Source of the DNA: a virus
Lineage: Duplodnaviria; Caudoviricetes
DNA length: 37,057 nucleotides
IMG/VR virus record: IMGVR_UViG_3300025318_000025
Span: 1 to 37,057 of that record
Direction: 5' to 3' (one strand)
The position numbers were made by a program, and so were the translations under genes. A model generated the notes under the pieces. The model saw only the letters and a list, made by a program, of their open reading frames with translations, ran no database searches and had not been told where the DNA came from. Every line of letters begins with the position of its first letter. Position 1 is the first letter of the stretch. Of the stretch, positions 1-37,057 are shown piece by piece.

Positions 1-12
1 AAGCTGGTCGAC

Positions 13-858
13 ATGAACCGGATCGTTGCAGCAGACGCACCGCGCGTGTTCCGTAACATCAAAGTGTCGGACATTGCTGCTGCGATCGCGAAACGGAACG
101 GGTTCGCGGGCTCGACGGTCTTCGTCGAAGATACCGAGCAAGTGCATGAACAGGTCGTCATGACCGTAGGGGAGAGTGAGGCGCAGTTTCTACACCGTCT
201 AGCTCGAATGGAGAAGAACTTCACGTTCTCGATCTCGGATAAGGGCTTTCACTTCGGGTCGGAACGCATCGACCCGCCGACAGAGACGATCGGGTTCTTC
301 TATGGCCCGGACGTACTGACCTACGAAGTCGAGGGTGATTGGACCTTGCCGAATCCCGACACAGTCGTGGTGTCTCGTCCGACAGTGGGCGGTGCAGTCG
401 ATAAGACTACAGGAAGGACCGCAGCCGGCCTTGTAGGACGCTTCGGCCGTCCCACGGCCGAGCGCGTACGATCCTTGTCCAGCTTCGACGAAGTCCTCGG
501 ACCGCCCTCGCGTACGGCGGACAAGATGGCGGTTCGTCGCCTCGAGAAAGCTGCGTTCAATTCGTGGAAGCTGAAGTTGACGGTAGTCGGTAACCCGCGA
601 ATCTTCGTGCGAACGACGCTGAACCTGGACAACTTCGGGCCGCTGCTCGACGGTCTGTGGCTGGTACGGAAGGTGAAGCACCGGATCGAATCAGGGTACC
701 AGACGACTGTCGAGATGGGACGAAAGGGACTCTCGAAGAGTACCGGTACGCCCGTCGTAGGTGGCTACACCGCCGGTGGGCGTACGCCGGGAGGCGGTGT
801 GCCCGTCGACGGCGGCGTAGTGTTCCGGATCGACCCGCGCCGTGCAGGGAGGCCTTAG
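13..858 (+). CDS. Phage baseplate hub / late control protein D-like (probably 5'-truncated by the window)
   Basis: 281-aa ORF with 'ESEAQFLHRLA' and C-terminal 'VGNPRI...LDGLWLVRKVKHRIESGYQT', typical of gpD/gp27-like hubs. It lies directly upstream of the spike gene. Confidence 0.8.
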   Translation: MNRIVAADAPRVFRNIKVSDIAAAIAKRNGFAGSTVFVEDTEQVHEQVVMTVGESEAQFLHRLARMEKNFTFSISDKGFHFGSERIDPPTETIGFFYGPDVLTYEVEGDWTLPNPDTVVVSRPTVGGAVDKTTGRTAAGLVGRFGRPTAERVRSLSSFDEVLGPPSRTADKMAVRRLEKAAFNSWKLKLTVVGNPRIFVRTTLNLDNFGPLLDGLWLVRKVKHRIESGYQTTVEMGRKGLSKSTGTPVVGGYTAGGRTPGGGVPVDGGVVFRIDPRRAGRP

Positions 859-1458
859 ATGGCAGCATCGCCTGATTCGGCCCGCGTCGACGCGCACTAT
901 GGGTTCTACCGCGGGAGCGTGACGAACGTGGCCGATCCACAGAAGCGTGGACGGATCAAGGCCCGAATCGCGGGCCTGATAGTACCGGAAACAGCTTGGG
1001 CCGACCCTGTCGGTTTCTTGGGGTCCGGTCGACGGGCGCCGGACCTGGGAGCGGGGGCTTTTTGGGTGCCGGACCCTGGATCTACCGTGGTCATCGGGTT
1101 CTTTCAAGGAGACCTGGACGCTCCGTTCTACCTCTGCGGTCCGTGGCCGAAGGCCAGCACGCATCCGCACGAGAATCTGGACATCGCTTCCGAGGACACG
1201 GATCAGGTATTCGTGTTGGCCAGCAAGAACTGGCAGATCATCGTCGACGATCGTGACGGGAAGGAGTCCCTGACGTTGCAGAGTCGTACGCACGACGACG
1301 GCATTCAGATCAAGGAGCTCACGAACGGGGACGTTATCGTGAACCTACGTGCCTCGACGGTGTTGAGTTTGCAGTCCCACGGCGCCGTGCAGATCAGCGG
1401 GACCTCTGTGAATCTGTACGGGGGGACAGTGACCGTGAACGGGAAGCGGATCGGCTGA
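859..1458 (+). CDS. Baseplate spike / gpV (gp5/Vgr OB-fold)
   Basis: 'FYRGSVTNVADPQKRGRIKARI...WA...FWVPDPGSTVVIGFFQGDLDAPF' is the gp5/Vgr OB-fold signature. SD GGGAGG upstream. Confidence 0.88.
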   Translation: MAASPDSARVDAHYGFYRGSVTNVADPQKRGRIKARIAGLIVPETAWADPVGFLGSGRRAPDLGAGAFWVPDPGSTVVIGFFQGDLDAPFYLCGPWPKASTHPHENLDIASEDTDQVFVLASKNWQIIVDDRDGKESLTLQSRTHDDGIQIKELTNGDVIVNLRASTVLSLQSHGAVQISGTSVNLYGGTVTVNGKRIG

Positions 1459-2189
1459 TGGCGATTCCCGAGTTCACGATGCCGAGCATCGACACGTTGT
1501 GTCCGGACACACCGCCGGCGGTGCCTCCGCTCTCGGTTACGTTTCCGGGCGGGGCTACGCTGCAGTCTTTTCCGCGACTCGAGGACATCACGGAGCCTCT
1601 GAAGGTCGCGAAGAGCCTCGTCGATCAGGCTGCACCGCTCCTGTCCAGCCTCGCACCGTTCTTCAAGCTGCTGGACCTCGTGGTGGCGCTCGTCAAGCTC
1701 GGACAGAGCATCCCGGACGCGATCACGTCGCTGTCCCCTCAACCGATCATCGAGGCTCTGCAAGAGTTGCTACCGAAGGCTGTGGCTGTCGCTTCGCTCA
1801 TTCCTCAGTTATCTGTCCCACTGACGATCGTAGGATTGATCGACACGGTCATCACGTTCTTGCAGGGGCTCGTGACGGAACTCCAACGGCTGAGCAACGT
1901 CATGGTCCAGGCCGACGCGGCTATTCAGAAGGGGATGGACATCGGCAGTCCGACACTGCAGTCCATTGGAACCTGTCTGCGTGCAGACGCGTTGACACAG
2001 ACGGCGAATCTCTCGGCGGGCCTGGGACCTCTAGGCAAGATTCTGGAGATCATCAATCTCGTGGGCAGCCTGGCCGGCTTGCCGGGGCTCCCCTCGATCG
2101 GGGACTTCACGGATCCCACCACGGGTGTCCAGGTGCTATCTGACTTCGTCCAAGTGATCACGGATATCCGCAACAACATTCCAGTCTGA
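1458..2189 (+). CDS. Hypothetical helical protein in the baseplate cluster
   Basis: 243-aa ORF with TGATG overlap to the spike gene; amphipathic helical composition. Confidence 0.7.
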   Translation: MAIPEFTMPSIDTLCPDTPPAVPPLSVTFPGGATLQSFPRLEDITEPLKVAKSLVDQAAPLLSSLAPFFKLLDLVVALVKLGQSIPDAITSLSPQPIIEALQELLPKAVAVASLIPQLSVPLTIVGLIDTVITFLQGLVTELQRLSNVMVQADAAIQKGMDIGSPTLQSIGTCLRADALTQTANLSAGLGPLGKILEIINLVGSLAGLPGLPSIGDFTDPTTGVQVLSDFVQVITDIRNNIPV

Positions 2190-2207
2190 GCTGGGGTAGG
2201 CTAGACT

Positions 2208-2219
2208 CAAGCACAAGGG
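2208..2219 (+). promoter_or_regulatory. Dispersed motif copy 1 (CAAGCACAAGGG)
   Basis: Intergenic, ending 6 nt before the gp25 ATG. Confidence 0.7.
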
Positions 2220-2225
2220 TAGAAG

Positions 2226-2645
2226 ATGGCGAACATACTCGCGACGGGACGCCAGAGTTTTCTCGGCTTCGGCTTGGTGCAGCCGTTCCGTCGTATTGGA
2301 GGGGCGGACTTCCAGGTTGCCGGGGGCGTGGAACTCGTCGCGGGCTGTGTTCGACAGATTATCGGCACAGAACCCGGAGAGGTTCGGTGGCGTCCGTCCT
2401 TCGGCTTCGAAGCGGAGAAGTATCGGCACAAGAACATGAATCCGGGGCTGGAGGAACTCGCGCAGGTGAAGACGCTGGATGCGATCGGGACTTGGGAACC
2501 GCGTGTCAGCGCCGCGACTGCCGAGGTCGAACGACTGCAAGACCAGCAGAAACTACGGATCAGGATTCAGTGGCACGTCCGTTCACGCAATCACCCGGGC
2601 AACAACGTCCTGCTCGATCCGGTAACGCAAGAGGTCCTGGCCTGA
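2226..2645 (+). CDS. gp25/GPW-like baseplate wedge subunit
   Basis: 'IIGTEPGEVRWRPSFG...IGTWEPRV' matches the gp25 family pattern (T-x-x-GER-x-x-RP-x-FG; WEPR). Confidence 0.9.
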   Translation: MANILATGRQSFLGFGLVQPFRRIGGADFQVAGGVELVAGCVRQIIGTEPGEVRWRPSFGFEAEKYRHKNMNPGLEELAQVKTLDAIGTWEPRVSAATAEVERLQDQQKLRIRIQWHVRSRNHPGNNVLLDPVTQEVLA

Positions 2646-2646
2646 C

Positions 2647-4191
2647 ATGACCATTCTTCCACGACCGAACTTCGACTACACGGACCGGGACTTCGAGTCG
2701 ATCCGATTTCGCTTGCAGGGGCTGGTGCGGTCCGTGTTCCCGGAGTGGACGGACTTCAATCAGGCGAACTTCGGAAACATTCTCCTCGAACTGTTCGCCT
2801 ACGTGGGGGACGGGCTGCATCACTACATCGATGGGGCTGGCCGCAATGCGTTCTGGCCCACGGTCGAGCAGCGCATCGCGGCCATCCGTCTCGGGCGGCA
2901 GATCTCGTTCAAGCTGACCGGCGCTGCGGCGGCGAAGACCGATGTCACGTTCTCGCTGCCGTCGGTCGCGGCTGTTCCAGTACCGATTCCTGTGGGTACC
3001 CGTCTCCGGACGAAGGACCCAGCGAATCCGATTCCGTTCCGTACGACGGCGGCCGCAACGCTTCCGATCGGTAGCTCCTCTGTCAGTGTCGCAGTCGAAC
3101 AAGCGGAGACGGCCCAGGTCCTGTTCGATTCGTCCGGTGCGCTCAATCAGGAGTTCGTCCTACCGCAAACACCGTATCTGGACGACAGCTTGGTCGTCAC
3201 GGCGACGGATGGAGCGTACACCGAGGTCGACAGCTTCCTGGGCGCGGGGCCGGGGTCGCGGGTGTTCGTCGTGCTGGTAGATCAGTTCGATCAGGCCCGG
3301 GTCCGCTTCGGCAACGGTACGACCGGTGCGATCCCTCAGGGAACGATCGTCGCGGACTACAAGACGGGGGGCGGATCGCAAGGCAACGTAGATCAGAATC
3401 AGATCGAGATTCTAGACACGACGCTGACGGACTCCGGCGGATCCGTCGTCCCGGTGTCCGTGACTAACCCCGTCGCGGCTTCGGGGGGACTACCGCGAAT
3501 GACCGTGAAACAGGCACGGGTCGCAGGCCCGGCGAGTCGTCGTACGCTCACGCGCTGTGTAACGAAGGACGACTTCGAGAACGTCGCGCAGGCTGTGCCA
3601 GGCGTCGCGCGGGCCCTCATGGCGACGTCGAACGAGAGCAGCGCCGTGCAGGAGAATACCGGAATCCTGTACATCATCGCTCGAGGTGCGTCGTTGACGT
3701 CTGGGCGCATCCAGGCGGGCACACCGTCCTCGGGACTTCTCGACGACGTCCTCACCGCCGTTACCGTGACGACTCCACAGACACTGACGTTCACGGTCAC
3801 GCCGCTCGCGGCAACGTACAAGACTGTAAACGTTGCGACACGCGTGCACCTGGCACGGGGTGCGACCGGCGCTGTCGTCGGGCCGAAGATCGCAGCGAAT
3901 CTGCGAGACTTCTTCGCGGTACTGGACGAGGACGGACTCCCCAACGTGTCCGTGGATTTCGGGGCGAACCTGAAGGATGCACAGGGCTTGGTCGTCGCGG
4001 AGCTCGCCTGGTCGGATGTGTTCAACGTGATCCGTGATACGGAGGGCGTGCGAAAGGTCGACGAGGGTCCAACGGGCCTGCTTCTGAACAGCCTTCAGCA
4101 GTCCGTCAGCATCGGGGCGCTGAATTTCCCGGTGCTCGGGACAATCACGATCACGGACGGAGCCACGGGACTCCCGGTTCCGACGGTATAG
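2647..4191 (+). CDS. Baseplate J/gp47-like wedge protein
   Basis: 'DYTDRDFESI...FPEWTDFNQANFGNILLELFAYVGD', 'FGNGTTGAIP' and 'RCVTKDDFE' motifs. Confidence 0.92.
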   Translation: MTILPRPNFDYTDRDFESIRFRLQGLVRSVFPEWTDFNQANFGNILLELFAYVGDGLHHYIDGAGRNAFWPTVEQRIAAIRLGRQISFKLTGAAAAKTDVTFSLPSVAAVPVPIPVGTRLRTKDPANPIPFRTTAAATLPIGSSSVSVAVEQAETAQVLFDSSGALNQEFVLPQTPYLDDSLVVTATDGAYTEVDSFLGAGPGSRVFVVLVDQFDQARVRFGNGTTGAIPQGTIVADYKTGGGSQGNVDQNQIEILDTTLTDSGGSVVPVSVTNPVAASGGLPRMTVKQARVAGPASRRTLTRCVTKDDFENVAQAVPGVARALMATSNESSAVQENTGILYIIARGASLTSGRIQAGTPSSGLLDDVLTAVTVTTPQTLTFTVTPLAATYKTVNVATRVHLARGATGAVVGPKIAANLRDFFAVLDEDGLPNVSVDFGANLKDAQGLVVAELAWSDVFNVIRDTEGVRKVDEGPTGLLLNSLQQSVSIGALNFPVLGTITITDGATGLPVPTV

Positions 4192-4194
4192 GCG

Positions 4195-5136
4195 ATGGCC
4201 GACCCGATCACGAACCCGTCGTTCGAGACCGCCGATGCAACGGAGCGCCTGCCGGCGGGCTGGATCGCCACGAAGACGTCTTCGGTCGAGCGCTTCGCCG
4301 GCTTCGGAGACGGATTCGGCTACGACAACTTCGAGCGCAACTGGAAGCTACCGGCGTCCCCTGTCACGCCACCATTCAATCAGGCCTCGCTATTCGAGCT
4401 CGAGCCCCCCAACGTCGCGTTCGCGCTGTTCAGTGGGATCGACAGCGATGAGGACTTCGAGGATGGCTGGGATAATGATGAAGGATTGCTAGACGATTTC
4501 GACGCCATCACATCCATCACAGCCGCCTTCGATACGACACCTGAGAACTTCGAAGACTTCGAAGAGGACTGGAAGTTGCCGAAGTCCGGCGGGGCACCGT
4601 TCAACCAGGCCTCGGTGTTCTCGTGGAACGACGTCACCGAGAGCGCGGCGATGTTCGACACGGGTGGTGAGAGCGTCGAGGACTTCGAAGAGGGTTGGCT
4701 CGACTGCGAGAACTCGATCTTCACGTTCGCGCCTACGGACATCGAAGCGACCGGCTTCGGCACAGCCGTGGCACTGGGGTCCTACAACTGGAGTACCAGC
4801 GCGTTCACGGACGGCAGTGCCTACACGCCGCCGGCCTACGCCGTGGTCACGTTTGCCGACGTCACGACGGCCATGGGCGTCTCTGGGAACACGCTCGACA
4901 TCGGGTACATCGACGGCAATGGTGTCGGTGGCGCGGATGGAGCCGTCACGATTCCCGCGACAGCTACTGTCGGTGTACGTGTTCGTGTGATCGAGGACCC
5001 GCTGGCGACCGGCGTGCGGGACATCACTTCCGTGACGGAGCAGACTCCGATCGGTGCACAATCGGGCGTCGTCACGTTCAACGGCTACGCGAAAGATGTC
5101 GAGGACTTCGAGGACGGTTGGACGTCCTTGCTGTAG
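4195..5136 (+). CDS. Acidic virion-associated protein with repeated EDFE(D/E)GW motifs
   Basis: 313-aa ORF within the baseplate operon; five copies of (E/D)(D/N)FExxW. Confidence 0.7.
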   Translation: MADPITNPSFETADATERLPAGWIATKTSSVERFAGFGDGFGYDNFERNWKLPASPVTPPFNQASLFELEPPNVAFALFSGIDSDEDFEDGWDNDEGLLDDFDAITSITAAFDTTPENFEDFEEDWKLPKSGGAPFNQASVFSWNDVTESAAMFDTGGESVEDFEEGWLDCENSIFTFAPTDIEATGFGTAVALGSYNWSTSAFTDGSAYTPPAYAVVTFADVTTAMGVSGNTLDIGYIDGNGVGGADGAVTIPATATVGVRVRVIEDPLATGVRDITSVTEQTPIGAQSGVVTFNGYAKDVEDFEDGWTSLL

Positions 5137-5151
5137 GAAAGGGTTCTGAAC

Positions 5152-5847
5152 ATGGCCGAAGCTGATTGGGGTTCGATGGCCGATGCCGTAGCGGGGTCGT
5201 CGATTCTGTCGGGCGTCTCCGCGGGGTTCATCGAACCGGCTGGAGGCGGAAGCTTCGTCTTCGGTTTCAACTCCCTGGTGTCGACCGCCGGCGTGGCTGG
5301 TCGATACGTCGATCTCGCGAACTTCAACCCGTACGTGAAGGGCGTATCCATCCGCGGCGCCCTGCGCCGCGGTCCCAGCGCTGCCGTCACGGGGTCTGCC
5401 CCCATGCTCTGGGCCGGCATCCAGAGCAATCCACCGAGCGTGAACGATCCGGGGTACCTGCTCCTCCTGTCCGACGCGAACCCACACGTCGTCGTGCTGC
5501 GCAAGGGTGATCCGTCCGGACCCGTATCGGCCACGGGAACAGGGGTGCTGGCCGTCGGGTCGACGTCCTACGAGCCGAACACCTGGCTCCATCTGCGCAT
5601 GGACGTCATTACCAACCCGAACGGCGACGTGGTCATCAACTGCTTCCAGAACGACCTTGCGTCGAACAACGTGACGAGTCCGGTCTGGGCCGCCATTCCC
5701 GGTATCTCGCAGGTCATCGACGACGCGTTGCAGGTTCTGACGGGTTCGGCACCGCTGGTCGGCGGGTTCGTGGGGTTCGCCTTCCAGTCGAATGGACTCA
5801 ACCAACGGGGCTACCTCGACCATGTGCAGGCGCTGCGACAGGTGTAA
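5152..5847 (+). CDS. Putative virion protein (beta-sandwich/lectin-like)
   Basis: 231-aa beta-rich ORF containing 'NTWLHLRMDV', in tail operon context. Confidence 0.65.
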   Translation: MAEADWGSMADAVAGSSILSGVSAGFIEPAGGGSFVFGFNSLVSTAGVAGRYVDLANFNPYVKGVSIRGALRRGPSAAVTGSAPMLWAGIQSNPPSVNDPGYLLLLSDANPHVVVLRKGDPSGPVSATGTGVLAVGSTSYEPNTWLHLRMDVITNPNGDVVINCFQNDLASNNVTSPVWAAIPGISQVIDDALQVLTGSAPLVGGFVGFAFQSNGLNQRGYLDHVQALRQV

Positions 5848-5853
5848 CTTCCA

Positions 5854-5865
5854 CCCTTGTGTTTG
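5854..5865 (-). promoter_or_regulatory. Dispersed motif copy 2 (CCCTTGTGTTTG on +)
   Basis: Intergenic. Positions 5849-5869 are a perfect 21-bp reverse complement of 25348-25368. Confidence 0.7.
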
Positions 5866-5874
5866 AGGTGAGGA

Positions 5875-5988
5875 ATGGACTTCGCGGTCGACCCGGAAAT
5901 CGATTACGATCTGGGAGAAGGCTTGCCGCCAGATGCGGGCGTGGATGCATTCGAGCTGACGCTCATCGACGGCGCGCAGGAGGTTTGA
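5875..5988 (+). CDS. Small acidic protein (37 aa), absent from the ORF track
   Basis: MDFAVDPEIDYDLGEGLPPDAGVDAFELTLIDGAQEV*. GAGGTGAGG lies upstream and the ORF fills the gap exactly to the next ATG at 5990. Confidence 0.6.
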   Translation: MDFAVDPEIDYDLGEGLPPDAGVDAFELTLIDGAQEV

Positions 5989-5989
5989 G

Positions 5990-6937
5990 ATGAGTTACCA
6001 CCATACCGTGAACCAGTCGATCGCCGGTGCTTCGAGCCTCATCCGTGCGCGGCTATACCTGTTCACGCTCAAGACACTGCTCAAGGCGAACGGCTGGACA
6101 GTGCGCGGATCGGGGACAGGGAACACCGGGTCGTTCGACAACGCGGGGGTGGACCTCTGGGTCACGGCCGCTTCGGTAGTGGGCGAGGGTGCGTGGATCC
6201 GTCTGCGTCACACAGTGACTGGCACCGAAGTCGTCTTCGCGATGCGCGATTTCGCGGGGGCCGAAGAGAATCTAGGGTTCCTGTGGAGTCGTGCGGCGCA
6301 GTTCTCAGGGGGATCTCCCAGTGCTACAGCCTTGCCAACAGCGACGGATCAGGTGCTGGTCGCCGATCGGACGTTGGCACACTGTGCACTTCCCACAGCT
6401 GACTTCAAGGCACAGTTCATTTGTGATGATGCGTCCCCGGCGCACGTGGCGTACGGTTCGGTCGCGGGACCGACGCTTCGCGCTTTGACGCTCTTCGACT
6501 GGTGCCAGAACGCTATCCCAGGCGATACGAGCCCCGGCGTCGGCTGGTGGGTGAGTGGGTCTCCACTCAATCTCGGTGCGACATTGACGGTAAACGCGAA
6601 CGGCGGTGGCTACGATTACGATGACACGATCGTGCTGAATCGCTCCGCCGGTACAGGTCTCAGTCTGGTGGAATGGCTATCTCTTGGTGTCAACGTGTTC
6701 GACACGATCCTGTCAGCGCATCCACGGAGCGGTAATAGGACATTCGCTTCTCCACTAGTCGTTGCCCTGTCCGGAACGTCTCCACACGTCAAGGGTACGA
6801 GTCGTTTGCTGCGCCAAGTCGCAACGGCCCTGAGTATGAACGACACGCTCGACAGCAAGAAGCGCTGGGTTCTCAGTAGCGCAGATGCTGCGTACAGCGT
6901 TCCCGGCGACGGCGTGACGACACCGGTATCGGTCTAG
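5990..6937 (+). CDS. Putative virion/tail protein
   Basis: 315-aa ORF with SD AGGAGG, in tail operon context. Confidence 0.65.
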   Translation: MSYHHTVNQSIAGASSLIRARLYLFTLKTLLKANGWTVRGSGTGNTGSFDNAGVDLWVTAASVVGEGAWIRLRHTVTGTEVVFAMRDFAGAEENLGFLWSRAAQFSGGSPSATALPTATDQVLVADRTLAHCALPTADFKAQFICDDASPAHVAYGSVAGPTLRALTLFDWCQNAIPGDTSPGVGWWVSGSPLNLGATLTVNANGGGYDYDDTIVLNRSAGTGLSLVEWLSLGVNVFDTILSAHPRSGNRTFASPLVVALSGTSPHVKGTSRLLRQVATALSMNDTLDSKKRWVLSSADAAYSVPGDGVTTPVSV

Positions 6938-6938
6938 C

Positions 6939-7706
6939 ATGTCCGACTACTCCTCCGAGGGATTCGTCTGGGGACCTGTAACCGTTCTTACGGACGTCGA
7001 TCCCTGGACCTACGATCTCGGCGTAAGTCAGGGGCGCATCCAGCCGGCGAACTGGACTGTGCCGGACGGGGCTTACGTGTTCTGTGCGGGTAGTGACCTT
7101 GTACCGGGACCGCGTTTTCGCCTTGAGCCGGGCGACCAGATCACACTCGAGCAATCCATCGATCTCACAGGCATCGATCTGATCGGTTCGCGCCTGCACA
7201 TTCGTCAGCCTTCGACCCTTCCGAGTCGGCGAGATTTGCAGGGTAGTCCTGAAGACGTACAGCTCTATGGAATGGGCTCTGCGTTGCTCTCGTCTTACCA
7301 GGCCGTGTCGGGGACGGTGGGTGGACTGATCCTCGCACCGAGTGCCACTTTCACAGCCGCTGACCTAGGACAGACGATCGAGATCACGAGCTCCGTGCAG
7401 CCTCCGAACGACGGCCGCGCGAACATACTAGGCATTGTGCCTCCAGCCATCGCGGGTCAGCCTGCGACACTGGTCCTCGTCGACAAGATCCTGGTCGACG
7501 AAGGCCCGACGTTCGGTATGAGCGTCGCACTGCTCGGTGCAAGGTACCGTGCAGCAATCTACGTAGATGGTGCACTGCGTCTCGAGACGATCGAGACGCT
7601 GGGACGGGAACGGGATCGCATCGATTTCAAACTACACGTGTCGAAGCTGGCCGGACCCCACGTGATCCGTTTCGCCCTTGAACTCGTTGAGGAACCGCAG
7701 GCCTAA
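6939..7706 (+). CDS. Putative virion/tail protein
   Basis: 255-aa ORF tightly packed between its neighbours. Confidence 0.65.
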   Translation: MSDYSSEGFVWGPVTVLTDVDPWTYDLGVSQGRIQPANWTVPDGAYVFCAGSDLVPGPRFRLEPGDQITLEQSIDLTGIDLIGSRLHIRQPSTLPSRRDLQGSPEDVQLYGMGSALLSSYQAVSGTVGGLILAPSATFTAADLGQTIEITSSVQPPNDGRANILGIVPPAIAGQPATLVLVDKILVDEGPTFGMSVALLGARYRAAIYVDGALRLETIETLGRERDRIDFKLHVSKLAGPHVIRFALELVEEPQA

Positions 7707-7707
7707 G

Positions 7708-9384
7708 ATGCTAGTCCCGCTCGGCGCGTTGTACATCGATCTCGTCGTACAGGAAACAAGTACGACGACGTTGCAGCTCATCGATCGGGATCCCGAGCCG
7801 GATTCCCCGCTCGAGGAGGAGCTCGGGGCACCACTATCGACGTCGATCCGACTCACGATCGCTGCGATGGGCAGTGCGGCTGTCACAGCGGCTTCGATCT
7901 ACGTACGCGTGAACGGTGGGGCCGAAGTACTAGCGTTCTCCTCTGGACCCCCGACTTTCCACGCAACGTACGCCGGTTCCAGCTTCGCGGAGCAGATGTC
8001 TCTGGGGTCGACCGTAGTGGACGAGTATGTGTTTGAGCTCGTCCGTGCTACGGCGTTCGCTTCCCAGGACGTCGTGGACGTGCGCGTGGAAGCGAGTGCT
8101 GACACCGGAGCGACGCTGAATGAGGCCTACACCTTCCAGATCGAGGACCTCACAGCTCCGGCAATCACCGAAGTTTTCACGCGCGGCCTGCGTCGATTGC
8201 GCGTGTGCTTCGACGAGCCGGTGGAACAGGGAACCGGCACGCGTGGCGATGCGCGGCTTCTCCGTGTACTCACGAGCGGCGTGGAGTTCGTTGCACCGGA
8301 CAGACTCACGACGCCGAACGGGAATTTCACGTCTGGCGACGTCGGGCTGTACGTAGGATCCGCACGTTGTGCTTACGCAGTGAACAACGGATACTTCCAG
8401 ATCGCAGCACTGGTGGACAGTCGAACAGTGCAACTCGATCGAAGCGTCGTAGCTGAGTTCGCTCCGAGCGACGCCGTGGTGACGCTGACACCGTACCGTC
8501 TCGCTCCCGTCGCGGCCGCCGCTGGAATCGTCTCGCCGGCCTTCTCTCCGATCGTGATGGAGATCGAAGCCGTTCCGTCGAAGGACCTCGTACCCGGCGT
8601 CGACGCCGCGGAGTACGTGGATCTCGTTCTGCAGGATGATCTGACGCCGGCGAGGACCTACACGCTGCAGGCTGAGGTGATCGACGACGTCCTGAACAAC
8701 ACCGGTACGGACCTGTCCAAGCAGTTCACGTCCGAGCCGCTACCGCAATCCGTCCGCCAACGCTACGCACTTTGGGATCTGATTCCGGAGTTCAACAAGA
8801 CCGAGGACACGACGCAGGATTTGGAGCGCTTCATTCGGTGTTGCGACGAGGTGTTCCAGCTGATTCGCAGCGAAGTGGATGGACTTCTCCGTATCACAGA
8901 CATCGACGCGATCGGGGACGTGTTGCTGGACACGCTCCTCGCACACCTAGGCAACCCGTACACGTTCGAGCTGTCCGCAATTGAGAAGCGTCGCCTGGCC
9001 GCCGTGCTCGAGGAGATGTACCGGGACAAGGGAGTTGAGGTAGGCATCGAAGCGGCCTTGCTCTTCTTCTTGGGCATTCCGATGGACGTACAGCCCTTCA
9101 CGTCGTTGGAGGGTCTCTGGATTCTTGGAGAGGGCTCACTCGGTGAGACGACCATGCTGGGCCCCGGGACGAGTTTCTTGCGGTATGCATTCCAGGTAGT
9201 CTCTCCTACAGAACTGACAGAGACACAGCGTTTTCGGGTTACGGAGATCGTCGACTACTTGAAGCCTGCGCACACCCACTTCGTGGCCTTGCTCGAACCG
9301 AGCACGGGCACACCGCCGACGCCCACGACATTCTGGGTGCTCGGTGAATCCTCCCTCGGTGAATCGACTGTCCTGGACGACTGA
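7708..9384 (+). CDS. Tail protein I-like baseplate wedge with N-terminal Ig-like domains
   Basis: The C-terminal half has P2 gpI-like motifs ('LLDTLLAHLG', 'EMYRDKGVEVGI', 'IVDYLKPAHTHF'). ATG 7708 directly follows the upstream TAA. Confidence 0.78.
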   Translation: MLVPLGALYIDLVVQETSTTTLQLIDRDPEPDSPLEEELGAPLSTSIRLTIAAMGSAAVTAASIYVRVNGGAEVLAFSSGPPTFHATYAGSSFAEQMSLGSTVVDEYVFELVRATAFASQDVVDVRVEASADTGATLNEAYTFQIEDLTAPAITEVFTRGLRRLRVCFDEPVEQGTGTRGDARLLRVLTSGVEFVAPDRLTTPNGNFTSGDVGLYVGSARCAYAVNNGYFQIAALVDSRTVQLDRSVVAEFAPSDAVVTLTPYRLAPVAAAAGIVSPAFSPIVMEIEAVPSKDLVPGVDAAEYVDLVLQDDLTPARTYTLQAEVIDDVLNNTGTDLSKQFTSEPLPQSVRQRYALWDLIPEFNKTEDTTQDLERFIRCCDEVFQLIRSEVDGLLRITDIDAIGDVLLDTLLAHLGNPYTFELSAIEKRRLAAVLEEMYRDKGVEVGIEAALLFFLGIPMDVQPFTSLEGLWILGEGSLGETTMLGPGTSFLRYAFQVVSPTELTETQRFRVTEIVDYLKPAHTHFVALLEPSTGTPPTPTTFWVLGESSLGESTVLDD

Positions 9385-9395
9385 GCAGAGGCTTC

Positions 9396-9424
9396 TTGGC
9401 GGGAGCAGCCTGACGCGGTAGGAT
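9396..9424 (+). promoter_or_regulatory. sigma70-like promoter TTGGCG-N17-TAGGAT
   Basis: Lies in the 64-bp intergenic gap before the tail fibre gene. It has the same -35 hexamer and spacing as the promoter at 19162. Confidence 0.5.
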
Positions 9425-9448
9425 AGTTGCAGCAAAGCGAGGACTTAC

Positions 9449-11194
9449 ATGGCTCAGCGGTTCGACTACTTTTTCGGTCAGATCGTGACCGAGGCCGAGC
9501 TGGACGCGGGTCTAGCGGCACTCGAGACAGCGGACCGCGCTCTGGCGATCGATGTCGACCAGGCACTCGTCGACCTGTCGGCGGCTCCCACTATCGACGG
9601 GGGGATTCACAAGGCCCTCGTCACTTCGTTCTCAGGCTTCGACGTCACCGTGACCGGTCCGGGCGTCGCCTACGACAATCAGGGACGTCGGATCGCCACG
9701 GCCGCGAACCTGACGGTTAGTGTCACGGCTACGGGCGAGACCGCAGTCGGCCTCGGCGGCACTCCAACAGGCGGTTCAGCTACTGATCCAGGTGTAGGAC
9801 TGGAACGCTGGGTCTCCCTGTTCGTGCGTTTCGAGCGCAAGCTGTCCGTCCCGCGTGTCGACAACAACAGCGTCGCGATCGACTACCAGCAGGACGAGAG
9901 CTTCGTCTTCAAGGTCACGATGGGGTCGCCGGACGTATCCCCGACACGGCCGGCCCTCGAATCCGGAATGGTGCTTCTCGCGGATTTCCGCCGTTCGAAC
10001 GCAGCGATTCTCGAGATGAGCACCACGCGGCGACACGACTGGCTCGTGCGCGAAGACGCGACGACCTTCCCCATCCGCACCTTGCGGTCGCTCACCACGC
10101 GCAGTGCCATCACATCGCTCTTGGCGTATTACAACGACCACGTTCGCCTGACGGGTGCATCGGACAAACACCCCGCCTCACAGCTGGACTACGGCGGCGG
10201 CGGGAACTGGGCCGACGGCACCACCAACCCGGCCGCGACCGTCGAGGCCCAGCTCGACAAGATCATCAGCGACCTCGCCGGTTCGAGCGGGACGGCTCGC
10301 GTCGGTACAGCCGCCCGTGCCGGGGCGGCCGGAACCAGCGGAGTTCTGAGCATCGGGGCCGGAACCCTCAAGCAGGCCCTCGACGATCTGCAGGATGCAG
10401 TAAACAGCCGCGTCTTGCGTTCGGGCGATACCGTGTCTGGTAACCTCGTACCGGACGCGACCGGCAAGGATCTGGGCGCGACCGGAGCTCGCTGGGACGT
10501 ATTCGCCAGCGACCTGACCGTCACGCAGGTAATCTCGAACCTGATCCCGTCGTCTGCTGGACTCGGCCTGGGTTCGGCGGTTAAGCGCTGGGACGCACAC
10601 CTAGATACAGCCACTGTGTACACCGCGTTGGTGCCAAGCGGCGATGGAACGATCGACCTGGGAAGTGCCGCCGCAACATGGAAGGACATCTACGGTGTAA
10701 CCCATCGATGGAGTCCGGCGAAGGTCCCTCAAATCACGATTCCTGCCTCCGCGGGTCGGTTCGAAAGCGACTGGGTTTCCATCCTCGGTACGACAACGAC
10801 CACGACGCGGGACAACATCCGCACAACCGCTACGCCCGCGGGTGACACAAACTCTCTCGTGATCCCTATTGGACGGGAGGTGCCCGACGGTGCGACGATC
10901 CTCGGTATTTCAGTTGTGTGGTCTGGGCAGGTCGGAGACACCCTGAAGTTCGCGGCCTACAGAGAGGCCAACAGCACCACCGATACACGCACGGTACTCG
11001 ACGTGGCGGGTTCCGATGCCGGTACCGGAGCTATCATCGAGAGTACGGTCTATGATGGCTCACCGTCCGTGACGCTCAATCGAGATGCAGAGTCCCTCGT
11101 CGTGGCGTTCCAGGGCAACCGCGGCGCCGGCGCGGTTGACATCCGTGTGTACTGCGTGAACGTCAGTTTCTCCACGGATCTCGTGACACCGTAG
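9449..11194 (+). CDS. Tail fibre protein
   Basis: N-terminus 'QRFDYFFGQIVTEAELD' is typical of baseplate-anchored fibres. The protein is Gly/Ala/Thr-rich with three 'P....(D/G)LG(S/A)...(R/T)W' repeats. Confidence 0.75.
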   Translation: MAQRFDYFFGQIVTEAELDAGLAALETADRALAIDVDQALVDLSAAPTIDGGIHKALVTSFSGFDVTVTGPGVAYDNQGRRIATAANLTVSVTATGETAVGLGGTPTGGSATDPGVGLERWVSLFVRFERKLSVPRVDNNSVAIDYQQDESFVFKVTMGSPDVSPTRPALESGMVLLADFRRSNAAILEMSTTRRHDWLVREDATTFPIRTLRSLTTRSAITSLLAYYNDHVRLTGASDKHPASQLDYGGGGNWADGTTNPAATVEAQLDKIISDLAGSSGTARVGTAARAGAAGTSGVLSIGAGTLKQALDDLQDAVNSRVLRSGDTVSGNLVPDATGKDLGATGARWDVFASDLTVTQVISNLIPSSAGLGLGSAVKRWDAHLDTATVYTALVPSGDGTIDLGSAAATWKDIYGVTHRWSPAKVPQITIPASAGRFESDWVSILGTTTTTTRDNIRTTATPAGDTNSLVIPIGREVPDGATILGISVVWSGQVGDTLKFAAYREANSTTDTRTVLDVAGSDAGTGAIIESTVYDGSPSVTLNRDAESLVVAFQGNRGAGAVDIRVYCVNVSFSTDLVTP

Positions 11195-11214
11195 CTGCGA
11201 TGGAGGTGGTAGTC

Positions 11215-11781
11215 GTGAGTCGCATCACTTGCTTCTGGCTGGAGCCTGTGGACCAGGCGCGACGGAGCCTGCGCCGGTACCGTGGCCACGATGCCGGCGG
11301 CGCGGCGTGTCCTTTCTCGCCCAGCTACCACAACGCGAGCGTGATCGTTTCAGACTCAGAGCCGTGGGGTGAGTCGCCGTGGGTCGGAATGGGCGATCGC
11401 CCGACCGAGGAGGAGCGCTCCGACCCGCGCGGGCCCGCGCGCTGCGCATGCGGCTACGAGTTCCAGCCGGACGACGAATGGCAGGTCAACCACGATCGGC
11501 TCTACCGCCGCTCGGACACCGGCGATCTCGTCACGACGCGCGATGCCCCAGCGGGCGCCATGTGGGACGCGACGTGGTGGCCGACCGACAGGGGTCCAGA
11601 CGACCGCTGCCTCGTCGTGAAGACGCCGGGCGGCGACTGGATGCCGGACTGCCCCTCGAAGGATGGCGCGCCGTGGACTCGCACCGGAGAGGTGCCCAAG
11701 GTCACCGCGCGGCCGTCCATCCTGTTCCCGAGCAACGGCTACCATGCCTTTCTCACGAACGGCGTACTGAAGGACTGCTAA
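11215..11781 (+). CDS. Cys/Trp-rich protein with DUF6527-like C-terminus
   Basis: GTG start with SD GGAGGT (alternative ATG at 11200). The C-terminal 'WTRTGEVPKVTARPSIL...YHAFLTNGVL' resembles DUF6527 from memory. Confidence 0.55.
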   Translation: MSRITCFWLEPVDQARRSLRRYRGHDAGGAACPFSPSYHNASVIVSDSEPWGESPWVGMGDRPTEEERSDPRGPARCACGYEFQPDDEWQVNHDRLYRRSDTGDLVTTRDAPAGAMWDATWWPTDRGPDDRCLVVKTPGGDWMPDCPSKDGAPWTRTGEVPKVTARPSILFPSNGYHAFLTNGVLKDC

Positions 11782-12017
11782 TGAAGATCACCGAGCATCC
11801 CGACGGGACGAAGACGCGGGAAGGCACGCCAGAGGAGTTGGCGACCTACTACGGCTACGGCACGGCGTCGCAACCGAGCGCGCCGCTAGGCTTCCCGATA
11901 CCTCTCCCCGTCATCGTCCTCCCCACCACCGTTCCATCGCTCGCACCGATGCAGCCATGGATCATACGTGACCCGCTGCCCTGGGAATCGCCGTCACGGA
12001 CTGAGCCGCTGCTCTGA
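11781..12017 (+). CDS. Hypothetical Pro-rich protein (78 aa)
   Basis: TAATG overlap with the upstream gene; begins MKITEHPDGTKTREGTPEEL. Confidence 0.55.
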   Translation: MKITEHPDGTKTREGTPEELATYYGYGTASQPSAPLGFPIPLPVIVLPTTVPSLAPMQPWIIRDPLPWESPSRTEPLL

Positions 12018-12047
12018 GTTCGACTACGACGGATTCAGTAGCATCAG

Positions 12048-12326
12048 TCAGCGACTACCGAACGCGCGCATCGCAACTTGCCAGGCGGAAGCCGCCGGGT
12101 GACTACGACAGTAGGTCGACTCCAGATGCGTGATCCGCGGGCGAGGCTGGCGAGTCCGTCTTCGACGGGGGTCGTCCGGACAAGCGATCGGTGCCGCGTT
12201 GGTGAGGCTCGTCGCCGTGAGCGTGCGACTGTATGTTGTACACGTCGTGCCGGACGTGTCGGGGTAGAACATCATGAAGTGTGTGGATGTCTGCGTCGTG
12301 TCGGACGTGTTGGTCGACTGGTACAT
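12048..12326 (-). CDS. Hypothetical protein
   Basis: 92-aa ORF with upstream GGAG, continuing the minus-strand cluster. Confidence 0.4.
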   Translation of the reverse strand: MYQSTNTSDTTQTSTHFMMFYPDTSGTTCTTYSRTLTATSLTNAAPIACPDDPRRRRTRQPRPRITHLESTYCRSHPAASAWQVAMRAFGSR

Positions 12327-12340
12327 TCAGGCCCACTCCA

Positions 12341-12853
12341 CTAGACACGGGGACCGATCGCCGCCACGAGTACGGTTCGGTCGTTGATGCCGAGCAACCC
12401 GCCGGCGGCGTCCCCGAAACGTACGGTGAGACTGGCCGCGAGCTTGGCCCGTAGTCGGTAGGTCCAGTCCACGTCCACTTCCAGTATCGCCCAGGCGAGG
12501 TATGTAGTACCAGTGAAGGCTTGTGTCCACGTGACCTGGATCGTGTTCAGAGACTCATTCTTCGAGACGCCGGACACGCCGTTGCCGGCCGCTATGACAG
12601 GATTCACGCCCGTCGCGTTGGTGGTCACGACCACCCAGGAAGCAGTCCGCTCATCGAACAGCTCGGCGACCCCTGTCAGCAGGGTGTCCAGAAACCCAGG
12701 CGACGCGAAGGCCGCACCCGTCGACCGCACCTCCTTGGTTACGGGGTGTTGAATCTCGGTACCAGGAGTCCCGAGAGCGATCTGCAGACTCGCATCGCCG
12801 GACGCGTCTGCCACAGTCTGGATGAGACCGTCGAGGTCCTCGCGCGTGGTCAT
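12341..12853 (-). CDS. Hypothetical protein (beta-rich C-terminus)
   Basis: ATG 12853 preceded by AGGAG, 7 nt after the stop of the upstream minus-strand gene. Confidence 0.65.
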   Translation of the reverse strand: MTTREDLDGLIQTVADASGDASLQIALGTPGTEIQHPVTKEVRSTGAAFASPGFLDTLLTGVAELFDERTASWVVVTTNATGVNPVIAAGNGVSGVSKNESLNTIQVTWTQAFTGTTYLAWAILEVDVDWTYRLRAKLAASLTVRFGDAAGGLLGINDRTVLVAAIGPRV

Positions 12854-12860
12854 GGAACTC

Positions 12861-13130
12861 CTACTGCGGTGGCAGCTTGTAGCGCCAGCCCGGAATCTTG
12901 ACGGGCTCGACAGCACCGCGCGTGCCGTACACGATCAGCGACGGCTCCTGTTCCGGATCGGTCTGCGCCTCCCAGGAGCAGGCGCGAACGACGAGGCCGA
13001 GCGCCTGCGCCTTCTTGACGGCCTTCGCGCGCAGGTCCTCACGGTCCACGCCTTTCAGCGGTCCGCGGTGCACGGCTCGTGTCGTGCCCTTCCCGCGCTC
13101 CACTTCGAAGATCTTGACCGCTGCGTCCAT
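12861..13130 (-). CDS. Hypothetical protein
   Basis: 89-aa ORF packed between minus-strand neighbours. Confidence 0.6.
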   Translation of the reverse strand: MDAAVKIFEVERGKGTTRAVHRGPLKGVDREDLRAKAVKKAQALGLVVRACSWEAQTDPEQEPSLIVYGTRGAVEPVKIPGWRYKLPPQ

Positions 13131-13133
13131 CGG

Positions 13134-13475
13134 TTAGCCCCTTCTATAGCCCGAGCAGTTTTCGTATGTGACGGTCTGTGTCCGGCTGGTCCGGACGAAC
13201 GGACACATCGCCCGCTCCCCTGGTGGCGGTACGTCGAGGCCGTTCTGTTTGCCCCAGCGCCGAAGCCAGACACACGATCCGTCATCCTCGAGGCGCTTGC
13301 AGATGCGACGAGGAGGCGTGAGATCCTGAATCTCCTTCAGGAGCTTCGGACTCGGGATCACCCCCTGGTTCCAGAGGGCGATCGCCTTATCGATCGTGCG
13401 GAGACCCGGGCCCTCGCCGTAGGCCTGGCGCTGGCTGCGCAACCAATCTCCGAGCTCGATGTCCATCCCCAGCAG
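13134..13475 (-). CDS. Hypothetical Cys-containing protein (start CTG 13475 or ATG 13466)
   Basis: SD AAGGAG lies 7 nt upstream of an in-frame CTG; the ATG follows 3 codons later. Confidence 0.55.
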   Translation of the reverse strand: MLGMDIELGDWLRSQRQAYGEGPGLRTIDKAIALWNQGVIPSPKLLKEIQDLTPPRRICKRLEDDGSCVWLRRWGKQNGLDVPPPGERAMCPFVRTSRTQTVTYENCSGYRRG

Positions 13476-13488
13476 CCTAACACTCCTT

Positions 13489-13500
13489 CCCTTGTGTTTG
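13489..13500 (-). promoter_or_regulatory. Dispersed motif copy 3
   Basis: CCCTTGTGTTTG in the divergent intergenic region, abutting the SD of the minus-strand gene. Confidence 0.7.
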
Positions 13501-13523
13501 AAGTCTTCTAGAGTAACGGCGAC

Positions 13524-13552
13524 TTGACGACAAACACGAATGGAAGTATACA
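13524..13552 (+). promoter_or_regulatory. sigma70-like promoter TTGACG-N17-TATACA (probably leaderless mRNA)
   Basis: The -10 box ends 6 nt before ATG 13559, and there is no SD. Confidence 0.55.
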
Positions 13553-13558
13553 GAAGCA

Positions 13559-13966
13559 ATGGTGATTCCGTCGGACGAAACCATCGCGATCGAACACTCG
13601 ATCTCGGCCACGGACGACTTCGACGGCACTGTGCCGAGCACCACGCCGACCAAGTCGGGCAACGTCCTCGTCTATCCCGTGGACAACAACGGTGGGCTCT
13701 TCGACTTCGAGCAGAACGACGATGTCCTGCAGTGCGAAGGCTTCGAGGTCACGTTCGGTGGACAGGCATCTTGGACCTTCAAGAAGGTCTACAATGACGG
13801 GACCAGCAAGGCTCTGATTCTGTCCGGCACGACGGACACCTCGTACTTTCTCACTGCCGAGAACTTCTTCCGCATCCTTCCGGGGGAGAAGCTCGAGCTC
13901 ATCACGACGGGCGCGACGACGGCGATGCGTGCGCGTGTACTGGCCCGCCGACTGCGGAGCTGCTGA
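13559..13966 (+). CDS. Putative virion protein
   Basis: 135-aa beta-rich ORF coupled (TGATG) to the next gene. Confidence 0.65.
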   Translation: MVIPSDETIAIEHSISATDDFDGTVPSTTPTKSGNVLVYPVDNNGGLFDFEQNDDVLQCEGFEVTFGGQASWTFKKVYNDGTSKALILSGTTDTSYFLTAENFFRILPGEKLELITTGATTAMRARVLARRLRSC

Positions 13967-15447
13967 TGTCCTTCCGCAACGGCAAGCCTGACGGTGTGGT
14001 CATCGCGGATTCGCTGGGACGCACGCCCGGTCGAATGCGCATCACGATCGATCCGGTGAACGGCAACGACGGCAACACCTTCGTGCTGGGAACTGACCCG
14101 GACCCGGCGGGGGCGGGACGAGGCAGCCTGCCCACCTGGATAGCGACCCTGAAGACGCTGCAGGGGGCTTTCCACCGATTGCCGGGCCTGTGGCAACATC
14201 CAATCTTCATCGATCTGCCCGCGGGGACTATCAACCTCGCAGCCGCCGGACTCATTACGGGGGGGCAGGAAGCTGTACTGTCGGGACATCAGATCGACTC
14301 GGAAGTTCGGTATCTCGATCCGATCCTCTTCACGTACGATGCCATTCCCGGCGTGTACCTCAACGGCGCTAAGACTGTCACGCTCGCTACTGGGGCCGTG
14401 GATATCTTCTCAGCCACAACGATCGGGCGGGCAGCCCTGGCCATGACCGTGGATGCCCATCGCGGGTCGATCGTCGAGATCGTGGCGGGCACTGGAGCGG
14501 GCCAGTGGCGGCGTGTCGCGCGCAACACAGCCACGACGGTGCACGTCGTCGATGCCTGGGCAACTAATCCCGACGCGACTAGCACCTTTCGTATCTGGAC
14601 TCCTGGCACCCAACTCGTCGGGGCACTCATCGTTGACGACGTCGCCTACGGTGCCTCAGCTAGCGTTGTTGTGAGTCCGGAGATCGAACTAGTCGAGGAC
14701 TTCGCAGGACAGTTCCTACTGATCCAGACGAATGCCCCCTGCAACTTCGCCGGCACGATGACGGGCAGCGGCATCACAAACCGCATCGCGAATGTCGCGC
14801 AGAACAGTGCGTTCTACCCCACGTGGTTCGACTACTGGCGTGATCCGGGTTTCAAGCAATCCGTGGGACCGTACCTCAAGGACGGGGAGATACTCTTCTA
14901 CGGTAGTGATAGCTTCATCGGGGGAAACGCCTGGGGCGCCGTTCTCGATCGCGTGAAAGTCATTGTACAGGACGGCACGGTCGGTTCATGGAAGATTGAT
15001 GCGGACGGTAACACTGGCGGAGCAGATGCTGCCGCAGGCTTCATGGACGTGGTGAAGGGTGCCTCCATGATCCTGATCAAGGGTAGTCATGCTGCTGCAG
15101 CGGTGCAGAACTACAACTACGGTTCGATGGTGAGCGATCGAGCAGGCCTCGACGCCAGTGCGTGCATCTTTTCCAGCCACGCAACATACGGGGTGCTAGT
15201 CGACAGAGCCGCAACTGCGAACCTGCGCGGAGTGACTGGAACGGGAAATGGCACGTATGGAGCTATCGTGCGTGGCGGTTCGATAGCGTACGTGAATCGA
15301 ACGACGACTACCATCACGGGTACGACAGCGAATGCGCGTCTCGGGAACGCTGTAGGGGGATCAAACCAAGCTTGGATAGATGTACCGGCGGGAAGTGGCC
15401 TGCCGAACGCCAACGAAGTATGCGCGCTGATCGATCGTGCTCCGTGA
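13966..15447 (+). CDS. Tail fibre/tailspike-like protein (possible beta-helix)
   Basis: 'IDPVNGNDGN', 'IVAGTGAGQWRRVARNTAT' and C-terminal 'YGVLV/YGAIV' beta-helix-like repeats. Confidence 0.65.
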   Translation: MSFRNGKPDGVVIADSLGRTPGRMRITIDPVNGNDGNTFVLGTDPDPAGAGRGSLPTWIATLKTLQGAFHRLPGLWQHPIFIDLPAGTINLAAAGLITGGQEAVLSGHQIDSEVRYLDPILFTYDAIPGVYLNGAKTVTLATGAVDIFSATTIGRAALAMTVDAHRGSIVEIVAGTGAGQWRRVARNTATTVHVVDAWATNPDATSTFRIWTPGTQLVGALIVDDVAYGASASVVVSPEIELVEDFAGQFLLIQTNAPCNFAGTMTGSGITNRIANVAQNSAFYPTWFDYWRDPGFKQSVGPYLKDGEILFYGSDSFIGGNAWGAVLDRVKVIVQDGTVGSWKIDADGNTGGADAAAGFMDVVKGASMILIKGSHAAAAVQNYNYGSMVSDRAGLDASACIFSSHATYGVLVDRAATANLRGVTGTGNGTYGAIVRGGSIAYVNRTTTTITGTTANARLGNAVGGSNQAWIDVPAGSGLPNANEVCALIDRAP

Positions 15448-15465
15448 TGTGAAGGATTCAGAACC

Positions 15466-15648
15466 ATGCACACGTCGCAACTCGAGACTATTTGTCGTGC
15501 CGCGCGAAAAGCTCTTCAGTCCGGACAGCTTGATCCGGCAGGACGAGATCGAGCCGAAGCTGTTTTGCGCCATGCGGAACGACTCGAAGCCGAAGTCCTA
15601 CAACTGCGCAGTGTGGAATCATCGCCGTCCGAACCGTCGACCAGCTGA
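15466..15648 (+). CDS. Small hypothetical protein (60 aa)
   Basis: SD GAAGGA; fills the gap between neighbours. Confidence 0.5.
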   Translation: MHTSQLETICRAARKALQSGQLDPAGRDRAEAVLRHAERLEAEVLQLRSVESSPSEPSTS

Positions 15649-15675
15649 TTCGCTGTCTCAAGGAGCCGAAACGCG

Positions 15676-16227
15676 ATGCCAGACATCCCGTCCGACGCCG
15701 CGAGCACACCGTTGGTGATCTGGATCTTGGCTGGCGTGATCGTGCTCCTCGCGGGTGTCACGCTCGCCTTGTTCCGTGTTGTCTGGAAGCGGATCCTGCG
15801 CAGGCCCGAAGAGGTACTCGCCGCGGCAACAGCAGATGCTACACGCGGCGACAAGGTTCTACACCGTCGAGTGAGCGAGGTCACGGCCGAGCACAAGCAA
15901 GTCGTCGCCAAGCTCGACGGAATCACGGCTGGAATCGGTGAACTGCGAACAGAGCTGGCCACGGTAAAGACAGAGGTCCGTCAGCTCAGCCGCCGCTCCT
16001 ACGAGACCGATCGAAACTTGTACGCCCTCGGACAGGCTGTACAGGAGAACAGGGCCGACATCCAAGCACAGGCTGGTTCGATCCGTGCGTTGCAGTTCCA
16101 TGCCGACTTGACGCCCCTACCGATGGACACGCATCGACGCAAGCCCGTAGCGATACCCCCACCCGACCTGTCCCTCGACACAGAGGACGAAGTACCTGGA
16201 AACGGGACCACGAAAGGGAAGCCATGA
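15676..16227 (+). CDS. Membrane-anchored coiled-coil protein (lysis-associated candidate)
   Basis: SD AAGGAG; one N-terminal TM helix (LVIWILAGVIVLLAGVTLALF) followed by a heptad-rich region. Confidence 0.65.
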   Translation: MPDIPSDAASTPLVIWILAGVIVLLAGVTLALFRVVWKRILRRPEEVLAAATADATRGDKVLHRRVSEVTAEHKQVVAKLDGITAGIGELRTELATVKTEVRQLSRRSYETDRNLYALGQAVQENRADIQAQAGSIRALQFHADLTPLPMDTHRRKPVAIPPPDLSLDTEDEVPGNGTTKGKP

Positions 16228-17147
16228 CCGCTATCGTAGAGACGATCACAGCCGTGCCCGGTGCGGACGTCGGGGGCCTTCTCACGGACCTTCTGAAGAT
16301 CGTGACGGATGCAGCCACAGGTACAGCAGGCTGGCTGGTCAGCCTGGGCGCGCTGTCCCTTCTGCTCGTACGCGTCAGTAAGTTACCTGTTCTCGATCGC
16401 TGGTTGAGCTCCCCCGTGTGGCTGCGCCCCGCGATGTCTGCAGGCCTCGGGGCGCTGGGCGGCTTCATCTCCGGCTTCGCACTCGGAGGACTGCCGAAGG
16501 CCCTGATCGGGGTCGTGACCGGTGCTGTCTCGGGCCTCGCCGCCGTCGGTGCGCACCAGCTCGGCTCTCGCATTACCGCCGAGGGTCGTGCGGAAGTGGA
16601 CGTCGTGCGCGTCGTGAAGACCTTCGTCGCGGCGGGCGACGAAGATGTGAAACGCAAGGCCGCCGAGCTTCACGCAGCGATCGACAAGGCCGCAGCCGAG
16701 TCCGATCGGCGGAAGCGTGTCGATGCCCTCGCGGCCTTGGGCAACGCTGGGACAGTTCTATTGATCGCCGTACTCGTAGCGACCTTGGCGCTTCCCCGTG
16801 TCGCCTGGGCCGATACAGCACCGGCCTCTGCACCGACCTCACGCCCTGTGACGGGATTGCTCGAAGGGGACGTTGCACCCTTCGATGGCCTACTGGTCCC
16901 GCCGGATACGTACAAGCGCTACCTGCACCAGAGGATCGACCTCGAGGCCTGCGAGCTCCGCGTGAAGGTGCGTGACAAGGCCATCGCCGATCACCTGGCG
17001 ATGCCGCTTCTGCCTGTCCCTACCACAACACCGAAGCTCGGGTCGGGTAGCTTCGGTTGGTGGTTCACCGCCGGCGTCGCGACGGGCTTCCTTGTCGCCG
17101 GTGCGGTCGTGTGGGGGGCCGTGCAGGTTCTACGCGCCGAACCGTGA
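16224..17147 (+). CDS. Multi-pass membrane protein (holin/spanin-like candidate)
   Basis: ATGA overlap; about 3 N-terminal TM segments, an internal signal-peptide-like segment ending 'AWA-D', and a C-terminal TM. Confidence 0.6.
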   Translation: MTAIVETITAVPGADVGGLLTDLLKIVTDAATGTAGWLVSLGALSLLLVRVSKLPVLDRWLSSPVWLRPAMSAGLGALGGFISGFALGGLPKALIGVVTGAVSGLAAVGAHQLGSRITAEGRAEVDVVRVVKTFVAAGDEDVKRKAAELHAAIDKAAAESDRRKRVDALAALGNAGTVLLIAVLVATLALPRVAWADTAPASAPTSRPVTGLLEGDVAPFDGLLVPPDTYKRYLHQRIDLEACELRVKVRDKAIADHLAMPLLPVPTTTPKLGSGSFGWWFTAGVATGFLVAGAVVWGAVQVLRAEP

Positions 17148-17167
17148 CGACGAATTCTCCGAGAAAC

Positions 17168-17197
17168 TTGCCAGAGCTGCACATACGCACGTAGTAT
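17168..17197 (+). promoter_or_regulatory. sigma70-like promoter TTGCCA-N18-TAGTAT
   Basis: Lies in the 167-bp non-coding gap upstream of the prim-pol gene. Confidence 0.5.
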
Positions 17198-17314
17198 CAA
17201 ACTACGAACTTCGGTTCGTGCCACGGAGGCGCGAGAGTCGCGATCTCGCCAGGGTCAGGCACCGGACCCGGCCTCCGTGGCAGCTTTCTCCGCAGGTGCC
17301 GTGGGAGCTCACCG

Positions 17315-18235
17315 GTGCAGACCATTCAATCAGTTACCCCAAGTCACAACGCCGTCGCTGCGTTCGAGTATGCTCGCCACGGCCTGCGCGTCATTCCCTC
17401 CTGTAGTCCCTGGCGAGGTCGCTGCAACCACCACGGTTCCAACTGCACGTCCCCTGGCAAAGTACCGCTGATACGATGGGCGACCTACCAATCGAGACCG
17501 CCCACCGAGAACGAGATGACGGCTTGGTGGAAGTTCTGGCCCACCGCGAATCTTTCCGTCGTCTGCGGCTACCCCCTCGCCCCGGGGAATTTCTTCACGA
17601 TCGTTGACATCGAGGAAGCCGGCGTGGCCAAGTTTTGGTCCACGTGCCCGCCGGCTACTCCGATGTACGCCTCGCAAGGTCGAGGCGTACATCTGTGGTT
17701 TCTGTCCAAGCAACCGATCCGTGCACGACGTATTGAACTCGATGGCCACTTTCTCGGAGACCTCCGCGGATACGGAAGTCTCGCGACTGTCCCACCCTCC
17801 GTCGGTCTTCAAGGCTGGTACCAGTGGCGTGACGACTACGTGTTCGGCCGTGTTCCGATCGCCCCCCTGCCCGACTGGCTAGCCCGTGCTCCCGTGAAGA
17901 CCGTCGAAGGCGATCGGTACAACCTAGAGACGCACGGCCTTCGGATCCTCAAAGACCCCCATCCCGCCGTCAATGCACTGGACAGTCGCGTACGTGAACT
18001 TCTGTACAGCGACTCCTACCGACTGATCGACCGTTCTCGCTTCGATGCTAAGGTGGCGGCGCAGCTAGTCGCGAAGGGCTTCGACGACCAGACCATCCAG
18101 GACATCTTCCTGCACCCATCGACCTCCAAGGCGCGGGAGAAACTGCACACGTCCGGACCCGCAGCTTGCAAGGAGTACATCCGTCGAACGATCGCCTGGG
18201 CACGTCGCACTGCCCGTCCTCAAGCACAAGGGTAA
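17315..18235 (+). CDS. Bifunctional DNA primase/polymerase (Prim-Pol, AEP superfamily)
   Basis: 'GLRVIP...PGKVPL..W', 'WPTANLSVVCG', 'IVDIE', 'GRGVHLWF' and 'DLRGYGSLATVPPS' motifs, plus a helical C-terminal domain. Confidence 0.88.
   Translation: MQTIQSVTPSHNAVAAFEYARHGLRVIPSCSPWRGRCNHHGSNCTSPGKVPLIRWATYQSRPPTENEMTAWWKFWPTANLSVVCGYPLAPGNFFTIVDIEEAGVAKFWSTCPPATPMYASQGRGVHLWFLSKQPIRARRIELDGHFLGDLRGYGSLATVPPSVGLQGWYQWRDDYVFGRVPIAPLPDWLARAPVKTVEGDRYNLETHGLRILKDPHPAVNALDSRVRELLYSDSYRLIDRSRFDAKVAAQLVAKGFDDQTIQDIFLHPSTSKAREKLHTSGPAACKEYIRRTIAWARRTARPQAQG
18221..18232 (+). promoter_or_regulatory. Dispersed motif copy 4
   Basis: CAAGCACAAGGG immediately before the prim-pol stop codon and just upstream of the HNH start. 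Confidence 0.7.
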
Positions 18236-18241
18236 GAGACG

Positions 18242-18553
18242 ATGACGTGGGACCCGCGGTTCCGAGAACGGTGTCGGGAGGAGAAACGTCGCTACCTCGT
18301 CCGTCGCCGCCTGCGACTCATCCTTCGCCTCGGAGCCCGCTGCGTGTACTGCGGAGAGACCCAGCTAGGACGCCTCGAGTTCGACCATCCGTACGGTCGA
18401 GACTGGCAGCCACGGGCCCACAATCGCCACGCGCGGTTGCGGCGGTACGAGCAGGACGCGGCTGAGGGTCGACTGCTGGTCGCGTGCCGTACCTGCAACG
18501 CCGGTGCTCGCCCTTCGCGACCTGAAGAGGTCGCCGCCGAGATCGAGTTCTGA
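18242..18553 (+). CDS. HNH endonuclease
   Basis: CVYCG...LEFDH...LLVACRTCN. Confidence 0.8.
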   Translation: MTWDPRFRERCREEKRRYLVRRRLRLILRLGARCVYCGETQLGRLEFDHPYGRDWQPRAHNRHARLRRYEQDAAEGRLLVACRTCNAGARPSRPEEVAAEIEF

Positions 18554-18558
18554 CCCGC

Positions 18559-19242
18559 ATGATCGGCGCCGCCGGTGAGCTCGTCCTGCCTCGACGCGTC
18601 ATCCCGCAACCGACACCTGAGGTGTCCGGCGGTGGCGACTGCGGGGCATGCGTGTTCGGCGGCATCTTCGGGATGACCGTTCCCGAGGTCTACGAGTTCA
18701 AGGGCGACGTGTGCTGCATCGGTATCGGAGAGATGCAGCGCATGCTGCGCGTAGCCGCCATCTACAAGAAGGCCGACCGCTTCATCGAAGACCCGGCACG
18801 CTGGGCTGGTCACACGACGTACGAGGCGTTCGGCCGACCTGGGCACCTCGACTACCTGTCCTGGTTCAACTACGTGCGGATGGCGATCGATGCGGGCTAC
18901 TACGGGCTGGCGCAGGTCGACTTCGCCCGGACCGGGGGTCGCGCCAAGGGCGGGACGGATCACTGGGTCATGATCTGCGGCGCTCGCACAGAGGGCACGG
19001 TCATCGACAAGAAACTCACCGGCGAGGTGCTGGTGAGCTGCTCGGCCCGCTCCACGGGTGTGAAGGATGAGTGGGTCGAGGCTCAAGACTTTCTGAAGAA
19101 CCGCGGCGGGTACAACATCCTCTTCGCCCGGCCCCTGTGCCCCTCCTATCGACAGGTAGCCTTGGCGACGGGGCCCTGGCAAGGTACTATTAGCCCAAGA
19201 GTTTCCCACCCTTGTGTTTGGGTGCCGACTAGGAAGTCTTGA
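18559..19242 (+). CDS. Papain-like (C39-like) cysteine peptidase candidate
   Basis: Q-x-GDCGAC nucleophile motif and 'DHWVMICG' His motif. Confidence 0.6.
   Translation: MIGAAGELVLPRRVIPQPTPEVSGGGDCGACVFGGIFGMTVPEVYEFKGDVCCIGIGEMQRMLRVAAIYKKADRFIEDPARWAGHTTYEAFGRPGHLDYLSWFNYVRMAIDAGYYGLAQVDFARTGGRAKGGTDHWVMICGARTEGTVIDKKLTGEVLVSCSARSTGVKDEWVEAQDFLKNRGGYNILFARPLCPSYRQVALATGPWQGTISPRVSHPCVWVPTRKS
19162..19190 (+). promoter_or_regulatory. sigma70-like promoter TTGGCG-N17-TACTAT
   Basis: Upstream of the structural gene at 19260; a motif copy lies just downstream. Confidence 0.55.
19209..19220 (-). promoter_or_regulatory. Dispersed motif copy 5
   Basis: CCCTTGTGTTTG about 12 nt downstream of the predicted transcription start. 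Confidence 0.7.
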
Positions 19243-19259
19243 AGAGTGAGGAGTGATCC

Positions 19260-21461
19260 ATGGCGCTGATCAACGATCCCGACAACCTATTCCAAGGTGG
19301 AAGCACCTCGGTTACGGATGCGGTTTGGGGAACGCCGAGCGGCGTGACGGTAACGATCACGTCGGCTGGCGCAGGACTGCCGGCGCTAGCTGCCGGTGAC
19401 TTCTTCGAGGTGCGAGATCACTCCCAAGCTGTCAACAACGGGCTTTACCAGGCGAGCGGCACGCCCACTACTTCCTCGGTCACTTGCGACAAGGTGAGCG
19501 GCAGTCCACCGGTCGCGGCTGCGTCAGAGGCAGTGACGACACTCGGCACGACGGCGACGACGAAGAACATCTTCTACGACACGGCTGCACGCAAGGTCTA
19601 CCTGTTGGAGAAGAACGGGTTGAGCGCGGACGGCGTGCTCGGCCAGACCGTGTACTCGAAGATGATGATCGACTGGAAGGACGACGCCTTCCTGATCGCC
19701 AACGCGCCGTTCCCGATGCTCTGCATCGACGCGGACGCCGGCAAGTACATCATCGGCCAGGACGCCTCGGGCAACTTCTCGGGCTGGGTCTGGGCGGATG
19801 TTACCGGCTACTCGATCCGAACGCGCAAGCTCCCTCGGAACATGGGGTGGAGCGAGGTCGACTCCAACGGCATCACGAAGGCCATCCACGCTGGCGTCGT
19901 GACCCTTGGTGCGTTCGAGGATCCGACCAACGACATCGCCTACTACCAGTTCGGTACCGATACGACGGTCGACGACACCGTGAACTTCACGTTTGCGGGA
20001 CCCGTCAATGAGGCGGTCAAGTGCTTCGACGAGATCGGCAACCCGCCGACGTGCACGTTCGCAACGACCAACACGATCACGCGCGCCAGCGGCTCGTTCG
20101 TGACGGATGGTTACAAGAAGGGTGGTCGCGTAACCATCCGCGCCGCCACCCAGTCTCAGAACAACGGAACGTTCACGCTGACGGCGGTGGCTGCGCTGAC
20201 CCTCACCGTCAGTGGCACTCCCTTCGCCACTGGCGCCGATACGGCTGCGCAACTAGCCGTCGACAACCGGACACCGTTCACCGCGCGCTTGCGAATCCGC
20301 GACGCCGATGCCAATGGCAAGACGTACGCCCAGGCGAACCTGGCGAGCGGCGGTGAGACCCTTCTGTCGAACCGACTCTTCAAGTTCCCGCTCGCGAACG
20401 CCACGGACCTGAAGATCGAGGCGACCGACGCAACCATTGACGGGAGCGCGCCGTACACCGGAATGTCACTCACCTACTACGCGACGCCGCAGAGCCTAGG
20501 CGGCGGCGGGGTTCTCGTGGGCGGCCCGTACAACTTCGGGATCGTGATCGTCGCGAACGATGGGACGAACCAGCAGGTCCACGAGCAGATCGCCCGGCAA
20601 CTCCGAAAGACAACGGACATCGACGTGGATGCCGATGTCGGAATCGGCCGGACGCTCGACGGACTGATGCGCTTCGTCGGCGACGCGCTACAGGTGGGCT
20701 CGGTCGACGGAGGTATCACCTTCCCGACGAACCCGGACGGCGGCGGGTCCGGCGTCTTCATCAGCGGACTGAACGCGGCATCGAAGAACTTCACCTCGTT
20801 CTACGACAACACTGGCACGGTCCGCTCGTTCCCGGTGTCGGTGCCTGTCACGCTCGACTTCAACGCGACGCTGGAAGCGGACGCCGCTGCGAAGTTCACC
20901 CTGTTCTTCGACCGGACGATCCGCACGTCAGTGACCGATCTTGTAGTCACCGCCGGATCTGGCGCGAACGGGACGATCACGTCGGCCGGCGCCAACCTGC
21001 CCAACAACGCAGAGCTGACCTCGGGGGACTACGTTCGCCTATTGGGGCTGACGGGGGCCGATGCGGCGATGAACGGCATCTACCAGATCACGACCGAGAC
21101 AACTCCGGGGTCGTCCTGGGCTGTCACGCGGTACGACGGCACGACGATTGTCACGACCAGTTCGGCGACCGTGACCGTGGACCAACATGCCGTCGACTCG
21201 CCAGATGCCGTGATCGTGAAGGACGACGTGAGCGCGGACGTGACCGGAACGATCGGCGGCTCGGACTACGCCTTCAGTTTCGACTACAGCAACAACTCGC
21301 AGGGCGGTAGGACTCCGGCGACCGATGCATTCGTGCTCGCCAAGGCGATCGGCCAGTCTACCGCACAGTACGCGGTGAGCACCGTCCAGCAGATCCAGTC
21401 AGGGCTCGCACTCACGATCCCGGTGGTCGCGCAGCAAGAGCGAAACTTTTCGAACCCGTAG
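19260..21461 (+). CDS. Large virion structural / tail-associated protein
   Basis: 733 aa, Thr/Gly/Ala-rich, with repeated 'NNG(L/T/I)(Y/F)' modules. SD GAGGAG. Confidence 0.7.
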   Translation: MALINDPDNLFQGGSTSVTDAVWGTPSGVTVTITSAGAGLPALAAGDFFEVRDHSQAVNNGLYQASGTPTTSSVTCDKVSGSPPVAAASEAVTTLGTTATTKNIFYDTAARKVYLLEKNGLSADGVLGQTVYSKMMIDWKDDAFLIANAPFPMLCIDADAGKYIIGQDASGNFSGWVWADVTGYSIRTRKLPRNMGWSEVDSNGITKAIHAGVVTLGAFEDPTNDIAYYQFGTDTTVDDTVNFTFAGPVNEAVKCFDEIGNPPTCTFATTNTITRASGSFVTDGYKKGGRVTIRAATQSQNNGTFTLTAVAALTLTVSGTPFATGADTAAQLAVDNRTPFTARLRIRDADANGKTYAQANLASGGETLLSNRLFKFPLANATDLKIEATDATIDGSAPYTGMSLTYYATPQSLGGGGVLVGGPYNFGIVIVANDGTNQQVHEQIARQLRKTTDIDVDADVGIGRTLDGLMRFVGDALQVGSVDGGITFPTNPDGGGSGVFISGLNAASKNFTSFYDNTGTVRSFPVSVPVTLDFNATLEADAAAKFTLFFDRTIRTSVTDLVVTAGSGANGTITSAGANLPNNAELTSGDYVRLLGLTGADAAMNGIYQITTETTPGSSWAVTRYDGTTIVTTSSATVTVDQHAVDSPDAVIVKDDVSADVTGTIGGSDYAFSFDYSNNSQGGRTPATDAFVLAKAIGQSTAQYAVSTVQQIQSGLALTIPVVAQQERNFSNP

Positions 21462-21464
21462 CCA

Positions 21465-23177
21465 ATGGCTCTTACGGTCACCACAGATTTGTCCATTCTA
21501 TCCACGGCGGAAGCCATTGGTGGCGCATCTCCCCAGTGGGTTTCTTATGGCTCTGGTGGTGCAGGCGCGATGGCGCTGGAACCGGACTTCCATGTACAAG
21601 GTGCCAACAGCATTAGCCGTGGTGTCTCCGGGACTGTGAATAAGGGGTGTGTATGGGACAACAACACCGGGATCGACTTCACTACCGGGACACATCAGGA
21701 CAAACTCGTTTATATCTGGATGCGTACCTCGACCCCAGGACTCTGTGACACACGAGTGGCCGGAGGGCTTCGCGTCGTCCTCGGGTCAGGCACGACGGCA
21801 CCGGGCGACGCTGCTGGTGTCTGGTCTACCTGGTACGTAGACGGATCGGATTCTATCGTCGAGACCGATGGCTGGGTTTGTTACGTCGTGGATCCTCAGT
21901 CCACTCCCACGGCGACGTTTGGCGGCGGCGTGGATAAGACGGCGATTCGGTGGTTCGGTGGAGTTCAGCGATCGACTGGGACCGCAAAGGGGCAGAACTT
22001 TGGGGTAGACCAGGTTAGCTACGGTCGGGGTGAACTTTTGGTGAGCGGGACGGTTGCTACAGCAGGAGACGGGTTCAAGGAGATCGCAGCAGTTGCCTAC
22101 GACACGGCTGGAACCAATAGGTGGGGCATCCTTTCGGTGAAGGGGGGTGTCATTTACGTTCGTGGAAAGGTAATCATAGGGCACGCCACCAACAACACCA
22201 CGTTCTCGTCCTACGGTGAGCAGGTCGTGTTCGAGACGCCGTCCTACTATAATGGCACGAACGTGGTGAAGGCTATCCCCGATGCCTCGGTGGGCAGCGT
22301 CCAGGGATCAGACGGCCAGACGACATACCTCGGACTCGGCTTTATTGGCGGCTCCGGGACGACTGTGATTGACTTCGGCGTGATCGTCGGGTCCTCGAGT
22401 GGGCGCTCTGGGCCGACGCTTGGGGTCGCATTGAACCCCGGACTTACGACGCCAGGCAGGACTACGGCCACCATTTCGGTTAGTGATGCGGCCATGGCTC
22501 TTGGTCTCTACGGTACCACGTTCTCGGGCTTCGAGGGGGCAGTAGACCTCAACGGAACGAACGTGGCCGGGGACGACTGCTTTGGCAACACCTTTACGGG
22601 TTGCGGGCGCATTACCTCGAACATGGAGATCCGCAACTGCAACATCCTGAACTCCGTCGCGGTGTCTACGGACGGGGCAGTGCTGTGGGACTCCTCAACG
22701 AACATCCAGTCGAGCTTGTTCGCGAACTGCTCGCGCGCGATTGTGTACGAGGCAACGACCGGGACGCCGTTCGCCTACACCGGGATCAAGTTCAGCGGCA
22801 ACACGGTGGACGTGCGAAACGAGAGCGGCGGGGCCATCACGATCAACGTGTCCGGCGGTGACACACCCAGTACGGAAGACATCGGTGGTGGGTCGTCCAC
22901 TACGGTCAACTCGACGGTCAGCGTGACCGTAACGCCACTGACGGCTGGGTCCGAGGTGCGAGCCTACCTCACCGGGACCGCGACAGAGGTGGACGGGACG
23001 GAGAGCAGCAGCGGGTCGTCACACACGCTGTCGCTGGCGTCGGGCACGGCCGTAGACATAGTGATCCTGTGTTATAGCCCGCCGAAGATCCCCGTGCGCA
23101 TCCAGAACGTGAGCTTCACGGTGGCGCAGAACTTGAACCCGTTTCAACGCGACGAACCGAATTTCTCAAACCCGTAA
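21465..23177 (+). CDS. Virion structural protein (beta-helix-like region)
   Basis: 570 aa; ends 'NFSNP*', as does the upstream gene. Confidence 0.68.
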   Translation: MALTVTTDLSILSTAEAIGGASPQWVSYGSGGAGAMALEPDFHVQGANSISRGVSGTVNKGCVWDNNTGIDFTTGTHQDKLVYIWMRTSTPGLCDTRVAGGLRVVLGSGTTAPGDAAGVWSTWYVDGSDSIVETDGWVCYVVDPQSTPTATFGGGVDKTAIRWFGGVQRSTGTAKGQNFGVDQVSYGRGELLVSGTVATAGDGFKEIAAVAYDTAGTNRWGILSVKGGVIYVRGKVIIGHATNNTTFSSYGEQVVFETPSYYNGTNVVKAIPDASVGSVQGSDGQTTYLGLGFIGGSGTTVIDFGVIVGSSSGRSGPTLGVALNPGLTTPGRTTATISVSDAAMALGLYGTTFSGFEGAVDLNGTNVAGDDCFGNTFTGCGRITSNMEIRNCNILNSVAVSTDGAVLWDSSTNIQSSLFANCSRAIVYEATTGTPFAYTGIKFSGNTVDVRNESGGAITINVSGGDTPSTEDIGGGSSTTVNSTVSVTVTPLTAGSEVRAYLTGTATEVDGTESSSGSSHTLSLASGTAVDIVILCYSPPKIPVRIQNVSFTVAQNLNPFQRDEPNFSNP

Positions 23178-24727
23178 TGGCTGACATCGTCACATTCGAC
23201 CCCACGAACAAGCCGCCGCTGATCATCGAGATCGGCGTGGGCGGTGACAACGTACTCAATGTGGCCGAGATTTACAGCGAGTGGAAGGCCTGGTTGATCG
23301 CGGACCCGAGCAGGCTTGCCTACCCAGCGGCATTTCGCTACGTAGGTAGCGACCCCATCACCGAGAGCCAGAACCTGGGGACGACCTTCTTCCTCCTGAA
23401 CGGATGGAAGATCCGGCCGGCGGAGAGTTCGCACAAGCTGGAACTGGTCGGCAACCTGTTCACCGACCCGGCCGGGCAGGACGAGTTCGTCGACACAATC
23501 GGGGCATTCGTCGTCCGAACGAAGATGCACGTGTCCAACCTCGTCGACTCAGTCCTGGTGAACGCGCCGGAGCTTCAGTTCAGCACCTTCAACAACCGTG
23601 TGACAGTGGACGCGGTGAACGGCGTAGCAGGAACCGCGTTCCCGGCAGGGACAGGGCTACAGCCGGTGAACAACTCGGCCGATGCTTTGCTCATACTGCA
23701 AGCTCGAGGGTTGTCGCACCTGCACGTCATCGGGGACATGACAGTCGACGCCGGACTCGATTACAGCGGGCTTCTGATCACTGGTGAATCTCCTGCAAAG
23801 ACGGTCATTGTAGTGAGCGGCAGCGCCAACGTTGAAGGCTGTGAGTTCCGCGACGCCACGGTTTCAGGGACTTTCGACGGCGATGTCGTCATGCGAGATT
23901 GCGTGACCGGAACTTGCAGTATGGTGAAAGGTCTTGTACGCGATTGTCAATTGCGCGGGACATTCACACTCGCCGGAACATCGGCGGGTCAGTTCTCGCT
24001 CGTCAACTGCGTGGACGACCTGGCTGGCTCAGGCGTTCCGACGATCAACTGTGGTGGCGACGGGCCCGAGGTGATCGTCCGTGGTTACAACGGCGGCCTG
24101 GCGCTAACGAACAAGAGCGGAATTGCTGATGCGAGCGTGGACGGCGTAGTCAGGCTGATTCTGCTGCCTACTTACGGTGGAACAGGGTCTCTGATCGTTC
24201 GTGGGGTCGGTCCCCCCGTTGATAACCAAGCGTCTTTTCCGGACGGACAGATCAACAACGATCTGGTGTCAGTTGAGGCTATTTGGGGGGACACAGCGAC
24301 ATACGGTGCTAGCACGAAGGGGAAGCGCCTTGTCGACGTGGACACGCGGCTGCCAATTGATCCAGCCGACGAGAGCAACCAGCTCGCGCAGCACACAGCT
24401 ACTCAAGCAGCGATCGTTGAATTGAACGACCTGTCACAGGCTGACGTGCAAAGTGCAATGACGGCCCAGGGCTACACGGCGGCCCGCGCGATCAAGATCG
24501 ACTTCCTCGACGCGGCCATCTCGACTCGAGGAGCCGCTACTGTTCTGGATACGGTCCTGAAGCACGTCAAGAACCGCCTGAAGGTGGACATCGATTTGCA
24601 GCAGATTGTTCTCTATGACAATGACGGAACAACGGTTATTCAGCGATGGCCTCTACTCACGAAGGGCGGTGAGCCGGTGACGACGGCGACGGGCGTACAG
24701 GTCGAACGCGGAGCACCACTGCTGTGA
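23177..24727 (+). CDS. Virion structural / fibre-like protein
   Basis: 516 aa with TAATG coupling; 'EIYSEWKAW...FFLLNGWKIRP' N-terminal domain. Confidence 0.68.
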   Translation: MADIVTFDPTNKPPLIIEIGVGGDNVLNVAEIYSEWKAWLIADPSRLAYPAAFRYVGSDPITESQNLGTTFFLLNGWKIRPAESSHKLELVGNLFTDPAGQDEFVDTIGAFVVRTKMHVSNLVDSVLVNAPELQFSTFNNRVTVDAVNGVAGTAFPAGTGLQPVNNSADALLILQARGLSHLHVIGDMTVDAGLDYSGLLITGESPAKTVIVVSGSANVEGCEFRDATVSGTFDGDVVMRDCVTGTCSMVKGLVRDCQLRGTFTLAGTSAGQFSLVNCVDDLAGSGVPTINCGGDGPEVIVRGYNGGLALTNKSGIADASVDGVVRLILLPTYGGTGSLIVRGVGPPVDNQASFPDGQINNDLVSVEAIWGDTATYGASTKGKRLVDVDTRLPIDPADESNQLAQHTATQAAIVELNDLSQADVQSAMTAQGYTAARAIKIDFLDAAISTRGAATVLDTVLKHVKNRLKVDIDLQQIVLYDNDGTTVIQRWPLLTKGGEPVTTATGVQVERGAPLL

Positions 24728-24867
24728 TCACGCAGGGCTTGAATACGCAGGGTGGGCAGGTCACGCAAGGGTTGAACCCAGCGACTAGAGGGCTCGCCAC
24801 GCCCGTGGACGTGATCCGTTTCGTGCTATCCTTCGTTCGACGCATGGAGGTGCGACTTGAACGATAG
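24724..24867 (+). CDS. Small protein (47 aa) with a TQGLN repeat, absent from the ORF track
   Basis: GTGA overlap and upstream GGAG; MITQGLNTQGGQVTQGLNP...RLER*. Confidence 0.55.
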   Translation: MITQGLNTQGGQVTQGLNPATRGLATPVDVIRFVLSFVRRMEVRLER

Positions 24868-25018
24868 AGACGTAGTCGAGTTCAGACTGTCGATCCTTCG
24901 ACGCGAGACGATGAGCCGTAGTGTACAATCGCGAGACGAGCACGACCTCGAAGTCGTCGAACAGACGATCCGGGACGCGCAGCTGGCATGCCAACGCCGT
25001 TACGAAGCGGAGCTCTGA
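24857..25018 (+). CDS. Small protein (53 aa), absent from the ORF track
   Basis: TTG start with SD GGAGGT; ends 2 nt before ATG 25021. Confidence 0.55.
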   Translation: MNDRDVVEFRLSILRRETMSRSVQSRDEHDLEVVEQTIRDAQLACQRRYEAEL

Positions 25019-25020
25019 CA

Positions 25021-25329
25021 ATGGCTGCTGAAATTCACGTCAGCGACACGAAGACGCGATTCCTGGTCACGCTCCTCGACGGGACAACGCCGGTCGATCT
25101 CAGCACCGCGACCACGAAGACCTTTAAGTTCAAGCCACCGGGAGGCGCCGCTACTCTATCAAAGACCGCCACGTTCGTGACGGACGGGACCGACGGACAG
25201 TTGTACTACGACACGCTCAATACGGATCTGAGCGTGATCGGTGCTTGGAAACTGCAGGTCTACATCGCCATGCCCTCTTGGACTGGGCACAGCGACATCG
25301 GCACGTTTACCGTGTACGAGAATCTTTAG
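25021..25329 (+). CDS. BppU-like / Ig-like virion protein
   Basis: 'PVDLSTAT...FKPPGG...DGTDGQLYY...DLSVIGAWKLQ' resembles the BppU N-terminal domain. SD GGAG. Confidence 0.65.
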   Translation: MAAEIHVSDTKTRFLVTLLDGTTPVDLSTATTKTFKFKPPGGAATLSKTATFVTDGTDGQLYYDTLNTDLSVIGAWKLQVYIAMPSWTGHSDIGTFTVYENL

Positions 25330-25550
25330 AGACCTGGCCGTACACAGACCTCAAACACAAGGGTGGAAAATAGGTGGGCTGTACAGGCCCCGACGAGGGC
25401 TTGGCCCAGTGCTTGACATGTCCGTCGAGCCCCGGAAAAGTCGCAGTCGGCTTCGCCGGAACAGCACTCAGTGCACATCGGAAAGAGGCCGTAATCGTCT
25501 TCGTGCGGATGAGTCACAGGTTTCTTACACGCAGCGCACTTGTTCATCAT
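25326..25550 (-). CDS. Small Cys-rich (zinc-finger-like) protein
   Basis: CxxC motifs; ATGA coupling with the upstream gene. Confidence 0.5.
   Translation of the reverse strand: MMNKCAACKKPVTHPHEDDYGLFPMCTECCSGEADCDFSGARRTCQALGQALVGACTAHLFSTLVFEVCVRPGL
25352..25363 (+). promoter_or_regulatory. Dispersed motif copy 6
   Basis: CAAACACAAGGG at the point where the two transcription arms converge. Confidence 0.7.
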
Positions 25551-26137
25551 CGCGATTCCCGTTGTACAGACATTATCCGTTGTTGTATTTCTCGTACGAT
25601 GTCGACGCGCACGCGATCGACGCCCCGGGGCTTGCGCGACCCATCATACAGGGAGTACACCATCGATCCACTGTGCAATGCGGTGAACTTCGCGATGTGA
25701 CGATCTACGAGGATGGGACTGATGCTGTAACCGGCGTGGCCGATCGGATATACATCAAGCACGTGCCCGTCAACGTCCAGCCACGAATGCTCGAACCCGA
25801 GCAGATAGTGTCCATCGACCACGGGGAGTCCGAACTGCCTTCCGACGGCTCTTGCGAGTTCGTGGCAACTTGGATCGTCGTGGCCATGCGTGTGCGGGAC
25901 GGAAGTCACGCAGCGGCGGATCGTCTCGAACAGGTCCAGCTGCGAAGCCGTGAACACCGTATTCGCGTAAGGTCTCATCGGTATCTCCGCACCTTCCCGT
26001 CCCCCGCAGCGCGGACACACCGGACTCCAGGTCTCTCGATCCGGGAAGCGCCGCGACAGTAGTAGTTCCCACAGAAGTCCACAGCATCGCCAGGTGCGAA
26101 GCGTCCAGTGCTTCCAACGTGAGTCCTCCCGCGTCAC
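25547..26137 (-). CDS. Hypothetical protein (start uncertain)
   Basis: 196-aa ORF. 'SCHELARAV...FEHSWL..DGHVLDV' is reminiscent of a transglutaminase-like Cys-His-Asp arrangement. Confidence 0.55.
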   Translation of the reverse strand: MTREDSRWKHWTLRTWRCCGLLWELLLSRRFPDRETWSPVCPRCGGREGAEIPMRPYANTVFTASQLDLFETIRRCVTSVPHTHGHDDPSCHELARAVGRQFGLPVVDGHYLLGFEHSWLDVDGHVLDVYPIGHAGYSISPILVDRHIAKFTALHSGSMVYSLYDGSRKPRGVDRVRVDIVREIQQRIMSVQRESR

Positions 26138-26959
26138 TCAGGCTAACTCCAGGACCCCCGCGCAGTCGGGCATCTTGTACCGGGCGCCGGCGGTGTGAAC
26201 GATCAGGTTCGGCAGGATTCGGGTATAGTGCTTCCCGTGCGTGTGCCCGCACAGGACCGTCATGTGCTTGTGCTCGTGCAGTGCCATCACGTCCCGCAGG
26301 ACGTGCCCCACGGCGTCGCACGTGTACCACGGAAGCGCGTAGTCCTCGGTGGGGAGGTTCCGATACCGAGCGGCTTCTGCGAAAGGTGGCACGTGCGTTG
26401 CGAGGACGATGTGCTGCGCCGGCGAGCGGCAGGCTTCAACGAGCTTGGGTAGCAGTCGTTCGGCCGCGGCGTCCCCGAGCTGCTGCAGGCGAGCGATTCG
26501 CGCGGGCCGACGTAGATTCTTGAGCTCCTCGATGTAGTTCCAGTCCGCTAGTTGGGACCGTGAGCCCCAGGGATCGCCGAGTCGTGCGTCCCCGAAACCG
26601 TCGTCTCCGATGAGGATCGTCGACGGTGTGAGCTGCACCGTGGGACTCTGCGTGAGGTATGTGGCTCGAAGATGCTCGGACGTTCTCACGTCGGCGAGTG
26701 CTCGGTGCACCTCTGCGATGGATCCGTAGTAGAAGTCGTGATTGCCGAGGACGAAGTAGATGTCCATCCGCAGCATGCGCTCGAGGTAGTACAAGAACGG
26801 CCCGACGCTGTCCGACTCGGCGATGTCCCCGGTGATGACGAGTCCGTCAGGTTCCTGTGCTGCGATCTCTTCGCAGAATCGCTCGACAACTTCTGCGGAA
26901 CAGAAGTTGAGGTGGATGTCCGAGGCCCAGGCGAGTCGATACACGCTACCAGTCCCCAC
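26138..26959 (-). CDS. Calcineurin-like metallophosphoesterase (CpdA/Icc-like)
   Basis: All five motifs present: SDIH, TGD, GNHD, THVPP, GHTH. Confidence 0.9.
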   Translation of the reverse strand: MGTGSVYRLAWASDIHLNFCSAEVVERFCEEIAAQEPDGLVITGDIAESDSVGPFLYYLERMLRMDIYFVLGNHDFYYGSIAEVHRALADVRTSEHLRATYLTQSPTVQLTPSTILIGDDGFGDARLGDPWGSRSQLADWNYIEELKNLRRPARIARLQQLGDAAAERLLPKLVEACRSPAQHIVLATHVPPFAEAARYRNLPTEDYALPWYTCDAVGHVLRDVMALHEHKHMTVLCGHTHGKHYTRILPNLIVHTAGARYKMPDCAGVLELA

Positions 26960-27612
26960 GTTCGTAGTCGCGGAAGCGCCAGCGCCGTCCGGTCGGATGG
27001 TCTACGACTACTCCGTCCTGCGTGCGGATCGTCCGACGCTTGTCGCCTCGCATGCCAGTTCCGACTTGCGCTCGCCGTGCGGCAGCTTCGGCTCCTTCGA
27101 CGAGGCGACTCACGTGCTCGGACAGTCGGGCACGAAGGACCGTGAGAGCCAGCTCGCGATTGCGATGCTGCGAACGCTCGGACTCTACCCGTACACGAAG
27201 TCCGCTCGGACGGTGCGTGAGTTGCACGGCACTCTCCGTCTTGTTCCGATGCTGACCACCGGGCCCGGAGCCCCGACACATCTGCCACTCGAGGTCGCGC
27301 TCCCGGACGTCGATCTCCGCAGCGCTCCGTTCCTGCAACACGGCCACGGTCACCGTGCTCGTGTGCACGCGGCCGTGCTTCTCGTTCGGGGGGACCCGCT
27401 GCCATCGATGGCCACCGGCTTCGTCTGCGAATACAGCCCGTGCGTTGCCGCCGTGCACCAGGAAGGCTCTGAAGCCGGGGGTGGACTCGACAGATTCGAC
27501 GCTAAAGACACCTCCGTTGGGCAAGCTTCGCGTAGATCGCGAACTGCTCCTCGACAAGTGCCTTTGCGTCAGCTCCACCTTCCGCTGCGCGGATCTCCAC
27601 CAGAATGGTCAT
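26946..27612 (-). CDS. Short RF1-like class I peptide chain release factor, expressed via a +1 programmed frameshift (about 221 aa)
   Basis: Frame 0 (27612-27502) encodes MTILVEIRAAEGGADAKALVEEQFAIYAKLAQRRCL*, matching the start of RF domain 2. The +1 frame has GGHRWQRVPPNEKHGRVHTS and GSGPGGQHRNKTESAV. The junction reads GGAGG TGT CTT TAG C. Confidence 0.9.
27501..27515 (-). promoter_or_regulatory. prfB-type +1 frameshift cassette with a UAG stop
   Basis: Internal SD GGAGG, 3-nt spacer, then CTT TAG C; compare E. coli prfB AGGGGG TAT CTT TGA C. Confidence 0.88.
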
Positions 27613-27646
27613 GCTGTTTCTCCCTTCGGCTTGCGTGTACGGAGGG

Positions 27647-28006
27647 TCACGGATTCACGCGCAGACAGTTGCATCCCATGGGGATGAACAGATGGCCGAA
27701 ATGCCAAGCACTGTCGTGATCGGACCGTGCAGTACCGCAACCACAGACATCAGGGTCAATCTCAGATCCGCAGCCTGTACGGGTTGAGTTGGCGGTTGAG
27801 TTGCTTTTGCCGACGCAGCAGGGGCGGTGTGCTTCCCACGGCAGTCGAAGTCGCCAGGTGTCCCCCTCGTCGTCCGTGGCAAGAATGCCCCACGTCGTGT
27901 GGAGGAGATGGTGGACCGCATCGTCCAGGTACGTGTCACCCGGCTCTGGATCTGACTGGGCGGCACACAGGACGGGCCCGGTACCGTTCCTAACGCGGAG
28001 GGCCAT
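27647..28006 (-). CDS. Hypothetical Cys/His-rich protein
   Basis: 119-aa ORF within the minus-strand operon. Confidence 0.5.
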   Translation of the reverse strand: MALRVRNGTGPVLCAAQSDPEPGDTYLDDAVHHLLHTTWGILATDDEGDTWRLRLPWEAHRPCCVGKSNSTANSTRTGCGSEIDPDVCGCGTARSDHDSAWHFGHLFIPMGCNCLRVNP

Positions 28007-28202
28007 CGGTCGCCTTCGCGGTCACCTGGCTCGCGCTGCATGCATCCTTGCAGTTCTCGCAGCCGTCTCCCCCGCAGTGAAACGGTCCGTCAGGCAGGCG
28101 ATGATCCAGGGGGTCCAGCCAGAAGAACCAGCCGCAGTTGGGCACCGAGCACTCGACCTGCACTGCGCCCATCGGTCTGATGTCGTCATTGAGAATAGTC
28201 AT
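27990..28202 (-). CDS. Small Cys-rich protein
   Basis: SD GAGGAG; 70 aa with several Cys pairs. Confidence 0.6.
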   Translation of the reverse strand: MTILNDDIRPMGAVQVECSVPNCGWFFWLDPLDHRLPDGPFHCGGDGCENCKDACSASQVTAKATDGPPR

Positions 28203-28214
28203 CGTTTCTCCTCT

Positions 28215-28871
28215 TCAGCTTTCCAACACGAGTTCGTGAACCCTCGACACCACGTCGTTGAGCGGCTGTGTGGCATCGACGACCGTGTGCTTGGCGAGCT
28301 CCCACTCAACGGGACGAGCGGAGACGTCGACGAACACCTTGCGGTAGGCGTTCGCGACGTACACCTGGGTCTTGGTGTCCTCGAAGACCTCCTCGGAGGT
28401 TCTGTGCGGATCGCTCGTTCGACGCGCCATCGCCACGTCCACGGGAAGGTTGAGCAGGACGGACAGGTCTGGCGGTAGCAGTTCCAGGGGCCACCCGACC
28501 TGGATCATCTCCATCACACCGGCCTGCCCCAGGTACTGCCCCTGGTAGACGATGGTGGAGTGCAGGTAGCGATCGCAGACGACCCACTCCCCGGTCGCCA
28601 GGCGCGCCTTGATCTGCTCGATGTGATCGATCCGGTCCGCCTGGAACAGATGCGTCATGAGACACGCCCCGAGTTCAGAACTCGGCGGTGCCTCGAGCTC
28701 TACCTCCCGTTTCAGGATGCGACGGATCAGCTGTCCGACGGGTCCTCGAGACGGCTCACATGTCCAGCTGGCAGGGACACCGTCCTGCGATAGCCGCTGG
28801 ACGAGGGCCCTGGACACGGAGGTCGTGCCGGAACCGTCGATCCCTTCGAGTACGACGAAGCGCCCTTGCAT
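28215..28871 (-). CDS. tmk: Thymidylate (dTMP) kinase
   Basis: 'FVVLEGIDGSGTTS' P-loop (K to T variant), 'LFQADR' and 'VVCDRY..S..YQG'. Confidence 0.88.
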   Translation of the reverse strand: MQGRFVVLEGIDGSGTTSVSRALVQRLSQDGVPASWTCEPSRGPVGQLIRRILKREVELEAPPSSELGACLMTHLFQADRIDHIEQIKARLATGEWVVCDRYLHSTIVYQGQYLGQAGVMEMIQVGWPLELLPPDLSVLLNLPVDVAMARRTSDPHRTSEEVFEDTKTQVYVANAYRKVFVDVSARPVEWELAKHTVVDATQPLNDVVSRVHELVLES

Positions 28872-28895
28872 ACAGCCTCCGCGTAGAGTTGAGGG

Positions 28896-29762
28896 TCACA
28901 CCCCAGTCGGCACGGCGCCGCCGGCGGGAGAGGCTCCCTCGGACTGGCCGTTGCTCGCCTTGGGCACCGCTGGCACCAGCAGCCGCTCCCCCTCGTCCAT
29001 CGCACGGAGACGTCGGACGGCCACGGCCAGATTGCCTTGGTCGTTGTCGCACCCGTACACGCGGCGTCCGAGATACGAAGCCGCGATCAGCGTCGTACCG
29101 GAGCCGGCGAACGGGTCGAACACGAAGTCCCCCGGGTTCGTGCTGGCACGAAGGCACCTGTCCACCAGCGCCAGGGGCTTCTGCGTCGCGCACTTCCCGT
29201 GCTTCCGCTCCGTCGGCGGCGCCGCGCGCATGCGCCACACGTTCTTCATCTGCTTGCCGCCGTTCTCCTGGCGGAGCTCGTCGTAGTTGAACGTGTAGCG
29301 GTCCTCGCCGCCCTTCTTCGCCTTCGTCGCCCAGAGCAAGAGCTCGGACGCGTGCGTGAGACAGCGCCGGCCCAGGTTCGGTGGCGGCGTCGACTTCTCC
29401 CACACGACGTCGTTCAGGATGCGGAAGCCGATCTGCATCATGGCGAACCCGACGGAGAGGTAGACGTGGTGCGTCCCTGACACCCAGATCGTGCCGCTCG
29501 GCTTCAGCAGCCGATAGCACTCGGTCAGCCACCGAGTGTTGAAGGCATGGTCCGCCTCAAGGCCCTGGCTTCGATCCCACTCGCCCTTGTTGACGGACAC
29601 GCGCTCCCCGCCGACGCAGGTCGTGCCGTCGTTGGACAGCAGGTACGGCGGGTCGGTCCAGATGCAGTCGACGCTCTCGTCGGGTCCGGCCCGCATGAAC
29701 TCGAAACAGTCGCCCTTCACGAGGAAGGCCTGTCCGTCCTTCGATGCCCACACCGTTTCCAT
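28896..29762 (-). CDS. N4/N6 DNA methyltransferase, beta class (DpnA/M2.MboI-like)
   Basis: DPPY precedes 'TQKP' and 'DPFAGSGTT'. 'DPPYLLSNDGTTC...VSVNKGEWD' resembles DpnA-type GATC methylases. Confidence 0.88.
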   Translation of the reverse strand: METVWASKDGQAFLVKGDCFEFMRAGPDESVDCIWTDPPYLLSNDGTTCVGGERVSVNKGEWDRSQGLEADHAFNTRWLTECYRLLKPSGTIWVSGTHHVYLSVGFAMMQIGFRILNDVVWEKSTPPPNLGRRCLTHASELLLWATKAKKGGEDRYTFNYDELRQENGGKQMKNVWRMRAAPPTERKHGKCATQKPLALVDRCLRASTNPGDFVFDPFAGSGTTLIAASYLGRRVYGCDNDQGNLAVAVRRLRAMDEGERLLVPAVPKASNGQSEGASPAGGAVPTGV

Positions 29763-30232
29763 CAGTGCTCCGTCTTCGGGTCGCGCGGACCCGTGTATTC
29801 TATACCCTGGCGCTTCAAGCGCCGAATCCCGCTCTCTTCGATCTGACGCACGCGCTCGCGCGTCACCCCCAGGATCTCGCCGATGGCCTCCAGCGTCGTG
29901 TGCATCCCGCCCTCACTGCGACCGTCCGGCATCTCGACCAATCCCTCCGCCACGTCCAGGGCACACGACGGAAGCCCGTCGTCCTCCCAAGGAGGCGTTC
30001 CCCGTGTCAGGCGCACCCGGCCGCCCGGCAACACGTCGAGGAGGAGATGGTACTTGCACCGTACGTACGGGCACGGACGCTCCTCGTTCAGCCCCCCCTC
30101 GACGCAGTCACCTCGGTACCGCGGCCGCCACGGTTCAGGCGGCGGAGGTGGTACCGGAGTGACGTCCTCGGAGTCCGGCGAGCGGCGGCGCGGGCGACCT
30201 CTTCTTCCCTTGTGCTTGATGACCCCGAGCAG
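29762..30232 (-). CDS. Zinc-binding + sigma-70 region 4 HTH protein (start uncertain; CTG 30232 proposed)
   Basis: C-terminal 'TLEAIGEILGVTRERVRQIEESGIRRLK' is sigma region 4. The frame stays open upstream of the GTG at 30034 and encodes 'RPRYRGDC...RPCPYVRCKYHL'. Confidence 0.75.
   Translation of the reverse strand: MLGVIKHKGRRGRPRRRSPDSEDVTPVPPPPPEPWRPRYRGDCVEGGLNEERPCPYVRCKYHLLLDVLPGGRVRLTRGTPPWEDDGLPSCALDVAEGLVEMPDGRSEGGMHTTLEAIGEILGVTRERVRQIEESGIRRLKRQGIEYTGPRDPKTEH
30207..30218 (-). promoter_or_regulatory. Dispersed motif copy 7
   Basis: CCCTTGTGCTTG about 20 nt downstream of the ParB-like stop. Confidence 0.7.
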
Positions 30233-30237
30233 GTCCT

Positions 30238-31143
30238 CTAGCTCTTGGACGCTTCGGCGTCGAAGGATGGGGGGGCCTCCGCTCCCATCGCGATCCGGAG
30301 GCCCTTCACCATGCCCTCGAGCTCCGCTCGCTCCGCCACCTTCATCGTCTCGCTCTTCAAGTACTTCCCGATGTCCCTCGCCAACTCCTGCGCCTGCTTG
30401 AAAGGGAGCATCCGCTTCCGGGTGGCGGCCTCCTTCCCAGCGCGCTTCGCGACCCTGCGGACGCTGGCGATGGTCGCGGCCGTGGCACCGGAGGCGATGA
30501 CCTCTCGCAGGGCCTTGTTCTGCTCGTCCTTGTCGTCCGGGAAGCGCTGGAGCAGCTCCAGGAGCGCGGACATGGATACCTTGCCATCGTTCAGGGCCCG
30601 CTTCGCCTCGGCCGTCGCCGTCAGGAGTCGAAGACGCGCCTTCACGTGACCTTCGGAACGGCCCATCTCCTGCCCGATCTTGAGCTCGCTCCAGCCCCAG
30701 TTCATCAGGCGCTGGAAGCCCTCGGCCTCCTCGAGCGGGAGGAACTCCTCGGCGTGGGCGTTCGCGACCAGCTGCGTGATGGTACGCTCGGACTCGTCCG
30801 GGCGATCCCGTAGAATGCAGGGCACGGCGACGATCTTGGCGCCGAGTTTCTCCTTCGCGTGTCGAATCGCCCGGAGGCGACGCTCGCCGTCGATGACGAA
30901 GAGCTTGTCCTTCTCCCGTCGAATGGTCAGTGCGCGCTCGAGTCCACGCGCCGCGATCGACTGCGCGAGATCCTCGATGCCCTCGAAGACCTTGCGAAGG
31001 TTGTGACCCGCCTCTACCTGGATGTAGTCGGGGTTCACCATGAAGAAGTTCTTGCGACCCTCGACGCCCGGAAGATCCTCGACCCGCGTGATGTCCTTTC
31101 CCACGATCCTTTTCCTATCCCCCCGCTGGTTGAACTCCCCCAC
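30238..31143 (-). CDS. ParB/Spo0J-like DNA-binding protein
   Basis: 'LAQSIAARGL', 'VIDGERRLRA' CTPase arginine patch, and 'PLEEAEGFQRL...IGQEMGRSEGHVKARLRLL' HTH. Confidence 0.88.
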   Translation of the reverse strand: MGEFNQRGDRKRIVGKDITRVEDLPGVEGRKNFFMVNPDYIQVEAGHNLRKVFEGIEDLAQSIAARGLERALTIRREKDKLFVIDGERRLRAIRHAKEKLGAKIVAVPCILRDRPDESERTITQLVANAHAEEFLPLEEAEGFQRLMNWGWSELKIGQEMGRSEGHVKARLRLLTATAEAKRALNDGKVSMSALLELLQRFPDDKDEQNKALREVIASGATAATIASVRRVAKRAGKEAATRKRMLPFKQAQELARDIGKYLKSETMKVAERAELEGMVKGLRIAMGAEAPPSFDAEASKS

Positions 31144-31150
31144 CTAGTGG

Positions 31151-33160
31151 CTAGACCTCCGCACCGTTATGACCGATCTTCGCTTTCGCAAAAAGCCGAA
31201 CAGGTCCGGCTGGACCCTCGAGTCGGAACTCCATCGCCTCTTCCATGATCTTCGCGACCGTAGGACCGTCGGCTTCGTCGCACTCGACCCAACCGGCGTC
31301 GTGTCCGTTCAGTACGAGGAACGCACTGGACGGAATACGGTCGGCGATGGTTAGTAGCGCATCGGCCACGATCTCTCCTGCAGTCCACTGCACCGGCCAG
31401 TTGAACGCTTTCGTTGGTTCGACTGGCACGGCCGGAAAGATGCACTTTCGTCCGAACGGCGGAATTTCTACGTACCCGTGGGCATTCGCAAAGTCAAGCG
31501 TCTTTGTGCGCCACAACGGTATTTCGTAGTAGGTACGGAAAATGCCTGCGATGATGAAGGCGACTCGCTCCACCGTCAGCAGGGCCCGCGCTGAGATCGG
31601 CGTTCGCTTATCCTCGCGAATTACCTGAGTAACCTTCTTCGAACCCGCACCGTAGTTCAGGCCGTAGATGACACGCTTGCAAATGTAGCGGAGCATCTTC
31701 CGCTGCTCGGGAGTCGCGTTGCGGAAGAGGTCTCCGAAGACGGCTTCAGCCGTCAGGTTGTGTGCATCGCGACCCTCGGCGAAGGCACGTAGCAGAGCGA
31801 CGCATCCAGCGAAGCAGGCGCTGATGCGATACTCCAGCTGCTCTTCGTCGGCTCCTACTAGAACCCGTCCCGGCGGAACACCGAAGATGGAACGAAGTTC
31901 GGCCGGGACGTTCTGAACGTTCGGACTTGAGGCCCAGCGCGGACCCACCGTACCGCACGGATTCCAGGACACACGGAGTCGTGAGTCCGGATCCAGAAGC
32001 TTACGATACCCGCGCGGCCGCCACTCCTTGTCCTTCCCCATCAGCGAGCCCTCAGGCAAACCGATGAAGTTCGACAGGGCGTGTCGCAGTTCGGCGATCT
32101 CGACGAACTTCTTGACCAGTGGATTCTCTAGGTGGTCGAGAGCGCTCTTGTAGCTCGTAGACGGCTCGTGCTTCACCGCGGTCCAGGAACGGACCGGTAG
32201 ACGCAGTCGCTCATACAGGAAGTGCGCTCGATGGTCCGGCTTGCCCAGATCCATGTCCGGCCAGTCGAGCTCCGTTCGCAGTTCGTGGATCAGCCGGTTG
32301 AGACGATCGAACAGCTCACGTCCTTTGCGGTCCAGCTCTGCCTTGTCGAGGTAGATCCCGGTAGTCTCCATGCGCCGGGCGAGCTCGCAGTACTGCGTCT
32401 GCTTGTAGGCGACGGTGCGCAGGTTGTAGTCCTGCACGATCTCGAATAGCGGCGCGGCCAGCTGTTGACAGCCGATGGCGTCCCGGCCGTTGTAGTAGAG
32501 GAGGTCCTCGAGCGTTGCGGTCTGATCATCTTCCTTGGAGCCGAAGTCGACCTTCCAAGCTTCGGTGTCCGTATACGTCGAGGCCGTCGCCTGCAGATCG
32601 TGAGGCACGCTGGGGTCGACGATGTGCGCAAGCACAAGGGTGTCAATGACAGGTCCGCGCACCGGCAGTCCGTGGCGCTCGAGGACCGTGACGTCGAACG
32701 TCAGGTTGTGGATGATCTTCGTGATCTGCTCATCCCCCAGCAACGCGCGGAGCTCGTACACCAGGGCTTCGCGCGTGACGGGGTCGAGCACACCCGGTAG
32801 AACTGGAACGGCGATGGCCTCGCGGCTGCCTTGCGGTGAGACGGAGATGGTCTTCAGTCGACAGTGCGTCGGACGTGGGCCTGTGGTCTCGGTGTCCACA
32901 CCGATCGCGGTGGCGGTCGATCGCCAGTAGCGCAGGACCTGGATGGCGTAGTTGCAGATGGCTTGACACTTGACCGGGTCGCTGTCCCAGCAGCACCAGA
33001 CCCGGTCCTCGCGTCGCCAACCCGACACCGCCAAGCGCGCGGCGCGACGCAGATCACGTTCCAGTACGCCGATGAACCGCTCTTGCCCTCGAAGGATAAA
33101 GGCTGGGTGTAGGACGGGTACGGCCAAGGGCCGCCAGCCCGTGTCGAGTGCGGCGCTCAG
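31151..33160 (-). CDS. Family A DNA polymerase with 3'-5' exonuclease and the C-terminal part of a UDG domain
   Basis: Exo motifs DTETTG, HNLTFD, YNGRD. Pol motifs A ADEEQLEYR, B KRVIYGLNYG, C GHDA. The N-terminal 'VPVLHPAFILR' is the UDG motif. Proposed CTG start overlaps the UDG TGA, with SD GAGGAG 8 nt upstream. Confidence 0.9.
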   Translation of the reverse strand: MSAALDTGWRPLAVPVLHPAFILRGQERFIGVLERDLRRAARLAVSGWRREDRVWCCWDSDPVKCQAICNYAIQVLRYWRSTATAIGVDTETTGPRPTHCRLKTISVSPQGSREAIAVPVLPGVLDPVTREALVYELRALLGDEQITKIIHNLTFDVTVLERHGLPVRGPVIDTLVLAHIVDPSVPHDLQATASTYTDTEAWKVDFGSKEDDQTATLEDLLYYNGRDAIGCQQLAAPLFEIVQDYNLRTVAYKQTQYCELARRMETTGIYLDKAELDRKGRELFDRLNRLIHELRTELDWPDMDLGKPDHRAHFLYERLRLPVRSWTAVKHEPSTSYKSALDHLENPLVKKFVEIAELRHALSNFIGLPEGSLMGKDKEWRPRGYRKLLDPDSRLRVSWNPCGTVGPRWASSPNVQNVPAELRSIFGVPPGRVLVGADEEQLEYRISACFAGCVALLRAFAEGRDAHNLTAEAVFGDLFRNATPEQRKMLRYICKRVIYGLNYGAGSKKVTQVIREDKRTPISARALLTVERVAFIIAGIFRTYYEIPLWRTKTLDFANAHGYVEIPPFGRKCIFPAVPVEPTKAFNWPVQWTAGEIVADALLTIADRIPSSAFLVLNGHDAGWVECDEADGPTVAKIMEEAMEFRLEGPAGPVRLFAKAKIGHNGAEV
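32629..32640 (+). promoter_or_regulatory. Dispersed motif copy 8 (intragenic)
   Basis: CAAGCACAAGGG inside the polymerase gene. Confidence 0.6.
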
Positions 33161-33846
33161 AACGGCAGCTCCTCGATGCCCGACGTCTCCTCCGCAGTCT
33201 TCGCGTGCTTCCGCTTCTTGCCGGTCTCCTTCCGCTTTCGCCCCGAACCGGGGAAGGGCTCCAGGCGGGCGACGCGTGGTAGGTCTTCGAGGGCGGTCTG
33301 CAGGAGCTGCTCGAGTGGCAGTTCGTGAATCGCGCCGCGCCGCGCCGTGATTCCCTCCATGCGACCGGACAGACTCCACAGTGCAAGTCCGCCGGCGGGG
33401 ATGATCATGCTCGGCCGGATCAGTAGGAGCTCCTGGAGCAGCCGAGGTCGACAAGCGCGGACCGACAGATCCTTCACCTTGTCGACGTCGAGTGAAATGT
33501 AGCGGTCTTGGGGAGTACCGATGTCCACGCGCAGCGTGACAGGGCGGGGAGGACAGAGCGCAGCGTTCGAGATCCAGCACTCCGATCGGACGATGCCGAC
33601 GCGCTCGAGAAGTATGTTCAGGAGCTTTCCCGCCTTGCCGACGAAGCCGCGACCCTCGAGGTCCTCGTTGTACCCCGGTCCTTCACCGACGATCGCAATG
33701 CGGGCGCGGGGATTGCCGTTCGGCGGCACGATGCGGCAGCCGCGTAGAGGGCAGACTTCGCAGTTCGGTTGGGAGATGAGTCCGAGATGGCCGACTGGAT
33801 CGGCCTTCGCGCCGGTGTCCTGGATCTGTTTCAGTTCGACCGGCAT
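33157..33846 (-). CDS. Uracil-DNA glycosylase family 4-like domain (SPO1-polymerase type), lacking its HP motif
   Basis: CEVCPL, 'IVGEGPGYNEDLEGRGFVGKAG', 'SNAALCPP' and 'ACRPRL'. ATG 33846 has SD GGAGGT. Confidence 0.88.
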   Translation of the reverse strand: MPVELKQIQDTGAKADPVGHLGLISQPNCEVCPLRGCRIVPPNGNPRARIAIVGEGPGYNEDLEGRGFVGKAGKLLNILLERVGIVRSECWISNAALCPPRPVTLRVDIGTPQDRYISLDVDKVKDLSVRACRPRLLQELLLIRPSMIIPAGGLALWSLSGRMEGITARRGAIHELPLEQLLQTALEDLPRVARLEPFPGSGRKRKETGKKRKHAKTAEETSGIEELPF

Positions 33847-33863
33847 GTGTACCTCCCGGGCCT

Positions 33864-33904
33864 GTGCACGGGTCCCCCCTTCCCGCAAGGGGGGACCCGT
33901 GCAC
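33864..33904. other. Perfect 18-bp stem / 5-nt loop hairpin
   Basis: GTGCACGGGTCCCCCCTT-cccgc-AAGGGGGGACCCGTGCAC, with no U-tract on either side. Confidence 0.85.
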
Positions 33905-33918
33905 GTGCTTGCGGCGAA

Positions 33919-34749
33919 CTACTTGGGCTGCACGCCGGGCGGGGCCTGGGGCGGCGCCGGAGGGGCGGGCGGGGCCCACGCCGGCGGCGCTCCCGGAGCC
34001 GGAGCCGTCGGGGGAGCCCAGGCTGGCGCGGCCTGGGGGTAGGCGCCGGGCGGGTACCCCTGCGGTGCCCCGGGCGCGGCCGGGGGCGGCTGCCAGGCCG
34101 GCGGGACGGGCTGCGGCTGCGACACCGGGGGGTAGCCCACCGGCGGAGGCGGCTGGGCCGCGGGGGGCGCCCAGGCGGGCGCCTGCGGTGCCACAGGCGG
34201 CTGCGGAACCCCGGGGTAGCCCTGCGCCGTGGGGTAGCCCACCGGCGCGCCCGGGTACTGCGGTGCCCCGGGGTACTGCGGCGCGCCCGGCATCGGGGGC
34301 GGCGGAGCGCCCAGGAAGCTCGGCGGCGGCGCCACCGCCGTCCCGCCGGACACGGCCGGGACCTCGCCGCTGAAGTCGTTGTAGGTCTTGCCGCCCTCGC
34401 CGTCCCGCGTGGTCATGTTGCCGCGGATCATCGCGCCGACGATCCGCTGATCGTCCACGACGCCCGACGCCAGCTCGGCCTCCGTGACGCCGCACGCGAG
34501 CAGGAACCGCTTGAGAAAGGGGCGGCTCTTCTCCCCGAAGGAGTAGCTGCGCGTGAACGGCTTCCCCTTGTACTGCGGGGACCCGTTCGGTCCGTCGACG
34601 ATCTCGAAACCGACCTGGAGCTTCGGTTCGTTCGCCTTCGACATGGCCTGTTCGACCTTCTTCACCACCAGCGTGTAGACGCCGACGGGGTAGACCGGGA
34701 AGTCTCCCGCCGCTTCCACACCGACCAGATTCACCGGAATGTAGCCTAT
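33919..34749 (-). CDS. DUF669-like single-stranded DNA-binding protein with a long Pro/Ala-rich tail
   Basis: OB-fold-like N-terminus 'PVGVYTLVVKKVEQAMSKANEPKLQVGFEI...FLKRFLLACG', located downstream of the AAA_24 gene. Start is ATA 34749 (SD GAGAGG) or GTG 34734. Confidence 0.75.
   Translation of the reverse strand: MGYIPVNLVGVEAAGDFPVYPVGVYTLVVKKVEQAMSKANEPKLQVGFEIVDGPNGSPQYKGKPFTRSYSFGEKSRPFLKRFLLACGVTEAELASGVVDDQRIVGAMIRGNMTTRDGEGGKTYNDFSGEVPAVSGGTAVAPPPSFLGAPPPPMPGAPQYPGAPQYPGAPVGYPTAQGYPGVPQPPVAPQAPAWAPPAAQPPPPVGYPPVSQPQPVPPAWQPPPAAPGAPQGYPPGAYPQAAPAWAPPTAPAPGAPPAWAPPAPPAPPQAPPGVQPK
33922..34335 (-). repeat. Low-complexity Pro/Ala/Gly/Gln/Tyr coding repeats (PGAPQY, APAWAPP)
   Basis: Tandem and dispersed peptide repeats in very GC-rich DNA. 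Confidence 0.8.
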
Positions 34750-34803
34750 GGTAGCCTCTCTACGTAACGGGGCTATGCCCCTGTTTGGTTGGCGCCGAAA
34801 AAC

Positions 34804-35610
34804 CTACCTGCCGACGGGCGCCGGTTGCGCCGGCGGAAGACCTTGAGTCTGCAGCTGCGGAGCCACCGCCCCCTGCGGCGAGGGAACACCGATCCAGGGG
34901 CCGATCCGGGCAGCGATCGCGTCGAAGTGCGGAGCGATCACACCGTCCTGGAAGGCCGAGCCGTAACGGCCGCCGGCGATCGCCACTCCGGTAGGAATCG
35001 TACGCATGACGACCGTCGTCATCGCTCGGCCGTCTGGCCCGGGCACGGTCACCTGATCGGCGTACAGGATCAGGTCCGTGGAGCCCGGGAGCTTCTGTGC
35101 CGACTTACCGTACAGCATCGGTAGAATGCTCCGGACGTTTCCGCGTTCGTCGACCTTCACGTCCTCAAGCGCGATCCACACGACGTGGAGGGGGATCTCC
35201 CGTAGGGACGGCAACAGCCACTTCTGGATGTGACTATCCAATGTACCCCAATCTTTGGGGTCCATCGCGACGCGCCTCTTGTTTCCATCGAATAGGATCT
35301 CGTGAATCACGATGTCGCTGTAGTAGGTGATGCTGTCGATGACCAACGTCTTGATCCCGAGACTCTGCCAGTTTGCTTTCACGTACGGCACGATGTCCAT
35401 CATGTCTTTGACGGAATCGATCCTCTGAACCCGGCAGTTGTTCGGTACAAACTGCAGGGTGGTGTCCCCACCCTCGTTCCCGGCGGAGAGGAATAGCGGG
35501 TTCGGAAACGTCGAGGCGAACGTCGTCTTCCAACGACGGGGTGCGCCGTAGACGAACACGTGCATGGGTCGTGGCGGCATCTGATGGCTGTTCTGAATGT
35601 TGATGGACAT
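34804..35610 (-). CDS. AAA_24 / Sak4-like ATPase (recombinase)
   Basis: 'VFVYGAPRRWKTTFASTFPNPLFL' Walker A-like motif and 'TLVIDSIT' Walker B; lies between the nuclease and SSB genes. Confidence 0.85.
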   Translation of the reverse strand: MSINIQNSHQMPPRPMHVFVYGAPRRWKTTFASTFPNPLFLSAGNEGGDTTLQFVPNNCRVQRIDSVKDMMDIVPYVKANWQSLGIKTLVIDSITYYSDIVIHEILFDGNKRRVAMDPKDWGTLDSHIQKWLLPSLREIPLHVVWIALEDVKVDERGNVRSILPMLYGKSAQKLPGSTDLILYADQVTVPGPDGRAMTTVVMRTIPTGVAIAGGRYGSAFQDGVIAPHFDAIAARIGPWIGVPSPQGAVAPQLQTQGLPPAQPAPVGR

Positions 35611-35613
35611 GGC

Positions 35614-36567
35614 TCAGGCCTTCTCCCGGTAAACGCCGGGCACCGTGCCGCTCGACTCGCAGTAGTCGAACATGCGACAGAGATACTTGCCGACACAGCT
35701 GGCCATGTTCTGCGGCCAGTATTTCTCGTCCGCTCGCTTCGTCTTGGACTGCAACTTCGCGTACAACTCGACCGCGCGCGGCGTGATGCTATGCAGGAAG
35801 CGCTCGGTCTCCGCCCGGGTGATGGCCACCTCGAGTCGATGGAACTTGGGAGGCTTGCTCTTCAGCAAGATGTTGATCATGAACCCATTTAGGGGTCCGT
35901 AGACTGCGTCCAAGTCCGCCAGGCGCCAGATCGCAGCCTGCGTCATCAGCTGGAAGTCGAACGCGTATCCACGGATGTACTCTTGGGACATGCGGGCTGC
36001 GGTCTTGTGATCGGTCAGCCACACGCCTTGCGGAACAGGTCCCCAGGGCGACGTCGGTGCGCCCCGTTCACGCTTTGCCACGACGAGATCGACGCGGGCC
36101 GTGAGCGGGCAGCTCTTCCCGTCGTGTGTGAGACGCGCCGCGACTTCTTGCTCAACGGCACGGACATCCCACGTCTCCGCCTCGACGGTCGCGTACTTCG
36201 CGAAATACGCGTACAGGAGCGATCGCGCCTCGAGGGCTAGTTCCGGCAGGTAGGGTTCAACGACCTCGATCGGTCGCCATGTGTCTCGACCGCCCGTCAT
36301 GTAGTGACGAGCGAAACAAGCGTGTACCAGCGTGCCTAGTGCAAGCGCCTGGTTCTCCTTCACAGGAACCAGCTTCCGCACGTACGTCAGGTACGCGCGG
36401 AACTCACAGGCCATGTACGTCTTGATTCGGTGGGAACCGAACGAGCTCTCCGAGCCGATCTCCTCCGAAGAGAAGTTCGATTTCAGTATGTCGTCGACGG
36501 AGGTGGGCATAAGCGGTTCGTCGAACGGCGCGTTCAGGACTTCGGCGGAGACGTTCGGCAACAGCAT
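35614..36567 (-). CDS. PD-(D/E)XK Cas4/RecB-like exonuclease
   Basis: 'SHRIKTYMAC', 'LALGTLVH', 'RVDLV', 'DHKT', 'Q...QA' and a C-terminal C-x5-C-x5-C. Confidence 0.85.
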   Translation of the reverse strand: MLLPNVSAEVLNAPFDEPLMPTSVDDILKSNFSSEEIGSESSFGSHRIKTYMACEFRAYLTYVRKLVPVKENQALALGTLVHACFARHYMTGGRDTWRPIEVVEPYLPELALEARSLLYAYFAKYATVEAETWDVRAVEQEVAARLTHDGKSCPLTARVDLVVAKRERGAPTSPWGPVPQGVWLTDHKTAARMSQEYIRGYAFDFQLMTQAAIWRLADLDAVYGPLNGFMINILLKSKPPKFHRLEVAITRAETERFLHSITPRAVELYAKLQSKTKRADEKYWPQNMASCVGKYLCRMFDYCESSGTVPGVYREKA

Positions 36568-37057
36568 TAGTCCTCCAGCATCGCGGTGTCGATCGACTCG
36601 ATCATCAGCGCCTGCATCAAACTCTCTATCGGATCCAGCGACCCTTCATCCGTCTTCGCCAGACTCCGCATCATGTCGCTGGCCTGATTCGTACCCATGC
36701 CCCCGACGCCGACGGTCTCGATGACCCCCGTCTTCGTCTGCAGGGCCTGGATCATCATCTCGTCCAGCGTGCCCAGCGCACGAGTGAAGCTCTCCTCCAC
36801 CTGACGCGTCTGTCCCTGGCGATGCACGCGGGCGGCGAACTGCCACAGCTTGTCCGGGACCCAGTGCAGGTCGTTGAAGTGTGTAGCCGAGGCCGCCACG
36901 AGGTCGTTCATGCTCATCTCGCACGAAGCGATCGTGGCCACGAAGACCGCCTTCCCCGACGCCGCCGCGAACACCTGCGCTGTCTCGAGACGAGACGCAA
37001 AGGGCACTTCACCCGACACCGGGCCAAAGACTTCCACCCCTGTGTTTGTGCGCAGGG
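36567..37057 (-). CDS. SNF2-family helicase, C-terminal part (runs off the window)
   Basis: 'NDLHWVPDKLWQFAARVHRQGQ' is SNF2 motif VI-like. Confidence 0.75.
   Translation of the reverse strand, partial: LRTNTGVEVFGPVSGEVPFASRLETAQVFAAASGKAVFVATIASCEMSMNDLVAASATHFNDLHWVPDKLWQFAARVHRQGQTRQVEESFTRALGTLDEMMIQALQTKTGVIETVGVGGMGTNQASDMMRSLAKTDEGSLDPIESLMQALMIESIDTAMLED
37037..37048 (-). promoter_or_regulatory. Dispersed motif copy 9 (one mismatch)
   Basis: CCCCTGTGTTTG, with the same CTTCCA flank as copy 2. Confidence 0.55.

Follow-up and report, generated by a model that had tools for sequence, protein, structure and literature searches.

A prfB-like stop gate on an RF1-like release factor of a soil phage and its relatives

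We analyzed a window of 37 kb (the whole stretch of DNA under study, GC near 63%) from a soil phage and found that one of its genes, interrupted by the sequence SD-N3-CUU-UAG-C, codes for an RF1-like release factor of 221 aa that lacks domain 1. The gate is real and conserved, and seems not to have been published; it is a regulatory device of known type, here found on a release-factor family that is itself undescribed and is widespread in phages, metagenomes and bacterial chromosomes, mainly of Myxococcota. With moderate confidence, we read the product as a stop-gated backup factor with relaxed codon choice. Somewhat more tentatively, we propose that the family may represent an undescribed third stop-reading factor of bacteria (mainly Myxococcota) and phages, which would read all three stops, act without RF3 and limit itself through a prfB-like or a read-through gate.

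The split gene in the phage window

The phage record is about 42% complete, and Pfam recognizes in the window baseplate and tail genes, DNA polymerase A, a primase-polymerase, UDG, ParB, a methylase and a thymidylate kinase. No tRNA genes were found in the 37 kb, and neither an Rfam match nor a promoter-like site. An initial annotation had proposed that the factor gene opens at ATG 27612 behind the Shine-Dalgarno (SD) sequence GGAG, runs for 36 codons up to GGAGG-TGT-CTT-TAG-C and yields about 221 aa by a +1 shift, all of which agrees with the sequence (Table 1). The zero-frame peptide is MTILVEIRAAEGGADAKALVEEQFAIYAKLAQRRCL. When CTTT is read as one step, its 36 aa are joined to 185 aa of the +1 frame; in the resulting 221-aa product, the Pfam domain PCRF (residues 3-89) extends across the junction and is followed by the RF-1 domain (residues 98-205), both over cut-off, and with the intact GGQ these are the features of a class-I bacterial release factor.

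Table 1. Features of the factor gene, in window coordinates
Feature	Position	Strand	Description and basis
Start Shine-Dalgarno GGAG	27620..27623	-	7 nt upstream of the true ATG 27612; sequence
Zero-frame ORF, 36 codons + TAG	27502..27612	-	First strand of domain 2 and helix alpha5, RF1-like; PCRF match from residue 3
Helix-alpha5 tip EGGAD	27568..27582	-	Alignment to solved E. coli RF1
Internal SD-like stimulator GGAGG	27511..27515	-	3-nt spacer TGT to the shift codon; sequence
Shift site and gate CTT TAG C	27501..27507	-	CTT 27507-27505, TAG 27504-27502, then C
+1 frame, 185 aa + TAG	26946..27503	-	Rest of domains 2/4, domain 3, switch region, short C-terminal tail
Decoding loop QRVPPNEKHGRVHTS	27357..27401	-	Alignment to E. 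coli RF1
Catalytic GGQ, intact	27252..27260	-	G118, G119 and Q120 invariant in a 35-row alignment

The SD-N3-CTT-stop motif occurs a single time in the window when both strands are scanned, after helix alpha5 of domain 2 and 82 codons before GGQ, and its internal SD ranks 5th among the 655 ten-base windows of the gene for pairing with the anti-SD. Folding of the RNA at the gate was no better than that of shuffled sequence (z=+1.25), giving no sign of an RNA stimulator there. That the reading frame is interrupted without an indel, on which the initial annotation had made its proposal depend, was borne out by contigs (not raw reads) from 4 of 4 public runs, which cross the gate with neither indel nor substitution; 2 of the runs compared may be the source of the window DNA. 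Given a classic prfB cassette at this site, and given that a shift also occurs at CUU-UAG in E. coli tests (Atkins et al. 2016, PMC5009743), the full factor of the window's copy is very probably made only when UAG termination is slow.

Downstream, a gene for a calcineurin-like metallophosphoesterase occupies window positions 26138-26944 (minus strand), with a likely GTG start 1 nt past the stop of the factor, suggesting that its translation may be coupled to successful shifting; this gene is absent from the flanks of the factor's relatives. Elsewhere in the window, three consecutive large Gly/Thr/Ser-rich genes (19260-24727, plus strand), the first two of which end in the peptide NFSNP, are likely paralogous tail or surface proteins.

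Conservation and distribution of the gate

When the post-shift half alone was used to search viral sequences, ten loci were recovered, and all seven that are full-length have an N-terminal piece one frame upstream, with the break at the same codon and the sequence CTT TGA C. A motif scan of viral contigs gave at least 119 loci, and a scan aimed at UAG and UAA gates gave 29. The best 80 loci were taken from bacterial genomes, mostly of Myxococcota, and the best 80 from metagenomes, the window's own record being dropped from the latter. Among the best 80 bacterial loci, 72 are +1-shifted (49 UGA and 23 UAG gates); of the other eight, four contain an in-frame UGA, two are without the N part, and there is one open and one unclear case. 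The gate is thus not the phage-specific device that had been supposed. Bacterial carriers include Minicystis rosea and Nannocystis exedens, with UGA gates, and Archangium gephyra and Pyxidicoccus fallax, with UAG gates. After pooling and de-duplication, both halves are present in 235 loci, and the prfB-type +1 architecture that the initial annotation had recognized is kept in 186 of them, beside 37 loci with an in-frame stop, 11 that are open and 1 other.

Nearly all breaks of the 186 shifted loci fall at one common codon, and the shift codon is CTT in 185, compared with 38 of 424 at other Leu codons of the N part. Of these 186 loci, 143 have an SD-like word and 148 a C after the gate stop (+4); among 136 shifted loci, 129 have a start codon 33-40 codons ahead of the gate. 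In one sub-branch (L415, L424, L433, L437, L439, L413, L441, L141, L409), the SD-like word is lost and CGCGACGGT or CACCACGGT stands before CTT; the CTT-stop is retained there, with UAG, UGA and UAA swapped among proteins that are 77-90% identical.

The in-frame class carries UGA in 35 of 37 loci, which suggests some preference, and one of its two UAG rows (L443) looks like a mis-sorted shift. In its large UGA branch (L012, L019, L020, L025, L026, L030, L043 and others; L165, L192, L199; L382, L384), the frameshift is replaced by a single UGA at or near the place of the gate, at codon ~33-50 and often at a likely Trp site; in many of these loci TGA still ends neighboring genes and Trp is elsewhere encoded by TGG, so that a read-through gate is suggested. 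In five loci (L028, L050, L062, L112, L170), the gene contains a pair of in-frame stops (TGA+TGA or TGA+TAG) with a spacing of eight codons, possibly a double read-through gate, and in L054, L094 and L113 an in-frame stop occupies the exact gate codon without a shift (TAT TAG; CTA TGA; CTC TGA), so that these may be intermediates between the shift and read-through forms. The UAG-gated copy of L008 / L234 contains foreign sequence, by insertion or rearrangement, between the decoding loop and the GGQ region, and in L162 the family's C-terminal half is matched a second time inside the same 8.6-kb locus, possibly by a tandem copy or a fragment.

Among 119 top hits in a protein database, 61 are uninterrupted full-length proteins and 58 are truncated; open forms therefore exist and are favored by this kind of search. 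Most of the 58 truncated hits start in the out-of-frame reading of the gate (F-D 29, F-S 12, F-E 4), and the family is systematically mis-annotated because gene callers assign a false N-terminus. A collection of annotated phages held no described member: its two best matches were unannotated uncultured huge phages, and its three annotated matches were ordinary RF1/RF2.

Host RF1 is retained in 49 of 50 genomes. RF2 with its own CTT TGA gate was found in 4 of the 5 genomes searched (no motif was seen in the stretch scanned of the fifth), and a PrfH-like gene is separately present in 2 of 5 hosts. No recurring partner gene was detected, the largest neighbor cluster, an HNH-like gene named by eye, covering 10 of 178 loci. 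The window's own neighbors recur solely as a methylase, in 3 loci, and Pfam revealed no RtcB-like gene beside the window's copy. Genes for tRNA flank the factor, at a distance of a few kb or less, in 49 of 87 viral loci; one of these phage loci, L069, has the sole TTT TAG gate and a nearby tRNA with a CUA anticodon, tRNA-Pyl according to ARAGORN.

Codon reading and the stop at the gate

The closest family of the joined protein is RF1. NCBIfam scores were 183 bits for prfA, 128 for prfB and 96 for prfH, all below the cut-offs (423 for prfA, 167 for prfH), and identity was 35-40% to host RF1 compared with 30-32% to RF2. The prfA match begins at position 114 of 361, hence domain 1 is absent, and with 221 aa the factor falls short of the ~360 aa of a full-length RF1 that includes this domain. 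The SPF tripeptide of RF2, in addition to domain 1, is missing too. An AlphaFold2 model (mean pLDDT 89) gave a TM of 0.92 to ribosome-bound RF1, 0.76-0.89 to RF2 and 0.63-0.68 to PrfH. In FastTree, the position of the factor relative to RF1, RF2 and PrfH received low supports (13-18), and the RF1 ancestry, argued from sequence scores and motifs, is to be taken as probable.

The stop-reading residues of E. coli RF1 (named in PMC3974865, where E123 reads U1) have equivalents in the factor: G12=G120, D15=E123, Q71=Q185, P74=P188, N76=T190, H83=H197 and T84=T198. The third-base readers Q185 and T198 are kept in this way, and the decoding loop that had been called RF1-type is so in its residues and closest family, except that Asn replaces the Thr of PxT: the window's protein has PPN, most relatives PxT. 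This Asn (at E. coli T190, proposed to repel G at base 2; PMC5776981), the absence of domain 1 and the normal host RF1 alongside had all been missed by the initial annotation. The change of E123 to Asp is family-wide (129 of 130 N-part rows), and E6, E11, G12 and G13 are invariant in 130 of 130, an invariance that is partly circular because many rows were chosen on the N-terminal motif (the 7 full-length loci of the post-shift search are exempt). A six-residue deletion in the domain-2/4 hairpin (54 residues, compared with 60 in 8 of 8 host RF1/RF2) aligns roughly, by hand count from S205, with RF2 residues 172-177, and loss of the E172-K177 salt bridge of RF2 has been proposed to loosen codon checking (PMC7530605). 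The Glu-to-Asp change and the hairpin deletion may thus point to relaxed reading, by arguments borrowed from RF2 and E. coli.

The initial annotation had read the gate as an UAG-specific mirror image of RF2 control. For the window's copy, a response to slow UAG termination is indeed expected; across the family, such a mirror does not hold. Outside the targeted scan and the window, the gates are 119 UGA, 50 UAG and 3 UAA (n=172), and the tree of 122 rows has at least 27 flips (27-28 UGA/UAG changes; shuffled mean 34, minimum 26). Gates differ even between proteins with identical decoding loops (L435/L447, 84% identity; L137/L151, 82%) and between L437 and L441, with 90% identity and near-identical loops. 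The initial annotation had asked whether SD and CTT are conserved and whether stop identity covaries with the decoding tripeptide: SD and CTT are conserved, but no link appeared between the gate and loop N/T, H/Q or T/S (p=0.41, 0.70, 1.0), nor for N/T in the pooled data (N/T counts 37/71 with UGA, 22/36 with UAG; Fisher p=0.73). In the metagenome subset alone, Asn is enriched with UAG gates (12 of 16 versus 10 of 26, p=0.029), which runs opposite to the prediction that Asn allows UGA. As the RF1 Thr is kept in 71 of 108 scored UGA-gated members, UGA reading cannot depend on the Asn change alone. A further candidate, residue 150 in domain 3, where Gln goes with UGA gates, stood out in a set of 373 tests (p=3e-6) and exceeded label shuffles; it was rejected as kinship, there being no trend in nine independent pairs (an underpowered comparison) and no replication in metagenomes (p=0.31).

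UAA is avoided at the gate: it occupies 0 of 72 bacterial gates, compared with 104 of the 1,303 gene ends that were called in 49 of the genomes concerned. Using a crude gene caller and leaving out genome G015, we also compared TAG usage between UAG- and UGA-gated copies. In bacterial flanks, the TAG share was 0.41 versus 0.20 (n=21 and 43; p=1.5e-4), and in other regions of the genomes, two of which contained the factor gene, 0.33 versus 0.24 (22 versus 27 genomes, p=0.044). The link found no support in independent pairs, and in phage flanks the shares were 0.22 and 0.22; host TAG usage is a weak lead only.

A loop specific to one factor should fix the gate stop, as in prfB, so that the free exchange of UGA and UAG together with the avoidance of UAA would be fitted best, in a judgment we hold with middling confidence, by a reader of both UAG and UGA; the interchange in many relatives makes a backup factor likelier than an UAG-specific mirror of RF2 control. 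Under this preferred reading, most ribosomes would end at codon 37 through host RF1. If termination is slow, the internal SD would pair with 16S rRNA, tRNA-Leu would slip from CUU to UUU with UAG in the A site, and the full factor would be made. It would read UAG and UAA like RF1, and probably UGA too, thereby closing its own gate whichever stop is present. Reading of both single-factor stops would make the gate indifferent to UGA or UAG, and UAA would be avoided since both host factors read it fast. RF1 without domain 1 still releases peptides and loses contact with RF3 (PMC1586002); the factor may likewise work without RF3 and would add to termination whenever host factors become saturated or suffer impairment, for example during infection, while the gate would limit the harm from a less discriminating factor. 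The conservation of the gate, the exchange of stops, the lack of a link between gate and loop, the changes at T190 and E123 and the hairpin deletion all point in this direction, as may, by analogy, CUU-UAG shifting in E. coli, release by RF1 without domain 1 and the retained host RF1 and RF2.

Counting against the backup reading, the UGA gates are explicable without UGA reading if the factor has plain RF1 specificity (UAA and UAG), a possible but rather less likely account in which UAG copies are autoregulated and UGA copies cross-regulated: RF2 shortage would open the gate, and the extra factor would relieve the shared UAA load, in line with the "communicating vessels" model that ties both factors through UAA (PMC7530605). 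The circuit of the initial annotation would then be right for the window phage, in which 12 of 33 called genes end in TAG. RF1 is the closest family in bits and identity, PxT is kept in most members, and UAG-gated bacteria are somewhat richer in TAG; on the other hand, with ~70% UGA gates most copies would lack a feedback that limits their own synthesis, near-identical proteins differ in gate, and the link with TAG usage is gone in independent pairs and absent in phage flanks. We consider it improbable that the factor is instead a ribosome-rescue protein that, like ArfB or PrfH, depends little or not at all on the codon, and whose gate reports general termination failure. Its size and domain loss are as in PrfH, it is frequent in phage tRNA arrays, and either single-factor stop serves as gate, but the codon-reading residues of RF1 (Q, P, H/Q, T/S) are conserved, PrfH itself is ruled out by HMM score, fold and loop, neither an RtcB-like gene nor any other is a regular partner (at most 10 of 178 loci), and some hosts have a separate PrfH-like gene.

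A recoding switch, in which a suppressor tRNA or a reassigned stop opens the gate to time phage genes rather than to sense termination, is very improbable. The CUA-anticodon tRNA beside the UAG gate of L069 and the in-frame stops in related genes would suit it, whereas the window has no tRNA (in a record ~42% complete), its long ORFs are unbroken when read with code 11, TAG is the natural end of DNA polymerase A, the gate is also found in ordinary bacterial chromosomes, and a suppressor would be expected to compete with the +1 shift rather than promote it. The split ORF, seen in contigs and not raw reads, could in principle reflect an assembly error or a pseudogene; given that the four runs agree and that 185 of the 186 shifted relatives, some of them from cultured strains with complete genomes, have the same break at CTT, we give this a negligible probability, and as a family-wide explanation it is refuted by the shared break.

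In conclusion, UAG serves as a natural gate stop in this family, the device appears to have arisen independently on a gene derived from RF1, and putative read-through versions of it occur as well. If the reading of all stops were true, it would include a natural omnipotent bacterial release factor and the first natural UAG-sensing frameshift gate. Whether all three stops can be read safely, and why RF2 alone is autoregulated, become testable in cultured strains, and a small RF3-independent factor and a UAG-sensing switch could serve work on recoded organisms.

Comparison with known systems

The initial annotation knew of no description of such a system, and we likewise found none of the family in the literature searched, which includes the available text of PMC6514570, PMC3711429 and PMC5009743; supplements, that of Prince 2025 among them, could list members. 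In the main text of recent surveys (Prince 2025, PMC12421855), RF2 is the sole factor under the control of programmed frameshifting, to the exclusion of RF1, and UAG never occurs as the stop. That study examined prfA pseudogenes only where an alternative functional prfA was absent, so an extra copy such as the window's would be skipped. Atkins 2016 (PMC5009743), in the part available, gives an in-frame UAG counterpart for RF1 as unknown, and no read-through substitute as known for bacterial release factors.

The Mimivirus/Megavirus factor (Jeudy et al. 2012, PMC3521657) is likewise encoded by a virus, and its internal stops are passed by frameshift and read-through; it differs in being of eRF1 type, in an amoeba host and of an unrelated fold family, and the available account of it describes no SD-driven CUU shift. 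Like PrfH/RFH (Baranov et al. 2006, PMC1586002), the factor is a class-I protein of ~200-220 aa without domain 1 and of patchy distribution. Unlike PrfH, it lacks the SXY loop, scores 96 bits with TIGR03072, below the cut-off of 167, is gated by a stop, has no recurring upstream (RtcB-like) partner and co-occurs with PrfH-like genes in some hosts.

With canonical RF1 (prfA), the factor shares the fold of domains 2-4 (TM 0.92), GGQ and the equivalents of Q185, P188, H197 and T198. It departs from RF1 in the missing domain 1, in T190 to Asn and E123 to Asp, in the six-residue deletion, in its gated expression, in a score of 183 compared with the cut-off of 423, and in being a non-essential extra copy beside host RF1.

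The closest parallel is prfB (Prince 2025, PMC12421855; Atkins 2016, PMC5009743), with which the gene shares an SD-like element 3 nt upstream of CUU, the CUU-U site followed by a stop and +4 C, a short useless zero-frame peptide and a release factor as product. The factor is, unlike RF2, RF1-like and without domain 1, and whereas the prfB stop is UGA or UAA and read by the encoded RF2 (98.6% TGA, 1.4% TAA and 0 TAG of 8,164 gates; Prince et al. 2025, PMC12421855), the window's copy has UAG, as do 50 of 172 untargeted relatives. The gate of the factor lies after helix alpha5 and that of prfB in domain 1, which is missing here, suggesting that the device was acquired separately rather than inherited with the prfB site.
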